Part shown: one piece after another, positions 1 through 64,000 of the stretch
Numbering within the stretch: the first letter of the stretch is position 1
Layout: every line of letters starts with the position of its first letter
DNA from: a virus
Length of the DNA stretch: 64,000 nucleotides
Virus record (IMG/VR): IMGVR_UViG_3300031576_000030
Span: 10,969-74,968 of that record
Direction: 5' to 3' (one strand)
Made by a program: the position numbers and the translations under genes
The notes under the pieces: generated by a model
Database searches by the model: none
The model's input: only the letters and a program-made list of their open reading frames with translations
What the model was told of the DNA's origin: nothing

Positions 1-92
1 CATCCCTGCGCCTTAAACACAGAAAGCCCGTGCCTAGGCTTCTCCTGTAGCCGCCGTTCGCGTCCCGGCTACGTAGACATAATAATGGAGTT

Positions 93-1076
93 TTACAGGG
101 TTGTCAAGTAGGCCGCCAAACGGCCCACCGGCTCACTCCAATCCAGGTACTTCTGGGCAGTTTGCACGCCCGACTTGCCCAGGGCCACCGCCCTCTTGCG
201 GTCGGTCAGCACCTGCTCGACTTTTTCGGCCATGTCGTAGGGCGAGGTCGCCAGCAGGCAGTTGTCTCCGTCGCGGGCGTACTCCATGTTGCCCTGTGCG
301 TCGAACATGATCACCGGCGCGCCGCAGGCCATCGCTTCCAGCGCGGTCATCGACAGCCCCTCGTGCAGCGAGGTGCTGATGAACACGCCGCAGGCGCTAT
401 AGGCTTTGCGCAAGTCTTTGTCGCGGATGTCCTTGAAGTGGCGGTGCGAGCCGACCAGCCGCAGGCCGGGGTGGATGCCGAAGGTCACGAGATGGATGGC
501 CTTGTCCGCCAGGTAGCGGGCGACCTCGGCCAGTTCGCGGAAACCCTTGAGGGCTTGGGGCCGCAACACCGCCAACACCTCGCGGCTGCGCGCGCCGACC
601 TCCTCCAACCGCCATTTGCCGATGGCGATGCCGGTGTAGTGGCATTGGGACAATTGGCGCTCCACCCAGTGGCTGGTGGTGAACAGGTTGAGGCCCAGGT
701 GATAGGTCTGCATCACCATGCCGCAGGTCAGCGGATCGATGTAGTAGGCCGTCTCCACGTCCTGCACCAAGTACGCGCCGCGGGCGGCGGGCAATACGTC
801 CAGGATGTCACGGGCGACGTAGGCCGTCTTCCACCAGGTGGCGATCACGATGTCCGGCTTGAGTGACTTGGTGGCTTCGATCACCGCCTCGTAACTGCCG
901 TAGCGCAGCCACTTGACCTTGTGCCAGCGCTGGAACCAATCCGACTGATTGTCCAGCGAGAGAATGGTCGTCGGCCATCCCAGCAGACTGAGGCGGCTGG
1001 CGTACTCGTAGATCACCTTGACGCCTCCGGCCAAGCCACCGCTCTCCACCAGCCAGGCGACGTGGGGCAGGCTCAT
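93..1076 (-). CDS. Glycosyltransferase, GT-B/GT4-like
   Basis: N-terminal GGVKVIYEYA; C-terminal STSLHEGLSMTALEAMACGAPV (EX7E motif); start chosen at ATGA overlap with upstream stop. Confidence 0.9.
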   Translation of the reverse strand: MSLPHVAWLVESGGLAGGVKVIYEYASRLSLLGWPTTILSLDNQSDWFQRWHKVKWLRYGSYEAVIEATKSLKPDIVIATWWKTAYVARDILDVLPAARGAYLVQDVETAYYIDPLTCGMVMQTYHLGLNLFTTSHWVERQLSQCHYTGIAIGKWRLEEVGARSREVLAVLRPQALKGFRELAEVARYLADKAIHLVTFGIHPGLRLVGSHRHFKDIRDKDLRKAYSACGVFISTSLHEGLSMTALEAMACGAPVIMFDAQGNMEYARDGDNCLLATSPYDMAEKVEQVLTDRKRAVALGKSGVQTAQKYLDWSEPVGRLAAYLTTL

Positions 1077-1876
1077 GGCGACGATTGCCAAATTTCTTCG
1101 GCGGCGCGCATCTCCGACAACCAGTCGGATACGAACTGCGGGTGCTGGCCGCGATAGGCGCGAAATTCGCCTTGGGACTTCGATACATCGAATACCCGCT
1201 CGTAATCCATATAGCCGTCATTTTTCCACAGCGCTTCGACTTTCGGATCCGGGAAGCCTAATTCCACGTACAACTTCTGGAACTCGTGTTCTTTCACCAG
1301 CGCCTCCCGGCGTCGGCCCATGTGCATCTTGCCGTAGTGGAAGACCTCCAGGTGCGTCTGGAACTCCGGGCTGCCGCCCAGGGCACAGGCATCGCCGCCC
1401 GGACCCGCCGAGAATCGCAGACCGGCGGCGGTGTCCGACAACACCGCCTTGCTGGAATAGATGAAGGGGAAGGTTGTCTTGTCGTCGGGGCAGAAGTGGG
1501 TGTAATGCGGCCGGCCCAGTTTATAGTCCGCCGACTTCATGTAGATCAACTCGTTGTAGAAGCCCAAGAAACTCCACTCGCATAGCACTTCGTCGGTGTC
1601 GAGTTTGAGGGCGTAATCGTAGGTCGTGCCGATGTGATCCAGTAGGAAGTTGGCGATGTGCGCCTGGATCGTGTAGTGGTCGCCCCAGGCGTGCGGATGG
1701 ATCGATAGCCGCGCTTCGTGCATGTCCCGCGCCGCCGCCTCGGTCTCGTCGTCGCACGGCGCAAAGTACACCCGCTCGGCCAACTCCAGGGCCGAGTCGA
1801 TGGACGCACGCCACGGGTAGGCGATGGCGTCCAACTTGTAGCCGAACAGGTAAACCGCCAGGCTCGGTCGTTTCAT
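1073..1876 (-). CDS. Glycosyltransferase, GT-A/GT2-like
   Basis: YPWRASIDSAL, DYALKLDTDEV (DxD), VFHYG motifs. Confidence 0.75.
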   Translation of the reverse strand: MKRPSLAVYLFGYKLDAIAYPWRASIDSALELAERVYFAPCDDETEAAARDMHEARLSIHPHAWGDHYTIQAHIANFLLDHIGTTYDYALKLDTDEVLCEWSFLGFYNELIYMKSADYKLGRPHYTHFCPDDKTTFPFIYSSKAVLSDTAAGLRFSAGPGGDACALGGSPEFQTHLEVFHYGKMHMGRRREALVKEHEFQKLYVELGFPDPKVEALWKNDGYMDYERVFDVSKSQGEFRAYRGQHPQFVSDWLSEMRAAEEIWQSSP

Positions 1877-2202
1877 TCATATTCCCTTCTCAGGGCTAAC
1901 AACCTCTTGCCCACCTCCACCTTGTCCACAATCTTCTCCCAAGTCTCTGGATGGACATAGGCATAATCTGCCGCACTCGAGTGCGGGCCAAAATCACCCT
2001 GTCCCGCCTTCGGGACAAAGTGAATCGCCGGGTCGGGCATCTCCATCCAAGTGGATCCTTGTTGCTCGAACGTCCTGCTTTGTGCCCAGGTGTAAATAGG
2101 AACGCCGCCATAATAACCCCGAAAGTGATTGCTTAGGATCGATCCATGAATCATGATCCCCACAGGCGACCCGGATGTCTCGACGCGAACGATGATTAAC
2201 AT
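1873..2202 (-). CDS. Hypothetical protein
   Basis: Fills the gap between coupled GT genes; start uncertain. Confidence 0.55.
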   Translation of the reverse strand: MLIIVRVETSGSPVGIMIHGSILSNHFRGYYGGVPIYTWAQSRTFEQQGSTWMEMPDPAIHFVPKAGQGDFGPHSSAADYAYVHPETWEKIVDKVEVGKRLLALRREYE

Positions 2203-2894
2203 GGCCCGGCAAATATCCTTTCTCGGATCGAAGGTTCGAACTCGCGCACCAAGCCCAGGCGGTGGGCGTTGTCCACCCGCCCGATGTACTCATGCCACGG
2301 GCCGATGCCCACCGTCCCCTGGTGTACCTGGTAGCGCCAGCCTTTGGCGACGAGCGCCTCGCGCGATTTGCAGGCGGTGTGGTCAAAGAGCAAGGGGCCG
2401 TCGGCAATCTGCTTCTGGGAAAGGCCCAGCGCGGTCGGCTCGGTATGCACATTCTGCGGGAAATGCACCCCCGCCAGGTTGCGAAACATTCGCTGGCTCG
2501 GCCCATTGCCGCCCTCCACGTAATGATCGCGGTCGAGGATGGTGGTGTACTTGAAAAACTCCCAGATGTCGGAACGATCCAGGTCGGTGGACAGCAGCCA
2601 GTGCCGCAGGTCGCTGCTGAATGTCTCGTCGGCGTCCAAGTAGAATATCCACGACAGGCGGCAGGCGGCCAGGGCCAGCGTGCGCAGGTCGCCGTGATGG
2701 GAATGGCGCTGCTCGCTCTGTAGGGCGATGGGCAGGCGCTGCATATAGGATTGAATGATCGGCAGCGTGTCGTCGGTCGAGCCATTGTCCACGATAGACA
2801 GGACGCCCAACAGGTCGGCGACAGACACGAACGAATCCAGGCAATGGCCGATCATCTCCTCTTCGTTTTGGCAGATGAGAAAGGCGTCGATCAT
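2196..2894 (-). CDS. Glycosyltransferase family 2
   Basis: ICQNEEEMIGHCLDS, IVDNGSTDDT, WIFYLDADE, VHTEP. Confidence 0.9.
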   Translation of the reverse strand: MIDAFLICQNEEEMIGHCLDSFVSVADLLGVLSIVDNGSTDDTLPIIQSYMQRLPIALQSEQRHSHHGDLRTLALAACRLSWIFYLDADETFSSDLRHWLLSTDLDRSDIWEFFKYTTILDRDHYVEGGNGPSQRMFRNLAGVHFPQNVHTEPTALGLSQKQIADGPLLFDHTACKSREALVAKGWRYQVHQGTVGIGPWHEYIGRVDNAHRLGLVREFEPSIRERIFAGPC

Positions 2895-3145
2895 CGGGAG
2901 TCAGGGCTGACCTCGAGATGCGACCACCATTCTCCTTGGTAGCGTATGGCGTCAGCCGGGATGGAATCGCCGGTCGCCTCGTCCACGCCCCACACAACCG
3001 ACGCGCCACAATAGCGGCAACTCTTGGTCATCGTACCCACCTTCACGATTACCTTATCGTTGCGCCGTCGAGGGCCATTTGGTAGACGCGGCTGGCTAGT
3101 ATTCATGCGGCCTCGGGAGGCGAGACGTATCCCGGCCAATGCCAT
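2891..3145 (-). CDS. Small hypothetical protein with CxxC
   Basis: SCRYCGASVVW...WWSHLE; coupled to the GT2 start; true start probably further downstream. Confidence 0.45.
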   Translation of the reverse strand: MALAGIRLASRGRMNTSQPRLPNGPRRRNDKVIVKVGTMTKSCRYCGASVVWGVDEATGDSIPADAIRYQGEWWSHLEVSPDSR

Positions 3146-3230
3146 GTGCCGGGAAGTTTATGAGTTTCATCGAGCAGAACCCTCTCGGCAAAGAATATGC
3201 CTTTGGGGTTGAGGATGCAGAGGCCCACTT

Positions 3231-3734
3231 CTAGTAGGCTCCTACGTCGGACAACCACCCCCATCGTTTGCCGTTTTCGATGGCATGGATGGTGGCCCAG
3301 CCAACGTTATAGATATTGGCAATTTCGTGTTTAGACTTCCCGGCCCGTAGAAGATGTCATACATTGAGGACTTCATCTTCTTTCAACTTTGAACTGGGAT
3401 TTTGGCTACCCGGAGAGGAGCCACCCCTAGAACGCTCTTTTGTGACTCGGTCAGCGATATTATCGGCTTGGCTCCCTGAGAATAGATGGAACGGGTTGCA
3501 ACAAGAAGGATTGTCGCAACGATGAAGGATCGACTCTCCGGGTGCTATGTCTCCAAAAGTCAGTCTCCAGACAACCCGATGTGCCCTCCAAGATTTTCCT
3601 TCCCAGTTGAATATGCCATATCCGTCTCGACTTGTATAACCTTGCCAAAGCCAACAATCGTTAACGCCTCTCCTATCAACCTTTTCCCAGAACCTCAGGT
3701 CAACCGGATTGATTTTGTATTGGTTGCCTCTCAT
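3231..3734 (-). pseudogene. HNH homing endonuclease whose C-terminal HTH is cut off by an in-frame TGA (3357-3359)
   Basis: RFWEKVD..CWLWQG..GYG..RAHRVVW..LHRCDNPSCCNPFHL..DN; after the TGA the frame continues HLLRAGKSKHEIANIYNVGWATIHAIENGKRWGW to a TAG at 3231. Confidence 0.8.
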
Positions 3735-3736
3735 CG

Positions 3737-4117
3737 CTATTCCCCTAACTCCCCGGTGAGATACTCGCCCTTCCAATCAGCGATACCTTCGCGTACACCA
3801 TAGTCCATGATGTCCACGTCGGCCATCCCAATCTTCCGTTCACGGTGTACCTGGCGCTCATAGCGGAGCGAGGCCCAGCGCAACAGCCATTCGATCACTT
3901 TCTTTTCCAGAGCAAACGCCGTAAACCATCGCCGACGCCATCGGAACGAGGCCAGCGCCTCGAACGGCCAGATGCGCACCTGGTACTCCTCGTCTGACTT
4001 ACCCCGCGCCCTGGCCTCGGAGAGCGCTCGGCCCACATGCAGGATAGACAGAGGAGGCGACTTCTGCGGGCTGCTGACGCTGGGCACCGGGTAGATCAAG
4101 AGAACCCGTGTCGTCAT
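3737..4117 (-). CDS. Short protein with a B12-binding radical-SAM-like N-terminus; possible internally deleted relic
   Basis: MTTRVLLIYPVP...PPLSILHVGRAL resembles the start of cobalamin-dependent radical SAM proteins, but 126 aa and no CxxxCxxC. Confidence 0.5.
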   Translation of the reverse strand: MTTRVLLIYPVPSVSSPQKSPPLSILHVGRALSEARARGKSDEEYQVRIWPFEALASFRWRRRWFTAFALEKKVIEWLLRWASLRYERQVHRERKIGMADVDIMDYGVREGIADWKGEYLTGELGE

Positions 4118-4359
4118 TCTTTGTCCTCGCCCGGCGTGATAGGCAAGTAGGCGAACTCTGTCACCAACGACAATTCATCCCACGCATCGTGGAACTGTTC
4201 CTGGAAACAGTAGGCGGTCAGGGCCTCATGCTCGCGCCGTCGCAATTGGATGGCGCTTATGATAATGCCCTGTGTCTTGGCGTCGCGGATAGCATCCAGG
4301 ATCGCCGTCGCCACTTGCTGGCCGACTCTCTCCTGGTCTAGTTCGTCAATTGTCTGCAT
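4114..4359 (-). CDS. Hypothetical protein
   Basis: ORF coupled to neighbours (start MQTIDELD). Confidence 0.55.
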   Translation of the reverse strand: MQTIDELDQERVGQQVATAILDAIRDAKTQGIIISAIQLRRREHEALTAYCFQEQFHDAWDELSLVTEFAYLPITPGEDKE

Positions 4360-5258
4360 AGCGCCCCCCACTGGTCGACCACGACGCTCGGCGAGAAGTT
4401 CTGCTTGGCCCACTCCCAGCCCTGATCGGCGACCTCCCAATACGGCTGCGGGTTATCCAGGAAGGTTTCGATGCCTCGGGCAAATTGATCGTCGGTGGAG
4501 GCAAACTGGGCATGGCCGCCAGTCGTCTCGCGCAAGGGCGGAATATCTTGGCACAGGACGGGTACCTGAGCCATTTGCGCCATCGCCACCGAGATGCAGC
4601 AGCACTCGTCGCGCGTCGGAAAGACAAACAGTTTCAGCCCCGAATAGAAACTGGCGAAGTCACGTACCTGGCCTAGAAGGGTGAGGTTGCCACTCGCCAT
4701 CACCGAGATCTGATGATACAAAGGCCCGTGTCCGGCCAAGACGAAATTCTCGGACGGAAAACGATTGGCTAAGGCCAGGAAATCCTGCGGTCGCTTTTCG
4801 TCGACCAATCGGGACAGTCGCCCAATACTCCCCTGGGCATTGCGGCGAGCAGCGCCCACGTCGGCGATGCCGTAGATCACCTGCCGCCGCGCCATGTGTG
4901 GGTTGAGATGCAAAGCGATGTGGTTCAAGGCCACAAATGCGTCGACCAGGTCGGGCGGCGTGGGCGAACGAGCATTCGAGTGCATGCACTCGACCGTCTT
5001 CATGCCCCGCTCTTTGGCCCACAGGAAGGTGTCGCGGTACGACCAGCCACCAACCGTGTGACCCACGCAGATGTCGTATTGCGCCTCGCGTGGCGGGCCG
5101 CCGTTCCAAATGACCATGCCCGCCCGCCGCAATTCTGGACTGAAGGAACCGTCCGCCGCCCACCATGCATGGTGATCGAGAGAATGTAGGAACAGGCGGT
5201 AGACCATCTCCTGGATACCGCCCAAATTCAAGTTGTCCAGGCAGTGCAAGATGTTCAT
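4338..5258 (-). CDS. Glycosyltransferase family 4
   Basis: NLNLGGIQEMV, GRLSRLVDEKRP, FVFPTRDECCCISVAMAQ. Confidence 0.85.
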   Translation of the reverse strand: MNILHCLDNLNLGGIQEMVYRLFLHSLDHHAWWAADGSFSPELRRAGMVIWNGGPPREAQYDICVGHTVGGWSYRDTFLWAKERGMKTVECMHSNARSPTPPDLVDAFVALNHIALHLNPHMARRQVIYGIADVGAARRNAQGSIGRLSRLVDEKRPQDFLALANRFPSENFVLAGHGPLYHQISVMASGNLTLLGQVRDFASFYSGLKLFVFPTRDECCCISVAMAQMAQVPVLCQDIPPLRETTGGHAQFASTDDQFARGIETFLDNPQPYWEVADQGWEWAKQNFSPSVVVDQWGALCRQLTN

Positions 5259-5482
5259 TTTATCGAGACCATGTAAGGGAGGGGCCAAGCACGCCAGGGC
5301 GTTATTGGCACTTCCCAATCACCCGGTGAGCCGCTGCTAAAGGAACGGAAATAATCCTCACTTCCGAAAACGAGAGCACGCGAGTCGCTGATTTTCTCAA
5401 GCCGCCTTGCGCCGCAAGTCTCGCAGCCGCGCCACGGAAACACCTCGTACAGATTGCCGCAATATTCACATCGGAACATCAT
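5255..5482 (-). CDS. Small zinc-ribbon protein
   Basis: CEYCG...CETCG; ATGA-coupled on both sides. Confidence 0.55.
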   Translation of the reverse strand: MMFRCEYCGNLYEVFPWRGCETCGARRLEKISDSRALVFGSEDYFRSFSSGSPGDWEVPITPWRAWPLPYMVSIK

Positions 5483-6063
5483 CGCCTCCTGAACAGCGTA
5501 GAATGCCACTGCAGCCAATGGCAGTGGTCGTAGGCCGAATCGACGTCGATCACCCGGTGGGCCGCCGCCGTCGTCTCGTGGTCAAGGTCATAGCCAACCT
5601 GGGAGAATAATCCCTGCCAATATTCCTGGGGCTGCTCGTTCCAATGGCCCTCGCCCCCCTGTCCCGGCGTGGCTGCCGACCAGAACACGACTGGCGCGCA
5701 ACGCGACAGCGTACCCACCAGCGTGCGGGCATGTTCGGGCCGCAGATGCTCACCAACCTCGATGCACAGGGCCAGGTCGAAGGCCTGGGCCGGCGTCCAG
5801 GGATTGCGCAGATCGACCAACTCGAAACAGCCGGGGATCCACTTGCCGCCTTCGGACGCGCCGTCCACGCCATATACCTGGAGGCCGCGCTGCGCGAAGG
5901 GCAGGAGGTAGATGCCGCTGGCGCAGCCTACATCGATCACCGAGGTCGGATGCAACAGGTTGTCCAACAGACCGCCCAGGGCCATCGCCTGCGGAGTCTC
6001 GTGCAGATCGACTTCTTCCATCAGCCAAGAATATTCATCCGCATCTTGGTATTTATAGGGCAT
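5479..6063 (-). CDS. Class I SAM-dependent methyltransferase
   Basis: SVIDVGCASG motif I, FDLALCIEVGEHL, SAATPGQGGEGHWNEQ. Confidence 0.9.
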   Translation of the reverse strand: MPYKYQDADEYSWLMEEVDLHETPQAMALGGLLDNLLHPTSVIDVGCASGIYLLPFAQRGLQVYGVDGASEGGKWIPGCFELVDLRNPWTPAQAFDLALCIEVGEHLRPEHARTLVGTLSRCAPVVFWSAATPGQGGEGHWNEQPQEYWQGLFSQVGYDLDHETTAAAHRVIDVDSAYDHCHWLQWHSTLFRRR

Positions 6064-6553
6064 AGGATTGCTCTGGGAAATTCAAGTATGCAAAATCTCC
6101 ATAGTGTTCTTTGGCAACCTCACCATAGATTCTAGCAGCCATCTCTCGATTTTGAAAGGTACCTAAATGATGAACTCTACCGCCATAATGAATATGGGCA
6201 ACCCATCCCTTATTTTGTTTTGAGAAGGAGACACCTTTGTAACCCGATTTGTTGTTATTGTTTGGCCCACGATTTCTTTGATTCTGAAATCGATTGGCGA
6301 GCCTGATATTCACCCTCTGATTGTTTAGGCCGTTGCGATCAATGTGATCCACCCATACACCATCAGGGGCTTTCAAAATCTCTCTATGCATAAGGATAAT
6401 TCTACTTTTTCCTGCGGAGTCCACAGACGAATTTCTTACGGCGTAGAATGTCTTTCTGTGCTGGAATGAACACCACTTAAACTGACTTAAGAATTCAAAA
6501 TCTTCGTCGTCTACTATAGTAACTTGCCCTTGTGTTAAAGATATTTGTTTCAT
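6053..6553 (-). CDS. HNH endonuclease with AP2 DNA-binding domain
   Basis: MHREIL..VDHIDRNGLNNQRVNIR..SGYKGVS..WVAHI..HLGTF; visibly AT-richer than neighbours. Confidence 0.9.
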   Translation of the reverse strand: MKQISLTQGQVTIVDDEDFEFLSQFKWCSFQHRKTFYAVRNSSVDSAGKSRIILMHREILKAPDGVWVDHIDRNGLNNQRVNIRLANRFQNQRNRGPNNNNKSGYKGVSFSKQNKGWVAHIHYGGRVHHLGTFQNREMAARIYGEVAKEHYGDFAYLNFPEQSYAL

Positions 6554-6612
6554 CACTTCACGCCTCATTCACAAAACAAGATAGTTTAACGCCGGGTCGC
6601 TGTAGCGGTAGG

Positions 6613-7269
6613 TCATGTCTTACGGGCTACCAGCCAGATGACGATGGGATGGTCGGTGCGTCCGTTCACCCCGCTCAGGCCATCCCCCAAGAGGCGGCGC
6701 GCTTCGGCCACGCTCATGTAATCCCCTTCCAAGGCGTCGTTATGCAGATATTCAAACTCGATCATCTGCCGACCGCCCCATCCGCCGTGGGAGATGTAAT
6801 CCCATTGATTATGGGGAAATAGAACCTGGTAGCCATCATAGCCGATGCGCCAGCAGTCCACCGGAGCGGGATGGATACGGTGCAGGAAGGGTGTGGTGAC
6901 GACCAACAGGCCGCCCGTTTTTAGGATGCGGCCCAACTCGACTGCTGCCTGCCAGGGCCGCTCGACATGCTCCAACACTTGATCGGCCACGACCACATCC
7001 ATACTATCACTCCCAATGCCTGGGCAAGCCTGTATATCGTAAATGGGGTATTCTCCGACATAACAATCAATGCGCTCGCCCATCAGATGCTTGAACATGC
7101 GGATGACCGAGGTGGTCGGCTCCCTGGCTCCAAATTCAAACAGGGAGTAGAGCCGTGATACGTCCCACGTGATACCCACCAAGGCCTCATAGATCGCCTC
7201 ATACATGAAGTGCCGGACGTGATCGTGGTGCGACCACGATCCATCGATGGGTTGCCAGATGTCTGTCAT
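6613..7269 (-). CDS. SAM-dependent methyltransferase (type 11-like)
   Basis: DVVVADQVLEHVERPW..LKTGGLLVVTTPF..HPAPVDCWR. Confidence 0.85.
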   Translation of the reverse strand: MTDIWQPIDGSWSHHDHVRHFMYEAIYEALVGITWDVSRLYSLFEFGAREPTTSVIRMFKHLMGERIDCYVGEYPIYDIQACPGIGSDSMDVVVADQVLEHVERPWQAAVELGRILKTGGLLVVTTPFLHRIHPAPVDCWRIGYDGYQVLFPHNQWDYISHGGWGGRQMIEFEYLHNDALEGDYMSVAEARRLLGDGLSGVNGRTDHPIVIWLVARKT

Positions 7270-7922
7270 AATCCCTCCGCCAGTTCGTCTTGGTACATCC
7301 TCAAGATGCCGTTACATCCCTCGTGGGCCAGCCCGGCGAAGTCGCCCCGGATATATTCATAGGAAAAATCAGTCTGCCAAATGAAACCGAGTTCACCTTT
7401 CTTGACCAGCGACGGATCATGCCAGGTGAGAAATTGAGGCCCCGGCGTCTCGCCCGGCCCCAGTTGAGCCGCCGCTGGAAACTTCGCCACCATTCTGAGT
7501 ACATCGTTCCGCAGATTGAAGATCCAACGGTGGTGACAATAGCCCACATGATCGTAATGGCTGCTGTCGAACTTTCCCAGTTCGGTGTGTTTGTGCGGTG
7601 TGGAGATGAAGCCCATCTTGGAGTAGGCTTGAAGTTGGCCGATGACGAACGCAGGATCCCGCAGGTCTTCCAAGGTATTGGTGCAGATGGAGAAATCATA
7701 AATGCGCCCGTTCAATTGATCCCAGGTCTGCCTCAGGCAAGCATCCCCGGCAAACGTGGCGTTCGGTTGAATGTCGAGGTAGTCCGGATCGAACTCGCTG
7801 GCCCAAGGCATGGCGACGCCACCCACGTCCAGGACAGAGTATTTCGGGTCGCGCTCGCGCTGCTCCTGCAGGTAGACCGAGGCCCAGGGGTGCAGCAGTT
7901 CGTATTGAGCCTTGAGGATCAT
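7266..7922 (-). CDS. SAM-dependent methyltransferase-like protein
   Basis: VLDVGG, YDFSICTNTLEDLRDP, GYCHHRW. Confidence 0.8.
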   Translation of the reverse strand: MILKAQYELLHPWASVYLQEQRERDPKYSVLDVGGVAMPWASEFDPDYLDIQPNATFAGDACLRQTWDQLNGRIYDFSICTNTLEDLRDPAFVIGQLQAYSKMGFISTPHKHTELGKFDSSHYDHVGYCHHRWIFNLRNDVLRMVAKFPAAAQLGPGETPGPQFLTWHDPSLVKKGELGFIWQTDFSYEYIRGDFAGLAHEGCNGILRMYQDELAEGL

Positions 7923-8806
7923 GGGGGGAAGACGGCGCTAAGTTCAGCCCGCGTCGCCTCGGCGGTGTAGCGTTGCGACCAAGCATACGCCTGCTGCCAC
8001 ATCTTGCTGCGCAGGTCGGCGTCGCCGCGCAAGAGAACCATCTGCTCCAGGATGGCCGAAAGATACTCCTGCACAGGATAGCGGCCCGTCTCCGGATCCT
8101 GGACGACCAGCGCCGTCTCGCGGTGAAACATGAACTCGTTTCCACCCTGGCCGGTCGTGCCGACCACAATCGTGCCCATGCGCATGGCCTCCAGGCAGGC
8201 CATTGGGAATCCCTCGGGGTGATTGAGATGTATGTAAAACTCGCAATCGGCCAACTTCGCCGCCATCTGCCGCTGCGTCAGCGCTTCGGTCACGTATTCC
8301 ACTGGGAAGCCACTCGCCTCCAGTAGATCTCGCATCTGGGCATGGTAAGGATTGCGGCGGGCGATGACCAAGGTGCGATTCGACTGCTTGGGCGTCGGAT
8401 TCCACACGTCGTCGTCCAGGAAGGGCGTGATCTTGCCGAGGGGCTTGACTCGATAGGTGCGCTCCACCCAATTCGCCAGGTAACGACTACACACCAAGAC
8501 CTCACTGTCCTGATAATCGAGTTCCTTCACCAGCCATTGGCGGTTCTGGATAAAGAGAATCTGCCGGGCGTAGACGGCGGGCAACGGCCACATGACTTCG
8601 GGGACGATCACCGTGTCCGAAGATCGGGGCGGCTCGCTGGCGATGGCCTGCGACGGCACGGGATGCGCGTCCCACCACACGTCGAACGGCTCAACCTGGT
8701 GAACGAACGAGGCCACACCCAAATCGTTGAGCATGTGGGCCAGGCGATGGATAAACCAACACCCTCCCGAAGGCGCATCCGGTTTCGGACATAGCCAGCA
8801 GATCAT
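7919..8806 (-). CDS. Glycosyltransferase, GT-B/GT4-like
   Basis: PSGGCWFIHRL, VIVPE, EGFPMACLEAMRMG..VGTTGQGGNEF. Confidence 0.85.
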   Translation of the reverse strand: MICWLCPKPDAPSGGCWFIHRLAHMLNDLGVASFVHQVEPFDVWWDAHPVPSQAIASEPPRSSDTVIVPEVMWPLPAVYARQILFIQNRQWLVKELDYQDSEVLVCSRYLANWVERTYRVKPLGKITPFLDDDVWNPTPKQSNRTLVIARRNPYHAQMRDLLEASGFPVEYVTEALTQRQMAAKLADCEFYIHLNHPEGFPMACLEAMRMGTIVVGTTGQGGNEFMFHRETALVVQDPETGRYPVQEYLSAILEQMVLLRGDADLRSKMWQQAYAWSQRYTAEATRAELSAVFPP

Positions 8807-9633
8807 GTCAGCCTCACCGCGAAGTCAGTCCAATCGGTCGTGACCCACTTTTTGAAAAATATCTTGAGCCCTTCTTGCTCGGTCTCCCATTTTTCCGGTG
8901 CCATCTGCATCTTCTCCTCCAAAGTCCGCCCGCGCGTCCTGCCCTCCAGATGATAGGCCCAGGCATAGCCGTTGTAAAAAATCGGCAGCCCGGCCACCAT
9001 GCAGTCCAGCCCATAGTCGATGTCCTCCACCGCCATGCCGAAGCGCTCGTCCAAGAGACCCACGATCAGCATCGCTGCCCGGCTGATGGCGTACAGCGCG
9101 CCGCTGACCAGCATAGGCCGGATGCTGACGGCCATCGGGTGGTCGCGCGGATAGCCGCGCAGCGCATGATCCCAATAGCCAGGGATCGGTTGCCCCTGGG
9201 CGGGCACGAAGACCACCCCACCATGCTGCACCGTGTCGTCGGGATAGAGCAGGCGGGTGCCAACCACGCCCGCACCCAGGATGTTGAGACTGTCGCACAG
9301 GATCTGCAAGGTCGGGCATCCCTGGAACACGATGTCGTTGTTGACCAGGACACAGGACAGGCCGGTGGCCTGGCGCAAACCGGCGTTGCAGGCCTTGGCG
9401 AAACCGCCGTTCTGACTCTGGTGAATCAAACGCGCCTGGTGCGACTCGCACACCTGATTGAGTTCGGCCACCGTCGCCTCGTCCGAGCCGTCGTCGACCA
9501 CGATCACCTCGGGCGACACCTGCGAGTGAGTCTGGCGCAGCGAGCGCAGGCACTCAGCGGTCAGCGCCACCCCGCCTTTGCCCCAGGTGGGGATGACGAC
9601 AGAGAACCAGGGCTGGATAAGTTTCAGGGCCAC
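8803..9633 (-). CDS. Glycosyltransferase family 2
   Basis: SVVIPTW, VIVVDDGS, NGGFAKACNAG, VLVNNDI, LLDERFGMAVEDID. Confidence 0.92.
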   Translation of the reverse strand: MALKLIQPWFSVVIPTWGKGGVALTAECLRSLRQTHSQVSPEVIVVDDGSDEATVAELNQVCESHQARLIHQSQNGGFAKACNAGLRQATGLSCVLVNNDIVFQGCPTLQILCDSLNILGAGVVGTRLLYPDDTVQHGGVVFVPAQGQPIPGYWDHALRGYPRDHPMAVSIRPMLVSGALYAISRAAMLIVGLLDERFGMAVEDIDYGLDCMVAGLPIFYNGYAWAYHLEGRTRGRTLEEKMQMAPEKWETEQEGLKIFFKKWVTTDWTDFAVRLT

Positions 9634-10595
9634 AGCATCTCCTCATACAGCCGCACTGCCTCGTCGTTCATCAAGCAATCCCGCTGCGCCGCCCGCCTTC
9701 CTTCCCAGCCGATCTCCTGCCGCAACGCCTCATCTTCCACCAGGCGCGCCAGGGCTTCCACCCAGGCCGAGACCGTATTGGGTACGAGGCTGCCGCCGCC
9801 GTTCTTCCACAAGCGATATTCTCCCTCGGCGCTTGCCACGAAGGGCACCGCCGCCGCGCCGTACTCACGCAGTTTCAAGTCGCTGCGCGCCTGGTCGTAC
9901 ACGCCCGACAGGGGCGCGAGTCCGATGTCGAAACTCCTCACCATGTCCGGCCACTCCTCGAACGGCTTCCAGGAACGGTCAGTGAACTGCACCCCAAATC
10001 GATGGAGCGGATCGGAGGCCACCGCCCCACACACGCGCACCTTCACCTGGGGGTATCGCCGCTGGATGTCGGCCAGGGCCTGGGCGAAGACCGGGTTCTG
10101 CCAGGTGACGAGGTGTCCCAGGCTGCCTCCCCAGCCGATCACGACCGAACCGCTCATCTCTTTTTCTTTGGGGATGGGCCACAACTCCGGATCCAAGTAA
10201 TTGCGTAACAGTTCCGCATGATACAGGCGAGTCAACTCCACAGACGGCACCACAGTCTTTTCCACATGACCGATCACCTCCAATAACTTTTTGACGGAAC
10301 CGGACTTCTTCCAATAGTTCCAGGGTCCCGTCATGTTGCGTGGGATGTGCAGGTAATCGTCGTCGAAGGTCAGCACCACCCGCTGAGCCCCCAGGCTGCG
10401 CAGCGGTTGCAGTAATTCGTCGGCGAACACCCGCTCGACCAATACCGTGGACGACATTTTGTCCAGTGTCAACATGAGGTGGCGACACAGGACGATCTCG
10501 TGTCCCGCCTTCTGCAAATACTTGGCCGGGATGAAGATTCGGTAATGACTGGTATTGTAGGGCTGATCGTCGGCGAAGATGAACGTCGCCTTCAT
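9624..10595 (-). CDS. Glycosyltransferase, GT-B-like
   Basis: YRIFIP, FDDD, IGWGGS, FDIGLAPL, SDLKLREY, VPFVAS. Confidence 0.85.
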   Translation of the reverse strand: MKATFIFADDQPYNTSHYRIFIPAKYLQKAGHEIVLCRHLMLTLDKMSSTVLVERVFADELLQPLRSLGAQRVVLTFDDDYLHIPRNMTGPWNYWKKSGSVKKLLEVIGHVEKTVVPSVELTRLYHAELLRNYLDPELWPIPKEKEMSGSVVIGWGGSLGHLVTWQNPVFAQALADIQRRYPQVKVRVCGAVASDPLHRFGVQFTDRSWKPFEEWPDMVRSFDIGLAPLSGVYDQARSDLKLREYGAAAVPFVASAEGEYRLWKNGGGSLVPNTVSAWVEALARLVEDEALRQEIGWEGRRAAQRDCLMNDEAVRLYEEMLWP

Positions 10596-12817
10596 CGCCT
10601 CGTGCGTCTCACATTCGTCTCCGCTTCGATTCCTGCCTGCCTCAAAATCTCGCTCATCTCGTTTTCGGTCACGCCCCGGATGCCGAAGTCCAGGTCATTG
10701 CCCGCGCCGCTGAAGCGCAGGCGGATGGGGGCCATGCTGCACATCTCATTGGGGTGCAACGACAGGAACGGTTCGTCGATGGAGTGCAGGATCTGCGCGT
10801 CGGCCAAGCACAGAGGGCAAGGACCCGACCGCGACAGTTCGGGGTGCAATGCCCGCCGCCAGTGGGTCGCGCCGCGTTCCTCCATCGCCGCCTGCACCCC
10901 CTGCAGATAGGCCATTCGATGGCCTTCCTCGCCATACATCAGCGTGCGGCGCTGCACGTCCATCTGCGTTGTATTATTTTCTAAGTCCCCCAGGAAATGG
11001 TCGGCGAACTTGTTGATGAACGGCGCGGCAAAACCCCGCCAGGGTTCTGGCACCTGAGGCAGCATCCCGCCCGCGTCCCGGTAGCCCATCAAGCCGAAGT
11101 CGTCGAGTTGGGCAACGTTGACGCGCTTCAACTCCGCGATGAACGCGGCAGGGTTCTCCGGCAGGAATTCGTGGTAGGCCGCCAAGAGCAAGGCCAGATA
11201 AGCGCGGCGCTTGCGCTCCACCTCATCGTTGCGGGCAGCGTTGACCTGGATCGGCTTGCCTTGGGGAGCGCTGGCCGCATTCTGTGTCGCGCCGTTCGGC
11301 CCCACGGTCGTCTGACTGTAGGTCGGCGGCGCGAACCATAACTCGGCCTCGTTCGCCTTGCGGATGCCCTCTTTCGCCTGACGCTCAGCCTCGTAGTTCT
11401 GGCCGGACTGGGCCAGGGTCGTTTGCGGCGACAACAGGCCCGCTTGGAACAACGGCAGCAGGCGGTCGCGGATGGACGTGCGCAGTTCCAGGGCGTTGGA
11501 TGAAAATACCACCTCCGTCTCGCGCGCCGCTCGCAGCCAGGCCTCGCCTTTCTTGCTAGTTTTCCCATAGTTCAATCGGAAGCGGCGTTCCCACCACAAG
11601 AGTTGGCGGCGCATGTATTCAAATTTCTCGATCATCAGGTCGGCGTCCACCTCGAAGTCCGCGCCGCGCTCGGTGGGCAAGGTGTTGCCGGTGGAGCCGC
11701 GCATGCTGATGCCGAGACGCCGGAAGATGTCCAGGCTCAACGTCCACCAGGTCTCGGAGGCGATGATCTCTCCCGTCACGCCCGGCGTGATGACCTTAAC
11801 ATCCAGACCACCCCACCAGGCCATCTTGCCCGTGCGCTCGCCGGACAGACCGTCGACGTCGTCCCGTAGTTTCTTCATCATCTCCGGCGAAGGCTTGTGT
11901 TCCATATCACCCAGCAGAAACAGCCATAGGATGTGGCGGTATCCTTCAAAGATCGCCCGCCGCATCTCCTCGTAGATGATGCGTGTGCTCAGGGCGCGGA
12001 ACGCGCCTTGCATGTGCGGCTTGGGGTAGGCCTCCCAGCGCTGGTCGAGTCCGCGCACCGAATCGACCATGCCATCCTTGATCAAGAACTCGCCGGTCGG
12101 CGCGATCTCGCCGATCTGAAAGAACGCCTGGTAGTAGTCCACCGGCAATAGCGTTTTGAGCGCTGTTTCCGTCCATTCACCCGAGGCCGGATTTACGAAC
12201 GAGATGTGCGACAGGTGGCTGCCGACCGACACGTAGGGCGGCGGCAGCAGGAGAATGCCGCGCAATTTTCCATTTTCGTAGACGGTCAAGGGGTGGGCGA
12301 CGCCGAAGACGGCCACCGATAGCCACATGCTGGCTAACATGCTTTGCAAATCCAGGCCGTCTACGTCATACAGCATCTCGAGTTCTTGTTTGACTTCCAG
12401 GCTGGGGCCGCGGATCTCCAGGTCGCGCATGGAGACCTGGATGGGCGTCTCGAAGGCCGAGGCCACGTCGCCCTCCGAACGGTAGTAGAACCGAGCCAGC
12501 CGGTAGCCGCTCAAGATGTTGCCGGGGATAGGGAACGGCTTAGTGGCTGGCCCTGCCTCCTGTGGGGTGAAGGGGGAGAACTCACCGGCGATGAAGTTCT
12601 CCAGGCGCTCGGCGGCAGACGACTTGACATCCACGCCCTGCCGCAGCACCGCGCCGAAGGCCGACAGGTCGTCGGTCAGGTTCGCCAGGGCCTGCGCCCG
12701 GGTGGTAAACTTTCCGCCGGCGCTGCGCCATTTTCCCGCCACCGTGTCGTAGCCCGATTGGATGCCCGACAGCCACAACGGGTCGTCGGCCTGCTTGACA
12801 TTTTTGGGTTTCGCCAT
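10592..12817 (-). CDS. Portal protein with C-terminal MuF/head-morphogenesis-like domain
   Basis: Directly downstream of TerL; portal-like central region (AYPKPHMQGAF; LFQAGLLSPQTTL); C-terminal HWRR...CPLC...LHPNEMC resembles MuF. Confidence 0.7.
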   Translation of the reverse strand: MAKPKNVKQADDPLWLSGIQSGYDTVAGKWRSAGGKFTTRAQALANLTDDLSAFGAVLRQGVDVKSSAAERLENFIAGEFSPFTPQEAGPATKPFPIPGNILSGYRLARFYYRSEGDVASAFETPIQVSMRDLEIRGPSLEVKQELEMLYDVDGLDLQSMLASMWLSVAVFGVAHPLTVYENGKLRGILLLPPPYVSVGSHLSHISFVNPASGEWTETALKTLLPVDYYQAFFQIGEIAPTGEFLIKDGMVDSVRGLDQRWEAYPKPHMQGAFRALSTRIIYEEMRRAIFEGYRHILWLFLLGDMEHKPSPEMMKKLRDDVDGLSGERTGKMAWWGGLDVKVITPGVTGEIIASETWWTLSLDIFRRLGISMRGSTGNTLPTERGADFEVDADLMIEKFEYMRRQLLWWERRFRLNYGKTSKKGEAWLRAARETEVVFSSNALELRTSIRDRLLPLFQAGLLSPQTTLAQSGQNYEAERQAKEGIRKANEAELWFAPPTYSQTTVGPNGATQNAASAPQGKPIQVNAARNDEVERKRRAYLALLLAAYHEFLPENPAAFIAELKRVNVAQLDDFGLMGYRDAGGMLPQVPEPWRGFAAPFINKFADHFLGDLENNTTQMDVQRRTLMYGEEGHRMAYLQGVQAAMEERGATHWRRALHPELSRSGPCPLCLADAQILHSIDEPFLSLHPNEMCSMAPIRLRFSGAGNDLDFGIRGVTENEMSEILRQAGIEAETNVRRTRR

Positions 12818-12898
12818 GAAAATCGCCTGTACAGGGTTTGGGGAGCCTGTACAGGCGATTTTACTCCAATTTCGTCGGCGAGTCAATCAACAAAATAG

Positions 12899-13282
12899 AT
12901 GAAGGCAAACTCATTCCACCTGACCGCTGGATCGCGTGCCCACCTGTTGTTGTTGATCGCCTATCGCCTGGGGTTGTCCGAGAACTTGACCTCGGCCCGC
13001 ACCGACGCCCAACTGGTGGCCCTGCTGCGCGACCTGCCCCACTGTCAATACCACCTGCATGCCCTGGACGGCCTGCGCCCCCTGCACGACATTCACCACA
13101 CCCTGGGCCGCCTGCCCTCCCAGGACTGGCCGCAATACTGCATCGGCCTGTGCGCCGAGTGCCATCGCCGAGTGGAGAATGGCCTGGGATGCCCCGACCG
13201 CCAGGAACTGATCGAACTGGCCGAGCGCCTCACCAGGGCGCAACCCAATCGACTGCTTTTCCAACCCAGCCCATCACACTGA
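12899..13282 (+). CDS. HNH-like nuclease, antisense to the packaging operon
   Basis: HCQYH...DIHHTLGR...CIGLCAECHRRV. Confidence 0.55.
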   Translation: MKANSFHLTAGSRAHLLLLIAYRLGLSENLTSARTDAQLVALLRDLPHCQYHLHALDGLRPLHDIHHTLGRLPSQDWPQYCIGLCAECHRRVENGLGCPDRQELIELAERLTRAQPNRLLFQPSPSH

Positions 13283-14828
13283 TCAGACCCGTCTCGTCCT
13301 CGTCGACGGGTTTCTCCAGAGAATGCTGGATGGCATCCGCTAGGTGGCGCAGCGCATCGGTATTGTGATCCATCATCACGCCGGTGTGGTCGGGATCGGG
13401 CGGGCCGTAATAAATGATGCGGCCATGCTCCCCTTTGCGCTCGGTGGTGCCGGTCAACTCCTCGACCATCTCCATGTCGTTTCCCAGGATAAACTGCCGC
13501 CCGGCCAGCGACAGGTTGGCGTTGATCATCCACTGCCGGATGTTTTCGGTCAGGTACTGTTTCACCCAGGTCATGGCGGGCATTATCTTCCCGGTCTTGG
13601 GGTCGGACTCCAACAGGAGTTTGCCCGACTCGTCCAACAGCGGCGTGACACCACCCGGTATGGTGCGGTGAAACCGATCCGCCAGATGCGGGTCTTTGTC
13701 TTGCAGAGATTGGATGGCCTCGCCCTTGTCGCAACACACCGCCCCCAATGTGCCGAGCAACGTGCGATGATACAGATGGCGCAATACCCGGATCTGTAAC
13801 GGCAGCGGCACCTGGCGCATGACGATGCGCGCGTAGCATTCCCAGCGGTCTATCGGGCCGCGGCGATAGGCGATGAGCAACACGGAGGGGTCGGGGCTGT
13901 AGCCGTAGTCCCAGCCGATGCAGAATATATCCGCCCGAACCGCGGGCAATCCCAGGGCCAGGGCCACCGCCGAATCGTCGTTGCGCAGCGCCGAGGTCAA
14001 TAATTTGGTAAAGTAAGGCTGACTGCTCACACTGATGGCGTCGGGTGGGAAGGACGACAAGAGTTCCTCGCCCCACTCTCCCAACACCTGAGTCTGGTAG
14101 CCCTGGGTGTTCTCACCTCCGTAGGCGTCGATCAATTCCCTCTTCTTCTCCTCATCGTCGTAAATGGGGTTGACATAAGTATTGTACTTATGACGAGACC
14201 AATCCTTGCCCAGTTCTGTCTTATCGATGGCATAGAAGGGCGTGTTGCGCACGCCATTGGGCACCCCCGAATACCACCAGGTGGCGTCGGGCAACGCCGT
14301 CTGTATGCGTGAATTGTGGCATATCCAGTTGCCAAAGGCCATCTCGTCGCCCAGGATGTACTCGGCGCGCAGCCCCACCATGTTCTGGTCGGTGCCCGAA
14401 GTTCCCTCGATGCGAAAGTACCAGGCCAATCCACCCGCGAACAACAGGCGCGGGGCCTCGCCGCGGCGCTTCTCTTTGAGGAAGGCATTGAAGAACGGGT
14501 TGCGGCTCAGGCGGGCCAGGATGCGGTCGAAGATCGGCGCGAGATGGCTGTCGCGCGGGGCGAACATCAGCGCCTCGGTCAGCCCCTCGCGGTTGAAGTG
14601 GATGAGGCCCAGGCGGATGACCTTCGATTCGATGCACAGTGTCTTGGCGATCTTGCGGCCCGTGCATACCGAGACCTTGCGCGAGCGATCCAACACCATG
14701 TATTTCTGCGCGACCGACATCTCCCGACTCAAATCTTCCCGCCAAAAGAGCAATAGGAACAGCAGTTCGTCTTCCAGGCATAGGTAGAGGTATAGATCGT
14801 CGGGGTGGAGTTGGGTGCGCTTCCGCAT
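13230..14828 (-). CDS. terL: Terminase large subunit
   Basis: Walker A-like GRKIAKT, Walker B YILGDE, coupling motif GVPNG, QTQVLGEW, nuclease motifs IGWDYGYSPD and DHNTDALRH. Confidence 0.9.
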   Translation of the reverse strand: MRKRTQLHPDDLYLYLCLEDELLFLLLFWREDLSREMSVAQKYMVLDRSRKVSVCTGRKIAKTLCIESKVIRLGLIHFNREGLTEALMFAPRDSHLAPIFDRILARLSRNPFFNAFLKEKRRGEAPRLLFAGGLAWYFRIEGTSGTDQNMVGLRAEYILGDEMAFGNWICHNSRIQTALPDATWWYSGVPNGVRNTPFYAIDKTELGKDWSRHKYNTYVNPIYDDEEKKRELIDAYGGENTQGYQTQVLGEWGEELLSSFPPDAISVSSQPYFTKLLTSALRNDDSAVALALGLPAVRADIFCIGWDYGYSPDPSVLLIAYRRGPIDRWECYARIVMRQVPLPLQIRVLRHLYHRTLLGTLGAVCCDKGEAIQSLQDKDPHLADRFHRTIPGGVTPLLDESGKLLLESDPKTGKIMPAMTWVKQYLTENIRQWMINANLSLAGRQFILGNDMEMVEELTGTTERKGEHGRIIYYGPPDPDHTGVMMDHNTDALRHLADAIQHSLEKPVDEDETGLISVMGWVGKAVDWVAPW

Positions 14829-15565
14829 CAGAAGTTGGGCTGGCCGGTGCCCAAGGTGGCAAAGTTGTTGCAACGCGGGCAGGTGAACTCGAATCTCCAG
14901 GATACGCCGTTGGCGTCCAGGTGGAATAGGATGATGCCCAGGTTGAATATGAATCCGTCCTCTTTGCAGTGGCGGCAGACGATCTGCCGCCCGCGCTGGT
15001 TGATGAGTTCGCGGGCCTCAGCCCGGATGCCCTGCACGATAGATACCACATCGCTCTCGCTGCCCCGCGACTCGCGGTCGATGCCCAGACCCTTTTCCAG
15101 CGACTGGAAGGCGGTCAGGGCGTTCTTGCGCACGTCGGAGATGGTCTTGATGTCGCCGGCGCTGGGGTTACGGGCGTAGGCCAGGACTTTCAAGCGCTCG
15201 TCGAGCAATTCCAGGGTGAGTTGGATGCGGGCCATCTCGGTCAGCGCCACCATGTCGTTGGGGGTGGGGTCGGCGAAGTTCTTGAGATAGGACTCAACGA
15301 TAGACTTGACCTGGGCTTCGTGGGCCTCGTGGCTGACACGATCCACCTGTATATTCGCCAGTGCCCGGCCAATCTTCTCCTGGCGGCCCTTGATGATGTA
15401 GCGCCGTAGGTCGTCGTCGTTCCAGCCATCGGGGTATTGGCTGTCTAAATCCTCGACCACGCCCTTGAGGTTGCGGTACTGGATCATCTCGGCGTTCGTG
15501 ACCTTTTCGGGCCGGTCGATCCACGGGGGCAAATTACTGGGGTCGATATTGCGCACGCGGGGCAT
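14828..15565 (-). CDS. Probable terminase small subunit
   Basis: Immediately upstream of and TGATG-coupled to TerL; helical, LGIDRESR segment, C-terminal CxxC...CxxC. Confidence 0.6.
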   Translation of the reverse strand: MPRVRNIDPSNLPPWIDRPEKVTNAEMIQYRNLKGVVEDLDSQYPDGWNDDDLRRYIIKGRQEKIGRALANIQVDRVSHEAHEAQVKSIVESYLKNFADPTPNDMVALTEMARIQLTLELLDERLKVLAYARNPSAGDIKTISDVRKNALTAFQSLEKGLGIDRESRGSESDVVSIVQGIRAEARELINQRGRQIVCRHCKEDGFIFNLGIILFHLDANGVSWRFEFTCPRCNNFATLGTGQPNF

Positions 15566-15573
15566 GGAGGCGC

Positions 15574-15602
15574 ATTATGACTCACTAGACAGATCTTGTC
15601 AA
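15574..15602 (-). promoter_or_regulatory. Sigma70-type promoter for the packaging operon
   Basis: TTGACA-17 bp-CATAAT on the minus strand, ending 8 nt before the ATG at 15565. Confidence 0.7.
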
Positions 15603-15614
15603 AAGTGTTATGCT
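15586..15614 (+). promoter_or_regulatory. Sigma70-type promoter overlapping the divergent one
   Basis: TAGACA-17 bp-TATGCT with extended -10 TG. Confidence 0.55.
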
Positions 15615-15662
15615 GTCCGTGTGTGGGGCGTCTTGCTAGTTGCGTGACGTTCCTCCTCCTCG

Positions 15663-15697
15663 CGGCCCGACCGAATCGCCTCCGGTCGGGCCGTTTT
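15663..15697 (+). terminator. Intrinsic terminator
   Basis: CGGCCCGACCG/CGGTCGGGCCG stem followed by TTTT. Confidence 0.65.
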
Positions 15698-15702
15698 GCC
15701 TC

Positions 15703-15730
15703 TTGACAGAACAAAATTCGGGTGTAGAAT
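15703..15730 (+). promoter_or_regulatory. Sigma70-type promoter for the replication operon
   Basis: TTGACA-16 bp-TAGAAT. Confidence 0.7.
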
Positions 15731-15862
15731 TTCATCGGGCTGGAAAAAAACAGGGAGCGGCGTCGCAAACCGCCTATCGGTCAGGGGGCGGGATTTTCGT
15801 TGTGACGCCGCGAATCAGCCCCCCTCCCCCTGACCCATGGGCGGTTTTGATTCTGAGGCGAA

Positions 15863-15985
15863 ATGTTCGACCGGAATCTCTCCAACCACATCGACCGCAC
15901 CCTCGTCAAGTTAGAGGCCAGCCACGGCATCCGCCGCTGGTGGTGGCGCATGGTCAAACGCTGGCTGGAACAACGAATCCCATGA
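15863..15985 (+). CDS. 40-aa leader ORF (MFDRNLSNHIDRTLVKLEASHGIRRWWWRMVKRWLEQRIP)
   Basis: GAGG RBS upstream; ATGA-coupled to the primase start; too short for the ORF track. Confidence 0.55.
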   Translation: MFDRNLSNHIDRTLVKLEASHGIRRWWWRMVKRWLEQRIP

Positions 15986-16899
15986 GGACCGATCCGCGTG
16001 TCCCGCTGGATGTGTTTCGTTCCGCCGGGTTGGACGCCAGCCGTTTCTTCCGCTCGGACTCCATCAGCGTCCGCGGCCCATGCTGGTGCGGCGGCCATCG
16101 ACGTCTGGCCGTATGGTTGGCGAAGTGTAACTATCAATGCGACGTATGCGGCAGGAAAGGCTTTTTGATAAACCGTAGACCGGACGCCAATACCCTGGCC
16201 CAGATGAAAGCCCAGGCGGCGCTGGCCGCCGAACGACGCGACCGAGAACGCCTCGCCCGACTGACAGAGTACACTTCGCACGAACTATGGAATGAGTTGC
16301 ACGACCGCCTGACCGACGACCACCGCATCTGGTGGGAGAACCAGGGGGTGCCACGAGATTGGCAGGATTATCTGAAGTTAGGCTACGACGCGCACCGCAA
16401 GTATCGCGGCCAAGATGGGCAGATCCACGTCTCACCTGCCTACACCATCCCCTTCTTCCACCGTGATTGGACATTCAAGACCATTCAGTTTCGCCTCAAT
16501 TCAGTCCAGTATCCCCAGGAGCGCTATCGTTTCATCCAGGGCCTGGGCACTTGTTTCTACATGAGCACGCCCAACCAGCCGCTGGGCGACGAGGTATTGG
16601 TGGTCGAGGGAGCCAAAAAGGCGATGGTCGCCCACATTCACGGCTGGGGCGGCTGCGTCCTGGCCGTACCCTCCCGCTCAGACTTCGGCGGCATCCAACA
16701 GGCCGTCGCCGACTGCGGACGCTGTTATATCCTGCTCGATCCGGATGCCACGCCACAGGCATACAAGTTGGGCCGATCTATCGGGAAGTCGGCGCGCGTG
16801 GTAGAATTACCCGTCAAGGTGGACGATGGCCTGATGCAATATGGCCTGACACGTGATGGCCTGGCCAGCGCCCTGCGCTACGCCAAGCCAGTCCAGTAA
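15982..16899 (+). CDS. DNA primase (zinc finger + TOPRIM)
   Basis: GPCWCGGH...CDVCG; VLVVEGAKKA; ILLDPDA; KVDD. Confidence 0.85.
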   Translation: MRTDPRVPLDVFRSAGLDASRFFRSDSISVRGPCWCGGHRRLAVWLAKCNYQCDVCGRKGFLINRRPDANTLAQMKAQAALAAERRDRERLARLTEYTSHELWNELHDRLTDDHRIWWENQGVPRDWQDYLKLGYDAHRKYRGQDGQIHVSPAYTIPFFHRDWTFKTIQFRLNSVQYPQERYRFIQGLGTCFYMSTPNQPLGDEVLVVEGAKKAMVAHIHGWGGCVLAVPSRSDFGGIQQAVADCGRCYILLDPDATPQAYKLGRSIGKSARVVELPVKVDDGLMQYGLTRDGLASALRYAKPVQ

Positions 16900-16904
16900 T
16901 CACA

Positions 16905-17235
16905 ACGGGCCGACCGAGACGGAGTGACGGTCGCGCCCCACATCGCACACGACGCCGAACATCACTCCAACTGTTACTGAGATCACGACGGGTTGCACCC
17001 CTAGCGAGACATTTCGTCTCCGGCCCGGACAAAACCGAGAACAGCGGGCTGCGGATAGACCGCATAGGTGGGTGGAAGGAAACTTCCTTTAGCGACCGGC
17101 CTCTACGCCGACTCCGCCGAACCTGCGGATTGTTCCCTCACACGGAAACGGAGCGGCGCACGCTGTCAGGGCGGCCCTGGGATGACTCCGTCTTTTCCCT
17201 GATCGGGAAGCGGATCGTTCCCCAACGCCTTTTCG
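16905..17235 (+). ncRNA. Candidate structured intergenic RNA
   Basis: ORF-free gap of about 360 nt with many short hairpins, including GGAAG-GAAA-CTTCC. Confidence 0.35.
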
Positions 17236-17266
17236 TCGTGAAAGAAAAAAGACAAGGAGATGATCA

Positions 17267-17668
17267 ATGAGAACCAGATCGAGATTGGAAAATCAATTGA
17301 GAACCTGTTTACAACGACATCAGGTCAGCGATGAGCAATTGATCGACGACCTGCTCAATATCCTGATGCCGGAACGGGTGCTGACCGACCAGCAGCAGAT
17401 GATCGGGGCGCTGTGCCAGGTGATGCACTGGGCCAGCGAACTCAACGGCGGGCGAGTCGCGCCGTTGGCGAGTAAGTTGCTGCAGATGGGCGTGCGGCCC
17501 GAAACCATCCTGTCCGAGTACGGGCCGAGTGGCGGCTACTGGGAGCACGACTGGCGCGGCAGGCAGGGCGAAGTCCCCAACGAGCGCGCCATCTCCGAAA
17601 CCATCTTGTTTGCCATCAACGGTTGGACAAACGATAAACGCGGCGAACGGATGCCGGACGGCGTATGA
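17267..17668 (+). CDS. Hypothetical protein, possibly replication initiator/helicase loader
   Basis: AAGGAG RBS; coupled to the helicase; function inferred from position only. Confidence 0.6.
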   Translation: MRTRSRLENQLRTCLQRHQVSDEQLIDDLLNILMPERVLTDQQQMIGALCQVMHWASELNGGRVAPLASKLLQMGVRPETILSEYGPSGGYWEHDWRGRQGEVPNERAISETILFAINGWTNDKRGERMPDGV

Positions 17669-18603
17669 CCACCTCGCCCGCCGACATCCTGTTCACCCCT
17701 GGCGAAGCGGCCTCGGCTACGCGCAGTATCCTGGAGCAGCGCCGGGCTAACCCCGCCTCGGGTGTCTATCTACCTATCGATTCGCTCTTGCCGCACCTCC
17801 TGCCCCTGGCCCAGGACAACTTGGTGACGATCCTGGGACGGCCCGGCAACGGCAAGACCTCGCTGATGATGTGGTGGGCGCGACAGGAAGCGCTGCGCAT
17901 CGCCCAGAACGGAAATCACAAGCAGGCGGTGGTCTACATCACCTACGAGCAGTCGGTCGAAGACCTGACGGCCTTTGCTCTCGCCGCCCAGAGTGGCGTT
18001 CCCATCGACGCCATGGCGCGCGGCACCATCCGCGACGATCAATGGCAGGAACTGATGGGCCAGTTCGTTCAGCAGGTGGCCCTGCCCATCGTCGTCATCG
18101 GCCACAGCATCGCCCGCCGCCAACGGCGACCTCGCCTGACGCTGACGGCGGTGATCCACGCCCTGGAATACCTGGTGGACAAACTTCAATTCGAGGTGCG
18201 CCTGGTGTTCCTGGACTACCTGCAGCGTATCCCCGGCGAGAAGTACGTCGGCGACCGGCGTATGGAGGTGTCCGAATCGCTCGACCGCTGCAAGGACAGC
18301 GCCCTGTCCTTCGGCGCGCCGTGGGTGGTGGCCGTCCAGGCGCGGCGCGATGTGGACAGCCGACCACTGCCAGTGCCTCTGATGGCCGACGGCCAGGAGA
18401 CTGCGGGTATCGAGCAGGCCTCGGACGTTGTGCTGTCGGTGGTGCGCCCCTCTCACTACCGCAAAGAGGGCGAATCGTTCGGAAAGGTGATCGTCTCCGG
18501 TCACAGCCAGATGCTGATCACCATCCTCAAGCAGCACTTGGGACCCGATAACCTAGCCGTCTGGATCAACTTCGATATCCCGGTCAACACGGTGCGGCAG
18601 TGA
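17665..18603 (+). CDS. dnaB: DnaB-like replicative helicase (C-terminal ATPase domain)
   Basis: GRPGNGKT, VFLDYLQRI, VAVQARR, IEQASDVVL. Confidence 0.9.
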   Translation: MTTSPADILFTPGEAASATRSILEQRRANPASGVYLPIDSLLPHLLPLAQDNLVTILGRPGNGKTSLMMWWARQEALRIAQNGNHKQAVVYITYEQSVEDLTAFALAAQSGVPIDAMARGTIRDDQWQELMGQFVQQVALPIVVIGHSIARRQRRPRLTLTAVIHALEYLVDKLQFEVRLVFLDYLQRIPGEKYVGDRRMEVSESLDRCKDSALSFGAPWVVAVQARRDVDSRPLPVPLMADGQETAGIEQASDVVLSVVRPSHYRKEGESFGKVIVSGHSQMLITILKQHLGPDNLAVWINFDIPVNTVRQ

Positions 18604-20204
18604 TCAACCTGGCAAGCGTGCTCAACCTGCCGTATGCCTCGGCCTCGGTGCACTGCTGCATCGTCTCGCCGCCCTACCTGCAGGCGCGCAAATACCACGC
18701 CCAGGGCCACCACTACTGGCCGGGGGGGGAATATCTCCCAGTGGCGGGGCGGGACTTCGCCATCGCCATCCCCGAATGGATCGGCGACCTGGGACGTGAG
18801 ACGACTCAGGAGATGTATATCTTTCACGTGCTGGAAATGGTCAAAGAGATCATGCGCGTGCTGCGACCGGACGGGACGCTGTGGCTCAACCTGGGCGACG
18901 GCCTGGCGCGCGACGAGGCCAAAGGCGTCAAGTTTGCCGGTTATCCCGACGAGACTCAGGCGCTGGAGGAGAACCGCGGGCTGGACATCCCCCAGGGCTT
19001 ACAGGGCGGAGATCTGCTGATGACGCCGCACCGCGTCGCCCAGGCTGTCCAGGCGCTGGGTTTCATCGTGCGCGACGACACGGTGTGGGCCAAACGCAAC
19101 TGCAAGCCGGAGAGCAACGACGGCTGGGCCTACCGCCAGAACACATGCGCCTGCGTCCACGAGACGCAGCGCGCCGCACTGAAAGAGGAGATGGCTCGCC
19201 TGGGCGCAGATCGACATACCGCCGGGGCCAACGTGCGGCGGCGCATCGCCCGCGCGCCTCAGCCCGATTGCCCGGACTGCCGGGGAACGGGGAAACTTCC
19301 GCAGGTAAAGTTTCATCGGGGCAGTTGGCGCTTCACCCGCTCCCACGAATATCTGTTCCAGGTGGTACACCAGATGGGCTACTACGCCGACCGCGAGGCG
19401 GTCAAGGAACCGGCCCAGACCGTATCTATCCAGCGCGCCAAGCGAGGCGTGTCGGGAAACCACAAGTACACTCTTGGCGCGGCGGGCCAGGCGGTCGAGG
19501 GATTGTTCTCGCAGCGCGACGGCGACCCCGCGAGAATCGTGTCGCATACCCGCAACCCGCGTAGCGTCCAGTGGAGCGACGACCAGTCGGAAATCATCGA
19601 CTACCTGGCCGAGGAACACCCTCAGGTGTTGGCGGATTTTATTTCCCGACAGAACGGCAACAGCGTTCTCTTGCTCAAGACGCAGGGGTTTCGCGGCAAC
19701 CACTTTGCCACGTTCCCGCCCTCGCTCGTCGAGCGCCTGCTGCTGGCCTCCTGCCCGCAGAAGGTGTGCGACCAGTGCGGAATGCCCTGGGCGCGCGTGT
19801 TGGAGTACCACACGCCGGTGGCGGGCGTCGACTTCCCCATCGCCCACCATCGAGACGACACCGGCCCGTCCACCGCCGCCGCCCTGCGCAGCCGTACCTC
19901 GGCCCTGCGCGCTTCGGGCGGCGAGAAGTACATGGCGGCCAAGGCCGAGAATCCGCGCCGCACCGTGGGCTGGCAGAAGACTTGCCACGGCCACGAGTCG
20001 CGGGCCGTGCCCGGCATCGTTCTGGATCCGTGCGCCGGCTCCGGGACGGTCGGCTTCGTGGCGAGGCGAGCGGGACGGCGATTCATCCTGTCGGACATAT
20101 CGCCGGTGTACATGGACGAGATCGCCCTGGCCCGCGCAGCGCGCAAGACCAGCCGCAGACTCCTGGCGCAATTGCCGATGTTTCAGGGAAGTGAGGAGGC
20201 GTAG
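18600..20204 (+). CDS. N4/N6 DNA methyltransferase with Cys-rich insertions
   Basis: SPPY, RVLRPDGTLWLNLGD, HFATFP, VLDPCAGSGT. Confidence 0.9.
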   Translation: MINLASVLNLPYASASVHCCIVSPPYLQARKYHAQGHHYWPGGEYLPVAGRDFAIAIPEWIGDLGRETTQEMYIFHVLEMVKEIMRVLRPDGTLWLNLGDGLARDEAKGVKFAGYPDETQALEENRGLDIPQGLQGGDLLMTPHRVAQAVQALGFIVRDDTVWAKRNCKPESNDGWAYRQNTCACVHETQRAALKEEMARLGADRHTAGANVRRRIARAPQPDCPDCRGTGKLPQVKFHRGSWRFTRSHEYLFQVVHQMGYYADREAVKEPAQTVSIQRAKRGVSGNHKYTLGAAGQAVEGLFSQRDGDPARIVSHTRNPRSVQWSDDQSEIIDYLAEEHPQVLADFISRQNGNSVLLLKTQGFRGNHFATFPPSLVERLLLASCPQKVCDQCGMPWARVLEYHTPVAGVDFPIAHHRDDTGPSTAAALRSRTSALRASGGEKYMAAKAENPRRTVGWQKTCHGHESRAVPGIVLDPCAGSGTVGFVARRAGRRFILSDISPVYMDEIALARAARKTSRRLLAQLPMFQGSEEA

Positions 20205-20393
20205 ATGAGTATCGTGTATCAACTAGAAGTAGGAATCCAGAGATGGGTGGCCGAGGTCTACGACGGCCCGATTGTCATCCCCGCCGATTCTACCGCGACG
20301 CTGGAGTTGCGCCGCCGCGACGGCTCGGTGATCGTCCGCATGGAACTTCTCCCGATGGAGATCTACAGCATCGAAGTACGTGGGAACGCCTGA
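20205..20393 (+). CDS. Hypothetical protein
   Basis: GAGGAGG RBS, coupled to the next gene. Confidence 0.6.
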   Translation: MSIVYQLEVGIQRWVAEVYDGPIVIPADSTATLELRRRDGSVIVRMELLPMEIYSIEVRGNA

Positions 20394-21898
20394 TGCACCA
20401 GGTCGTGTGCGGAGATGTGACCGACTGGGCCGCGGCCTACGACGGGCCGCCGTTCCACGCACTGCTCATCGATCCGCCGTACCACCTGGAGAGCATCGCT
20501 CGACGTTTCGGCAAGCCCTCGGCCAAGCCCGCGCGCGGCGCGCTGTATGCCCGCGTCGGGCGCGGTTTCATGGGCCAGGCCTGGGACGGCGGAGATTGGG
20601 CCTTCCGCCCCTCCACCTGGAAACTTCTGACACGCCATCTCTACCCCGGCGGATTCGTCCTGGCCTTCGCCTCGCCGCGCAACGACTGGCTGATGGCGCA
20701 TGCCATGCACCGCGCTGGATTGGTGCTTCATCCCAAGGTCTTCCTGTGGGCCTATGCCCAGGGAGTTCCCAAGGCCACCCGCCTGGACAAGCGACTGCAG
20801 GCGATGAACGAAGGTCCCCTGGCGCAGTCGGTCAGGGACAATCACTTCTACGGCCTGCAGGTGCTGAAGCCCCAGGCCGAGACCATCCTGGTGGCGCAGA
20901 AGCCATATCGGGGCCGACCGCTGTTGAATATCCTGCACACGGGCGCAGGCACGTTCAATATCGGCGCGACTCGCCTGGGCGAGCGCGGCAAGAAATGGTC
21001 GCAGGCGCGTGGCGGATTCTGGCAGACTGATGCCGAGGCCCAGGCGGAACTCGAGACCAATCCCCTCGGTCGCTGGCCGGGCAACCTTCTGCTGTGCCAC
21101 CTGCCCGATTGCCTGAGCCTGGGCTGGGCATCGGTCGCGGGGCGGACTCTCAACCGATGGACGGACGGGGCCAAGCCCTTTGGCAACGGCGCGGGACATC
21201 CTTACGAGAGTCTGGATACGCCCGACGACTGGATCGAAGTGTGGCGCTGCGCAGCGGGCTGCCCGGTGGCGGCGCTCGACGAGCAGGCGGGACCCTTGGC
21301 CTCGGGCAAGATGTCCGCAGGCACGAAACGGTCGACGGACGGCGGCTACAACGGCGCGCAACCGGAGGTCGCCAACGAGCGCGACACCTACGGCGATGCG
21401 AGCAGCGCCTCCCGTTTCTTCAAGACCTGCGACTGGTCTTACGAGACCTTCGAGAGGTTGAACGAATCCCCCGCCGTCCACTACTCGGCCAAGGCCTCGG
21501 TCGCCGAGCGCGAACACGGACTATCGCACTTTCCAGCCCAATGGTTATCCGACGGACGCCCGACGCCTATCGACAACCAGTTCCAGCGCGGCCAGACCCA
21601 CAAGCGCAACCCGCACCCATCCGTCAAGCCCATCGGCCTGACGCGCTGGCTGGCGGCCCTGCTGCTGCCCCCACCGCTGTACGAGCGGCGTCTGCTCGTG
21701 CCGTGCTGCGGTGTGGGTAGCGAGATGATCGGCGGTCTGTTGGCCGGCTGGGATGAGATCGTCGGCATCGATCTCTCCCCGGAGTACGTCAAGGTGGCCC
21801 ATGCCCGCCTGGACTGGTGGTCGGCCCAACCGCGCAGCCAATGGGACGCGCCGGCGGCCTCCGATGCCCCAACGCAACTGGAGATGTTCGGTGCGTGA
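20393..21898 (+). CDS. N4/N6 DNA methyltransferase
   Basis: DPPY, GFMGQAWD, GRWPGN, ASRFF, HPSVKP, LVPCCGVGSE. Confidence 0.9.
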   Translation: MHQVVCGDVTDWAAAYDGPPFHALLIDPPYHLESIARRFGKPSAKPARGALYARVGRGFMGQAWDGGDWAFRPSTWKLLTRHLYPGGFVLAFASPRNDWLMAHAMHRAGLVLHPKVFLWAYAQGVPKATRLDKRLQAMNEGPLAQSVRDNHFYGLQVLKPQAETILVAQKPYRGRPLLNILHTGAGTFNIGATRLGERGKKWSQARGGFWQTDAEAQAELETNPLGRWPGNLLLCHLPDCLSLGWASVAGRTLNRWTDGAKPFGNGAGHPYESLDTPDDWIEVWRCAAGCPVAALDEQAGPLASGKMSAGTKRSTDGGYNGAQPEVANERDTYGDASSASRFFKTCDWSYETFERLNESPAVHYSAKASVAEREHGLSHFPAQWLSDGRPTPIDNQFQRGQTHKRNPHPSVKPIGLTRWLAALLLPPPLYERRLLVPCCGVGSEMIGGLLAGWDEIVGIDLSPEYVKVAHARLDWWSAQPRSQWDAPAASDAPTQLEMFGA

Positions 21899-22115
21899 GT
21901 GGCTGATTCTGCGGCACGATCCGCACCCGCTGAGCCTGGAAGGAAAGAAATTCATGCGCTCACAGATCGAGCGTGGCCTACAGCGTGACATCTTTCGTCC
22001 TGGCAGCCTGTTCGTCACTTTGAGAAATCCCAAGCGCTATTTCCTGTTGACCGCCACGGGGCTATTGCAAGTGGAGAAGAACTATGGAAGGCAACCTGCG
22101 ACCTATACCGCGTAA
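21891..22115 (+). CDS. Hypothetical protein
   Basis: GTG start after GGAG, overlapping the MTase end. Confidence 0.5.
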   Translation: MREWLILRHDPHPLSLEGKKFMRSQIERGLQRDIFRPGSLFVTLRNPKRYFLLTATGLLQVEKNYGRQPATYTA

Positions 22116-22233
22116 GGGACTGTTCCGCCGACCGCCCTCGGCCCTGGCGACTTTCCTGGCCTACATCGTGATCGTCGCCTTGATCTTCCTGGGCTGCAAC
22201 TTCCTGTCGATAGCCTATTTGGGGGTTCCATGA
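22084..22233 (+). CDS. 49-aa single-pass membrane protein
   Basis: MEGNLRPIPRKGLFRRPPSALATFLAYIVIVALIFLGCNFLSIAYLGVP; GGAG RBS; ATGA-coupled to 22230. Confidence 0.6.
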   Translation: MEGNLRPIPRKGLFRRPPSALATFLAYIVIVALIFLGCNFLSIAYLGVP

Positions 22234-22481
22234 ACGGCCAGCCGCTCTTGGGCGACCAGGCCCTGCTGCGACAGATGATGCGCGATCTGCAGCGGGCTTG
22301 GGCTATTGTCTACGACGACACGGTGCTGCAAAGCCTGCCGCCGCAGGAGGTGCAGGCGTTAGGGGTATCACTCCGTCATTGTATCGTGTGCGCGACCAAT
22401 CTGCTGATGCGCTGCGGCGACTACGGACCCTACCTGATGGAGGCAAAAGATGATCACGCAAAAATGCCACGTGTGTGGTGA
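22230..22481 (+). CDS. Hypothetical protein
   Basis: Coupled ORF. Confidence 0.55.
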   Translation: MNGQPLLGDQALLRQMMRDLQRAWAIVYDDTVLQSLPPQEVQALGVSLRHCIVCATNLLMRCGDYGPYLMEAKDDHAKMPRVW

Positions 22482-22653
22482 GGCACGGCCCGGCGACCAG
22501 ATCGGCGTGCGCATAATCGAAGTGAGCCTGGAGTACGGTCTGCCGCCGGACACGATGCAGATGAACGTGCGCTACTGCCGCGACAAGCCAGAGTGCACCG
22601 CCATGTCCAAGGACTATCGCTTCGGCTTGCGGCCTCGGCAACCCATCTTTTGA
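22450..22653 (+). CDS. Small Cys-containing hypothetical protein
   Basis: GGAGG RBS; CHVC...YC....C. Confidence 0.6.
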   Translation: MITQKCHVCGEARPGDQIGVRIIEVSLEYGLPPDTMQMNVRYCRDKPECTAMSKDYRFGLRPRQPIF

Positions 22654-22658
22654 TGGGT
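22641..22658 (+). terminator. Hairpin, possible terminator
   Basis: ACCCATC-TTTT-GATGGGT at the end of the gene run; no strong U tract. Confidence 0.35.
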
Positions 22659-22710
22659 ATTCATTGACCATTAATCCTGTGCGGGGAAAGAAAGTATATA
22701 ATCATCTGGG

Positions 22711-22889
22711 TGGGTAGCGGCGTGGCGAGTTGACACGCTAGGCGGTTGCAACCGCCTGTAGTTAGCGGAAGTCGTGCGACTAAAGCCTCCCCTGCCAAGC
22801 GTGGACGACGCACGTAAGGCAGAACAAGGGTATGCCCAAAGGGAGGACAGCCAGGACGGAATATGTAGAAACGGACACTGGCCTATCCA
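22711..22889 (+). ncRNA. tRNA-like structured RNA (not a canonical tRNA)
   Basis: Terminal 7-bp stem TGGGTAG/CTATCCA, D-arm-like GCGTG/CACGC, T-arm-like GCCAG/CTGGC, internal hairpins; TATAAT 8 nt upstream. Confidence 0.55.
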
Positions 22890-22941
22890 TCAGAATTTCG
22901 ATGTACAGCATCGGCGGAGAATTCGCTCTGATTGGAGAACA

Positions 22942-23181
22942 ATGAACATCAACATTAAGGACTCGCCTTGGCTCACCGAGGCCAATTGGTCAGACGAGCA
23001 GGCACGCTATATGCTCATCGCCCTGCTGCATGAAGGCGTCCTGTCCGCAAGACGTGGCGAGGACGGTGCCTTATTTTTCTCTTACGCTTGGGCATACTAT
23101 CCAGATGGCGTGTCCCAGTCCGAGGCCATCGCCGAGTTGGGCGCGATGGAGTTCGATGAGGCGGGGCAAAGAATCGAATGA
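22942..23181 (+). CDS. Hypothetical protein
   Basis: GGAG RBS before MNINIK; coupled to the HNH gene. Confidence 0.6.
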   Translation: MNINIKDSPWLTEANWSDEQARYMLIALLHEGVLSARRGEDGALFFSYAWAYYPDGVSQSEAIAELGAMEFDEAGQRIE

Positions 23182-23558
23182 GTCCGCGTAAGTCTATCGG
23201 CGACTACCCATCCGACTGGAAGGACATCGCGCGAACCGTCAAGCAGGCGGCGGGCTGGCAATGTGTGCGCTGCGGTGCTCCCCATGACAGGGAGACGGGC
23301 CATGTCCTGACTTGCCATCATCTCGATCTCAATCCCGAAAATAATTCGTGGTACAACCTGGCGGCCCTATGTCAGCGTTGTCACCTACACATTCAGGGCA
23401 AAGTGATCATGGAGCGCATCTGGATGTTCGAACACAGCCCGTGGTTCCGACCCTACGTAGCCGGATTCTATGCTGACCAATTTGGTCTGCCGACCGACCG
23501 CGAATACGTCATGGCCCACCTGGACGAGTTGATCGCCTTGGGGCAGGGAAGATGCTAG
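23178..23558 (+). CDS. HNH endonuclease-like protein
   Basis: YPSDW..CVRCG..LTCHHLD.NPENN..NLAALCQRCH. Confidence 0.85.
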   Translation: MSPRKSIGDYPSDWKDIARTVKQAAGWQCVRCGAPHDRETGHVLTCHHLDLNPENNSWYNLAALCQRCHLHIQGKVIMERIWMFEHSPWFRPYVAGFYADQFGLPTDREYVMAHLDELIALGQGRC

Positions 23559-25258
23559 CCCAGGCCAACGCAATCCGCATTCCGCTGGCGGCGGAATCTG
23601 TCCACTGCGTCACGACCTCGCCGCCGTTCTGGGGCTTGCGCGCCTATCAGGGCCAGCAATCGTTTGCTTGGCCGGGCGGCTCATTCGCCCCCTGGCCGGG
23701 CCTGCCCAAATGCGTCGAGATACCGGGGCCGGACGAGAATGAATTGACGCAATGCCAACACAACTTTCAGATTATGGGTAAGAGTACAACCCGTATACGC
23801 CACGGCGCAATAGGCGGCCTACATGCAGGGCGATCAGTCAATAAACTCTCTCGCAACATTCTGCTCAACCCTAATACCGGCGCATGTTGTCTGAAATGCG
23901 GCGCTTGGCGCGGCGGCCTGGGGCAGGAGCCGCAACCCGAAATGTTTATTTTCCATATCCTGCTGGTCATGCGCGAAGTCCGCCGCGTGCTACGGCCCGA
24001 TAGCGTGTGCTACTTCGACATTGGGGATTGCTATGCCAGCAATGGCAAGGGAAGTAACGTGGGACAAAGAAGTAGCACATTACGAGGCAGAGGAATCAAT
24101 CAAGGTTCAATGCCACTCAAGATGGACAAGTTTAGTCTAATACTACCCAAGGGCAATCTCGTCGGCATCCCGGCGATGCTGCTCAAGGCGTTACAGGCCG
24201 ACGGCTGGATTGTTCGCAACGACCTTGTGTGGCACAAAGTCGCGCCGATGCCGGAGAGCCTGAACGGGACTCGTTATGAGGCTGCGCCGTGCGGGTGTCT
24301 TCAATATGAGGGTAAGCGTAATGAGACATTGACAGTAGGTAAGCAAAGGCTGAACAACGGTGACCTTACTTCTGGCAAAACCGTTAGCGACCATGCCGAC
24401 CCCGACTGCCCCGATTGCGGCGGGACGGGGCGGGTGGGCGAGCCGGAGTTGCGGCGCGGCAGTTGGAGGCACACGCGCGCGCACGAATTTGTGTTCATGC
24501 TCACGAAGCAGATGGGCTACTGGAGCGACAAAGAGGCGGTGAAGGAGAAAGTCAAGGAGTCTAGTCTAATACGATCTCAAAGCGGCTGGCATGGGCAAAA
24601 GGATAATGGCAGATCTGAGCCGGATAATACAGATAAAATGGGAACTCGATGGGCGTCCCCATCGGGTCGCAACCCGCGCAGCGTCCTCTCCGCCGAGAAT
24701 GATTTTGTTCTGGGGGCATGGCTGGCCGAGAATGCGCCTGTGCTACTGGCTGAATACCTCGAACAGGCGCGCAATTCTCCTTCGGTAATGTCACCTGCGC
24801 CGTCGGCTTATTCGGGCAACCATTACGCCACTTACCCTCCCGGCCTCATCCAGCCCTTCATCCTGGCCTCCTGCCCGGCGCGCTGCTGCCCGGTGTGCGG
24901 CGCGGGCTGGGCCCCGGTGGTGGAGATTCCAGAGGGCAGGCCGAGAGGCTCCTATCACGATCATAGTCAAGATGGGATTGAATACGGACGAAGGCAAGGC
25001 GGCAAAGGGCCAGCCAATCTATCGGGAGATCAGCAATTGTATGTCACCGGCTACCGTCCAACGTGCGCCCACCCGCATACGGAGCAAGAGGCGCTTCCGG
25101 GAATTGTTTTGGATCCATTCTGCGGGAGCGGAACCACCGGTTTAGTCGCCCGCGAACTGGGTCGCCGCTTCGTCGGGCTGGACGTATCTCTGCCCTACCT
25201 ACGCGACCAGGCGATGGGCCGAGCCGAAGTCTACACGTTGCCGCTGATGGCGGTGTGA
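23552..25258 (+). CDS. N4/N6 DNA methyltransferase, paralogue of 18600-20204
   Basis: TSPPFWGLR, HYATYP, VLDPFCGSGTT; same CxC..CPDC and CP..C..C inserts. Confidence 0.9.
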   Translation: MLAQANAIRIPLAAESVHCVTTSPPFWGLRAYQGQQSFAWPGGSFAPWPGLPKCVEIPGPDENELTQCQHNFQIMGKSTTRIRHGAIGGLHAGRSVNKLSRNILLNPNTGACCLKCGAWRGGLGQEPQPEMFIFHILLVMREVRRVLRPDSVCYFDIGDCYASNGKGSNVGQRSSTLRGRGINQGSMPLKMDKFSLILPKGNLVGIPAMLLKALQADGWIVRNDLVWHKVAPMPESLNGTRYEAAPCGCLQYEGKRNETLTVGKQRLNNGDLTSGKTVSDHADPDCPDCGGTGRVGEPELRRGSWRHTRAHEFVFMLTKQMGYWSDKEAVKEKVKESSLIRSQSGWHGQKDNGRSEPDNTDKMGTRWASPSGRNPRSVLSAENDFVLGAWLAENAPVLLAEYLEQARNSPSVMSPAPSAYSGNHYATYPPGLIQPFILASCPARCCPVCGAGWAPVVEIPEGRPRGSYHDHSQDGIEYGRRQGGKGPANLSGDQQLYVTGYRPTCAHPHTEQEALPGIVLDPFCGSGTTGLVARELGRRFVGLDVSLPYLRDQAMGRAEVYTLPLMAV

Positions 25259-25947
25259 GAATGGAAAACATTCTTGGCCCATACGTATTGGGCACGACGG
25301 ACGATGAACATCAGGGGATATACACGGGCGACGCATTGGAGTTAGCAGAGGCCATTCCTGATGAGAGCGTGGATTTTATTTTCACTGACCCAGTGTACTG
25401 GCATATAGATGATTACCTTTGGTTAGCGGAGGTTGCTAGCAGAGTTCTCAAGCCCACAGGTACGGTGTTGGCACAGGTGGGGGCACTATTTTGGATCGAG
25501 GCACAAAACGCCTTTCGGGAAGTAGGGGAAATGGTACATCTGCCGCCCATAATAGAGGTATACCATTTTTCGACCACGGCATTTCAGGTCGGGTCGGTCA
25601 GAATCTTATCTGGTTATCAGCCGTACATTTGGGCTATCAAAACAATGCGGACTCTTTCGATCATGAACAGGAGTTTCGGCAAACGCGACAAAGTTCATCA
25701 TGAGTGGGGGGATGGGGCAAACTTCTTTTCCCGATACATTCAGGTATTGACCGAATCAGACCAAGTGATATTCGACCCTTTTACGGGTGGCGGGACAGTC
25801 CCCGCTGTGTGTAAGATGTTGGGTCGGAAGTGGCTGGCATTCGAGATAAATCCAGCGGTAGCGGAACGGGCGCAGGAGCGTGTGCGTAACACCCCGTCGC
25901 CACTTTTTACGGCGGAAGTCTACACGCTGCCGCTGATGGCCGTGTGA
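25223..25947 (+). repeat. 36-bp imperfect direct repeat (25223-25258 and 25912-25947), both encoding AEVYTLPLMAV-stop
   Basis: 33/36 identical; the three differences are synonymous. Confidence 0.9.
25261..25947 (+). CDS. Compact N4/N6 DNA methyltransferase
   Basis: DFIFTDPVY, IFDPFTGGGT, AFEIN. Confidence 0.85.
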   Translation: MENILGPYVLGTTDDEHQGIYTGDALELAEAIPDESVDFIFTDPVYWHIDDYLWLAEVASRVLKPTGTVLAQVGALFWIEAQNAFREVGEMVHLPPIIEVYHFSTTAFQVGSVRILSGYQPYIWAIKTMRTLSIMNRSFGKRDKVHHEWGDGANFFSRYIQVLTESDQVIFDPFTGGGTVPAVCKMLGRKWLAFEINPAVAERAQERVRNTPSPLFTAEVYTLPLMAV

Positions 25948-27110
25948 TGAGATTCGGCAGCCTGTTTTCGGGGATCGGCGGGTTCGATAGAGGCTTTGAA
26001 CGCATCGGCATGTCGTGTGCCTGGCAGGTGGAGAATGACCGCTCATGCCAAAAGGTGTTGGCGCACCATTGGCCCAACGTGAAGCGATACGGGGACATCC
26101 GGGAGGTAGTAGACCTTGAACCAGTTGACCTTATTTGCGGGGGGTTCCCCTGTCAAGACCTGTCAGTGGCCGGAGGCCGCGCGGGCCTGGCTGGAGAACG
26201 CAGCGGACTTTGGCACGAGTTCCATCGCATTCTTACAGAGTGTCGCCCGCGATGGGCTGTCGTCGAGAATGTCCCCGGCCTGCTTTCCAGCAACGGAGGG
26301 CGAGATTTTGCCGTCATCCTTCGCGGGCTGGTCGAATGCGGGTATGGCGTCGCCTATCGGATACTCGACGCTCAGTATTTCGGAGTGGCCCAGCGCCGCC
26401 GCCGTGTGTTCATTGTCGGAAGTCTTGGAGACGGACGCGTTGCCCAAGCACTTTTTGAGTCCGAAGGCTTGCCGGGGCATACTCCGCCGCGCCGCCAAGA
26501 GGGGACGGCCAATACCGGACTTTCTGGAACGCTGTCTGCGAATGGTGGCGGGATAGACCGACCCGCCGGAAATGCCAACGAGTTAGACTTCTGCGTTGCC
26601 GCCCCGCTCCGAGCAGGGCGGGCCAGAGCGGATACATTTGGGGACGCTGGCAACGTAGTGGCCTTCCAGCAGAACACGCGCGATGAAGTCAGGCTCATCG
26701 GCGGCAATGGAAGCCACGTTGGGGCGTTGTCGGCAGAGCCGGGAATGAAGCAGCAAAACTACATCGCTGGTGCGATCACTACGCATCAAAGGCGTGGTAA
26801 TCCTGATAACCAGACGTTTGTGGTTGCTCCGTCCTTGGTCAGCCATCACAACAACCTAGATAAACAGGCGTATATAGCCTTCGACCCGTTGCGGGCCGGG
26901 ATCGAGAGGACATTCATTCACCGCACAGGTTCGTTCGGCGTCCGCCGCCTCACCCCGGTGGAATGCGAGAGACTCCAGGGATTTCCCGATGGATTCACTG
27001 ACTTGCCGCAATCCGACAGCATGCGCTACCGCCAATTGGGGAATGCGGTATGCGTTCCGGTAGTGGAGTGGATTGGGCGGCGACTGTGGGTCGCCGAATA
27101 CAACGAGTGA
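25944..27110 (+). CDS. C5-cytosine DNA methyltransferase
   Basis: SLFSGIGG, GGFPCQD, ENV, QRRRRVF, RRLTPVECERLQGFPD, QLGNAV. Confidence 0.95.
   Translation: MMRFGSLFSGIGGFDRGFERIGMSCAWQVENDRSCQKVLAHHWPNVKRYGDIREVVDLEPVDLICGGFPCQDLSVAGGRAGLAGERSGLWHEFHRILTECRPRWAVVENVPGLLSSNGGRDFAVILRGLVECGYGVAYRILDAQYFGVAQRRRRVFIVGSLGDGRVAQALFESEGLPGHTPPRRQEGTANTGLSGTLSANGGGIDRPAGNANELDFCVAAPLRAGRARADTFGDAGNVVAFQQNTRDEVRLIGGNGSHVGALSAEPGMKQQNYIAGAITTHQRRGNPDNQTFVVAPSLVSHHNNLDKQAYIAFDPLRAGIERTFIHRTGSFGVRRLTPVECERLQGFPDGFTDLPQSDSMRYRQLGNAVCVPVVEWIGRRLWVAEYNE
26116..26556 (+). CDS. Nested alternative-frame polypeptide in the C5 MTase (M.EcoHK31I beta-like)
   Basis: GGAGG RBS at about 26102 before TTG; SLSEVLET...FLSPKACRGILRRAAKRG motif. 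Confidence 0.6.
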   Translation: MNQLTLFAGGSPVKTCQWPEAARAWLENAADFGTSSIAFLQSVARDGLSSRMSPACFPATEGEILPSSFAGWSNAGMASPIGYSTLSISEWPSAAAVCSLSEVLETDALPKHFLSPKACRGILRRAAKRGRPIPDFLERCLRMVAG

Positions 27111-27142
27111 ACCTCCTCTAAAATTGAAAGGATCACCAAAAA

Positions 27143-27463
27143 ATGCCTGACTCACAACCGTTCGACCAGTGGGCCGTCCTGGAAATCATGGGCCACGTCC
27201 GCCTGGCCGGTCGCGTCCGCGAACAGTCCGTCGCCGGCACCGGCTTCCTGCGCATCGACGTGCCCGAAACCGTTGGCCTGCCCGCCTTCACCCGCCTGTA
27301 TGGGACCAACACCATCTACAGCATCACCCCAGTCTCCGAAGAGTTCGCCCGCCAAGCCGCTGCCGCCCTGCGCGAAACGCCCGTGAATGTCTACGTGCCT
27401 GCCCTACATCCCCCGCAACCCTCCCTGTTCCACGGTGAACAATACGACGATGACGACGAATAA
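27143..27463 (+). CDS. Conserved-looking phage hypothetical protein
   Basis: WAVLEIMGHVRLAGRVREQSVAGTGFLRIDVP. Confidence 0.7.
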   Translation: MPDSQPFDQWAVLEIMGHVRLAGRVREQSVAGTGFLRIDVPETVGLPAFTRLYGTNTIYSITPVSEEFARQAAAALRETPVNVYVPALHPPQPSLFHGEQYDDDDE

Positions 27464-27773
27464 GTACCGCGCCGTCCCCACCACCCTCGACGGCGTCCGC
27501 TTTGCCTCTAAACGCGAAGCCGCTCGCTATGCCGACCTGCGCCTCCTGCAAAAAGCAGGCCAACTCACCGACCTGCGCTGCCAGGTCGCCTTCGACCTCC
27601 GCGTTAACAATATCGCCGTCGCCATCTACGTCGCCGACTTCACCTACCATACCCCCGATGGCGCACGGGTCGTCGAAGATGTCAAATGCCCCCCCACCCG
27701 TACCCCCCTCTATCGCCTTAAAAAGAAACTGATGAAGGCCGTCCATAATATCGACATCACCGAAGTCGAGTGA
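27450..27773 (+). CDS. DUF1064-family PD-(D/E)XK nuclease
   Basis: NKYRA...DGVRFASKREAARY..L..LQKAG...YVADFTY...VVEDVK. Confidence 0.85.
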   Translation: MTTNKYRAVPTTLDGVRFASKREAARYADLRLLQKAGQLTDLRCQVAFDLRVNNIAVAIYVADFTYHTPDGARVVEDVKCPPTRTPLYRLKKKLMKAVHNIDITEVE

Positions 27774-27804
27774 CCCTCCCCCCCCCCTTTTCCTTATGTC
27801 AATA

Positions 27805-27864
27805 CAATAATTCGGTCAACCTACTCCAATAATTCGGTCAAGTTGCCTAACAATCGCCTAACAA
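27805..27864 (+). repeat. Phased direct repeats: CAATAATTCGGTCAA x2 (22-bp period), GCCTAACAA x2 (11-bp period)
   Basis: Read directly at 27805/27827 and 27845/27856, after a poly-C tract. Confidence 0.8.
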
Positions 27865-28062
27865 CACTGTTCGCCTGAATTGCAGTCAGATTGCCCAACG
27901 ATGTGAGTTCCCCCAATGTCGTTGGAATAATGCCTGAAATGCGCGGGGACACCTACCGACGCTTGGCCGATGGCCGCACTTTCCCAGTGCGGCCAATGTG
28001 GGGGGGTCCGCCGCCTGCAGTGACCGGCGGACCCCGTAGGTGAGCGGTGGTGATCGGCCTTG

Positions 28063-28311
28063 CTAACCGCCCCCGTAGGTGTGTCGGTGAGCCACTTGCG
28101 CGGCGAGCCGTTGCAGCACATGGTCGAGAATGTCAGGCTGGTCGGTGTCGCCGTTGTCAGCAGCAGTGGGCATGGCCGGCGCGTTTTCGCGGTGCTTGGC
28201 CTCACGCCGAGCGATTTTGGCTTGCATCGCCGCCAGTTTAGCAGCAGCCGCTTGACGTGCTTCTGCCGTTTCAACAACGGCCAAAGTGAGCACGTGCTTG
28301 CTAATTTTCAT
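28063..28311 (-). CDS. Hypothetical protein
   Basis: GGAGAGAG purine tract upstream; Ala/Lys-rich. Confidence 0.5.
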   Translation of the reverse strand: MKISKHVLTLAVVETAEARQAAAAKLAAMQAKIARREAKHRENAPAMPTAADNGDTDQPDILDHVLQRLAAQVAHRHTYGGG

Positions 28312-28383
28312 TGTCGTCTCTCTCTCCCCAAAAGGTAGTGGCGGCCCGTCACCTCGACGGGCCGCCGAACTGGTGTCGCTGTG

Positions 28384-28890
28384 CTACTTGCTTCTAGGTT
28401 TTCGGTTAGTGCTGGTAGACACCGCAGGCTCAGGCAGTTTTCCGGGCACCGCGTCGCCTGGGATAAAATTAGCGCGTGACTTGTCGCTCGCGCCGAACTT
28501 GGCTTGACTGCCAGCAGCAGCGACGCGCGCAGCGACGCGAGTGTTCAACGCGGCCAAAACTTTGGCGATGGTGTCCTCGTCGATGTTAGCAGCAGTCAAT
28601 TGCTTCTCGACACCGACATTGCGCGAGGCTAACTTCGCGGCATCGGCCTCGTCTTTCTCCGCCCTCCACTTCAAGACTGCCGTTTTGAACTCGGCCAACA
28701 CTGTGGGTGTGTTGCGAGTCGCAATCAATGTCAAAGACGCCGAATAGTTGAACGACAATCCGGCGACGTTGATTTTTCCGCCAAGACTCAGGCCGCCGTT
28801 TTTATTCGGCGCGATCCACAAGCCCTGCGGTAAGATCGACTTGCCAAACAGAAACAACACAATCGCTCCAACAACATCGTTAATGTTCAT
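28384..28890 (-). CDS. Hypothetical protein
   Basis: AGGAGG RBS before MNINDVV. Confidence 0.65.
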   Translation of the reverse strand: MNINDVVGAIVLFLFGKSILPQGLWIAPNKNGGLSLGGKINVAGLSFNYSASLTLIATRNTPTVLAEFKTAVLKWRAEKDEADAAKLASRNVGVEKQLTAANIDEDTIAKVLAALNTRVAARVAAAGSQAKFGASDKSRANFIPGDAVPGKLPEPAVSTSTNRKPRSK

Positions 28891-29400
28891 TGTCCTAACC
28901 CTCCTGGCCGTGAGAGGCCGATAAAGCGGCATCCGCCGCGCGTGCAAGAACGGCCATAGTCTAACCGAGTTCGGCTCAGCCTCCGCTAAACTTTCGCTAA
29001 ACATTTCAACGAAATTCCTAAACATTCTGCTCATTTTTCTAAGCAAACGTTAAGGAATTTCCGAGCCGAATTTAGCGATAATTTAGGCGAACGCAGGCCG
29101 ATTCGTGGTAGATTCGCGCGTGCTGGACGACAAGCCGCGCTGCGCGAATTAGCCGTAGTACGAATCACTGGTGGTAGTCGTCCAGCGTACTATCCTATAG
29201 CGGTAACGGGCAACGGGGGGCTATTGGGCGGTGGTAGGCAGATGAGGTCTATCAACATTATGTCTACCAGAGTAGGGTAACAGAATGAGTGAGGAAGGCA
29301 GGGAGGTAAGATATAGGGGCGGGGGAATTGAGGCATTGCATTGCTCCGGATCATACTCCTCAAATGACATGTTGACACTTCCTATTGACAGGGAACGCGC

Positions 29401-29718
29401 GTGAGTAAGGGCATTACCACGCCACTGTATGCCATCCTGCCAGCGCTACCGGGGCGCTGGACGATAGTATACCAGCCGATCAAGGATGAGAATAGTCAGA
29501 CAACCGGATCGGTTACTGGCTACGGGGGTGAGGTAGAACTACGTGAGAGACTATCGGGCCTCGGCGTGACTATCCCCATTGTAGACTTCACCGATTGCAA
29601 CATGTTGAAAGTCTGGAAATATCCCATATCAGCCATGCCAAATTACAGTTTCGATCCAGACGCATTGAGTCGTTTCCTGGACTATGCCGCACAGTGCGGG
29701 GCGCGTGTAACACTATGA
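29401..29718 (+). CDS. Hypothetical protein
   Basis: First ORF of the plus-strand small-gene run. Confidence 0.5.
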   Translation: MSKGITTPLYAILPALPGRWTIVYQPIKDENSQTTGSVTGYGGEVELRERLSGLGVTIPIVDFTDCNMLKVWKYPISAMPNYSFDPDALSRFLDYAAQCGARVTL

Positions 29719-29782
29719 TGACCCCATGCCGCGCCGTCAATATCCCAGAAATTATCTTCGTGAGGACACTAGGAGGCCACCA

Positions 29783-30130
29783 ATGAATAAGAAAGCGGAG
29801 GTAGAACAATTCCTGCACGTACTGCACACCATATTCGACGGCGTATTCACGCATGGGAGTCACTCCTATTTCTGGCACGGGGGTTGCGTGAACGAGGTAC
29901 TCAACTACTCTCTTGGTATGGGGATGTCTGACCAGACGGATAGAGTCCCCGATCTCAGGCTATTCAACGATAGTCCGTGGACGAATGACCAGGCGCGTAC
30001 GGATGCTATATTGCCGCTGATTATTTCCCTATGGGACTGGGCAGAGTGGGGCGACGAGCGGCGTATGTGGTGGACTCGCCGCGTATGCTATATCGAACGC
30101 GGCGCGCGCTGTACTCGACGTCACTGGTAA
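29783..30130 (+). CDS. Hypothetical protein
   Basis: AGGAGG RBS. Confidence 0.6.
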   Translation: MNKKAEVEQFLHVLHTIFDGVFTHGSHSYFWHGGCVNEVLNYSLGMGMSDQTDRVPDLRLFNDSPWTNDQARTDAILPLIISLWDWAEWGDERRMWWTRRVCYIERGARCTRRHW

Positions 30131-30157
30131 GGGTGACGGTGGGATCGTATATCTAGC

Positions 30158-30601
30158 GTGCACTGCTTGGACAGAGGAGGCGTGCAAGTGCCCACTCCCG
30201 ATGACATTGACAACGAGTTAGTCGCAAGGCTGGTGTCCAGCCTACGGCAGTGCGAAGCCGATGGCTGGCAGGCCGACATGGGGAATTACGGCTTCATCGT
30301 GGGATACAACCGCGCCATTACTCCCACAGGCGGCAAGTGTTGTTTCTTGGGAGCCGAGATGTTGAAGTCTCACAGAGGCTACCAGTCGCCCACCTGGGAC
30401 AAATCTGACGCTATCTGTAGCGCACTGGGGCTGAGTAACAATTTTGTGATCGGATTCAATCGCGCTGTGGTGACACTACAATTGTCTCTCTACGAGGAAC
30501 ATTTATTCCCCCACCCGGATACAGAGATTCAGCGCGGCCAAGCACACGGCATCGCGGCCTATTGGATGTGGAAGGGAGGCTCGGATGAGCAAACTGTTTG
30601 A
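30158..30601 (+). CDS. Hypothetical protein
   Basis: ORF with GAGGAGG near its start (true start may be 30188). Confidence 0.6.
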   Translation: MHCLDRGGVQVPTPDDIDNELVARLVSSLRQCEADGWQADMGNYGFIVGYNRAITPTGGKCCFLGAEMLKSHRGYQSPTWDKSDAICSALGLSNNFVIGFNRAVVTLQLSLYEEHLFPHPDTEIQRGQAHGIAAYWMWKGGSDEQTV

Positions 30602-31073
30602 GTTCAAGTGGACAACCTCACGGGCGAAGGATACCTACGGCTATAACGTCTGCAGCCTATGGGTGGATGGGCGGAAGGTCTCCTCATGCAGTGGGGGCGG
30701 CTATGACATGCAGGGTACCTGCCTGGCCGATTACATTGCCGCCCAATACGCCAACCGCCTTCTGGATAATAATGAAGAATTCTATGGACTGTCCTACGAG
30801 GATCCGACTTTCGATCCGGGGAAGGCCGTGCTACCCGATGGGCGCACCCTCGAGGAGCAGGAGGCATCAGGCATGAGCCTGTGGCTTTTGCGCTGCCAAG
30901 CATGGGACCAAGCCACCAGCCGGAAACCGACAGAGCGGCACACTGTCCCGATCATCGACGGCGGATGTGGATTCAGCGCAGTCGAGCGTATCATAGGTGC
31001 TATTGGGTTGCGGCTACAGCACATCAAGCGTGGCCTCTACCTTCTGGAGGATACTCAACAGGAGGCGAAATGA
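30585..31073 (+). CDS. Hypothetical protein
   Basis: GGAGG RBS; GGGYDMQGT motif. Confidence 0.7.
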   Translation: MSKLFEFKWTTSRAKDTYGYNVCSLWVDGRKVSSCSGGGYDMQGTCLADYIAAQYANRLLDNNEEFYGLSYEDPTFDPGKAVLPDGRTLEEQEASGMSLWLLRCQAWDQATSRKPTERHTVPIIDGGCGFSAVERIIGAIGLRLQHIKRGLYLLEDTQQEAK

Positions 31074-31453
31074 AGATTCCCAAGACGATAGAGATCACAT
31101 TGAAGCACGTTGAGCGTGGTGTTCGCGGAAGTTCTTTATCCTGCCCCGTGGCGCTGGCCCTGGCCGACGCCTTTCCGGGATGCCGAACCGTTGAAGCCTT
31201 CCAGGGCTGGGGATACGTCCAAGTGGAAGGAATTGAGATCCGATTAGGCTGGTCGAGGCGTCTCACTGATTTCATCCTTCGTTATGATGATCTTGGGACT
31301 CCCATCACTATCGGGAAGAAGCATCGCCTAACGCTATTAGACGTTTCCCGCGCGGGGAGGATCTCTCTCCGCAGGGGATGGATGAGGCCGGCGCGCACCT
31401 CGTTGCTTATCGAGTCACACAATTGCCGTAGAAGGGAGAAGGAGTCATGCTAA
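31070..31453 (+). CDS. Small CPVA-motif family protein (copy 1)
   Basis: IEITLKHVERGVRGSSLSCPVALAL. Confidence 0.7.
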   Translation: MKIPKTIEITLKHVERGVRGSSLSCPVALALADAFPGCRTVEAFQGWGYVQVEGIEIRLGWSRRLTDFILRYDDLGTPITIGKKHRLTLLDVSRAGRISLRRGWMRPARTSLLIESHNCRRREKESC

Positions 31454-31968
31454 CCATTTACACGCCGCATACTATCAGGCTGGAAAACGGCAAGTATATA
31501 TTCAGGGACATTACCCCTGGCGAGTTTCGCCGTTGGGAGGGCATGGCAATTTTCGACGTGGCGGAGTCTGGACACAACGTCCGTGCCAGCCGATGTGTGG
31601 ACATATCAGCGGTGAGTTTTCCAACGCTCGGTCGGCGCATCCGGCACAGTGCGCATCTGAACTTCAACGCATTCAGCGATACCTCCATCACCTTCGATGA
31701 GTCTCTTGCAGGCGGACTGAGTTATCTCGGCTATGAACAGATAAGCCGCGTTCCATCCAACCTAGCACCCTATGTCCGTCTGGCACGCGATAATCCTGAG
31801 ATCGAACTGTCCGTGACGACCTCCCAGGACTACGAGCCTGCCATGCACACGACGTATAACATCTACAAACGTATCGATCATGTTGTCATACATAAGTACG
31901 ACCGGGGCCGAGAGAGAACCTGGATCACCCAGGATTACCGGACCCGGCATCTGGTCGATGTTGACTGA
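31447..31968 (+). CDS. Hypothetical protein
   Basis: AAGGAG RBS. Confidence 0.65.
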   Translation: MLTIYTPHTIRLENGKYIFRDITPGEFRRWEGMAIFDVAESGHNVRASRCVDISAVSFPTLGRRIRHSAHLNFNAFSDTSITFDESLAGGLSYLGYEQISRVPSNLAPYVRLARDNPEIELSVTTSQDYEPAMHTTYNIYKRIDHVVIHKYDRGRERTWITQDYRTRHLVDVD

Positions 31969-32003
31969 CACGAAAGATTAGCCATGAGGGAAAGGAGAGA
32001 GAC

Positions 32004-32705
32004 ATGGACAATCCCTACGATGAGAAGCAAGTGAAACGCTATGGACTCGACTTCACCGTATCTTGGTGCTACGACGAACTGTCCAGCATCGACGACACGT
32101 TGGGCCAGTACAGCCAGGTGGCGCGATTCGGGGCCATTGACTGCGAGACTGGTTACGTACTGGGCAAGGTTGAGGATGCGCCGGAACAGGGGGAAGATGA
32201 CTCGGACGAGTCGTTTGAGAAGGCCAAGTCGGAGTACAAAAGCAATCACGATGATGACACTGGACGGTTTATCTTGGGACTGTCACCAATCTACCGGAGG
32301 GAGAGGGACTCGTTGCGTTACTTCCACCCCATCAATCCGGTACAGCCAGGCAGTCTATCCGAACTGACCTATGCCATTCAGGATCATCGGAGGGCCGAGA
32401 ATTGGGGGACGGAGTGGCAGTACGTGGGGTGTGGTGTGTCTATCCAGGGCCTCGAAGAACACACTGAGAGCCTTTGGGGAATCGAGAGCGACATGGGCGA
32501 CAAGTACAAGAATGAAGTGGAAGAGGAGTTGATCGAAGGACTGTATAAGTCTATCCCCACCATCATCGCGGACGTTCGCCGCAAGGCGCGCCAACAGGTG
32601 AAGTTGCTTCAATCTGCTACTGACGTGAAGGGAGGTGAACAGAAAAAACTCTCACCGCGCGTTAATCGCCGCGCGCGCAAAAATCGCGTAGAATCAGCGG
32701 CGTAA
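32004..32705 (+). CDS. Hypothetical acidic protein
   Basis: AAGGAG RBS; ESLWGIESD motif. Confidence 0.7.
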   Translation: MDNPYDEKQVKRYGLDFTVSWCYDELSSIDDTLGQYSQVARFGAIDCETGYVLGKVEDAPEQGEDDSDESFEKAKSEYKSNHDDDTGRFILGLSPIYRRERDSLRYFHPINPVQPGSLSELTYAIQDHRRAENWGTEWQYVGCGVSIQGLEEHTESLWGIESDMGDKYKNEVEEELIEGLYKSIPTIIADVRRKARQQVKLLQSATDVKGGEQKKLSPRVNRRARKNRVESAA

Positions 32706-32729
32706 AACTTTTTTCCCCAGGAGGCGAAT

Positions 32730-33770
32730 ATGACCACTCAACTGTACGATCTGCTGGATCGAAGCCAGCAGCACGACATTCAGAAACACGACTGGAAGGC
32801 GCTGCCGCAAGAGTTGGCCCTCGACGCGGACGCACGACTCAACGTCCCCTCGCCCTATGGCCTGGGGCCCGCACCGATGGCCCTGTCCGACCTGGCCCTG
32901 TCTCACCTGTGCGCCAAGTTGGGGCCGGCAGTATTCGGCAAGGGCTCGGATAAGACCCTGCCGAGAAATTACTTGGCGGCAGTAGATCCAGCGCTGCGCG
33001 CCACCAACCTCAATACCGCCCTGCGCCGCGCCTCCAACGGAAATTGGACGGTGCGCGGCTATGGCGACACCTGCCGCGCGGTGCTGGCCGGGGACTATCC
33101 CGACATCCGCAACACCGAGTTGATCCAGGCCCTGGCCGATGTGGTGGATCGGGAGAGCCTGCCGGAGTTCCAGGTGTGTTATCGGTCGACGGTCGACGCC
33201 GACCATCTCAACCTACGGGCTGTGTTCAAGAATGTGGATCCCGAACGCGGCTATGGAGCGGGAATCTACCTGGGCAACTCCGAGGTGGGCCAGGGCAAGG
33301 TCAAGGTGTTCGGCATGATCTGGCGTGACGGCTGCACCAACGCCGCGATCATCGACGATGAGAACGGCCTGGCGATGATTCACATGGGTAGCCGCGCGGC
33401 GATGATGGTGCAGGTATTGGGGGCCATCGGGCGCATCCTGCCAGTGGCGGCGGAGTACGTGGACAAACTCATCCTGGCCGAGGGCCAGGCCATGCCCAGC
33501 ATCTCGGATGTGATCGGCGGGTTGGCCGTCAAGCACAAATGGACGGATGACTTCAAGATGCATGTTCTCCTGGGCACCGAGGGCCAGGAAACACTGGCAG
33601 GACTGGTGAACGGCGTCACCTTTGCCGCCCACACTGCTATCCAGGGCGATGAGAGTGCTACTACCGAGTGGGAGATATTCGGCGGTCGTCTGCTGGTTGC
33701 CCCGGACAGCCTCTTTGCCGAGGCCGCTCGTCTGTCGCGGCGTATTCGGGCAGGCTTGGAAGCGGAGTAG
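32730..33770 (+). CDS. DUF932-like phage protein
   Basis: RAVLAGDY..IRN, GIYLGNSEVG, CTNAAI, GLVNGVTFAAH. Confidence 0.65.
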   Translation: MTTQLYDLLDRSQQHDIQKHDWKALPQELALDADARLNVPSPYGLGPAPMALSDLALSHLCAKLGPAVFGKGSDKTLPRNYLAAVDPALRATNLNTALRRASNGNWTVRGYGDTCRAVLAGDYPDIRNTELIQALADVVDRESLPEFQVCYRSTVDADHLNLRAVFKNVDPERGYGAGIYLGNSEVGQGKVKVFGMIWRDGCTNAAIIDDENGLAMIHMGSRAAMMVQVLGAIGRILPVAAEYVDKLILAEGQAMPSISDVIGGLAVKHKWTDDFKMHVLLGTEGQETLAGLVNGVTFAAHTAIQGDESATTEWEIFGGRLLVAPDSLFAEAARLSRRIRAGLEAE

Positions 33771-33818
33771 TCTGTGAGTTATAGGCCCGGCAGGGGGGCC
33801 GGGCCAGGAGACTATCCT

Positions 33819-34103
33819 ATGAAGAAATTACCCAAGACTATCACGATCTACATTACGACCTCTCGAGTCCGGCGCGGCATCCGCAAAATCAGTGCGGAGT
33901 GTCCGGTCGCCGTGGCCGTTCGGGATGCTCTGAGTCGACCTGGCCTGGGTGTTTATGTAGTCCCTGGTGGCACTAGGATACACCCAGGCCCTCGGGAGTG
34001 GCCCGTAGACTTCACCCACAGCCGTGTTCTCTGTAGACGCATCAACCATTACGACGCTACCGGGATCTTCCACAGCGGACGATTCATCCTGCGCAGGATA
34101 TAG
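33819..34103 (+). CDS. Small CPVA-motif family protein (copy 2)
   Basis: IYITTSRVRRGIRKISAECPVAVAV; AGGAG RBS. Confidence 0.7.
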   Translation: MKKLPKTITIYITTSRVRRGIRKISAECPVAVAVRDALSRPGLGVYVVPGGTRIHPGPREWPVDFTHSRVLCRRINHYDATGIFHSGRFILRRI

Positions 34104-34105
34104 AC

Positions 34106-34351
34106 ATGATCATAATCACTCCCATGAATATATGGCAACAGGCACAGGCCGAGGCATTTGAGATCCTGGACGAGACGACGATCCGTGACTTCGCCCGGCG
34201 GTGGGATGAGCCGTGGGCCGAGTTCCACGGTTTGCTATTCTGGCGCGCCGTCCACCTCAGCCGAGTCAATTGCAGGGCCATCTCGGTTGAGAAGCAAACT
34301 CAGAGTTTCATGTGGCTGCGCGAACACGGCTACGATGTGAGGGTAGAGTAA
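34106..34351 (+). CDS. Hypothetical protein
   Basis: Coupled ORF. Confidence 0.55.
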   Translation: MIIITPMNIWQQAQAEAFEILDETTIRDFARRWDEPWAEFHGLLFWRAVHLSRVNCRAISVEKQTQSFMWLREHGYDVRVE

Positions 34352-34911
34352 TGTACCTCGATGAATCCTACCTGATCTGGAAGTGTGCCAACGAAAGCGG
34401 CGCGCGTCCCCTATTGGGACATGTCCTCATCAAACGCACCAACGTAGACTCTGGCATGGCTGTCGCCTCGGACGGATTCATCTTGGCAGTAGTCCCGGTC
34501 ACACTTGACGAGAGCGACCGGGTAGGTCTCGTGTCGGCCAAGTATCTCCGGGAGTCCCTCAAAGCGGCTAAGGGGACTCCGATCAGCCTAAACGACACAA
34601 ATGTAGGCAACTCCAAGGGACTGTTCCCTCGCTACGAGTGGGACATAGACGGCAACTCGGAGTACCCGGAATATCAAAATATTATCCCCAAGCCGCCCAT
34701 GGGGTCGACGGTGAATGTGTTAGGCATCAATCTGAAACTACTGACAAGGGTTACACAGGCTATCGGGTCGCCAAAACCCATCATCCTGACACTCTGCGGT
34801 GGCAACGTCTCACTGCTCTTGGTTGAGCACCATCTTCGCGAGAATGGGGTGCCGGTGCCGCCCTTTGGACTGGTAATGCCCATGCACATCGACCCAGGAT
34901 GGCAACCGTGA
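34351..34911 (+). CDS. Beta sliding clamp-like protein (short)
   Basis: RPLLGHV...AVASDGFILAV (cf. RPILTGV...ATDGHRL), EYPEYQNIIP, GLVMPM C-terminus. Confidence 0.65.
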   Translation: MYLDESYLIWKCANESGARPLLGHVLIKRTNVDSGMAVASDGFILAVVPVTLDESDRVGLVSAKYLRESLKAAKGTPISLNDTNVGNSKGLFPRYEWDIDGNSEYPEYQNIIPKPPMGSTVNVLGINLKLLTRVTQAIGSPKPIILTLCGGNVSLLLVEHHLRENGVPVPPFGLVMPMHIDPGWQP

Positions 34912-35339
34912 TTTGTCCTCAGTGCCGTCAAGAACTAAACCGCTGGCGAGACTGCCCGCGTTGCGGCTCGATGCGGGAATTGGCCGACTATTACCGGCGG
35001 GAACTGATCCGGTTGTGGGTCCTCGCCCTCTATCGGCCTCCAGAGAAGTGGGAGTGGCTGATACGCGCTGTGGAATCGATCCTCGCCCATCGAGTCGTCA
35101 TGGGCATCGATGCCGTTTTCGGCCAGATCGTGAGCGAGTTGGAGGCATTGGATTGGAGAGATGATCAAACTGACCCCCACACAATACGAGGACGTGTCGC
35201 GCCGAGTCCAGATCTGGACTCAGCGACGCAGCCGGGCCTGGTGGCTGGCGAGGCCGACCGGCTGGGGCAAGAGTTACACGGCGCTGACGGCGATAGAGGC
35301 GATGCGGCAGGGGAAGGGGCGGGTGCTGATCGTGGCTGA
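34899..35339 (+). CDS. Hypothetical protein with N-terminal zinc ribbon
   Basis: CPQC...CPRC; long overlap with the helicase makes the 3' end doubtful. Confidence 0.45.
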   Translation: MATVICPQCRQELNRWRDCPRCGSMRELADYYRRELIRLWVLALYRPPEKWEWLIRAVESILAHRVVMGIDAVFGQIVSELEALDWRDDQTDPHTIRGRVAPSPDLDSATQPGLVAGEADRLGQELHGADGDRGDAAGEGAGADRG

Positions 35340-35688
35340 GAAGTCGGCCATCCGCCAATGGGTGGGCTACTGCCGCGATCTGGGGCTGTCGCCGGTCGGG
35401 GTGGTGTCGGGTCACTCGGCCATCGTCGAGCAGCGGGTGGACGACCTGGCCCGCGTGCCCTCGGCCTACGTGATCACCAACTACGCCCGCCTCACCTTAC
35501 CCTGGCCGCCACTGTTCGCGGTCGTGTTCGACGAGATAGAGCGCTACCTGACCAACTGGCGCGCCGCCAAGCGCTACAAGGCGGCCCAGCGCTTGCAGGC
35601 GACTTACCGTGTGGGCCTGGGGGCAACGCCGCTGTTGAGGCATCCCGACCGCTTGTGGCCCATCCTGAGATTGCTAGAACCGGAGTAG
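35161..35688 (+). CDS. SF2 (SNF2-like) helicase, N-terminal half
   Basis: LTPTQ, PTGWGKS, VVFDEIE, GLGATP. Confidence 0.8.
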   Translation: MIKLTPTQYEDVSRRVQIWTQRRSRAWWLARPTGWGKSYTALTAIEAMRQGKGRVLIVAEKSAIRQWVGYCRDLGLSPVGVVSGHSAIVEQRVDDLARVPSAYVITNYARLTLPWPPLFAVVFDEIERYLTNWRAAKRYKAAQRLQATYRVGLGATPLLRHPDRLWPILRLLEPE

Positions 35689-35699
35689 AGGAGGCAGAT

Positions 35700-36014
35700 A
35701 TGGACCCATTTGCGAACTTATATCTGGGAAATTACCACGGTAGCGTGAATGATCCGGAATACTTCCCGCCCGAGGTGTTTGAACACGGCGTATGGAGACC
35801 AGTGGCCCACTTCTCCGCAGGGGAGGATGGTAGTGATGTGGAGATTCTTGAGATGCGGATGCCCTCACCCTTCTTCCGAGTGAGGATATGGGGCGACCAC
35901 CCCTTGAGTCCGGCCTGGCAACTGGACACAGGCTCCAGCATGGGGGCGCTGGCCTTCGCCATCGCACGAGCGATAGCGAGTGGCACCCTCACCCTGGAGG
36001 TGAACAATGGATAA
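35700..36014 (+). CDS. Hypothetical protein between the helicase halves
   Basis: GAGGAGG RBS. Confidence 0.65.
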   Translation: MDPFANLYLGNYHGSVNDPEYFPPEVFEHGVWRPVAHFSAGEDGSDVEILEMRMPSPFFRVRIWGDHPLSPAWQLDTGSSMGALAFAIARAIASGTLTLEVNNG

Positions 36015-36267
36015 GGTCATCTATGTGTCCATTCTTGACCGGCACATCCAGGCTGGGGTGAGGAAGTCCGAAACCCTATGCCCTGTGGCCCTGTGCCTGC
36101 GCGAGAAATACCCTGGGCACTCTATAGTCGTCGAACAGACTGTTACCACGATAGAAGACGATGTGTTTCTGATGAGTGACAGGCTGATCGATCAAGTGTC
36201 TTTATTCGACGAGGGCGGGGTGTTCCGCCCCGGTCGGTATCGGCTGACGATAGAGCCAAGAGAATAG
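36007..36267 (+). CDS. Small CPVA-motif family protein (copy 3)
   Basis: VSILDRHIQAGVRKSETLCPVALCL; GGAGG RBS. Confidence 0.7.
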   Translation: MDKVIYVSILDRHIQAGVRKSETLCPVALCLREKYPGHSIVVEQTVTTIEDDVFLMSDRLIDQVSLFDEGGVFRPGRYRLTIEPRE

Positions 36268-36276
36268 GAGGAATCT

Positions 36277-36525
36277 ATGGATTTCATTTACATAGAGATC
36301 AACCGCTCCCATGAAAGGCGAGGGATGAGAAGTGATCCACACCGCTGCGCAGTAAACCTGGCAATCCGCGACAGGTTTCCGGGTTCCATGGTGATCGTGG
36401 GCAGGAGGCGTTGCACCGTGGATGGCAAGATATGGATCTTTAGACAGAGTCTATGTGATCAAGTGTACTCGTTCGACAAGACAGGAACAGTCCAACTTGG
36501 TCGTTACGAGATGGTGAGCGGATGA
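36277..36525 (+). CDS. Small CPVA-motif family protein (copy 4)
   Basis: IEINRSHERRGMRSDPHRCAVNLAI; AGGAGG RBS. Confidence 0.7.
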   Translation: MDFIYIEINRSHERRGMRSDPHRCAVNLAIRDRFPGSMVIVGRRRCTVDGKIWIFRQSLCDQVYSFDKTGTVQLGRYEMVSG

Positions 36526-37466
36526 CCTGGGGTACCTTCGCCGAGTTCACCGGACAACCGCGAATGGTGGACGGGAAGTGGTATCTGACCTCGCGCGGCT
36601 ACTGCGACTGGAAGCGAGGCAAAGGCGGCTGGTACGTGGACGGCGGGCGGAACCTTGCCGAACTCGGCAAAAGGCTGGAAACCCTGGTTTCCTATGGCGA
36701 CTCCACCCTGCCCGCCCCCAGAACCTACTGGCTGGCTCAAAAAATAGGGGGTAGGCAGGCCGAGGTGTACAAAGATGCCCTGGAAGACCTGATGCTGAAG
36801 ATTCACGCAGCCACGGGCCGCTGGACGCGACAGGCGGTGCAAAATGCGATGGTCTCGGTCGGCCTGGCGCGCGCATCCCTGGCGATGTCGCCCAAAGCCT
36901 TTCTCAAGGGAAAAATGCCGTACGGCTGGATCGATGAACTCGGCGCGAAGCAAAGGTGGTTTTTCGACGAGTTCTGGCCGAGGATCGGCCTCCAGGATCG
37001 AGTCGTCGTGTTCTCGGAGTGGACGCGCGCCACCGGCGAGATGACCGCCCGCTGCAAGGCCAGAGGAATATCGGTCGCCCACTTTCACGGCGGCCTGTCG
37101 CTGAAGCGGCGGGAGCAGGTCTTGGAAAACTGGGATCATGGGGAATACCGCGTGATGGTGTGCTCACCGTCTGGCTTCAATAGTGTAAATCTTCACAAGC
37201 CAGCGGGGGTATCCCAGAAAATTTTCTCCGTCATGCTGGACATTCCGCAGTGGTACAAACTGGTGCAGCGCGTGGGCCGGACGGCGCGGCACGGAATGCA
37301 GGGGACGCCGGTGGTGCTCATCCCCTACATTCCCAACAGCATCGAGACCGAGTGGGCCGCCTTCGCCTCACGCCGTATCCTGCCGGACTTCGAGGCGATA
37401 TTTGGTCCGAACACACCGGCCAGGAACCTATACCATGACAATCTCGATCAAGTTCGGCAACTGTAA
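36522..37466 (+). CDS. SF2 helicase, C-terminal half
   Basis: RVVVFSEW, FHGGLS, SVNL, QRVGRTARHG. Confidence 0.8.
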   Translation: MTWGTFAEFTGQPRMVDGKWYLTSRGYCDWKRGKGGWYVDGGRNLAELGKRLETLVSYGDSTLPAPRTYWLAQKIGGRQAEVYKDALEDLMLKIHAATGRWTRQAVQNAMVSVGLARASLAMSPKAFLKGKMPYGWIDELGAKQRWFFDEFWPRIGLQDRVVVFSEWTRATGEMTARCKARGISVAHFHGGLSLKRREQVLENWDHGEYRVMVCSPSGFNSVNLHKPAGVSQKIFSVMLDIPQWYKLVQRVGRTARHGMQGTPVVLIPYIPNSIETEWAAFASRRILPDFEAIFGPNTPARNLYHDNLDQVRQL

Positions 37467-37686
37467 AATCCACCGGAGCGCGGTGGGCAGCACTTTAGTC
37501 ATGCATGTGCAGATCGGGCCACACATGGGCAATCTTATCGGGCGTCTCGGCATAAATTTTCTCGACTTTTCCGAGTACCATCCCGATGCCATCTATCCTT
37601 GGCCCATCAGCGGCTCGATGATCACCACACTCGTCAATCAGTTAAACGAAGTAAGGGGGATAGACCGCTCGCCAGGCGCGGGATAG
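37435..37686 (+). CDS. Hypothetical protein
   Basis: ORF in operon orientation. Confidence 0.45.
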   Translation: MTISIKFGNCKIHRSAVGSTLVMHVQIGPHMGNLIGRLGINFLDFSEYHPDAIYPWPISGSMITTLVNQLNEVRGIDRSPGAG

Positions 37687-37825
37687 AAAAGTCCGGGGGG
37701 CCGAAAACTGGCGGGGCGCGTTACACAGCCAGGCGTTGCAACCCACCGACCGCAGCGAGGCACGCCGGGAACCATCACAGGCAATGGCCGACGCGCAGGG
37801 GGATCTCATAGAAAAGGAGAGACGC

Positions 37826-38032
37826 ATGAATGATACAGAACTGGTCACGAAGTTGGAAGCCCTGTGGCAATCACTCAAGAAGGATGCTGCCAGGAGCCGC
37901 GATAAGAGCCACTGGTACCGGGCGAGGGGAGACGAACCCTATGCGGAGTTTCACTTTGGGCAGTGTATCGCCTACGAATTTACTGCCCAGGAACTATACC
38001 ACATCCTCCACCCCTGGAAGCCTGGGGAATGA
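37826..38032 (+). CDS. Hypothetical protein
   Basis: AAGGAG RBS. Confidence 0.6.
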   Translation: MNDTELVTKLEALWQSLKKDAARSRDKSHWYRARGDEPYAEFHFGQCIAYEFTAQELYHILHPWKPGE

Positions 38033-38241
38033 AGACCGGGATGCTGTGGTTCGACAGCGGAGAACGCAGCCTTCAGGAGAAGATCATGCGGGCCGCCGCC
38101 CACTATCGGCAGAAGTACGGTCACTCGGCCACGGTGTGCTATGTCAACCCCTCCGAGACTCTCACGCCCAACCTGCCGCTACGTGTGGAGTATTCAGCCA
38201 CCGTTCTCAAGAACCACTACTGGCTGGGGGTGGACATATAA
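38029..38241 (+). CDS. Hypothetical protein
   Basis: GMLWFD...AAAHYRQKYG...CYVNP; ATGA-coupled. Confidence 0.65.
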   Translation: MKTGMLWFDSGERSLQEKIMRAAAHYRQKYGHSATVCYVNPSETLTPNLPLRVEYSATVLKNHYWLGVDI

Positions 38242-38259
38242 TGATCGATGGAGGTATCG

Positions 38260-38568
38260 ATGATATTCAATCGTTGGGAGACTTACCGTGGACACCTATT
38301 GAGCGCCCTGCCGCAGCATTTCGTGTGCGCGGAGTGCGGTGGGCGTTTCGTCCTGCGCGCCGTGGGCAACCATACCACCGCCGTCGAGTGCGCCGCCGAC
38401 AATGACCACTCCGGCTTTGCCGCGCAACAGGAGTACGACGAGGCCCAGCCTCCCCTCGGCCAAGAGACTGTGCGGCAGGACGTACTTCAGGGGGCAATGG
38501 ACTTCATCCCTGGCCTGAGGCGGGCGCTGAACGAACGCGCCCGCAAGGCCCTATTTGGAGAGGACTGA
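38260..38568 (+). CDS. Hypothetical zinc-binding protein
   Basis: GGAGG RBS; CAECGG...C....H. Confidence 0.6.
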   Translation: MIFNRWETYRGHLLSALPQHFVCAECGGRFVLRAVGNHTTAVECAADNDHSGFAAQQEYDEAQPPLGQETVRQDVLQGAMDFIPGLRRALNERARKALFGED

Positions 38569-38569
38569 C

Positions 38570-39607
38570 ATGGCGACCGACAAGCAATTCAACGAACTGA
38601 TGCCGATGATGCAGGCGCAGAGCGCATCGCTCTTTCACTCCATCACCCGCGTCGAGGTGACGATCTCCCCCAACACGGACGATAAGGAGGTGTACGCCCA
38701 ATCGGGACGGCTGGCGCTGACCGGTCTCGCCATCGCAAAACTGGCGACGGCGGCGGGCATCCGCAGCGTACCCAACGAGAACTACCCCACCGACGACGGC
38801 AAGCACCCGCACTACCGATCCTGGCATTGGGCCGGTCAGTGGACGCAGCCGGACGGCATGGAACTGCAACTGGCCGGGGACTACACCCTCGATCTGCGCG
38901 AGACGGTCGAGGTGGACGGCCAGAAGATCTACGGCCCGCGCTTCGAGAAGGCGTTGTACGACAACCGACTCAAACTGTCCTTCAGCCAGGCCAAGACCGA
39001 AAAGATGAACGAGGCGATCCGCTACCTGGACAATCTGGTCGGCGAGGCGAAAGACACGCTCGAGGCCAAGTCCCTGGACATGACGCGGCGTGAGATGGCC
39101 GCGCGCCGCATCCACATCACTTCCCTGGCCCAGACCGGCGCGATGGATCGGGCGGTGCGCAAGTTGCTGCAACTCAAGGCCACCTACACCGCCCAGGAAC
39201 TCCAGCGTCCCTTCGTCGTCTACCGCAGCCGTTTCGATTTCGATTTGATGGCCGAGCGATTGGGACCGGAGCAGACACGAATCTTGGCAATCGCGGCGGC
39301 CTCCAAGACGCTGGGCGTCGACGTCGACACCCTGAGGCAGATCGCCGCACCGCCCACCAATGGCGGCGAGTCCCCCGACACGTCGATCCCCCTGCCCTGG
39401 CGCGAAGGCAAGGCGGAAGCGGCAGACCATCTCGACGCCAAGTTGGACATCGCTCTGGTGGAGCGGGCGAAAGCCGTCATCAAGCCCTCCGCCCACCTGC
39501 GCAACCACCTCAAGAAACACTATCAGGCGGCCAAGTGGGGCGACCTGACCTACGAACAGGCGGTCGGCCTGTGGCAACACCTGGAGATGATCGATGGCGA
39601 AGTCTGA
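38570..39607 (+). CDS. Phage protein, possibly recombination/single-strand annealing
   Basis: AQTGAMDRAVRKLL..YTAQEL resembles annealase motifs; weak. Confidence 0.45.
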   Translation: MATDKQFNELMPMMQAQSASLFHSITRVEVTISPNTDDKEVYAQSGRLALTGLAIAKLATAAGIRSVPNENYPTDDGKHPHYRSWHWAGQWTQPDGMELQLAGDYTLDLRETVEVDGQKIYGPRFEKALYDNRLKLSFSQAKTEKMNEAIRYLDNLVGEAKDTLEAKSLDMTRREMAARRIHITSLAQTGAMDRAVRKLLQLKATYTAQELQRPFVVYRSRFDFDLMAERLGPEQTRILAIAAASKTLGVDVDTLRQIAAPPTNGGESPDTSIPLPWREGKAEAADHLDAKLDIALVERAKAVIKPSAHLRNHLKKHYQAAKWGDLTYEQAVGLWQHLEMIDGEV

Positions 39608-40259
39608 GGTCGTTTCGCTCGATCAAGCCGTGCGTTCTCACCGATTCTCTGCCCTGAGCCGCATCATCCAGGAGGCGCGGGAGCGATCTATGAAATATAC
39701 CCGCCTCTACTGGGGCGCGGTGTATGAGATCTACCGCGACCGGCTATGGGATGCTGAGTACGAGTCTCAGGCCGACTGGATCGGCTCATTCAGCGTGGAG
39801 CCGTTCGGCCCCTCGCGGTCGATGCTGATGCAAGTCATGCAGACCTTCGACGCATTGACGCAGAACGGCCTGACGCTGCCCCAGGCCCGCGATGCCGTGG
39901 GCAGCGGCAAGACGGCCATCCTTCACGACCTGAGCAGACTCTTCAACCGCGTCGGTCGCCGCACCTTCAGCCTTAAAGCCTCGGTGCGGCGGCAGATGAA
40001 AGGCCGTAGCCTGGCGCAGGTGGTCGACGATCTGTCTCAGATGGGCGACGGCGCAGCCCGCGCGGAAGTCGGATCGTTTCTCGGACAGCACCAGGTCTTC
40101 TGCATCGACCGGGTGTGGTCGGGACGGAGTCTCCTGATACGGTTGGCGGAGAAGAACGCCAACGGCAGGAACTACTATTATGACGTAGTGATACGCCTGA
40201 GCCGCCATAGCCCGGCGGTCGAGTCGTATCTGGAAAAGAAGTTCAATCCGGTCGAATAG
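39594..40259 (+). CDS. Hypothetical protein
   Basis: Long ORF in operon. Confidence 0.65.
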   Translation: MAKSEVVSLDQAVRSHRFSALSRIIQEARERSMKYTRLYWGAVYEIYRDRLWDAEYESQADWIGSFSVEPFGPSRSMLMQVMQTFDALTQNGLTLPQARDAVGSGKTAILHDLSRLFNRVGRRTFSLKASVRRQMKGRSLAQVVDDLSQMGDGAARAEVGSFLGQHQVFCIDRVWSGRSLLIRLAEKNANGRNYYYDVVIRLSRHSPAVESYLEKKFNPVE

Positions 40260-40269
40260 AGGCGAGAGA

Positions 40270-41895
40270 ATGAATATAGGATTCAATCTACCCCAGGACA
40301 TGATCACCCAGACCTTTGCCATCCTCGCCAAGCGGCGGACGGGCAAGACCTACACCGCCTCGGTCATGGCCGAGGAGATGGTCAAAGCCGAATTGCCCTT
40401 CGTCGTGCTAGACCCGACCGGGGCCTGGTGGGGGCTACGGGCCTCCGCCGATGGCAAGCGCGAGGGCCTGCCGGTGATCGTCATCGGCGGCGCGCACGGC
40501 GACCTGCCGCTGGAGGCGCATTCGGGCAGGCTGATCGCGGAGATTGTGGTCGAGCATCCAGGCTGGTACGTGATCGATCTATCGCTGAGCCAATCCAACG
40601 CGGAGCAAGACCGCTTCGCCCTGGACTTCGCCGAACGGATATATCGCCTGAAAGAAAAGCACCGTGAGCCGCTGCACCTGTTCGTCGACGAGGCCGACTC
40701 CTTTGCCCCGCAGCGGCCTATCCGAGGCCAGGAACGCATGTTGGGAGCCTACGAGTCCCTGGTGCGTCGCGGCGGCATCCGGGGGGTGGGCGTGACGCTG
40801 ATCACCCAACGGCCCGCCGTGCTCAACAAGAACGTACTCACCCAGACCGAGGTGCTGATCGTCTTGCAGATCACCGCGCCGCAAGACCAAAAGGCCATCG
40901 ACGACTGGGTGCGTCAGAACGGCACAAAAGAGGAACGAGATACTCTGATGGCCTCGCTTGCCTCGCTCAAGCAGGGCGAGGCCTGGGTCTGGTCGCCGTC
41001 CTGGTTGGAGAAGTTCGAGCGGGTGAGGATCCGCCAGCGCGAGACGTTCAACTCCTCGGCCACCCCCAAGGCCGGGGAGCGGGCGGTCGTGCCGCAGCGC
41101 TTCGCCGCAGTCGACTTGGAGAAATTGCGCGCGCGAATCTTGGGTACCACGCAGCGCGTCCAGCAGGAAGACCCTCAGACGCTGCGCGAGGAGATCGCCG
41201 CCTTACGCCGACAATTGAACGCCCGCCCGACCGAGGTGCGCGAGGTGATTAAAGAGGTCTTCCCCGACGCGCTGCGCTCCAGCCTATCCGCCGCCCTGGA
41301 AGATGTCCATACCTCGCTGGAGGGTGTTGGCACGTCTCTGTCCCATGTGGAGGCGCTGCTCCAGCCGGTAGAGGCCATCCAGCCTGCCGATCACAAGACG
41401 GTCAAGGGGCTGCGGCGCGGGGGATGGCAGATACTCGCCACGCTGTCGGCTTACAACAGCCTGACCCCCGCCCAACTTGCCACGCTGTCGTACATGGCGA
41501 AGTCAGGCACGTTCCAGACCTACCTCAGCCAATTGCGCCAGTTCGGGTTCATCGAGTCAAATGGCAGGGGCCTGGCGATCACCGAACGTGGACTATTCCA
41601 TTACACGGAGAATCGCGAGCCGCTGCTGCCGCCACCGGCCACCACACAGGAGATCGTCGCGGCCTGGTCGGTCAAACTCCGCAGCGGTGCGCGGCGCATG
41701 CTGGCGGCCTTGATACCCCATTATCCGCGCGGTATCAGCCGGGGTACCCTGGCGAGCGAGGCGGGCTTGCAGAAGTCGGGTACGTTCCAGACGTACCTGT
41801 CCACCTTGAAGCGCCTGGGTCTGGCCGAGACCGGAATCAACACCGTCAAGGCTAGTCCCACCTTGTTCTTGAATCGAGGAGGCAACCATGAGTGA
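40270..41895 (+). CDS. HerA/FtsK-superfamily (DUF87-like) ATPase with two C-terminal winged-HTH-like repeats
   Basis: AKRRTGKT, VLDPTG, LFVDEAD, ITQRPA; KSGTFQTYLS twice. Confidence 0.8.
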   Translation: MNIGFNLPQDMITQTFAILAKRRTGKTYTASVMAEEMVKAELPFVVLDPTGAWWGLRASADGKREGLPVIVIGGAHGDLPLEAHSGRLIAEIVVEHPGWYVIDLSLSQSNAEQDRFALDFAERIYRLKEKHREPLHLFVDEADSFAPQRPIRGQERMLGAYESLVRRGGIRGVGVTLITQRPAVLNKNVLTQTEVLIVLQITAPQDQKAIDDWVRQNGTKEERDTLMASLASLKQGEAWVWSPSWLEKFERVRIRQRETFNSSATPKAGERAVVPQRFAAVDLEKLRARILGTTQRVQQEDPQTLREEIAALRRQLNARPTEVREVIKEVFPDALRSSLSAALEDVHTSLEGVGTSLSHVEALLQPVEAIQPADHKTVKGLRRGGWQILATLSAYNSLTPAQLATLSYMAKSGTFQTYLSQLRQFGFIESNGRGLAITERGLFHYTENREPLLPPPATTQEIVAAWSVKLRSGARRMLAALIPHYPRGISRGTLASEAGLQKSGTFQTYLSTLKRLGLAETGINTVKASPTLFLNRGGNHE

Positions 41896-42295
41896 AAAAA
41901 TTTACCTCGGCCATCGGGGGGAGGATGGCTCTCTTGAAGTAGAAGTCTTCGACCGAGACCGGAAAATTATCCAGCCCCTGCGCCACGTGGGCATCCACAG
42001 CCCGGATGGTTTCGAGTGGGGGTATGGCGGATCGGGCCCGGCAGACCTGGCCCTGTCCATCCTGGCCGACTTGTTCGACGAGGCGCTGCCGCTGTATGTG
42101 AACGCCAGCCGTGCCTGGGAGAAGACCGAGTGGCGCGACCAGGTGACAGACTGGAAGGCATGGCGTTACCACCAGGAGTTCAAATGGAAGTTCGTCGGCA
42201 GGCTCGGCCACTTCGATTGGCGACTGTCTTCGCTGTCCATCCTGGATTGGTTGGGCATCCGCAGTCTGTGGCCCGGCCCGTCGCGCATGGATTGA
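41888..42295 (+). CDS. DUF6166-like protein
   Basis: HSPDGFEWGYGGSGPADLALSIL. Confidence 0.75.
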   Translation: MSEKIYLGHRGEDGSLEVEVFDRDRKIIQPLRHVGIHSPDGFEWGYGGSGPADLALSILADLFDEALPLYVNASRAWEKTEWRDQVTDWKAWRYHQEFKWKFVGRLGHFDWRLSSLSILDWLGIRSLWPGPSRMD

Positions 42296-42463
42296 CCCAA
42301 AAAATTCCCGCCCTGCCCGAAATGCGGTCGCAAGGGCTTGCACTATCCCGACCATCCCCATGCCCGTGGCTTCAAGGACTACGACCGCCTGGTCTGCCGC
42401 TTCTGCAAGACCCGGTTCAAGATCACGATAAAGGAAAAGAAAGGCAGGGACAAGACACAATGA
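42292..42463 (+). pseudogene. Small CxxC...CxxC zinc-finger ORF without an in-frame start
   Basis: KFPPCPKCGRKGLH...VCRFCK follows the TGA at 42293-42295; TTG at 42292 is one base out of frame across an A6 run. Confidence 0.45.
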
Positions 42464-42900
42464 AACTCACCCGGAACCTGATTCATTCGATTTTGCGCCA
42501 CGCGGGTTTCCCCAGAGCGACGGCAAAGACTCTGCCATCGGGCTGGCAGAGATGGTCGAAGGGATACATCACCTTGAAGATTGTTCCCGACCCCATCAAC
42601 GATCACGTTGCGTTACAGTATTCCACCGATCCGAGCGACAAAGCCATGCTGGAGCGCTACCGGGAGGCGCTCGCCCGACGCAATGTTGAGTCGTTCATCC
42701 AGACCTATTATCCGAAAACGCCTTGGGAGTACCATACGCTTTACATCAAGATGGAATCGGATGTTGAAGGCGGTAGACACGAGTGCCCGACGTGCAAGCA
42801 GGTGTTCTCCACACGCCGAGGCCTATCCGCCCACCACACTTGGAAGCACCTCCCACCCTTTCAGGAATCTAATCAGGATAGGCCAGGGCACGACAAATGA
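42460..42900 (+). CDS. Hypothetical protein with C2H2 zinc finger
   Basis: CPTCKQVFSTRRGLSAHHTWKH. Confidence 0.65.
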   Translation: MKLTRNLIHSILRHAGFPRATAKTLPSGWQRWSKGYITLKIVPDPINDHVALQYSTDPSDKAMLERYREALARRNVESFIQTYYPKTPWEYHTLYIKMESDVEGGRHECPTCKQVFSTRRGLSAHHTWKHLPPFQESNQDRPGHDK

Positions 42901-43116
42901 CACCCTACCTCACCGGTCTATACTGGCTCACCATCCGGCCCGAATACGAGCCGACTCGTCCGGTTCGCGCTCACAAGAAAGGCATCACCCCATGATGGAT
43001 GCCTATGCCCTGGGGTTTTTCCACGGGGTGTTGGGTTGCCTGGCATCCTACGTGATCGCCACCGTCGTGACGGGCTTGGCCTGGTTCGAGTGGATGAAAC
43101 ACAAAGCGTCGGTGAG

Positions 43117-43533
43117 ATGAAGTTCCCTCCCGATGCGCGGTTATCCGCCTGGCGCATCCGCGTCCCACCGCTGGCGAGCGATGACAGTTATGGCAACAAC
43201 GGCGCATTCCTGGTGCCGGGGCCGCATCGGGTGGCGCTGCAGGTGATCGCTTCCGATGGAATGGGGTGGGATCACGTCAGCGTCAGCCCTCAAGCGCCGC
43301 GAACCCCTTTATGGGACGAGATGGACTTCGTGAAGTCCATCTTTTGGGACGACAAAGAGGCCGTCATGCAACTGCACCCGCCCCGATCTACTTGGGTAAA
43401 TAACCATCCGTATGTGTTGCACCTATGGCGACCTCTGGGCGGGATAGAGATTCCGCTGCCGCCTGAGAACCTGGTGGGGATCAAAGCGGCGGGTACATTC
43501 GACGTCAAGTTCAGTGCAACACGATCATCTTAA
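43117..43533 (+). CDS. Conserved phage hypothetical protein
   Basis: GNNGAF, ASDGMGWDHVSVS, WDEMDFVKSIFW, LHLWRP. Confidence 0.75.
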   Translation: MKFPPDARLSAWRIRVPPLASDDSYGNNGAFLVPGPHRVALQVIASDGMGWDHVSVSPQAPRTPLWDEMDFVKSIFWDDKEAVMQLHPPRSTWVNNHPYVLHLWRPLGGIEIPLPPENLVGIKAAGTFDVKFSATRSS

Positions 43534-43543
43534 GGAGGTGGAC

Positions 43544-44176
43544 ATGAACAATATCACCACGACCCAGTACGACCTGCACATCACCCTGACCGCGCCGCTG
43601 CTGGGGACACAGCCGCCCAAAGACGTGGCGACCAAGTACCTAACCAGCCAGGTTCTCGACGCAGCCCGCTTGCCATCGAATGTAGTAGAGGTAGGCGACG
43701 ACACCGTGGCCGCCGCAGACGAGTTGGAGACTCTGCCCGAACTGCTGGAGCGCGGCACGACCGCCTTCCACACCCTGGACGGTCGGCCCATCCTGTACAA
43801 CTACCACGTCAAGGGCTTTCTCAAGGAGGCGGGTTCGGTCTTCAACGGCCTGCGCGGAGTCAAGAACCTGCGCTCCAAGATCGACTCGTTGGTGTTCGTG
43901 ACGCCCCGACGCATCGAGTTGTACCACGACCAGCCGATGGGGATTCTGGAACGGCCTTTGCGGGCCATGACCGCCCAAGGCCCGCGCACAGCGCTCGCCC
44001 GTTCCGAGATGTTGCCGGAGGGGACACGCTTTGACTGCCTCTTGGAAGTCTACGACGGCCCGATCAGCCATCTACTGCTGACCGACCTCCTCAGTTATGG
44101 AGAAAAAAAGGGGCTGGGTCAGTGGCGGAACTCTTCCGTCTACGGCACGTTTTCCTTCGTCCTCGTCAAGCGATAG
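43544..44176 (+). CDS. Stand-alone RAMP-superfamily (Cas7-like, Vipr-like) protein
   Basis: AAGGAGG RBS; ITLTAPLLGT first strand, HVKGFLKEA helix, SEMLPEGTRF, C-terminal G-rich loop YGEKKGLGQWRNSSVYGTF. Confidence 0.75.
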   Translation: MNNITTTQYDLHITLTAPLLGTQPPKDVATKYLTSQVLDAARLPSNVVEVGDDTVAAADELETLPELLERGTTAFHTLDGRPILYNYHVKGFLKEAGSVFNGLRGVKNLRSKIDSLVFVTPRRIELYHDQPMGILERPLRAMTAQGPRTALARSEMLPEGTRFDCLLEVYDGPISHLLLTDLLSYGEKKGLGQWRNSSVYGTFSFVLVKR

Positions 44177-44464
44177 CGAGGTATCGTATCGTGAGTGCCC
44201 GGTGTTGCATTGCGTTGCATGGGCATGGTGAGGTGGAGTGAAGCGTTGCTCTGGCAGGGTGAAGCAGGGTGTAGTCCGGCATAGCAACCGCAGAGTATGG
44301 ACGAGTGTTGCGAACGCGATGTGGAGTAAGGCGCCGTTTAGCGCAGGTATAGTTCGGTGTTTCGCAGCACCAGCGAGGTTGTGCCAAGTGGAGCGAAGGC
44401 GCAGTACGGTTTGGCAGCGCGAGGGCAAAGCCAGGTGATGTACCGCTCAGGTATAGCGGGGTGG
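44175..44464 (+). ncRNA. Periodic NGY-NN pentamer array, candidate guide RNA array
   Basis: 56 pentamers (54 match NGY-NN) in 11 blocks separated by single extra bases, starting at the RAMP stop codon. Confidence 0.75.
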
Positions 44465-44631
44465 GAATCACCGGCATACTGACCATAACCTTTGTGGTCT
44501 TGAAGTTAGCCCACGTGATTGATTGGTCGTGGGTGTGGGTACTTGCCCCCGCGTGGGGGACGTGCTTGCTGATACCCTTGTTCGTGGCGACTTTCATCGC
44601 CTTGACCTTCCTGTTGGAACTGCGGAAGTGA
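44461..44631 (+). CDS. 56-aa phage membrane protein
   Basis: GILTITFVVLKLAHVIDWSWVWVLAPAW, a familiar phage transmembrane motif; GTG start. Confidence 0.7.
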   Translation: MGITGILTITFVVLKLAHVIDWSWVWVLAPAWGTCLLIPLFVATFIALTFLLELRK

Positions 44632-44639
44632 AACACAGT

Positions 44640-44668
44640 CGGGCCGGGAGTAAGTCATTCCCGGCCCG
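44640..44668. terminator. Hairpin between convergent transcription units
   Basis: CGGGCCGGGA-loop-TCCCGGCCCG 10-bp stem. Confidence 0.65.
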
Positions 44669-44676
44669 CGTGGTGA

Positions 44677-45078
44677 TCAGGGCTTGCGCGATGCGGTCAG
44701 CGCATCCACCACGCCCTTGCCCAAAATCGCCATGACCAGGAACTCACTGAGCAGGGTCACGGCGTCCTCGGGGATGCTGATGCCCACGGCGGTGAGGCCG
44801 GAAACGCCCAACTGGGCCAACACTGCGATGAGGGCCATCCTCATCTTCTGCCCCTTGAGTACCGCGATGCCACTGGAGTAGTTGGGCTTGTAAGCCCCCT
44901 CGAAGATAGCCCCCACCACCACTGCCCAGGCAGCGGTGATGGCGGTCGTCACCGCCTCCACCGGCAGGGCGATCCCGGCCCTCGGTGCCAACAGCCCCAG
45001 GGCCGTCACCACCAGAGCGACTACGACGGTCGTGACCTCGTTGCGCTTCAGGAAATTGCCAATCGCGCTTGTGCTCAT
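44677..45078 (-). CDS. Holin-like membrane protein
   Basis: Two similar TM hairpins (GIALPVEAVT / GISIPEDAVT); end of lysis cluster. Confidence 0.6.
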   Translation of the reverse strand: MSTSAIGNFLKRNEVTTVVVALVVTALGLLAPRAGIALPVEAVTTAITAAWAVVVGAIFEGAYKPNYSSGIAVLKGQKMRMALIAVLAQLGVSGLTAVGISIPEDAVTLLSEFLVMAILGKGVVDALTASRKP

Positions 45079-45090
45079 GTTTGCCTCCGT

Positions 45091-45618
45091 TTACTGATAG
45101 GGCAGCGCCGCACACTGTTGCGGCCTCTGCTGCCTCGGGTACTGCCTCCAGATCGGATGCCGCTCCCCACTCCAATCAAACACCAGTGGAGGCCGGTAGA
45201 TACGCGGTGTTTCCCAATCCTCGGTCGGCGGCGGACACGCGCCGAACCACACCTGCCCCTGTACTCCTGTCTCAAAACCCAATCGGCGAGCCAGCCAGCG
45301 CGGCACCTCGGCCACCTCGCCGTTCACGTAGACGTTTCGCCAGAAGTGATGCCTGGCGCTGGTGTCCAGCACCAAGCAGGGTCCAAACCAAGGCCGGTCG
45401 CTCACCCTTACCCAGGCGATGCGCCCCAAGTGCGCCGGGGACATGGCCGAGATGCCGCAACGTTGGCGATAGGGCCGCAGGTCGTACCCCCGAAACCATG
45501 CCTGATCTTCCACCGTCTGCTGCGCCCCATAATTCACCAGAAGCCCCATCGACCACTGCGGCTGCGGCGTGAGCCAGGTCGTGACGGCAACGAGGGTCGC
45601 CAAGGTACTTGCAATCAC
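45091..45618 (-). CDS. Secreted hypothetical protein in the lysis cluster
   Basis: Hydrophobic N-terminus; GPCLVLD strand weakly suggests a double-psi beta-barrel. Confidence 0.55.
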   Translation of the reverse strand: MIASTLATLVAVTTWLTPQPQWSMGLLVNYGAQQTVEDQAWFRGYDLRPYRQRCGISAMSPAHLGRIAWVRVSDRPWFGPCLVLDTSARHHFWRNVYVNGEVAEVPRWLARRLGFETGVQGQVWFGACPPPTEDWETPRIYRPPLVFDWSGERHPIWRQYPRQQRPQQCAALPYQ

Positions 45619-46535
45619 TCCATCAACCAGGGCAACGGGTCCACAATTTCGGCGGGCCAGCCGGGGAGTTGCTCACCCACCACCTTTAACGTGAGGTGAA
45701 GATGATCGCCAAAGGAATTTCCGGTGTCGTCAGCCATGCCGATCTTCTGGCCGCGTACTACTATGTCCCCAACAGATACTAAGACTTGTTGAAGATGTGC
45801 CGATATAGTTTTGACTTCCTTCCCCCCGATCACATGCCGGATGCGGATGTGGATACCGTAAGCACCCACGTCGCTATCCTGAATCCGATACACCACCCCA
45901 TCCGCGCAAGCGTAGACAGGCGAACCAGCCGGCGCACGGATGTCTATTCCCTCATGCCCCGGAAAACCAAATGGCGCGTACATGGCCGGGTTCGCCCCAA
46001 AGCGTTGCGTCACGACAGGGAAATCTGTCGGCCAGGCCAGCCGCCCTTCTCCGCCACCGCCGGTGGTCAGGCGCTCCAGCACGTTGCGCCACACGTTACG
46101 GCCCGAGGTCAGGTCGAGAAAAGCGCGGTCGGGCCATATACCGGCATTCGCCTCGCGCCATACCTCGATCTCCGTGCCCGCCGTGAGCGTCTCGCCCAGG
46201 TATTGGCCGGTGGCGTCCCGAACCTTTGCCGCGCCGGTCAGCCGAGCACGGTACAACGGTTGTGGGGGTAGGGGCAATTGCCCGTCCAGTCGTCGCTTCA
46301 ACTCGTCTCGCTCGGCGGTCAAGGCCACCACCTGTGCCTGTAACGCCTGATTCTCCCCTGTCTCCGGGATCTCAAACTCTGCCGGGTTCACGCCCTTGAA
46401 CGTCAGGCCCACATGCAAATTTCCTACGCCGCGTGCGGCCATCGTCATCAGCCGCTCGGCCACGGCCTTGAATTCGGCCAAGACCTCGGGCGGTTCGTCC
46501 TCGATGGAACTGAGTAATGTCCAACTTCCGCTCAT
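45615..46535 (-). CDS. M23 peptidase endolysin
   Basis: HEGID, SAHL, HLH zinc motifs; SH3-like segment upstream. Confidence 0.9.
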   Translation of the reverse strand: MSGSWTLLSSIEDEPPEVLAEFKAVAERLMTMAARGVGNLHVGLTFKGVNPAEFEIPETGENQALQAQVVALTAERDELKRRLDGQLPLPPQPLYRARLTGAAKVRDATGQYLGETLTAGTEIEVWREANAGIWPDRAFLDLTSGRNVWRNVLERLTTGGGGEGRLAWPTDFPVVTQRFGANPAMYAPFGFPGHEGIDIRAPAGSPVYACADGVVYRIQDSDVGAYGIHIRIRHVIGGKEVKTISAHLQQVLVSVGDIVVRGQKIGMADDTGNSFGDHLHLTLKVVGEQLPGWPAEIVDPLPWLME

Positions 46536-48757
46536 GGCAGTAATCTGTCAATGGCCGCTACGTTGGCATCGATCATCGCCGCATTGTCCTGGATCGCCTG
46601 TCGTCCCGCCTGGATGGAAGCCAAAAGTACACGGATAGCCGCCACGTCGATCTCCCCCGGTGGCGGGGGCGGCGCGTCCACGTAGCGCGCCGTGACCAGA
46701 TCGACAAAGAAATCGGTCTGCCCCGACCAATTTTTCTGGACGGCGATCTGCAACAGCAGTTCGCCATTGGCCGGGATGACCTGCCGTGCCACGAATAGGT
46801 TCCAGGGTCGGCTGGAGGTGGACACATCATGTGTCTGCACCATCTCGGCGTAGCGTCGCGAGTCTCTTATACCGCCTAACGATAACTCGGCCCGGAAGTG
46901 ATCATCTTCCAGCGAGTCATTGGGCGGCGTGGGGCGGTCGGGTGACTCGCCGCAAATATAGGCCAGCGCTTCGACCGTGCGCCCGGGCGTACCGCGTATG
47001 ACCTGCCTGAGTTCGGCGGAGAAGGCGATGGCCGCGAACATCTTGTAGACCAACTGGCCGTCCAGGATCAGGGCGCGCGAACCGTTGAGTTGCTCGCCCA
47101 GCCCCAATTGAGCGGCAAACTTATGCACGGCCTCGGCTGGCCCTCCGGCAATGGCTGGGACGATGTTGCCCTCCTGCATCTTCGTCGGGAAGTACATCGC
47201 CGCGCCCGAGGGGGTCAGCACGAGCGTCCACGAGACAGGCTCTTGGTTGCCATCGGATCGTGTGACCCAGTTGGTATTCTCAAAACCACCGTTAGCGACC
47301 AGACCGTAGTTACCGGGCGAGGGCGGCGCGGGAGGCGGGGGGATCACATCCACCGGCGCTAGAAAATCGGCGCTGACCCAACCCCTCACGCCCACGTCAA
47401 ACAAGACCTCGTACCACAGTCCAGTCGATACATCGGGTTGGTAGCGCGGGTACTCGCGCAGACAAATGCCGCGCTCGTTGAGGTTCAACGTGGTGAGGAT
47501 GTTGCCCATCACATCCGAGCGAACATTGACCATCTGCGCATTGGCCGTCTGCACCCGGTCGTCCAGGCCAAACGGTATCTGGCCGGGCGCGATGGCACAG
47601 GGCGGGACGCCGACGTGGATGTTCGGGGCCACCACACGGTTGTCCACCAGCACCAGGTTCGGCGCGTCGCAGCGCGCCCAACCCGCCGCTTGAAACACGT
47701 TGCCCTGCACCGAGGTATCGCCGATGCGGTAGTGCCAACGCATCCCGTCCCACCAGGCGGCCAGGATGTTGAAGAAGTTTTGCCATTCGCCCAGGATGTT
47801 GTACTTCTGACTGCCATTGGGCTGGTCGTAGATGTTTACTGCTAGGTGCCGCTCAGCATACAACCAACCAAATTCCTTGCCCGCTGGCGGGTAGACGGTG
47901 CCATTGGGATCAGCCATGTTGCCCTCCGCATTGAAGTAGTCAATCAAATACTGCATCACCCGCGTCCCGGCGATATCAAACGGTGCCCAGGCCACGCTGT
48001 TATTCGTACCCTCTGTGAACACAGTAAAGAGCAGCAGATAGGGATCGGCCTGCACTTCGACATCATACTCGCGCATAATGTCGAAATAAGCCAGGTCGGG
48101 GTCGGCATATTGTTCGCGCCAGCGGCTGTCGCGGAAGCGGCCCAACGCCCCGTCCAATCCCCATTCAGTGATGACCAATCGGGGCTGCGCGTCTATCGGA
48201 AGCCAGGCGTACACCGCCCGGTGGCGTAGCATATTGTAGATGTCGTGCGGATTGTATTCGTAGGCATGCATCCCCAGGAGATGCCCGTTCGTTCGGGCGT
48301 AGCGTAGCATGGGCAAAAGCGCCGTCCAGATTGCTGTGCCGCCCACATCCGATACTGGGCGCGAGGGACGACCTGTGCCGAAGCAGCCGATGACGCATCG
48401 GTAGCCACGCGCCTCCATGAGCCGCATACGTTCGATCTCAAAACGCGAGAACCAGGCGGCTTGCTCTGGATTCTCGCAGTTGTTCTCGTTCGGCCCCTCG
48501 ATGAAAGCCGTCTGGGGGACGAATTGGATATGCGGCCACTGGAGCGCCACCCAGGCCCGCGCGCTGCCCTCGGGATCGCCATTGCCCATCTGATCATTCA
48601 CATTGTCGGGGAGTTCGACCCAACGCCAGATGGCAAGGAAGCCTGTCGGCAGGTTGGTGGGGGGATCGCTATTCACCCACTTTCCGCCACGCATGCCCGC
48701 ATCGATCAGAAATTGCGACGGCCCGCGTCCCAGGCCGTGCGTGCCGAGTTTAATCAT
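46532..48757 (-). CDS. Multidomain glycoside-hydrolase-like protein with SH3 and CBM-like modules
   Basis: EGPNE, MHAY and ITEWG (GH clan A-like); VNVRS...GWVSADFL (SH3); NGGFE. Confidence 0.65.
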   Translation of the reverse strand: MIKLGTHGLGRGPSQFLIDAGMRGGKWVNSDPPTNLPTGFLAIWRWVELPDNVNDQMGNGDPEGSARAWVALQWPHIQFVPQTAFIEGPNENNCENPEQAAWFSRFEIERMRLMEARGYRCVIGCFGTGRPSRPVSDVGGTAIWTALLPMLRYARTNGHLLGMHAYEYNPHDIYNMLRHRAVYAWLPIDAQPRLVITEWGLDGALGRFRDSRWREQYADPDLAYFDIMREYDVEVQADPYLLLFTVFTEGTNNSVAWAPFDIAGTRVMQYLIDYFNAEGNMADPNGTVYPPAGKEFGWLYAERHLAVNIYDQPNGSQKYNILGEWQNFFNILAAWWDGMRWHYRIGDTSVQGNVFQAAGWARCDAPNLVLVDNRVVAPNIHVGVPPCAIAPGQIPFGLDDRVQTANAQMVNVRSDVMGNILTTLNLNERGICLREYPRYQPDVSTGLWYEVLFDVGVRGWVSADFLAPVDVIPPPPAPPSPGNYGLVANGGFENTNWVTRSDGNQEPVSWTLVLTPSGAAMYFPTKMQEGNIVPAIAGGPAEAVHKFAAQLGLGEQLNGSRALILDGQLVYKMFAAIAFSAELRQVIRGTPGRTVEALAYICGESPDRPTPPNDSLEDDHFRAELSLGGIRDSRRYAEMVQTHDVSTSSRPWNLFVARQVIPANGELLLQIAVQKNWSGQTDFFVDLVTARYVDAPPPPPGEIDVAAIRVLLASIQAGRQAIQDNAAMIDANVAAIDRLLP

Positions 48758-49127
48758 CCTGTTTCCCCAATCTCTGATACAAGCGCGCCAATTGATCGTC
48801 ATACTCTTTCTGACGACGTTGAATCTCGTCGTAGCATTCTTGTAACCGATTCTCGGCTGCCCTGACCTGTTGACGCACTGTTTCTATATCCTGCTGATGA
48901 TGGATTTTCTCGGCCTCGCCCTGATCACGTACCTTTTTGATCTCAGCCTCCAATTCTGCTTGCCGCTCCCGCAGGCGCTCGTTTTCATCCGAGACTCCCT
49001 GGACGATGCGTTCCAAAGCCAGGAGTGGCGACGGCGTGGCTTTCTTGCGCGCCGCGTAGATGATGGCGATGAAAGACAACACCCCGCTGGCAAACAAAAG
49101 CAATTGTCCCCACAAGGCTTCGCTCAT
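48750..49127 (-). CDS. Membrane-anchored coiled-coil protein
   Basis: N-terminal TM helix then coiled coil; lysis cluster position. Confidence 0.65.
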   Translation of the reverse strand: MSEALWGQLLLFASGVLSFIAIIYAARKKATPSPLLALERIVQGVSDENERLRERQAELEAEIKKVRDQGEAEKIHHQQDIETVRQQVRAAENRLQECYDEIQRRQKEYDDQLARLYQRLGKQDD

Positions 49128-49387
49128 ACGACCCGCCTCCAGGAGATAACGGTCGACGCGCCAATCGAGATGACCAACAGAGCGATGGCCGGTCGGATGA
49201 GGATCACCCGCACATCCGGATCGTCAAAATTCAATAGGCTGAACTGCGTGGTGAAATACATCGTGGTCATCAAGATCAGCGGCGGCAGGGACGGCAGAAA
49301 ACGGGTTGCGCCCGTCTTACGCCAATAAGCAACAATCAGTCCAGCGACGGCGGCGCAGAGCACTGAAACCACCCAGGCCGGTATCAT
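49124..49387 (-). CDS. Small 3-TM membrane protein (holin-like)
   Basis: Three hydrophobic segments; GAGGAGG RBS. Confidence 0.6.
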   Translation of the reverse strand: MIPAWVVSVLCAAVAGLIVAYWRKTGATRFLPSLPPLILMTTMYFTTQFSLLNFDDPDVRVILIRPAIALLVISIGASTVISWRRVV

Positions 49388-49400
49388 CTCCCACCTCCTC

Positions 49401-50195
49401 TTACCACAACTCCGCCCCGCGATACGCCTCGGCCACTTCATGGCCTAGATACTTGGGCCACTGCGGCGCGACGGGTCGCACGCCAGGCCGGATGACATGC
49501 AGCCCTTCGATGCCGTAGACTCGGTCGTCCTCAATCGTCGGATTGATCACGCTCTCAAAGTCATGCTCAAAGGGTGTCTCACCCAAGAAACTGTAGATGC
49601 CACATAACGTCTGCGCCGCGTCCGCCGTCAGGCGCTCGAAGGGCACGAAGTGAATCTGCCGCCCCCAGCCTCGGGCCAGGGCATCTTTGATGCGATTGTA
49701 GGCGATGCCCAAGGGCTGGTCAGCGGCCACCCAGACCTTGCAGCGCTGCTCTACCGTCTGGAAATTCGCGTAGTTGTCCCGCTCCTGCGGCGTCTGCCGC
49801 AATCCGTTCTCGCGCCACAACCTCTCGAAGGAAGCCAGCACGTCGCGGATGTCGCGCACGGTGACGATCACCTTGGGCGGCCCGATCAGGGCGTCGATCA
49901 TCTCCAGGTGGGCCAGCCATGCCCGCGACTTGTCCACCAGGATCGGCTTGGGCTGGTCGTCGTGGTAGTGTTCCAGGATGGCGCGCAGGGTGTTCTGGCG
50001 ACGTTGATTGGAGAGTTCACCGCTGATGGCCCGGTGCTGCTCCAGGCCATCCCATTGATTGCGCAGTAGAAACATGACTTCGACCAAGCCCGAGGTCTCT
50101 GTCGCGTGAATGGCCGGGTTCTGGCTGAGGAGGGCGGCCAACAGGGTCGAGCCGGATCTAGGCAACCCTGATAGAAAGTATATTTTTCTACTCAT
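49401..50195 (-). CDS. Sulfotransferase
   Basis: PAPS-binding loop GLPRSGSTLL, VDKSR, VRDIRDVLAS. Confidence 0.88.
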   Translation of the reverse strand: MSRKIYFLSGLPRSGSTLLAALLSQNPAIHATETSGLVEVMFLLRNQWDGLEQHRAISGELSNQRRQNTLRAILEHYHDDQPKPILVDKSRAWLAHLEMIDALIGPPKVIVTVRDIRDVLASFERLWRENGLRQTPQERDNYANFQTVEQRCKVWVAADQPLGIAYNRIKDALARGWGRQIHFVPFERLTADAAQTLCGIYSFLGETPFEHDFESVINPTIEDDRVYGIEGLHVIRPGVRPVAPQWPKYLGHEVAEAYRGAELW

Positions 50196-51558
50196 CTTCG
50201 ACCAGTATACCTCGGAAGTAGTACCGCCCCAGCATCGTCGTCGCCACCGCCGCCACCGTCACCCCGCCCAAGAGCGAGGTCTCGCCGTCCTCAGGCACCA
50301 GCGGCGTGTACTTTTGCCGCTTGGCCGCCGCCGTCAGCAGAGTCGTCGTCACCGCCGCCAGGTGCTTGGCGGGCGTGCCGGTGATGCCGAAGCGTACGGT
50401 GGGCTGTGTCGTCAGGGTTGTGACCACCGTGGCTATTATACCCATTTCGTCCCACCAGAACTTGCAGCCCACCGGCAGGGTCAAGGTCGTATCCGCCACT
50501 ACCTTCAGATCGATCTCTTTGGACATCAAGACCACGTTGACGCCGCAATAGTTCTGCAAGGCATTGGCCGCCGCCTCACCGTCGTCCTTGCGGTTGATGA
50601 TCATGGCCGCGATATTGGCGGCTTGTTTGATTCGGCCTTTCGCGCTTTTGCCGATGGCTATGGCGTTCTGGGCACTGACGCTGGCAAAATTCCCCACGGC
50701 GACGCCTTGACTACCCGTCGAGGAGACGCTGGCATACGACCCAAGTACTGTACCCTCAATCGCATTCACCACCGCGCCCGCCCCTATCGCTACTGCATAA
50801 CCCGCCAAGGCTGTCACGGCAGCGGTGTAGCCAGACGCCACCGAGCGCGGGCCGCTGACTTCCACCGTAGCGCCGAGGCCAACGGAATACACCCCCGCCG
50901 CGATGATGTTGGACCCGACGGCAACCGCCCTGGCTCCTGAGGCCACCCGTGTCACGCCCGCTGAACGGGTGGTCTGGATGTCCACCGCGTTTAGGCCGCG
51001 CGTGTTGCCGGTGAAGTCCTTGCCAATCAGCGCCGAGCCGCTGGTGGCCGGCACCCAGCGATGCAGCATGCCCGCAGGCGTCGTGGCCTTGGTCGAGATG
51101 ACGCCCTCGTGCGTCTCCGGCACCGAGGCCAGGTCGGGTCCGCCCGCGCCACCGCCCGTGCCCGTCACCGGAAAGCCCCACAGCAGGGCTTCGGGCGCAG
51201 ATCCGGAGGTCAGCACCTGGCCGAAGTCGCCCACCCCGCGCGGTGGCGCGTGACTGACGGCGCGCTTGGCCGTTCCCGTCGCGGTGCGGAATAGATCGCG
51301 CACGGCTGCCGTGCCGGTGAGCAGAATCTTGGGGACGTATCCGGCGACGGCCACCAGGCCGCGCGCGTCGAGGGCGATGCCGTTCGGATCCATCACCACG
51401 CCCAGGCTATCGTCGGTGTAGGAGCCGCTGGTGGTGGTGTCGAAGGCCGTGGCGACGGTCGGGTCCCAGATCACCACGTCGCCCTGGGCCACGGCTGCGC
51501 TGGACTTGTTCTGCATCAGCAGGACAATCGTGCGATTGAGAGCGGTATTGTCAGGCAT
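50188..51558 (-). CDS. Tail fibre/adhesin with YadA-head-like repeats
   Basis: About 14-aa repeats AVAVG/SVGLG/AVAIG/AIAIG; position after hub genes. Confidence 0.7.
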   Translation of the reverse strand: MPDNTALNRTIVLLMQNKSSAAVAQGDVVIWDPTVATAFDTTTSGSYTDDSLGVVMDPNGIALDARGLVAVAGYVPKILLTGTAAVRDLFRTATGTAKRAVSHAPPRGVGDFGQVLTSGSAPEALLWGFPVTGTGGGAGGPDLASVPETHEGVISTKATTPAGMLHRWVPATSGSALIGKDFTGNTRGLNAVDIQTTRSAGVTRVASGARAVAVGSNIIAAGVYSVGLGATVEVSGPRSVASGYTAAVTALAGYAVAIGAGAVVNAIEGTVLGSYASVSSTGSQGVAVGNFASVSAQNAIAIGKSAKGRIKQAANIAAMIINRKDDGEAAANALQNYCGVNVVLMSKEIDLKVVADTTLTLPVGCKFWWDEMGIIATVVTTLTTQPTVRFGITGTPAKHLAAVTTTLLTAAAKRQKYTPLVPEDGETSLLGGVTVAAVATTMLGRYYFRGILVEDE

Positions 51559-51567
51559 GCTTCATCC

Positions 51568-52083
51568 CTATATCTGGGCCACCACGTATTGCGCCGTCAA
51601 GATGCTGCCCGCGCCCGGCGCGGCGTCGAATTCGATCTTGTCGCGGTCGACCGACAGGCCGACCGTGGCCGGATCCACCTCCAGGCCATCGTCGCTCACC
51701 CGATCCACGTACTCGGCAAAGTCGGGCAGGTCGTAGACCAGCGCCACGCCATCGGCGATCCAGCGCGTCAAGCCATGCAGGTGGCCCGCCGCGCCTCCGC
51801 CGGTCGCACCCGATTCCAAGTCCGCCAGCCGCGCGCGGATATGGTTCAGGTTGTCGACCAGACTGGGGCTGCCCGAGGTCGCCGAACTCGCCAACTCGGT
51901 CGTGTCGTATGTCACCCGCGACTGGATGAGTTGTCCGATGAATCCGCCCGGCGGTGTACCCGTGCCGCCGCTGGATCCCTGGCTGCCGCCCAGGTAGATG
52001 GGCGAGACCGACCAGCGCACGCGGTAGGCCTCCAATATCTCGATCAGCGTGTTGGGGAACTCTACGACGCGGTTGAGGGACAT
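51568..52083 (-). CDS. Minor tail protein (hypothetical)
   Basis: Position in tail operon. Confidence 0.6.
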   Translation of the reverse strand: MSLNRVVEFPNTLIEILEAYRVRWSVSPIYLGGSQGSSGGTGTPPGGFIGQLIQSRVTYDTTELASSATSGSPSLVDNLNHIRARLADLESGATGGGAAGHLHGLTRWIADGVALVYDLPDFAEYVDRVSDDGLEVDPATVGLSVDRDKIEFDAAPGAGSILTAQYVVAQI

Positions 52084-52086
52084 GGC

Positions 52087-54552
52087 TCATAGGTTGACAT
52101 AACATGGTTCTCGGAACCAACAGTCACCGAAGTTGAACGTACCGCCACATCGCGGCCCGATGTCAAACGCTCTCAGGTTCACCCCGGCGGAGGCGGTAGC
52201 CACGCTCTGCCAGGAGAGGCCTGCATCCCGGCTGCGGACGACGACCCGGCCTGATCCGCCGTATCCGGTGACGAGGGCATAGGTCTCATGCCCCACGCCC
52301 GCGTCCCCGGCCACATAAGTGTTGGCGACGACCTCCAACCAAAAGACGTTGCCAGTGATGGGCGTGGGCATCGTGACATCGGAGAACGTTCCCCAGGCGT
52401 CCGTGGTGCGGTGCGCCTTTCCAGTACCCGGATGGTTTCGCATCATGATGAGTTTGTCCGCGACGCTGACGGAGATTGCCCCATCACGCAGCCAGCGTTC
52501 GGTAGTTCCGGTGGGCGGGCAGGGCGTGCTCGTCTCGGAACGGATGTCGGGCAACCGCACGCCTTGATCGAGAGAAACGCCAAACGCCGCCAAGATGGAC
52601 TTGTTCCAAACGCCGGTGCTATGGGTGTGGGCATACAGCAGATCGTCATAGGATTCGGGATCGACGTTCCCGCCCAACCAAGCGACCATCGGGCCGAAAG
52701 AACTGGGGATGAACTTGTCCGATCCCGTGACGAAGCACAACGAATCTCCATGCGTCAGTGTCTGCCCCAACCAACAAGGGAAGATCTGACCCGTCACAAG
52801 ATGAATGGCGTACACGGCTCCGCGGTGCTGGGTAGAATCCGCCTTTTCGTACTCGACGGCGATGAAGACGCAGGGATGCGCGCCAGGGTAACGCCCTAAG
52901 TCCGACGCCTGATTGCCGAATAAGTTTGTTTTGCAGATGCCCTGGATAAATGGCAGGCTACCGTCTGGGCCATCGGCGGGTGTGATCTCGGTCGATACGC
53001 CCGCATTGTAAAAATACCAGTGTGGCCTATCCTCCGGGTCGGGGGCGGTTCGGTTGAGATAGAAGAAGCGATGCGAGCCAAACCACTTGGGGCAGGCCAC
53101 GATATAGAACGGGCTGAACGCGCCCGATGGGCCTACCGCCGAGTTCTCGTTCAGAGTAACCAGCGAGGCCCAGTTCTCCCCTCCGTCCGTCGTGACACGG
53201 ATGGCCCCGTCCGCCCAGATATAAGCCACCTGTGGGTTGGAGTACACGGCGGACACGCACATAATGTCCCAACTCGTATTGGTGCGGAGATATTTTGTGC
53301 CCGCCATGCTCGCCGGGAATGTGGCGTATTGTGCGCCGGTCAAGGCCCGCACTGCCACACGACCGTTCGAAGCCGTCCAGACGCTGAAGCCGCTCTCGGT
53401 GCCGTTGTTTGGCCCGCTACAGATGGGGTAGGTGATGATGGGGAACCCACCACCGGGGCTGCCTGACACCCCCAGGCCGCCCGTCAACTTCGGGCAGCGG
53501 AAGGCAATGCGCGCGTCCATGTTGTAGCCGCCCCTGTCCAGCGCCGCCGCCAGTTCTGTCACCGTGTCGATATATACATAATCGCCCATCGCGGTGAAGG
53601 CGGCGCAGCGCGCCATGTCCCCCACGCGAATGAGCGCGTTGCCCGCAATATCCAATTCTGCCGTCTGCTCCAGCGCGGCGAATTGATCCAACACGTTGCC
53701 CGCGACCAAGGCCGCCTGGCTGCCGCTGGTGATGTTCGGGTTGGCGACGACGACGATGCGCTCCGGGGTGATGCCCGCCACGGGCCTCGTCGCTTGATAG
53801 GTGATCATGTTGCCCGTCAGCGGATCGAGACCGCCCCAGATTTTCGCCACGGTGCGCGTGGTCTCGTCGCCGGTCGTCCGGCTGCCGGAAAAGATGTTCG
53901 AGACATTGAAGTAGCGCATAGCGGTCGGGTCGGGCGGCACCGAATCCGGGTTGCCCAGGACTTGGGCGGTGGCCGCTTCCAGACTCAACGAACCCAACAG
54001 GGCTTTGATCTGCTCGATCTTTACGTCCAGATCCAGGAACTCCAGCACGCCGCTCGGATTGACGCGCATCTGCCAGCCGGGATAGGCGATGATCGTGGTC
54101 AGGGCTTCGGCCACAGACCGCAATCCCAAAGGCACCCCCACCCCCACCGGCTGGCTGCCGCCCGAGGCGACGATGGTGTACGAGATGCCCGCCACGCCGC
54201 ACAAGTAACCGATCCAGTAGGCGACCGTCTCGCCGTTCGTCATCAACTGGTCATCGGTGATGAAGTAATCCAGGCAACGCTTGTAGGTGTCACGGCCCGT
54301 GACGACCACTTCCTGCGGCGCGCGCTGGGCCGATACCGATTCGACGAAGCCCGTCAGCACCAACGTGCCCATCTCGCTCACGGTCAGCGTCTGCCAGGTC
54401 TGGAAACTGGCGAAGGGGAAGGTGGCGCGGAAGGTGAGTTCGACCGTCTGACCGGGATGGCACAGCGAGGCCTTGCGCTGGCTACTCCTGAGGTGGGCCG
54501 ACACGTCCACGCCATTCATCACCACGGTTTCCGACAGGTCAGTAACGGGCAT
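52087..54552 (-). CDS. Tail hub/central spike protein with C-terminal propeller-like region
   Basis: LVLTGFVE..VTGRD hub signature; BNR-like TTDGGENW, SRDAGLSW. Confidence 0.7.
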   Translation of the reverse strand: MPVTDLSETVVMNGVDVSAHLRSSQRKASLCHPGQTVELTFRATFPFASFQTWQTLTVSEMGTLVLTGFVESVSAQRAPQEVVVTGRDTYKRCLDYFITDDQLMTNGETVAYWIGYLCGVAGISYTIVASGGSQPVGVGVPLGLRSVAEALTTIIAYPGWQMRVNPSGVLEFLDLDVKIEQIKALLGSLSLEAATAQVLGNPDSVPPDPTAMRYFNVSNIFSGSRTTGDETTRTVAKIWGGLDPLTGNMITYQATRPVAGITPERIVVVANPNITSGSQAALVAGNVLDQFAALEQTAELDIAGNALIRVGDMARCAAFTAMGDYVYIDTVTELAAALDRGGYNMDARIAFRCPKLTGGLGVSGSPGGGFPIITYPICSGPNNGTESGFSVWTASNGRVAVRALTGAQYATFPASMAGTKYLRTNTSWDIMCVSAVYSNPQVAYIWADGAIRVTTDGGENWASLVTLNENSAVGPSGAFSPFYIVACPKWFGSHRFFYLNRTAPDPEDRPHWYFYNAGVSTEITPADGPDGSLPFIQGICKTNLFGNQASDLGRYPGAHPCVFIAVEYEKADSTQHRGAVYAIHLVTGQIFPCWLGQTLTHGDSLCFVTGSDKFIPSSFGPMVAWLGGNVDPESYDDLLYAHTHSTGVWNKSILAAFGVSLDQGVRLPDIRSETSTPCPPTGTTERWLRDGAISVSVADKLIMMRNHPGTGKAHRTTDAWGTFSDVTMPTPITGNVFWLEVVANTYVAGDAGVGHETYALVTGYGGSGRVVVRSRDAGLSWQSVATASAGVNLRAFDIGPRCGGTFNFGDCWFREPCYVNL

Positions 54553-54555
54553 GGC

Positions 54556-55536
54556 TCAGCGGGTCAGCGTCAGGCTCAACCGATACCCGTCCTGACGATT
54601 GATACTATGCTGCGTGGCAAAGACCACCCATAGCGTCGAGGCCGACAGGCCGGTGAATGGCTCCACCACGACCACGATGGATCGGGCGCGGGTGGCGGTG
54701 CGGCCCAAGACCGTCAGGTTGACCGTCTCGGTCAGGCGGTTGAACATGGTCAGGTTGAGATCGGCAGCACTCTGGGCTTGCGATTGTACGTCGATCAACT
54801 CGTGGCTGATGAGGATCGACTTGAAAAACCCTGCGGGCAGGAAGCCGCTGGCGGCGGAAGCGGTGGCCGCGATGCCCGGCGCGCCGTAGACGACCACCCG
54901 GTTGCGCAGTTTCTCGTCGGATTGCACGTAGTCGATGTCGGTGATCGAGCCGGTATCGCCCACGCCGAAGGAGAACGATGAGACATCGCCGCCGACGATG
55001 TACGGCTTGCGCTGGCGGAACTGGATGGTGCCGGCGCTGTCGGCATAGACGATGAAGCCCACGATGCGGGCGATGCTCTCGACGGCGTCCCAGACCGAGA
55101 CCAGGTTGATCGGCTTGGGCGAGGGGACACCGAAGGTGAAGCCCGTGGCGTCGGAGGCATACGCGGTCAGCCCGGCCAGCGACAGCAGGTTCTGCACCAG
55201 GGTTTCAGCGGACACGTTGTTCGCCATGAACGGCACCAGCGGGTCGTCGGAGGCGATGAAGTAATCGACCGCCTTGACCAATGGATCGTAGACAGTGATC
55301 AGGTAATCGCGGCTGGGGCGGCGAATCTTGATCTCCTTGACGATGCCGCTGCTGATGAAGTCGGCCTCGTCGCCGGAGATGCCCAGGTGCACTGTGCTGG
55401 TCGAGCCGACCGCCAGCGTATGGGCGGTGCATTCGACCTCGGCGGTGGCCGCCGCCTGGCTGAAACTCTCGCGGAAGGTGATGGACTTGATGCCCGACAT
55501 GCCGGTGGCGGACATCGCCAAGTCGCGGGCAGGCAT
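54556..55536 (-). CDS. Tail/baseplate hub protein
   Basis: VYADSAGTIQF, RNRVVVYG; paralogous to the N-terminus of 52087-54552. Confidence 0.7.
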   Translation of the reverse strand: MPARDLAMSATGMSGIKSITFRESFSQAAATAEVECTAHTLAVGSTSTVHLGISGDEADFISSGIVKEIKIRRPSRDYLITVYDPLVKAVDYFIASDDPLVPFMANNVSAETLVQNLLSLAGLTAYASDATGFTFGVPSPKPINLVSVWDAVESIARIVGFIVYADSAGTIQFRQRKPYIVGGDVSSFSFGVGDTGSITDIDYVQSDEKLRNRVVVYGAPGIAATASAASGFLPAGFFKSILISHELIDVQSQAQSAADLNLTMFNRLTETVNLTVLGRTATRARSIVVVVEPFTGLSASTLWVVFATQHSINRQDGYRLSLTLTR

Positions 55537-55537
55537 G

Positions 55538-55894
55538 TCAGACCTTGATCAACTCGGCGGTGCAGTCGTAGACCGGGTTGGTATGCACGTGGTCTTGCAG
55601 GCGCGAGGCATTCAGGCTGAGGATGCGGTGATTGCCCAGGCTGCCGACATCGCCCACCAGCGCCACGTCGGAGTTGTTGCCCACCGCCGTGCGCAGCGTG
55701 TTCAAGCCGGTGTTGCCGTTCACGTCCTCATCCAGGATGAAGCGCAACTGGGTGCGCAGGCTGCCCGCGCCGTAGTAGGAGATCGTCTCGGCGGTCGCGT
55801 CCAGCACCTGCTGGATGGCGTAGAGCGACTCGCGCCGCTCCTGGTAGCCTCCGCCGGGGGGATGGATCGTGATGCCGCCTAGAGTCCAGGGCAC
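55538..55894 (-). CDS. Distal-tail-like protein
   Basis: Small gene immediately after the tape measure. Confidence 0.55.
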   Translation of the reverse strand: MPWTLGGITIHPPGGGYQERRESLYAIQQVLDATAETISYYGAGSLRTQLRFILDEDVNGNTGLNTLRTAVGNNSDVALVGDVGSLGNHRILSLNASRLQDHVHTNPVYDCTAELIKV

Positions 55895-55895
55895 G

Positions 55896-58800
55896 TCACA
55901 CCACCAGGTTCACCGCCAGGGTGGAGGTGCGGCGCAACTGCGAGAGTTGGGTGCGCTGAACCTGCTGCAGGGCGGTGGCGATGACCCGCCCGTCCAGCAT
56001 GATCACGTTGCGGTTGGCGATGTTCACGTTCACTCCGATCATGTCGCTGCGTGCGCCCGCTCCACCCGGGGTCATCGGTCGCCGGGATTGGTAGTATGGA
56101 TCGTCGGTGAAGGCGCGCATGAAGGCCGCCGAACTCATGGCCGGGGCGGGCTGCGCCCGGGGACGCGGCTGGTAGTACTGATCGCGGGTGAAGGCTTGTT
56201 GGAAGGCCGCGGCGCTCATCCACAAACCCGCAGCACTGCCCAACACCACCCCCGCGTTGCGCAGGGTCTGGGCCGCCGTCATGTGAGCGCCCGCCGCCCC
56301 GCTCAGGGCCGCGCCCGACACCGATACGCCATCTCCCCCCGCCTCGGCGGTGTACTGTCCCAAGCGGTCGCGCGGCACGAGTCCCTCCTGCAGGGCGGTG
56401 AAGGGGATGAGCACCTCGGCGTTGGCGGGCACGTTGAACACGCCCGCGATCTGCTTCTGCACCCGCGTCAACTCCTCCATCGCGTAGCGCAGCGCATCCT
56501 GCGAGGTGACGATGGGCCGGAAACTTTTTGTCGCGTTGTCCCAAAAGAGGAAGGATTGTCGCTCCTCGTAGGGCTGCCGCCCCGGTTCCGCCAATTCCAC
56601 CCGCCGCTGCCACAGGCCAACCTGTCGGGTGAGTTGTCCCAAGGATACGTTCTCTGGCAGGTCGCGGAAGCCGCCGAAGCGACTGACCGTATCGGCGGCG
56701 CGGTTGAAGGCCAGGTTCAGCGCTTCGGCGGAACCGCGCAGGCGGATGAAGCGGTCGTTCGTCTCGTCGTACACCTGGAAGGTCAGGATCTGCTCGTAGT
56801 CCTGCCGACCCGGCTCCAACCGTTCCACACGCCGCTGCTGGACGTCGACCGCCAGTTGCAGGGCGGCGCGGCTGGTGGGCAACCCCTGCGGCAGGTCGCG
56901 GAAGCCGCCGAAACGGTTGGCGCTGGCGCTGGCCTGATCCAATGCCAGCGCGACCGCCTGGGCCGGGCCGACGATCTCCGTCAAGGCTCCCGTCAGGGTG
57001 TCGATGAATACGAAGCGTTCGGGCTTGAGCGCCTCGGGGTCGATGCCTTCGATGCCCGCCAGCACGTCGGCCAGGCGGTTGACGCGGCGCTGAATGTTCT
57101 GCGTGTTGAAGTCTTCCGGCAGGGCGCGGATGCCTCCGATGGGTAGGGACGGTTCGGGAATAGTGAAGGGGACTTGACGGTAGTTGGGTGGTCGTTGACG
57201 CATACCCGCCGTTTGCGCACCCTCGTTCAATCCTAGAAGCCACTGGGCGAAAGCCGCCTCCGCGATTCGCTCGGCGTCCCGCCGCGCCTGGCCGGAAAGA
57301 CGATAAATGTCTCCGAGGGCTCCAGTCCCCGCCGCTTGATTCATTTGCGCGATGACCTCTGGCGGTGCCTGAAATACCGGAGGTGGCAATTGCGCCTGTT
57401 CGCCCTCACGGATACGCTGCCGGAAAAATTCCTCGCTCAGGGGCATAATCCCGCGCGGGCGAAGTTCTGCCTGAAACCCACTCGCCCGCTCGAACTCCTC
57501 CACGCGCTGGAGTTGCTCTTGGGGTGATAGACCGGCGAACAGATCCATCCCCAGGCGGGTCGTCGAGGCAATTCTCAGCCGAGAGGTCAGCCCCTCGATG
57601 CCCCGTCCCAAGGTATCAAAGAACTGCTCAACGCCGCCGGTGTTAGACCAGACCGCGATAAACGCCTGGGCCTCGGTCGTCAGGATGCGCAGCGATGTGC
57701 CGATGGTGTTGCCCACCTCGCCAAACAGCCGCTGCCAGCCGCCCGCCTCGACGCTCGATTCGCGTAGGGCCTGGTTGAAGGCGCGCAAGACGACCGCCAT
57801 GTCCTGCATGTCGCGTCGGGCTTGCAGAGAGCCGCCGGTGATGAGTTGGAAGAAGCGCGCGGCGGTCTCGATGTCGCCCGACACCGCCAACTGCTGCGCG
57901 ATCTGGGCGATCTGCGGGATGCCCTCGCGCGGCGTCTCAGCCGTCACGCCGAAGCCCCGCAGTTCGCGCAATCGCTCCGGCTGCTGGAACAGGAAGGCCA
58001 ACCGCGCCAGGCGGCCCGCCGTGACCTCCGGCGCGGTTTCGGCGGCGGTCGAGGCCTCGGCAATCGCCAACGCCGCCTGCTCTGCCGTCACGCCCAGTTG
58101 CTGGTACAGGGCCACCCCGGCTTGGATGGCGTCGAACGTCTGCTCAATGTCCAGTCCCGTCTCCGCGTAGATGGCGGCCACCGTGTCCATCACCGCCACA
58201 TGCTCCAAGCCCGCCGCCGTAGCCCGCAGTTCGGTCTGGACGAGTTCGCGCAGTACGTTGTCGAACGATGCACCGCTGTCGCCCGCCTGCCCGAACACCA
58301 AAGAGACCTGCTGCGCGTTGCGCACCATCTCCGGCGTGGCGTCCAGACGCGCGGCCAAGACTCCGCCCGCCAAGGCTTCGCGCGGCGCGACGCCGAAGGC
58401 TGCCGCTTCGACCGCACCGGCCAACAGGCCCGGTCGCTGGGCCGCCGCCGCGCCGCCCTGGATGGCCGCCAGGCGCGCCGAGGCATCGGCCAGGGCCGTC
58501 ACGTCTTGTGAGGCCTCGCTGATGAAACCGTAGGCGATGCGCAAGGTACCCAGGATGAGGATCGTCTGCCCGATCCAGAACAGGTGGCGGATCCACACGT
58601 TGCTCATCAGATTCACGCCGCCGGAGAGTTGCGTGATCTGCTGCTGCAGCGCCTGGACTTGGGTTGCAGCCTGCTCAACCTGTTGCGCGGAGATCGCCGG
58701 TTGGCCCGCCTGCGGTTGGAAATATCCTGTCCGCAATCCTCCCAATTGTGCCCCGGCCTGGGCCAGTTGCTGCTGTAAGAACTGTTGCTGCAAGTAGGGG

Positions 58801-59798
58801 AATTGCGCCCCCGGCGCGACCGTGGCTCGCTGCTGGGCCAGGGCCATTGCTTGGGCCTGGGCCTGGGCAAACATCTGCGCCTGTTGCTGCGCCTGTTGCT
58901 GGGCCAGAGTCTCGAATTGCCCGACAGCGCCACCCTGCGGGATGGGGAACAACGGTAGTTGCGTCGGTCGCGGCACCCGGCCAGGAGGCTGTAGGTTGTA
59001 TTGCTCGAAGAATCCGAGTTGGTAGGGATACTGCGGCACCGTCCCGGAAGGAGGTCGCCGCATAGATTCGAACGGCGGCGTGGGCGGTAGCCCCATGTCC
59101 TCGAAGCGCGGCGCGGCGACATCGCCGAACACATCCCCCGCCCGCCGCCGCAAGCGGTAGTCCATGATGCCGCCAGCCCGCACGCCGCGCGACAGGGCGG
59201 GCACGATCTCCTGCAGCATCGAGATGCGGTCGGTCTCCTCGGCGCTCAGGCGGCGCGGCGCAGCGGTCGGGGTGTAGACTTCCTCCAACCCTCGCAGATA
59301 GGCCCCCCTACTTGGCACGGTAGCGCGCTGCGCCAGAATGCGGTCAAGGTTACGTTGTGCCAGAACACGCTCGACCCAGGCAGTGTCACCGATACCAAGG
59401 GGGATGTCATCCTCTAACCCTCCACCGCCGCCGACTCCACCACCTGCCCGTCGCTGTTGCCAGCGATAGGTCGCCAAGGCGCTGGCAACCTGGCTGGCCT
59501 GCTGTGGTGAGACGATCTCGCCCAGGGCCGGGACGACGCGGCCCGCAGCCGAGGCCGCCGCGATAGCCTCCTGCGCCTTGAGGATGATCATGTCCATCCG
59601 CTCGACCACCCGATCCGCGGCGACGACGACCTGGCCGAAGGCCGACGACATCGCCCCGGCCATGCGGGCGCTGGCCGCAGGCAGATCGGTGGCGATCTTC
59701 TTGTCCAGCGCCGCCAGGATCGAGTCTAACTGCTTGGCCGAGGTCTCCGCCTGAGAGATGTCCCACTGCAAGCGGACGACTTCAACGAATTCTGGCAT
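55896..59798 (-). CDS. Tail tape measure protein
   Basis: 1300 aa, Ala/Gln-rich helical, directly after the chaperone frameshift pair. Confidence 0.85.
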   Translation of the reverse strand: MPEFVEVVRLQWDISQAETSAKQLDSILAALDKKIATDLPAASARMAGAMSSAFGQVVVAADRVVERMDMIILKAQEAIAAASAAGRVVPALGEIVSPQQASQVASALATYRWQQRRAGGGVGGGGGLEDDIPLGIGDTAWVERVLAQRNLDRILAQRATVPSRGAYLRGLEEVYTPTAAPRRLSAEETDRISMLQEIVPALSRGVRAGGIMDYRLRRRAGDVFGDVAAPRFEDMGLPPTPPFESMRRPPSGTVPQYPYQLGFFEQYNLQPPGRVPRPTQLPLFPIPQGGAVGQFETLAQQQAQQQAQMFAQAQAQAMALAQQRATVAPGAQFPYLQQQFLQQQLAQAGAQLGGLRTGYFQPQAGQPAISAQQVEQAATQVQALQQQITQLSGGVNLMSNVWIRHLFWIGQTILILGTLRIAYGFISEASQDVTALADASARLAAIQGGAAAAQRPGLLAGAVEAAAFGVAPREALAGGVLAARLDATPEMVRNAQQVSLVFGQAGDSGASFDNVLRELVQTELRATAAGLEHVAVMDTVAAIYAETGLDIEQTFDAIQAGVALYQQLGVTAEQAALAIAEASTAAETAPEVTAGRLARLAFLFQQPERLRELRGFGVTAETPREGIPQIAQIAQQLAVSGDIETAARFFQLITGGSLQARRDMQDMAVVLRAFNQALRESSVEAGGWQRLFGEVGNTIGTSLRILTTEAQAFIAVWSNTGGVEQFFDTLGRGIEGLTSRLRIASTTRLGMDLFAGLSPQEQLQRVEEFERASGFQAELRPRGIMPLSEEFFRQRIREGEQAQLPPPVFQAPPEVIAQMNQAAGTGALGDIYRLSGQARRDAERIAEAAFAQWLLGLNEGAQTAGMRQRPPNYRQVPFTIPEPSLPIGGIRALPEDFNTQNIQRRVNRLADVLAGIEGIDPEALKPERFVFIDTLTGALTEIVGPAQAVALALDQASASANRFGGFRDLPQGLPTSRAALQLAVDVQQRRVERLEPGRQDYEQILTFQVYDETNDRFIRLRGSAEALNLAFNRAADTVSRFGGFRDLPENVSLGQLTRQVGLWQRRVELAEPGRQPYEERQSFLFWDNATKSFRPIVTSQDALRYAMEELTRVQKQIAGVFNVPANAEVLIPFTALQEGLVPRDRLGQYTAEAGGDGVSVSGAALSGAAGAHMTAAQTLRNAGVVLGSAAGLWMSAAAFQQAFTRDQYYQPRPRAQPAPAMSSAAFMRAFTDDPYYQSRRPMTPGGAGARSDMIGVNVNIANRNVIMLDGRVIATALQQVQRTQLSQLRRTSTLAVNLVV

Positions 59799-59799
59799 G

Positions 59800-60087
59800 T
59801 CAGTTCAACACTTCACTCCGATGCTTGCGCAATTCCTCTCGATCCTCGTACCAGCGCTCCAAGGCTTTGTCGTCCAGCCATAAGTCTTTGGGCGCGGGCA
59901 ATTTGTCCGGGTCCAGCGCCGCCGCCTCGCGGATGCCTTTGAGCCGAGTCCAGATCTGGACGATGCGCGGCCACCACCAGGGCGAGCGCAGCGGGTCGCC
60001 GACGATCACCCCCAGGCCACCCCACTCCACCAGCGACATCAGGCCGTCGAAGACTCCGTCGCAGGTGGCAACGTCAACAAAAAAGGG
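59800..60087 (-). CDS. Tail assembly chaperone extension reached by -1 frameshift (gpGT-like)
   Basis: -1 frame open from the slippery site through MSLVEW... to the stop at 59800. Confidence 0.75.
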   Translation of the reverse strand, partial: PFFVDVATCDGVFDGLMSLVEWGGLGVIVGDPLRSPWWWPRIVQIWTRLKGIREAAALDPDKLPAPKDLWLDDKALERWYEDREELRKHRSEVLN

Positions 60088-60743
60088 TCTACGGCGTCCA
60101 CCTCGAGATATTCGTCGAATAGTTTGTTGCGCACCTTGGCGTGCAGGCTGCGCACCACCTGCGGCGAGGCGTAAAAGCGGGCGCTGCCGTCCTCGGTCTC
60201 GCTCGCCAAGTAGATCGTCTGATTGACGAACTCGTCGGTGTACAGGCCATCCGCCGAAGCGCTGATGGCGTGCTTGCGCAGCAGGGCCGACAAGCCGTCG
60301 CCGTTGAGGTCGGCCACCTGCCGCTTCGTCTCCTCCACCAGCCGCTCGGTTTCGGCCCGCCGTTGCTCAGTGATCTTCGTCATCTGCTCCAGCCGCTGGT
60401 TGAGTACGTCGCGCCGCTCGTCTTCCGAGGCGTTGTCCGGGAAGGGGATGAAGCGAGGCCGGATGTTCTGGGCCGCCTCGCGCACCGCCGACAGCATGCG
60501 GTAGGCGGTCAGCGCGTTGCGTTTTTCTTCGGGGGTTGATTCGGCGAAGGGCAACAGGATGGCCTGGTACTCACGGCTGTCCTCGTTGCGCAATGCCTTC
60601 TGAAAGACTGCCGAGACGCGCAGGGCTTCTAGGTCGCGCTCGCGCTGCTCCGTGTCGGACAGGGCGCGGATGCGCAACCGCTTGCCGTTCGGCAGTTCGA
60701 CCGCCTTTGCCACCCGGCAAAGGTCATCCAAAAATGTACCCAT
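60039..60743 (-). CDS. Tail assembly chaperone (gpG-like)
   Basis: LRIRALS motif, position upstream of tape measure, slippery site. Confidence 0.75.
   Translation of the reverse strand: MGTFLDDLCRVAKAVELPNGKRLRIRALSDTEQRERDLEALRVSAVFQKALRNEDSREYQAILLPFAESTPEEKRNALTAYRMLSAVREAAQNIRPRFIPFPDNASEDERRDVLNQRLEQMTKITEQRRAETERLVEETKRQVADLNGDGLSALLRKHAISASADGLYTDEFVNQTIYLASETEDGSARFYASPQVVRSLHAKVRNKLFDEYLEVDAVDPFLLTLPPATESSTA
60081..60087 (-). promoter_or_regulatory. Programmed -1 frameshift slippery heptamer C CCT TTT
   Basis: X XXY YYZ in the correct frame near the end of the chaperone gene. Confidence 0.8.
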
Positions 60744-60762
60744 GACTCCCTCCTGGTTTCCA

Positions 60763-61119
60763 TTAGACAGCCCGCGTAATATCGGGATCGACCAGCAGCA
60801 GGAAATGGCCTGCGGTGACGACGTTGCCCGGCGTGTCCTTCAACTGCACGTCGCACAACAGAGTCACCCGGCTGGCCTCGAAGCCCGAAGTGTGTGCCTG
60901 GATTACCGTGAAATTTGCCAACCCGCCCACCGCATTCGTCACCGTCACCCCCGAACCAATCGTCCGCTGAAAGACCGCCGTAGCGTCGGCGTCCGAGGCG
61001 GCCCGCTTCGCCGTCACCCAGATCGAGAAGCCGGTGATGTTCTGCGGCTGGCTGTTCTTGGTGAAGGCCATGTTGAACGTCTTGTCGTCGCCGCGCGTCA
61101 TGCGCAAGGTGGTCGTCAC
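60763..61119 (-). CDS. BppU-N-like structural protein
   Basis: MTRGDDKTF...NITGFSI..TAK...DVQL...VDPDITR. Confidence 0.55.
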   Translation of the reverse strand: MTTTLRMTRGDDKTFNMAFTKNSQPQNITGFSIWVTAKRAASDADATAVFQRTIGSGVTVTNAVGGLANFTVIQAHTSGFEASRVTLLCDVQLKDTPGNVVTAGHFLLLVDPDITRAV

Positions 61120-62141
61120 GTGATCGTCACCTCGATGGGCGACTCCGAGAAGGCCACCTCCGTCACCTGCACCACCGGGCTATCGGCCACGGTGATGGTC
61201 ACGACCACGTCGAAGGCCGTGCCCAGCCCCGACTTGAGGCCGATGAGCGCCCCGGCCCAGGTCAGCACACCGCTCAGGCTGCGGGTGATTCTGCGGTTGA
61301 GCGCCCCGGCCCAGGTTAGTGTTCCCGCCAGGACTTTTTGCGTTTGCTTGAACAGGACGCCGGAAGAGGCGAGCGTTCCCGTGAGTGAGACGAACGCCGT
61401 GCGTAACGTCGTGAGCGCGCCGGAGGTCGTGAGCGTCCCGGACAGGACTTTGCGGGCTTGCTTCAGCAGGGTTCCGCTGCTGGTCAACGTCCCGGCCAAT
61501 ACCTTTTGCGCTTGCTTGGTCAGCGCGCCGGCAGAAGTCAGTGTGCCCTCCACCGACTTGAGCGCGATCTTGATCGCCGTCAATGCGCCAGAGGAGGTCA
61601 GCGTCCCGGCCAGCACCTTCTGGGCTTGTTTCAGAAGACTGCCCGCCGAGGTCAGCGTTCCCACCAGAACCTTCTGAGCCTGTTTGGTGAGCGCGCCCGC
61701 TGAAGTCAGCGTGCCTTCGACCGTCTTGAGAGCGATCTTGATCGCCGTCAGTACACCGGATGAAGTCAGCGTACCCGATAACACCTTCTGTGTCTGCTTC
61801 AACAGGCTGCCCGAGGTCGTCAACGTACCCGCTAGAACCTTTTGAGCCTGTTTGAGCAGACTGCCGGAAGAGGTCAATGTGCCCGCCAAGACCTTCTGTT
61901 CTTGTTTGAGTAGATCGCCGGAGGTGGTCAATGTGCCGCTCAATACCTTTTGCGCCTGTTTCAGCAGAGCGCCCGAGGTGGTCAACGTGCCCGCCAATAT
62001 CTTCTGCGTCTGTTTGGCGAGCGCGCCTGCCGAGGTCAACGTGCCCTCCACGCTCTGAAAGAACATCTGCGCGCCCCCAGGTCCAAAGACCGAGCGGCGA
62101 CGAACGCGGTAATCGAAGCGACGCCGATAGACTCCGGCCAC
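61116..62141 (-). CDS. Ser/Thr-rich tandem repeat structural protein
   Basis: 15 units of GTLT(S/T)xGxLxKQxQKVL(A/S), 18 or 20 aa each. Confidence 0.8.
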   Translation of the reverse strand: MAGVYRRRFDYRVRRRSVFGPGGAQMFFQSVEGTLTSAGALAKQTQKILAGTLTTSGALLKQAQKVLSGTLTTSGDLLKQEQKVLAGTLTSSGSLLKQAQKVLAGTLTTSGSLLKQTQKVLSGTLTSSGVLTAIKIALKTVEGTLTSAGALTKQAQKVLVGTLTSAGSLLKQAQKVLAGTLTSSGALTAIKIALKSVEGTLTSAGALTKQAQKVLAGTLTSSGTLLKQARKVLSGTLTTSGALTTLRTAFVSLTGTLASSGVLFKQTQKVLAGTLTWAGALNRRITRSLSGVLTWAGALIGLKSGLGTAFDVVVTITVADSPVVQVTEVAFSESPIEVTIT

Positions 62142-62144
62142 GCA

Positions 62145-62612
62145 TCACACCTCCCGCACGTAGAGCGTCCCGGACATGCTCAGAGCGTCCAGCGGGTTGT
62201 TGAGCAACCGCACCACCATCGTTGTGTCGCCCGCCGTGGCCTTGTGGTGGAGTTCCGGCGTCCAGATCATCGCGTAACCCGTGCGGATATTGAACGACTC
62301 CGAGTGCAGGTTGACCGGCGTTCCGCCCGCAGCGATGCTGGTGTTGTTGACCTCGGCGGTGAAACTGGCCGCCCCATCGTTCGGATCGGTGGGCCGGGGG
62401 GTAGCCGCGGTGCCTGCCGAACCGCTGGTGGTGTGGCCGCGAATGATGCGGAAACGTAGTTGCTCCTCCGCCGCGTCGCCGAAGTCCGAGGATTGGGAGA
62501 TGAACAGCCCCACGATCTCGATGGGCTTATTGGTGGCCGGGGTCAGTTCGAACCAGTCCTGGTTGGCCGTGACGATCACATTCTCAAATTCGACGGTATA
62601 GTATCCGCGCAT
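62145..62612 (-). CDS. Hypothetical structural protein
   Basis: GAGG RBS; beta-rich; in virion operon. Confidence 0.65.
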   Translation of the reverse strand: MRGYYTVEFENVIVTANQDWFELTPATNKPIEIVGLFISQSSDFGDAAEEQLRFRIIRGHTTSGSAGTAATPRPTDPNDGAASFTAEVNNTSIAAGGTPVNLHSESFNIRTGYAMIWTPELHHKATAGDTTMVVRLLNNPLDALSMSGTLYVREV

Positions 62613-62615
62613 CGT

Positions 62616-63893
62616 TCACCTCGCGATCAACGCTTGCCGTGTACGCCGATTGGGAAAAGCCAAAGAACCCGCCACCGCTGCTTCGACTGCCATTGCGGGG
62701 TAAAGTTTGGCCGTCGCTTCGACGTCTGACCAGTTGAGGGTGATGCCGGTCGAGGTGAAGGCGACGAAGGTCGCGGCCATGCCAGCCGCGCCGGTGTGCG
62801 TGGGCAGGTTGATGGCCTGGTCGTCGGAGAGACTTTGGGTGTTGCTGTCGGCGGCGGCGTCCTCGGACTGGACGGAGTTGCAGTAGGCTTCGTCGGCGTC
62901 GATGGCCGACAGGCCCAGCGTGCCGCCATCGGCGTCGAACTCGTCGGTGTCGGCGGTGACGCAGAAGGTCGGCAGGTACATGACGAACTGCGGCTGGAAG
63001 CCAGCGCCGTTGTCGTCGCTGTTGCCGGTGGCGGTGGGCGTGGAGAGCGTGTAGACCTTGCCGTCCACCAGCGGGCCAGCGCCCAGGCGCAGCGCGATCC
63101 AGCCCATGTGGTGACTGGCGGGGGAGCGGGCGTTGCCCAGTTGCACGTCGAAGCCCTGGCTGTCGAAACTCTGCGCCGTGCCGAACCAATCCAGGCTGTC
63201 GCTGCCTGCTAGTTTTACAATGCAGTTACCGCCACGCACGACGGCGCCGCATTGGGCGGAGGAAAACCCGTTGCGATTCTTGTGGCCGACGGCGCGCTGC
63301 GTCACCGCGCCGGCGCGGTTGTTGTGGATGAGCCCCATGCCGATACCGCCTTGTACCGTCGTCGTGCCCTCCAGCAGGACGGCGAAGACCAGGTCGGCCT
63401 CGAAGCCGATAGTAGTAATAGCGATGAGCGCGTCGGCGGTGCTGCCCAGGGTGACCGTGCCGACGTGGGTTGAGAGGTCGGAGCCGGCGAAGAAAATGTA
63501 GGTGACCAGGAAGGCCGAGGCCGGGGCATCCGTCCAGTTGATGGTGATGCCGTCCGTCTCCCACTGGACGAAGTTGGCGGTGGCCTCGACCACGTCGTCG
63601 GCGGCGCCGTCGTAGATCGTCAGGATGCGGTCGGCGGCGGTGTCCTGCTCAAACTCCACGTCCATCGAGGCCTGAGCGTGCTGGTCCTCGTAGCCTTGCG
63701 CCCATTCGTTCGCGCCGTCGGATGCGCCCGTGTACCAGCCGAGGCCGTCTGCGGCTGCCGCGTCGGTGATGCAGCGCGTGGCGATGACCAGCACCGCCTT
63801 GGGGGTCAGGCCGCCGAGGTCGGTGGTGGTGATCGTCTGGTTGCCGGTGGCGGTTGGCGCGGCGACGCGCGTAGTGGCGACGGTGACGCCCAC
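62616..63893 (-). CDS. Hypothetical structural protein (acidic, Thr/Ala-rich)
   Basis: Internal repeats (PTATGN, GLTPKAV/GFEADLV/GFQPQFV); in virion operon. Confidence 0.65.
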   Translation of the reverse strand: MGVTVATTRVAAPTATGNQTITTTDLGGLTPKAVLVIATRCITDAAAADGLGWYTGASDGANEWAQGYEDQHAQASMDVEFEQDTAADRILTIYDGAADDVVEATANFVQWETDGITINWTDAPASAFLVTYIFFAGSDLSTHVGTVTLGSTADALIAITTIGFEADLVFAVLLEGTTTVQGGIGMGLIHNNRAGAVTQRAVGHKNRNGFSSAQCGAVVRGGNCIVKLAGSDSLDWFGTAQSFDSQGFDVQLGNARSPASHHMGWIALRLGAGPLVDGKVYTLSTPTATGNSDDNGAGFQPQFVMYLPTFCVTADTDEFDADGGTLGLSAIDADEAYCNSVQSEDAAADSNTQSLSDDQAINLPTHTGAAGMAATFVAFTSTGITLNWSDVEATAKLYPAMAVEAAVAGSLAFPNRRTRQALIAR

Positions 63894-64000
63894 TAGATAC
63901 CTAACTTCAAGCGAACCTGGGCGGGGGTGTCGTAGCCAGGGTAGCGGCCCTCGGCCAGGATGAAGATGGCGTGGATTTTCTCGATGAACAATGCTTGTCC

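What the first reader, a model, noticed from the sequence alone, without database searches (positions are those of the whole stretch)
43544..44464. Stand-alone RAMP/Cas7-like gene plus a pentamer-periodic array: candidate non-CRISPR RNA-guided system (VIPR-like)
Seen: a 210-aa ORF with RAMP hallmarks (ITLTAPLLGT first strand, VKGFLKEA helix, C-terminal G-rich loop GLGQWRN..YGTF). No cas1, cas3, cas5, cas6, cas8 or cas10 and no CRISPR repeat-spacer array is recognisable in the window. Starting in its stop codon, 290 nt parse into 56 pentamers NGY-NN, of which 54 conform (exceptions GGA-CG and TTC-GC), e.g. GGC AT GGT GA GGT GG AGT GA AGC GT TGC TC. Established: Cas7-type RAMPs polymerise along guide RNA with a fixed nucleotide period. 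From memory, phage RAMP plus alternating GGY/NN repeat RNA systems have recently been reported as VIPR; this needs a literature check. Inference: each subunit grips a fixed GY and presents the variable bases, giving a gapped guide code for DNA binding, perhaps against competing phages or for gene silencing. No nuclease partner is evident.
Basis: partly seen in the sequence, partly recalled or inferred. Interest (0 to 1): 0.95.

Follow-up and report, generated by a model that had tools for sequence, protein, structure and literature searches.

The report
Phage VIPR locus: Vipr plus guide array
This uncultured 75-kb phage carries a small Cas7-like protein gene followed by a 290-base array of five-letter repeats, a real example of the VIPR RNA-guided DNA-silencing systems first described in 2026 preprints, so it is genuine but no longer new.

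Summary
ORF 43544-44176 has a confident Cas7/Csm3-type RAMP fold. From its stop codon onward, 290 nt parse into 56 N-G-Y-N-N units, and 54 of them conform.

VIPR is real literature: three bioRxiv preprints from 2026. The protein family matches the family of the experimentally studied SUSP1 Vipr over its full length (hhalign 96.7%, E 3.6e-10). The residues that hold G2 and Y3 (W, R) are kept. The two that read G1 (H17, D177) are deleted or changed to Q, which fits the relaxed first letter.

Of 37 homologous loci at 38% identity or more, 27 carry the same punctuated array beside the gene. In near-identical gut phages the blocks are gained, lost and duplicated as cassettes.

The contig has no cas genes, CRISPR array, conserved accessory gene, 3' tail or ribozyme. 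No targets were found, and expression is untested.

This scan has already noted VIPR-like loci in at least 276 other genomes. Verdict: a new member of a known kind, of modest interest. The hexamer punctuation is the only part that may be undescribed.

The parts
42897..42924 (+). Candidate sigma-70-like promoter (ATGACA-16-TATACT) upstream of the DUF7694 gene. It could drive a DUF7694-vipr-array-tm56 transcript.
   Evidence: It is a consensus match only: 1 site found against 0.7 expected by chance, so the evidence is weak.
43532..43538 (+). Shine-Dalgarno sequence AAGGAGG, 5 nt before the vipr ATG.
   Evidence: Read directly from the sequence.
43544..44176 (+). vipr gene: a 210-aa single-RRM RAMP. 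Features: beta-1 at residues 6-15, helical insertion 26-68, RRM helix-1 86-99, thumb hairpin 133-157, and G-loop 190-201 (GLGQWRN..YGTF).
   Evidence: The AF2 model has pLDDT 81.5. Foldseek's top PDB hits are Cas7/Csm3, E 2e-7. VIA-align gives Csm3 6ae2_B at Z 13.0, and the top 21 hits are all CRISPR RAMPs. hhalign against the SUSP1 Vipr family gives 96.7%, E 3.6e-10, over 184 columns.
44175..44464 (+). vrRNA-type array: 56 N-G-Y-N-N units (46 pentamers and 10 hexamers), 54 of them conforming. It fills the whole gap between the vipr stop codon and the start of the next gene.
   Evidence: As RNA it folds no better than shuffled sequence (z +0.29). No Rfam family matches.
44175..44195 (+). Block 1: 4 units, 21 nt, ending in the hexamer CGTGAG.
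44196..44221 (+). Block 2: 5 units, 26 nt, ending in TGCATG.
44222..44252 (+). Block 3: 6 units, 31 nt, starting GGCAT and ending TGCTCT.
44253..44288 (+). Block 4: 7 units, 36 nt, starting GGCAG and ending AGCAAC. This is the longest block.
44289..44314 (+). Block 5: 5 units, 26 nt. It contains the non-conforming unit GGACG.
44315..44345 (+). Block 6: 6 units, 31 nt.
44346..44371 (+). Block 7: 5 units, 26 nt. It contains the non-conforming unit TTCGC.
44372..44397 (+). Block 8: 5 units, 26 nt.
44398..44423 (+). Block 9: 5 units, 26 nt.
44424..44449 (+). Block 10: 5 units, 26 nt.
44450..44464 (+). Last, open block: 3 units. It overlaps the GTG start of the next gene.
44461..44631 (+). Downstream 56-aa membrane-protein gene (phrog_1374). 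It is probably on the same transcript and is not a conserved partner of vipr.
   Evidence: E 7.7e-15. It is absent from the 80 homologous loci.
44640..44668 (.). Perfect 10-bp GC-rich hairpin (CGGGCCGGGA...TCCCGGCCCG) between convergent genes. It is the likely end of the transcript.
   Evidence: Read directly from the sequence. The terminator scan did not call it because it has no T-run.

Best explanation
This is a VIPR (Viral Interference Programmable Repeat) system on an uncultured ~75-kb phage. It consists of a stand-alone vipr gene (43544-44176) and, co-transcribed directly behind it, a tail-less vrRNA array (44175-44464).

Inferred by homology with the SUSP1 and P. fulva systems: Vipr protomers polymerise on the RNA, one per N-G-Y-N-N unit. 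Each G-Y is clamped by the G-loop tryptophan and arginine (W194, R195) and by the thumb. The two following bases are presented for pairing. The filament binds double-stranded DNA while skipping every third target base, and it silences transcription of a competitor (a rival phage, satellite or host gene) without cutting.

Specific to this clade: the first scaffold letter is free. This fits the loss of the two residues that read G1 in SUSP1 Vipr, since H17 falls in a 5-residue deletion and D177 is replaced by Q193. In addition, a one-base insertion every 4-7 units, followed by a GGC start, cuts the array into about 11 cassettes of 21-36 nt. I take these cassettes to be the guide units, or at least the units of filament register. 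I put about 0.5 on that sub-claim.
For: Fold:
- The AF2 model has pLDDT 81.5.
- Foldseek and VIA-align top hits are all Cas7-type RAMPs; Csm3 gives Z 13.0, rmsd 2.6 over 144 aa.

Homology:
- The window family (43 sequences) against the SUSP1 Vipr family (30 sequences) gives hhalign 96.7%, E 3.6e-10, over 184 of about 200 columns. GxGDWRPRFGRF aligns with GxGQWRNxxYGxF.
- G190, Q193, W194 and R195 are nearly invariant in the family.
- The residue roles come from the cryo-EM preprint.

Array:
- 54 of 56 units conform, far beyond shuffled controls and the rest of the contig.
- It is on the same strand as the gene and is unstructured as RNA.

Conserved association:
- 27 of 37 loci at 38% identity or more have a chain of at least 14 units within 700 nt of the gene. 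Only 1 such chain occurs in 421.6 kb of distant flank.
- One 111-unit array lies in a Blastocatellia MAG.

Block grammar across 27 loci:
- Blocks are mostly 5 or 6 units long.
- The first unit after a hexamer has G1 in 87% of cases, against 43% elsewhere.
- The hexamer consensus is N-G-C-R-A-N.

Cassette behaviour:
- Seven gut phages have 98-99% identical Vipr proteins and identical flanks.
- Their arrays differ by whole-block gain, loss and duplication and by changes at the N positions, while the GC columns stay invariant.

Other support:
- A six-unit guide (18-bp footprint) is functional in SUSP1.
- The context is viral: a virus record with a terminase-like ATPase, an M23 endolysin and PHROG hits.
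- There are no cas genes or CRISPR repeats.
Against: - There is no expression, RNP or binding data for this locus or this clade. Everything mechanistic is transferred from type II systems whose proteins resemble this one only at the profile level.
- The window's array is looser than those of its relatives. Only 6 of 10 blocks start with GG, and the block-end hexamers are poorly conserved.
- There is no 3' tail or pseudoknot, which caps the filament in type II, and no accessory vap gene.
- Single blocks specify only 8-14 bases, which is little for unique targeting.
- If the first and last unit of each block are semi-conserved handles, as in L219, even fewer bases are free.
Confidence: 0.82

Rival explanations
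1. It is the same VIPR system, but the hexamers are not guide boundaries. One or a few long filaments read through them, with the extra base flipped out along with N-G-Y. This could act as a register correction about once per helical turn, since the published filaments have 5-6 subunits and about 25 nt of RNA per turn.
For: Blocks of 5-6 units match the 5-6 subunits per turn reported. Single blocks carry very little specificity. No processing signal, ribozyme or hairpin lies between blocks.
Against: Block sizes range from 4 to 10 units within one array, which does not suit a fixed geometric need. Blocks are exchanged as whole cassettes between near-identical phages. Block starts (GGC) and ends are sequence-marked.
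Confidence: 0.25
2. It is a decaying or inactive VIPR relic. The gene is intact, but the array has drifted and no longer guides anything.
For: The window's block starts and ends are less regular than in relatives. Two units have lost GY.
Against: 54 of 56 units keep GY and the ORF is intact with a strong Shine-Dalgarno sequence. All invariant family residues that were checked are present. The array exactly fills the intergenic space.
Confidence: 0.08
3. The RNP targets RNA (transcripts of a competitor) rather than double-stranded DNA.
For: The closest solved folds are RNA-targeting type III and VII Cas7 proteins. SUSP1 VIPR can pair with ssRNA in vitro.
Against: In the characterised systems, RNA targets give incomplete filaments and silencing works on either DNA strand. 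No catalytic Csm3-type site was examined or found here.
Confidence: 0.07
4. The periodic tract works at the DNA level, as iterons, an origin or a structural element with a 5.2-bp period (half a B-DNA helical turn). It is not a guide RNA.
For: The mean period of 5.2 bp is close to half of 10.4-10.5 bp. No transcript data exist.
Against: The signal is strand-specific (GY on the gene strand only). It always abuts a Vipr-family gene across unrelated genomes. The family's G-loop keeps the residues that hold G and Y of the RNA in the solved complex.
Confidence: 0.03

Closest known systems
Type II VIPR of Escherichia phage SUSP1 and the Pseudomonas fulva prophage (bioRxiv 10.64898/2026.04.26.720920, .720927, 10.64898/2026.10.15.759431)
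   Same: Both have a roughly 200-aa single-RRM RAMP with a thumb and a GxGxWR G-loop, and the two families are profile-homologous over their full length. Both have a tandem five-letter repeat array on the gene strand, are phage-encoded, and lack cas genes, a CRISPR array and a nuclease.
   Different: - The scaffold here is N-G-Y, not G-G-Y (D177 becomes Q, H17 is deleted).
- SUSP1 repeats run in strict period 5 for 12-15 units and then carry a conserved tail of about 40-60 nt with a pseudoknot. Here there is no tail, and a +1 hexamer occurs every 4-7 units.
- SUSP1 has vap1. Here no conserved neighbour exists.
- The proteins are too distant for pairwise BLAST.
[quoted passage not shown]
   Same: N-G-Y-N-N read from the Y is Y-N-N-N-G. 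The array is continuous, and one guide ends where the next begins. The vipr gene stands alone.
   Different: The figures, tables and type assignments are not held. I therefore cannot tell whether the published 'staggered' arrays are this +1-punctuated architecture, or which of types I-VII this clade belongs to.
Non-canonical VIPR arrays found with a genomic language model (bioRxiv 10.64898/2026.10.21.760802)
   Same: These are period-5 arrays with a degenerate position in the fixed triplet (for example WGT/NN, TGH/NN) next to Vipr-like folds.
   Different: That paper models strict XYZNN 5-mers. The text I could read does not mention hexamer punctuation.
CRISPR-Cas Cas7 backbone subunits (Csm3, Cmr4, type VII Cas7, Csf2)
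   Same: They are the best structural matches (Z 10-13). They share the RRM core, the G-loop and a thumb that interrupts the guide at a fixed period.
   Different: The period is 6 nt with one flipped base and a contiguous spacer. They need a CRISPR array, Cas6 or Cas5 processing and other cas genes, none of which is present here.
TIGR-Tas tandem interspaced guide RNA systems
   Same: They are also non-CRISPR, phage-associated, RNA-guided DNA-targeting systems with short tandem guide arrays (from my own knowledge and the mention).
   Different: The effector has a Nop domain rather than a RAMP fold. The array period is about 18 nt, and the guide logic is a dual spacer.

Membership tests
VIPR system | The Vipr protein is a minimal single-RRM RAMP with a G-loop and a thumb. 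| tested here: met
   AF2 model. Foldseek finds Cas7/Csm3 at E 2e-7. VIA-align gives Csm3 at Z 13.0, and the top 21 hits are all RAMPs.
VIPR system | Sequence homology to an experimentally characterised Vipr (SUSP1). | tested here: met
   hhalign of A3 against A2 gives 96.7%, E 3.6e-10, over 184 columns. Pairwise BLAST is not significant.
VIPR system | The residues that clamp G2 and Y3 of the repeat (SUSP1 W178, R179) are present. | tested here: met
   W194 and R195 align with them and are nearly invariant.
VIPR system | The residues that read G1 (SUSP1 H17, D177) are present. | tested here: not met
   H17 falls in a 5-residue deletion and D177 aligns with Q193. This agrees with G1 being only 43% G in the arrays. 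It is a feature of the canonical GGY types, not of all published types.
VIPR system | A tandem pentanucleotide array (GGY/NN or a related consensus) lies beside vipr on the same strand. | tested here: met
   54 of 56 N-G-Y-N-N units conform, starting at the stop codon.
VIPR system | The array accompanies the gene across homologues. | tested here: met
   27 of 37 loci at 38% identity or more carry one, against 1 chain in 421.6 kb of distant flank.
VIPR system | Scaffold letters are conserved and NN letters are hypervariable between close relatives. | tested here: inconclusive
   This holds in a gut-phage subgroup of the family. The window itself has no relative closer than 65% protein identity, so it could not be tested on this array.
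VIPR system | A conserved structured 3' tail caps each vrRNA (type II feature). | tested here: not met
   There is no conserved non-repeat segment between blocks. The fold z-score is +0.29 and there is no Rfam hit. The preprint describes tail-less, staggered and single-guide architectures too.
VIPR system | An accessory vap gene is present. | tested here: not met
   None of the 10 neighbouring genes recurs in the 80 homologous loci. The preprint also reports stand-alone vipr genes, and names six vap families for seven types.
VIPR system | The system sits in a viral or proviral genome, with no cas genes and no CRISPR array. | tested here: met
   It is a virus record of 74,968 bp with phage genes. 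There are no CRISPR-like repeats and no PADLOC or NCBIfam cas hit for vipr or the three adjacent genes tested; the rest of the contig was not scanned against cas models.
VIPR system | The vrRNA is expressed and forms an RNP with Vipr. | not testable with these tools
   This needs small-RNA sequencing and a pull-down.
VIPR system | Guides match natural DNA targets under the 1-nt skip rule. | tested here: inconclusive
   No match above shuffled controls was found in the contig or in 1.36 Mb of loci (both strands counted). An IMG/VR seed gave only chance-level hits. Exact long patterns gave 0 hits.
CRISPR-Cas class 1 (orphan Cas7) | A CRISPR repeat-spacer array and other cas genes (cas5/6/8/10, cas1/2) are in the neighbourhood. 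| tested here: not met
   No 14-mer on the whole 75-kb contig recurs three or more times with at least two successive copies spaced 45-100 nt apart.

The most novel reading that the evidence does not exclude
The one-base (+1) hexamer followed by a GGC start may be a previously undescribed punctuation mark. It would let a tail-less VIPR array encode many very short guides (4-7 units, 8-14 read bases) back to back by breaking the filament register, with no ribozyme, hairpin or tail. The Q-for-D G-loop and the H17 deletion would define a relaxed-scaffold Vipr clade with more than 1,300 clusters at 50% identity. If the 'staggered arrays' of the preprint are something else, this would be a distinct array grammar.
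Probability: 0.25. Interest if true: 0.55.

Novelty: new member of a known kind. Interest (0 to 1): 0.3.

Why it matters
The locus adds a well-defined, minimal example (one gene plus 290 nt) from a high-GC environmental phage to the VIPR class. It also gives a natural test of the published recognition code. The clade has lost both residues that read the first guanine, and its arrays have lost that guanine. This is the protein-RNA covariation the cryo-EM model predicts.

The regular +1 punctuation, and the cassette-like exchange of blocks between near-identical phages, suggest how dozens of short guides can be packed without processing signals. That could matter for engineering compact multiplexed VIPR tools. 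As a discovery in itself it is no longer new. The class was published in April 2026, and this scan has flagged it in hundreds of genomes.

Tried and rejected
- Sequence libraries: Pfam, PHROGs, NCBIfam, PADLOC and PDB-sequence searches with the protein found nothing. Pairwise BLAST to SUSP1 Vipr gave only a 27-residue G-loop match. A narrow profile against the single SUSP1 sequence gave only 26% probability. A wider profile against a wider profile was needed.
- Strict period-5 parse: it fails after 4 units, which led to the 5/6-step parse.
- Accessory gene: none of the neighbours is conserved. The small Zn-ribbon protein seen in 5 related loci is absent from this contig.
- Ribozymes and known RNAs: none in 43000-45200. 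There are no hammerheads inside the arrays of L001-L020.
- Targets in local sequence: self-targeting in the 75-kb contig is no better than shuffled guides. Guides of 7 or more units from all loci, tested against 1.36 Mb of sequence (both strands counted), show no difference between skip 0, 1, 2 and 3.
Three 10-unit guides from relatives gave 0 exact hits.
- Targets in metagenomes: two 12-unit read-through patterns, with junction skips of 1 or 2, gave 0 hits. All of these target searches are inconclusive, because only exact patterns can be searched and natural targets often match at 80-90%.
- Codon-phase test: the NN composition fits sense codon positions 1-2 best (-3.90 bits per unit, against -4.0 for a uniform model and -4.3 for other phases). 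This is too weak to use as evidence.
- Host: tblastn of the terminase-like ATPase found only one uncultured phage. The closest Vipr homologues lie in Chloroflexota and Blastocatellia MAGs, which is only a hint.
- Type assignment (I-VII): not possible, because the preprint's figures and tables are not held.
- Complex prediction for the homo-oligomer: not run. The tool's own guidance says filaments are rarely worth a job, and a pass would mostly reflect likeness to solved Cas7 filaments.
Full report
**Observation.** The ORF runs from ATG 43544 to TAG 44174-44176 and encodes 210 aa. AAGGAGG lies 5 nt upstream. From 44175 to 44464 the + strand parses into 56 units with G at position 2 and C/T at position 3.

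A strict period-5 frame breaks after four units. The true spacing is 5 nt with a 6-nt step every 4-7 units, giving a mean of 5.2 nt.

The signal is far beyond chance. GY autocorrelation at lag 5 has z = 8.4. The longest unbroken chain is 27 units, or 59 with two lapses. In 1000 dinucleotide-preserving shuffles the mean is 5.8 and the maximum 13. The rest of the 75-kb contig reaches at most 9 on the + strand and 7 on the - strand. The signal is on the gene strand only.

**The protein.** No Pfam, PHROG, NCBIfam, PADLOC or PDB-sequence match exists. The protein nevertheless belongs to a large, well conserved family. There are 1,435 hits in the 90%-clustered collection and 1,369 representative clusters at 50% identity with E of 0.001 or better. 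All named members are called hypothetical.

An AlphaFold model built on 30 relatives is confident, with pLDDT 81.5 and pTM 0.74. Its top Foldseek hits in the PDB are Cas7 subunits of type VII and III complexes, E 2e-7. An independent all-against-all structural search puts Csm3 first (6ae2_B, Z 13.0, rmsd 2.6 A over 144 residues). The top 21 hits are all CRISPR RAMPs.

The model's layout is: beta-1, a helical insertion, RRM helix-1 (VKGFLKEA), a long beta-hairpin thumb (133-157), and a glycine-rich loop between alpha-2 and the last strand.

**Literature.** VIPR is real.
- bioRxiv 10.64898/2026.04.26.720920 describes phage-encoded Vipr RAMPs with vrRNAs of alternating GGY/NN. It reports a 1-nt-skip DNA recognition rule, transcriptional silencing of competing elements, and seven types. 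It also names variant repeats (NNNGG, YNNNG, NNNNG), 'staggered' arrays, ribozyme-interspersed arrays and stand-alone genes.
- bioRxiv 10.64898/2026.04.26.720927 gives cryo-EM structures. One protomer binds each repeat. G1 is read by H17 and D177, G2 by R138 and W178, and Y3 sits in a pocket with R179. The filaments have 5-6 subunits per turn.
- bioRxiv 10.64898/2026.10.15.759431 shows that SUSP1 needs VIPR to resist a satellite. One natural guide there has only six units, an 18-bp footprint.
- A fourth preprint recovers VIPR arrays, including degenerate scaffolds, with a language model.

**Membership.** I located the SUSP1 vipr gene in KT454805.2. Its residues H17, K33 and D177-W178-R179 match the paper's numbering. 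Its arrays are in strict period 5 and each is followed by a tail.

Pairwise similarity to the window protein is confined to the G-loop. A 43-sequence profile of the window's family against a 30-sequence profile of the SUSP1 family aligns over 184 columns, with 96.7% probability and E 3.6e-10.

In that alignment W178 and R179 correspond to W194 and R195, which are nearly invariant across the family. D177 corresponds to the equally invariant Q193. H17 falls in a five-residue deletion.

The RNA agrees with the protein. Across 27 loci, position 2 is always G by construction and position 3 is C in 67% and T in 33% of units. Position 1 is G in only 43%. So the clade has lost both the G1-reading residues and G1 itself. 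This covariation is an inference, but it fits the published code.

**Association with the gene.** More than 510 IMG/VR contigs and 40 MAG contigs encode relatives. The MAGs come from Chloroflexota, Acidobacteriota, Desulfobacterota, Bacillota and other phyla.

Among loci at 38% identity or more to the window protein, 27 of 37 have a chain of at least 14 units within 700 nt of the gene, and 26 of these are downstream. Only one such chain occurs in 421.6 kb of distant flank. A Blastocatellia MAG has 111 uninterrupted units.

**Array grammar.** In the window the hexamers cut the tract into blocks of 21, 26, 31, 36, 26, 31, 26, 26, 26, 26 and 15+ nt.

Family-wide, blocks are mostly 5 units (55 cases) or 6 units (39 cases). 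The hexamer consensus is N-G-C-R-A-N. The unit after it starts with G in 87% of cases, typically GGC. Several loci have their own conserved block ends, such as GGCAAT, AGCAAA and CGTAAT. The window's array follows this grammar, but loosely.

In seven gut phages the Vipr proteins are 98-99% identical and the flanks are identical. Their arrays differ by whole-block presence, order and duplication (for example ABCDEFGHIJKL against ABCDEFGHkFGHuvL) and by substitutions at N positions. The GC columns stay invariant. Blocks therefore behave as cassettes.

No hairpin, tail, hammerhead or other Rfam family lies in or between the blocks. The array RNA is no more structured than shuffles, z +0.29.

**Context.** The window is part of a single 74,968-bp virus record. 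Nearby genes are a HerA/terminase-like ATPase, DUF6166, DUF7694 (phrog_7839) directly upstream, a 56-aa membrane protein (phrog_1374) whose GTG start overlaps the last array unit, and an M23 endolysin on the opposite strand.

None of these neighbours recurs beside vipr in 80 related loci, so there is no conserved accessory gene. There are no CRISPR-like repeats.

The array has no promoter-like site of its own. The only one in 42300-44900 lies at 42897-42924. A perfect 10-bp hairpin follows at 44640-44668. Co-transcription with vipr is therefore the simplest reading, but it is inferred.

**Targets.** Under the published NN-x rule I found no self-target above shuffled controls. In 1.36 Mb of local sequence (both strands counted) there was no enrichment of skip 1 over skips 0, 2 or 3. 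The 7-unit block gave only chance-level IMG/VR hits with no extension into neighbouring blocks. Three 10-unit guides from relatives and two 12-unit read-through patterns gave no exact hits.

Because only exact patterns can be searched at scale, this says nothing about whether targets exist. The NN composition leans toward sense codon positions 1-2, as expected for wobble-skipping guides, but only weakly.

**Mechanism and rivals.**
- Best reading (0.82): a functional VIPR system working like the characterised ones. Within that, I give about even odds that each block is a separate short guide whose filament is stopped by the +1 register break.
- Main alternative: read-through of the hexamers, possibly as a once-per-turn correction.
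- Less likely: a decaying relic, RNA targeting, or a DNA-level repeat.
- Excluded: an orphan CRISPR Cas7, because the defining array and the cas partners are absent.

**Verdict.** The class was published in 2026, and this scan has already noted VIPR-like loci in at least 276 genomes. It is therefore a new member of a known kind.

The relaxed N-G-Y scaffold matches variants already named in print. The +1 punctuation may or may not be the published 'staggered' architecture, and I could not see the figures to check.

Noticed in passing
L003:4954-5169, L006:2169-2384, L008:3730-3930, L009:4897-5244, L014:5242-5535: A small protein of about 70 aa with a CxxC...CxxC zinc ribbon lies next to the vipr gene or its array in 5 of the 18 closest viral loci. 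It may be an accessory (vap-like) gene for a subclade. It is absent from the window's contig.
   Followed up: partly
L219:3583-4152 (Blastocatellia MAG JACCVY010000250.1): This is the cleanest relative. It has 111 consecutive GY units in 18 blocks, and nearly every block starts GGC-R-N and ends N-G-Y-A-W-N. It would be a good reference array for the block grammar.
   Followed up: partly
L012:5366-5420 (- strand): A type III hammerhead ribozyme (Rfam RF00008, 50.9 bits) lies about 2 kb downstream of a vipr array, on the opposite strand. It is not inside the array.
   Followed up: no
window 43036-43533 (+): The gene directly upstream of vipr carries DUF7694 / phrog_7839, of unknown function. It ends 10 nt before the vipr start and follows the only promoter-like site in the region. 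It is not conserved beside vipr elsewhere.
   Followed up: partly
window 44461-44631 (+): A 56-aa two-helix membrane protein (phrog_1374, E 7.7e-15) has a GTG start inside the last array unit. The array may therefore double as its 5' leader.
   Followed up: no
window 61483-62050: Degenerate tandem repeats of 54, 108 and 168 nt (74-77% matches). They probably encode a repeated protein module in a structural gene.
   Followed up: no
window 43670-43740 (protein residues 43-68): Compared with most relatives, the window's Vipr has an extra acidic insertion in the helical bundle (LDAARLPSNVVEVGDDTVAAAD, pLDDT below 50). Similar insertions occur in only two of the 30 aligned homologues.
   Followed up: no
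L019:3103-3322 (- strand): A FuFi-1 sRNA (Rfam RF02986, 72.9 bits) lies about 700 nt upstream of a gut-phage vipr gene.
   Followed up: no

What the first reader, a model, noticed from the sequence alone, without database searches (positions are those of the whole stretch)
44175..44464. Single-base insertions cut the array into 26/31/36-nt units with GC-NNNN-GY junctions
Seen: the period-5 register slips by exactly +1 ten times (44195, 44221, 44252, 44288, 44314, 44345, 44371, 44397, 44423, 44449), giving blocks of 4,5,6,7,5,6,5,5,5,5,3 pentamers. The pentamer before the slip is NGC in 9 of 10 cases, the one after is NGC in 8 of 10, and the second pentamer of a block is usually NGT. Junctions therefore read GC-NNNN-GC and can form tiny tetraloop hairpins (TTGC-TCTG-GCAG, TTGC-GAAC-GCGA). 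Slips are always +1, which random decay would not predict. Inference: these are boundaries or processing sites between about 10 separate guides of 5-7 subunits each.
Basis: partly seen in the sequence, partly recalled or inferred. Interest (0 to 1): 0.85.

Follow-up and report, generated by a model that had tools for sequence, protein, structure and literature searches.

The report
Staggered VIPR guide-RNA array punctuation
The odd five-base repeat with an extra base every 26-36 bases is the guide-RNA array of a phage VIPR system (a CRISPR-related RNA-guided DNA silencer published in 2026), and the extra bases mark where one short guide ends and the next begins, so this is a new example of a known kind.

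Summary
Window 44165-44465 (+) is the only GY-phased pentamer array in the window. It has 47 pentamers, 11 hexamers and no tetramers, and all ten reported slips are confirmed. The gene just upstream (43544-44176) folds as a minimal Cas7-like RAMP with the Vipr-type G-loop. The locus is therefore a VIPR system (bioRxiv 10.64898/2026.04.26.720920) with the YNNNG repeat variant.

The +1 punctuation is shared by the whole family. In 60 distinct arrays beside homologous genes I counted 4835 pentamers, 972 hexamers and 62 tetramers. Hexamers recur every 4-7 units. Their consensus is GCAAnG|GCA, so the extra base is the first G of a full GGY that opens each block.

Related arrays differ by 5-nt multiples or by whole blocks (21/26/31/36/62 nt). 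This fits the preprint's 'staggered vrRNA arrays', which it did not confirm experimentally.

I got no RNA-end data. The tetraloop-hairpin idea is not supported. Targets and the reading code remain unresolved.

This scan has noted VIPR systems in at least 61 other genomes, several of them as staggered arrays. Verdict: new member of a known kind, moderate interest.

The parts
42897..42924 (+). sigma-70-like promoter match upstream of the operon (consensus match only)
   Evidence: ATGACA-16-TATACT, 10 of 12; no promoter-like site between here and the array
43036..43533 (+). upstream neighbour gene, DUF7694 / phrog_7839, overlapping the vipr start region; not a conserved partner
   Evidence: tblastn finds no homologue in the 80 related loci
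43544..44176 (+). vipr gene: 210-aa minimal RAMP (Cas7-like) with a G-loop, a beta-hairpin thumb and a helical insertion
   Evidence: AF2 pLDDT 80; Foldseek PDB top hits type VII Cas7, Csm3 and Cas7-11 at E about 1e-6; BFVD top hit is a phage 'RAMP superfamily protein' at E 6.5e-16; conserved GxGQWRN G-loop aligns with GVGDWRP of SUSP1 Vipr
44165..44465 (+). vrRNA array: 58 GY-NNN units (47 pentamers, 11 hexamers) on the vipr strand; it overlaps the vipr stop codon and the start of the next ORF
44191..44196 (+). hexamer junction 1 (GTGAGT), ends a 4-unit block
44217..44222 (+). hexamer junction 2 (GCATGG), ends a 5-unit block
44248..44253 (+). hexamer junction 3 (GCTCTG), ends a 6-unit block
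44284..44289 (+). hexamer junction 4 (GCAACC), ends a 7-unit block
44310..44315 (+). hexamer junction 5 (GCGAAC), ends a 5-unit block
44341..44346 (+). hexamer junction 6 (GCGCAG), ends a 6-unit block
44367..44372 (+). hexamer junction 7 (GCACCA), ends a 5-unit block
44393..44398 (+). hexamer junction 8 (GCGAAG), ends a 5-unit block
44419..44424 (+). hexamer junction 9 (GCGAGG), ends a 5-unit block
44445..44450 (+). hexamer junction 10 (GCTCAG), ends a 5-unit block
44461..44631 (+). 56-aa small membrane-protein ORF (phrog_1374); its GTG start lies inside the last array units; not part of the VIPR system as far as tested
44641..44667 (.). GC-rich 9-bp hairpin between convergent genes; likely end of the transcript (inference; no T-run, so the scan did not call it)
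   Evidence: read; one search found no canonical terminator

Best explanation
The stretch is the guide-RNA (vrRNA) array of a phage VIPR system. It is co-transcribed with its Vipr gene, and one Vipr protomer binds each 5-nt unit through the conserved G-Y. In this Vipr family the first G of the canonical GGY is dispensable inside a block. A full GGY appears only at the start of each block, and its first G is the 'extra' base that makes the preceding unit look like a hexamer. The consensus is ...GCAAn-G|GCAnn.... The 6-nt step throws the next G-Y out of the 5-nt register. I infer that this ends one Vipr filament segment and that a new one nucleates on the GGC. In this reading the array is parsed into abutting short guides of 4-7 units (21-36 nt), which is the 'staggered vrRNA array' architecture of the VIPR preprint. 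What is shown here: the RAMP fold, the array grammar, its conservation across the family, and block-wise and unit-wise evolution. What is inferred: that blocks act as separate guides, that the register break stops the filament, and whether the RNA is actually cut at junctions (about 35-40% likely) or stays a beads-on-a-string transcript.
For: Only one such array exists in the window, directly after a Cas7-fold gene. Most of the 80 IMG/VR loci that hold a homologue have the same kind of array next to the gene, usually on the gene's strand. The 60 distinct arrays contain 4835 pentamers, 972 hexamers and 62 tetramers. Hexamer spacing is 4:93, 5:246, 6:243, 7:123, against 81/68/56/47 expected if hexamers fell at random, and spacings of 1-3 units are strongly depleted. 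In the junction logo (n=778) the extra base is G in 90% of cases, the next G is 100%, the following Y is C in 78%, and the last unit is GCAA-rich. The nearest relatives end their blocks in GCAAAG, GCAATG or GCAACG. Between related arrays the junction base changes at 5%, against 13-15% for the N positions. Indel lengths peak at 5, 10, 15 and 20 nt and at 21, 26, 31, 36 and 62 nt, and a 21-nt block is inserted exactly at a junction. Block maps show shared blocks in conserved order beside unique ones, and block duplications. The G-loop residue that reads G1 in SUSP1 Vipr (D177, paper) is an invariant Q here, while the residues for G2 and Y3 (W, R) are kept. That matches the loss of G1 inside blocks. 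[quoted passage not shown] Where blocks had perfect matches under the published rule, the neighbouring blocks did not continue on the adjacent target DNA.
Against: I have no RNA data for this or any related array, and the preprint did not confirm staggered arrays by sRNA-seq. A block of 4-7 units, whose first and last units are semi-conserved, specifies only about 6-14 bases under the two-base rule. That is too few for unique targeting, whereas published vrRNAs have 9-16 repeats. No convincing natural target was found under any code, so the functional unit is not demonstrated. In this window the junction base is G in only 6 of 10 cases and the GCAA motif is weak. Sequence homology to the reference Vipr of SUSP1 is limited to a 37-column G-loop alignment (E 7e-4, probability 27%).
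Confidence: 0.6

Rival explanations
1. The array is one long guide with periodic slack. It is a single very long vrRNA coated by one continuous Vipr filament, and the extra nucleotide about once per helical turn is a bulge that relieves path-length or topological strain. It is not a boundary.
For: Block size (mode 5-6 units) equals the published subunits per turn of the Vipr filament: six in the binary complex and five in the target-bound complex, with about 25 nt of vrRNA per turn. No promoter, tail or hairpin separates the blocks.
Against: Subunits of a helical filament are equivalent, so no periodic insertion is needed. Block size varies from 4 to 7 and up to 10. The junction carries conserved bases (GCAAnG|GCA) that would impose an impossible periodic constraint on natural targets if they paired. 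Related arrays gain and lose whole blocks. Neighbouring blocks did not extend candidate matches. The 13-unit and longer windows scanned across junctions gave no hits above control.
Confidence: 0.15
2. The blocks are real modules but are read with a different code, for example three target bases per unit (the positions after Y plus the degenerate G1 position), read contiguously. That would give 12-21 specified bases per block, enough for stand-alone guides.
For: All three N positions vary at equal rates (14, 13 and 15%). The G1-reading residue is replaced. Notes from other agents of this scan propose a three-base reading in other VIPR clades (leads only). The pair p5-p3' shows some genomic-dinucleotide-like bias (r 0.48).
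Against: In five related complete phage genomes only the published rule (the two bases after Y, one base skipped) exceeded permuted controls: 15 of 70 blocks against 8.6 +/- 2.5. The three-base reading did not: 6 against 7.6 +/- 1.9. The pair p3-p4 matches genomic dinucleotide bias far better (r 0.93) than p4-p5 (0.57). Stop-triplet depletion is explained by general TA depletion, since TGA is not depleted. Exact IMG/VR scans of the three-base decodes gave 0 hits and 1 chance-level hit.
Confidence: 0.15
3. It is a DNA-level element. The mean period of 5.18 bp is half a B-DNA turn, so the tract could be a phased protein-binding or curvature element, or a decaying slippage product with no RNA role.
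For: The mean unit length (301 nt over 58 units = 5.19) is close to 10.4/2. The G-signal peaks at period 5.15-5.2.
Against: The tract sits beside a Cas7-fold gene in this window and in most of the 80 related loci. It is strand-specific wherever Y includes T. It shows hypervariable N positions with conserved G-Y, as in experimentally validated vrRNAs. Decay would give -1 slips as often as +1 slips.
Confidence: 0.04

Closest known systems
VIPR systems with 'staggered vrRNA arrays' and YNNNG repeats (bioRxiv 10.64898/2026.04.26.720920, text, methods and legend of fig. S18)
   Same: A solitary minimal RAMP gene in a phage. An adjacent tandem pentamer array with conserved G-Y and hypervariable N positions. 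Guides that abut without tails, promoters or ribozymes, with boundaries offset by one nucleotide so that the end of one guide marks the start of the next.
   Different: I could read only the legend, not the figure, so identity of the architecture is inferred. The preprint gives no junction consensus, block-size statistics or evolutionary data, and it did not confirm this architecture by sRNA-seq. Added here: the GCAAnG|GCA junction, the 4-7-unit block distribution, and unit- and block-sized indels.
Type II VIPR of Escherichia phage SUSP1 and the P. fulva prophage (same preprint; structures in 10.64898/2026.04.26.720927)
   Same: Same protein architecture (RRM core, G-loop with W-R, thumb, helical insertion) and a 5-nt unit with one protomer per unit. 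The SUSP1 vrRNAs read directly from the phage genome are strict GGY-NN pentamers.
   Different: SUSP1 vrRNAs have 9-16 units in a strict period of 5. Each has its own upstream element and a conserved 3' pseudoknot tail, and the locus includes a vap gene. Here G1 is not conserved inside blocks (D177 is replaced by Q), blocks have 4-7 units, there is no tail, there is a single transcript, and no accessory gene is conserved among 80 loci. Arrays in this family reach 200 units.
Class 1 CRISPR Cas7 backbone on crRNA (types I, III, VII)
   Same: Same fold family (Foldseek hits to type VII Cas7, Csm3 and Cas7-11). A filament with one subunit per fixed RNA step and a thumb that flips bases.
   Different: The step is 6 nt, the guides are contiguous, the arrays are repeat-spacer units of 60-79 nt, and further cas genes are present. 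None of these is found here.
TRAP-binding sites of Bacillus trp leaders: (G/U)AG triplets with 2-3-nt spacers (from my own knowledge, not tested)
   Same: A short conserved motif repeated every 5 nt, with occasional 6-nt spacing, read by an oligomeric RNA-binding protein.
   Different: There are 11 repeats for one ring and no variable guide positions. The protein has a different fold, and no TRAP-like gene is present here.

Membership tests
VIPR system (Vipr + vrRNA) | Vipr protein: a minimal RAMP with RRM core, glycine-rich loop and thumb | tested here: met
   AF2 model pLDDT 80, with a beta-hairpin at 133-157 and a C-terminal G-loop. Foldseek gives Cas7/Csm3/Cas7-11 at E about 1e-6. The BFVD top hit is a phage RAMP protein at E 6.5e-16. 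The motif GxGQWRNGGxGRF is conserved.
VIPR system (Vipr + vrRNA) | Recognisable sequence relationship to a reference Vipr (SUSP1) | tested here: inconclusive
   hhalign of the family alignment against SUSP1 Vipr gives only a 37-column G-loop match, E 7e-4, probability 27%. The preprint itself says RAMPs share little sequence similarity.
VIPR system (Vipr + vrRNA) | Adjacent tandem pentanucleotide array with a conserved GGY or related consensus (YNNNG etc.) and hypervariable N positions | tested here: met
   Substitution rates are G 3.7%, Y 10% and N positions 13-15%.
VIPR system (Vipr + vrRNA) | Non-CRISPR, minimal locus in a virus or provirus | tested here: met
   No CRISPR or other Rfam family in the window. 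No tandem repeats by TRF. No cas domains in the neighbours, and phage genes lie around the locus. G000 is a virus record of 74,968 nt.
VIPR system (Vipr + vrRNA) | Accessory vap gene next to vipr | tested here: not met
   None of the neighbouring ORFs has a homologue in the 80 related loci, except one HerA-like hit. The preprint says loci 'typically' have a vap, so this is not strictly defining.
VIPR system (Vipr + vrRNA) | vrRNA is expressed and bound by Vipr | not testable with these tools
VIPR system (Vipr + vrRNA) | Targets read by the NN / one-base-skip rule | tested here: inconclusive
   Within five related phage genomes the rule gave 15 of 70 blocks with perfect matches, against 8.6 +/- 2.5 in permutations. 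The other rules stayed at control level. The hits include the carrier genome and some near-duplicate blocks. IMG/VR scans were at chance level.
Staggered vrRNA array (fig. S18 of the preprint) | Abutting guides whose boundaries are offset by one nucleotide, without tails or ribozymes | tested here: met
   11 hexamers and no tetramers here; 972 against 62 in the family. The shared G at the junction fits the '1 nt overlapping positions' wording. No hammerhead or other Rfam hit.
Staggered vrRNA array (fig. S18 of the preprint) | Individual blocks are processed into separate vrRNAs | not testable with these tools
   No RNA data. The preprint did not show it either.
CRISPR array | Direct repeats of about 24-48 nt separated by unique spacers, with cas genes nearby | tested here: not met

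The most novel reading that the evidence does not exclude
The +1 step may be a purely 'frame-coded' punctuation mark. Because this Vipr family has lost the G1 pocket (D to Q), filaments would nucleate only on the full GGC at the start of a block and stop where the 6-nt step breaks the 5-nt register. One protein would then parse a single long transcript into dozens of short guide filaments with no nuclease, hairpin or tail. Specificity would come from several short blocks acting together.
Probability: 0.3. Interest if true: 0.6.

Novelty: new member of a known kind. Interest (0 to 1): 0.35.

Why it matters
VIPR is a very recent discovery, and its 'staggered' arrays are the least characterised architecture. 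They appear in one sentence and one supplementary legend, without RNA data. This window and its roughly 60 related arrays give a quantitative grammar for them: a GGC start, a GCAAn end, 4-7 units per block, and always a +1 step. The data also show that arrays evolve by unit and by block. That turns a vague picture into testable predictions about how a filament-forming RAMP starts and stops on RNA. It also sharpens an open problem: how guides this short can be specific. For genome annotation, the grammar helps in calling such arrays, which TRF and Rfam both miss.

Tried and rejected
1. Rfam search of the whole window and TRF: nothing found.

2. Junction hairpins: no enrichment over shuffled flanks, and the array RNA is not more structured than shuffles. 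Rejected.

3. Protein-coding or codon reading of the three N positions: TAG and TAA are depleted, but so are GTA and CTA, and TGA is not. This is TA depletion, not a stop-codon signal.

4. Target search in 0.57 Mb of related loci plus the 75-kb genome under 20 position/skip models: hits equal controls.

5. Exact IMG/VR scans:
- Three-base decode of the 7-unit block: 0 hits.
- Three-base decode of the 6-unit block: 1 hit, which is chance level, and neighbouring blocks do not match.
- Two 9-unit blocks from L010 and L016 under the published rule: 2 and 9 hits.
- Seven of the 9 are one conserved sequence, the RBS plus start codon of a gene in related marine phages. This comes to about 3 independent hits, near the chance expectation. 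The other blocks of that array do not converge on those phages. Not claimed as a target.

6. Five complete related phage genomes: a modest excess of hits for the published rule only. It is weakened by near-duplicate blocks and by hits in the carrier genome, and there is no extension to adjacent blocks.

7. Self-targeting in the window's own genome: none beyond chance.

8. A conserved accessory gene: none found.

9. Genome-contig scan with the single protein: no relatives found.

11. A DNA half-turn periodicity element and a TRAP-like binding site were considered and rejected (see Rival explanations and Closest known systems).

Full report
**What is in the sequence.**
- The region 44165-44465 on the + strand consists of units that begin with G followed by a pyrimidine.
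- I parsed it with a dynamic-programming scheme that penalised 4-mers and 6-mers equally. It gives 58 units: 47 pentamers, 11 hexamers and no tetramers.
- With a scoring that drifts negative on random DNA, this is the only such array on either strand of the 64-kb window.
An eleventh hexamer (44170-44175) overlaps the stop codon of the upstream gene.
- Block sizes are 4,5,6,7,5,6,5,5,5,5 units plus a 3-unit end, as reported.
- Autocorrelation peaks at lags 5, 10, 21, 26, 31 and 36.
- The period-5.15 to 5.2 G signal is the strongest in the window.
- TRF and Rfam see nothing.

**Context.**
- The array starts on the stop codon of a 210-aa ORF (43544-44176) that has no Pfam hit.
- More than 1,400 homologues of about 195 aa exist, and none carries a functional name.
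- An AlphaFold model built from 26 homologues (pLDDT 80) matches Cas7-type RAMPs in the PDB: type VII Cas7, Csm3 and Cas7-11, at E about 1e-6.
- In BFVD the top match is a phage 'RAMP superfamily protein' (E 6.5e-16).
- The C-terminus carries a conserved glycine-rich loop, GxGQWRNGGxGRF.
- The neighbours are phage genes: a HerA/terminase-like ATPase, DUF7694 and an M23 peptidase.
- The 'genome' is a 74,968-nt virus record.
- There is a promoter-like site upstream of the preceding gene but none before the array. The array is therefore probably co-transcribed with the RAMP gene. That is an inference.

**Identification.**
- VIPR systems consist of a minimal RAMP (Vipr) and vrRNAs made of GGY/NN pentamers. 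One protomer binds per repeat, and the NN bases pair with DNA while every third target base is skipped.
- The first preprint lists alternative repeats (NNNGG, YNNNG, NNNNG).
- It states that only the ribozyme-interspersed and single-guide architectures were confirmed by sRNA-seq.
- The window's array is the YNNNG variant.
- I read the SUSP1 locus directly. Its vrRNAs are strict GGY-NN pentamers, and its Vipr G-loop reads GVGDWRP.
- In the structure paper D177 reads G1, W178 stacks on G2 and R179 holds Y3. In the family studied here W and R are invariant, but the D is an invariant Q.
- That fits the loss of G1 conservation inside blocks. It is a correlation, not a test.

**The punctuation is family-wide.**
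- A profile scan of IMG/VR returned 80 loci that encode homologues. Most carry an adjacent array with the same grammar.
- In 60 distinct arrays I counted 4835 pentamers, 972 hexamers, 62 tetramers and 15 other units.
- The distance from one hexamer to the next is sharply peaked: 93, 246, 243 and 123 cases at 4, 5, 6 and 7 units. A geometric expectation gives 81, 68, 56 and 47. Spacings of 1-3 units and of more than 9 units are strongly depleted.
- The junction logo from 778 junctions reads G-C-A-A-n-G | G-C-A-n-n. The extra base is G in 90% of cases, the following G in 100%, and Y is C in 73-78% at the two flanking units against about 50% elsewhere.
- The nearest relatives end their blocks in GCAAAG, GCAATG or GCAACG.
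- So the 'insertion' is best described as the first G of a full GGY that opens each block, preceded by a semi-conserved GCAAn closing unit.
- In the window the motif is weaker. The extra base is G in 6 of 10 junctions.

**Evolution of blocks.**
- In a clade of seven related phages the arrays share blocks in conserved order beside unique ones.
- One pairwise alignment shows 5-nt and 10-nt indels, a 21-nt block inserted exactly at a junction, and substitutions mostly at N positions.
- Over 23 related pairs (not independent of one another), indel lengths peak at 5, 10, 15 and 20 nt and at 21, 26, 31, 36 and 62 nt.
- Substitution rates are 3.7% at G, 10% at Y, 13-15% at the three N positions, and 5% at the junction base.
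- Both the unit and the block therefore behave as modules.

**Hairpins.**
- The GC-NNNN-GC junction gives 2 bp by construction.
- Stems of 4 bp or more occur at 106 of 974 junctions, against 100.6 +/- 8.7 when the 5' flanks are shuffled.
- The whole array folds no better than shuffled sequence (z = +0.32).

**Which bases are read, and what is targeted.**
- The pair of bases right after Y shows dinucleotide odds that track genomic neighbour bias (r 0.93). The next pair is weaker (0.57), and the pair spanning G-Y gives 0.48.
- Triplet statistics show TA depletion, not stop-codon avoidance.
- Scans of related loci gave no hits above controls.
- In five complete related phage genomes only the published rule exceeded unit-permuted controls: 15 of 70 blocks with perfect matches, against 8.6 +/- 2.5, with 0 of 40 permutations reaching 15. 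The other four codes were at control level.
- That excess is weakened by near-duplicate blocks and by hits in the carrier's own genome.
- Adjacent blocks do not continue on the adjacent DNA.
- Exact IMG/VR scans were at chance level.
- The window's own genome shows no self-match beyond chance.
- Targets therefore remain unknown, and the code is only weakly indicated to be the published one.

**Interpretation.**
- With about 0.9 confidence this is a VIPR vrRNA array.
- With about 0.6 confidence the hexamers are boundaries between short guide modules, that is, the staggered architecture.
- I propose that the 6-nt step works by breaking the 5-nt register, so that one filament ends and the next nucleates on the GGC.
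- Whether the RNA is cut there is open.
- The main rival is a continuous filament with one bulge per helical turn. It draws on the coincidence of block size with the published 5-6 subunits per turn. It is disfavoured by the variable block size, the conserved junction bases and the block-wise evolution.
- The main difficulty for separate guides is their low information content.

**Limits.**
- I could not see fig. S18 itself.
- No RNA data could be obtained.
- This scan has already noted VIPR systems in at least 61 other genomes, several of them as staggered arrays. I used those notes as leads only.

Noticed in passing
L047, L050, L053-L057 (arrays at about 3670-4350 of each locus): In this clade the blocks nearest the vipr gene are mostly unique to each phage, while the distal blocks are shared in conserved order. 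This polarity resembles leader-end turnover in CRISPR arrays. It rests on one clade only, and in L061/L066 both ends differ.
   Followed up: partly
L101-L106, L108 (e.g. L101:911-936): A 9-unit block of the L016 array matches all 18 read positions, under the published skip rule, of one conserved 26-nt sequence in seven related phage contigs. The sequence covers the ribosome-binding site and start codon of a gene beginning MSSNITTSFVEQYSSNV. The number of independent hits (about 3) is near chance, and other blocks of that array do not converge there.
   Followed up: partly
G001 (L083-L085) positions 56633 and 46291, and homologous sites in G002-G005: Two blocks of the G001 array match, under the published rule, conserved coding motifs in the carrier's own genome and in its relatives. 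Between genomes the differences fall at the skipped third-codon positions. This could be chance (10-12 read bases) or self-regulation.
   Followed up: partly
window 43700-43760 (residues about 46-71 of the Vipr-like protein): An invariant acidic motif (D-E-x-x-T-L, within ...ADELETLPE...) lies in a low-confidence loop of the model (pLDDT below 50), between the helical insertion and the core. Its conservation across the family suggests a partner-binding or regulatory segment.
   Followed up: no
window 44461-44631: A 56-aa membrane-protein ORF (phrog_1374, E 8e-15) starts inside the last array units. It is not conserved next to vipr in other loci.
   Followed up: partly
window 40270-41895: A 541-aa HerA/FtsK-type ATPase that also matches a PHROG annotated as terminase large subunit. 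Its only homologue near a vipr gene is in L038 (35% identity).
   Followed up: no
L029-L033, L048, L060, L076, L079: In several relatives the array lies upstream of vipr instead of downstream, or on both sides (L029, L031, L048). Arrays made almost only of GC units score equally on both strands, so their strand cannot be read from sequence.
   Followed up: no
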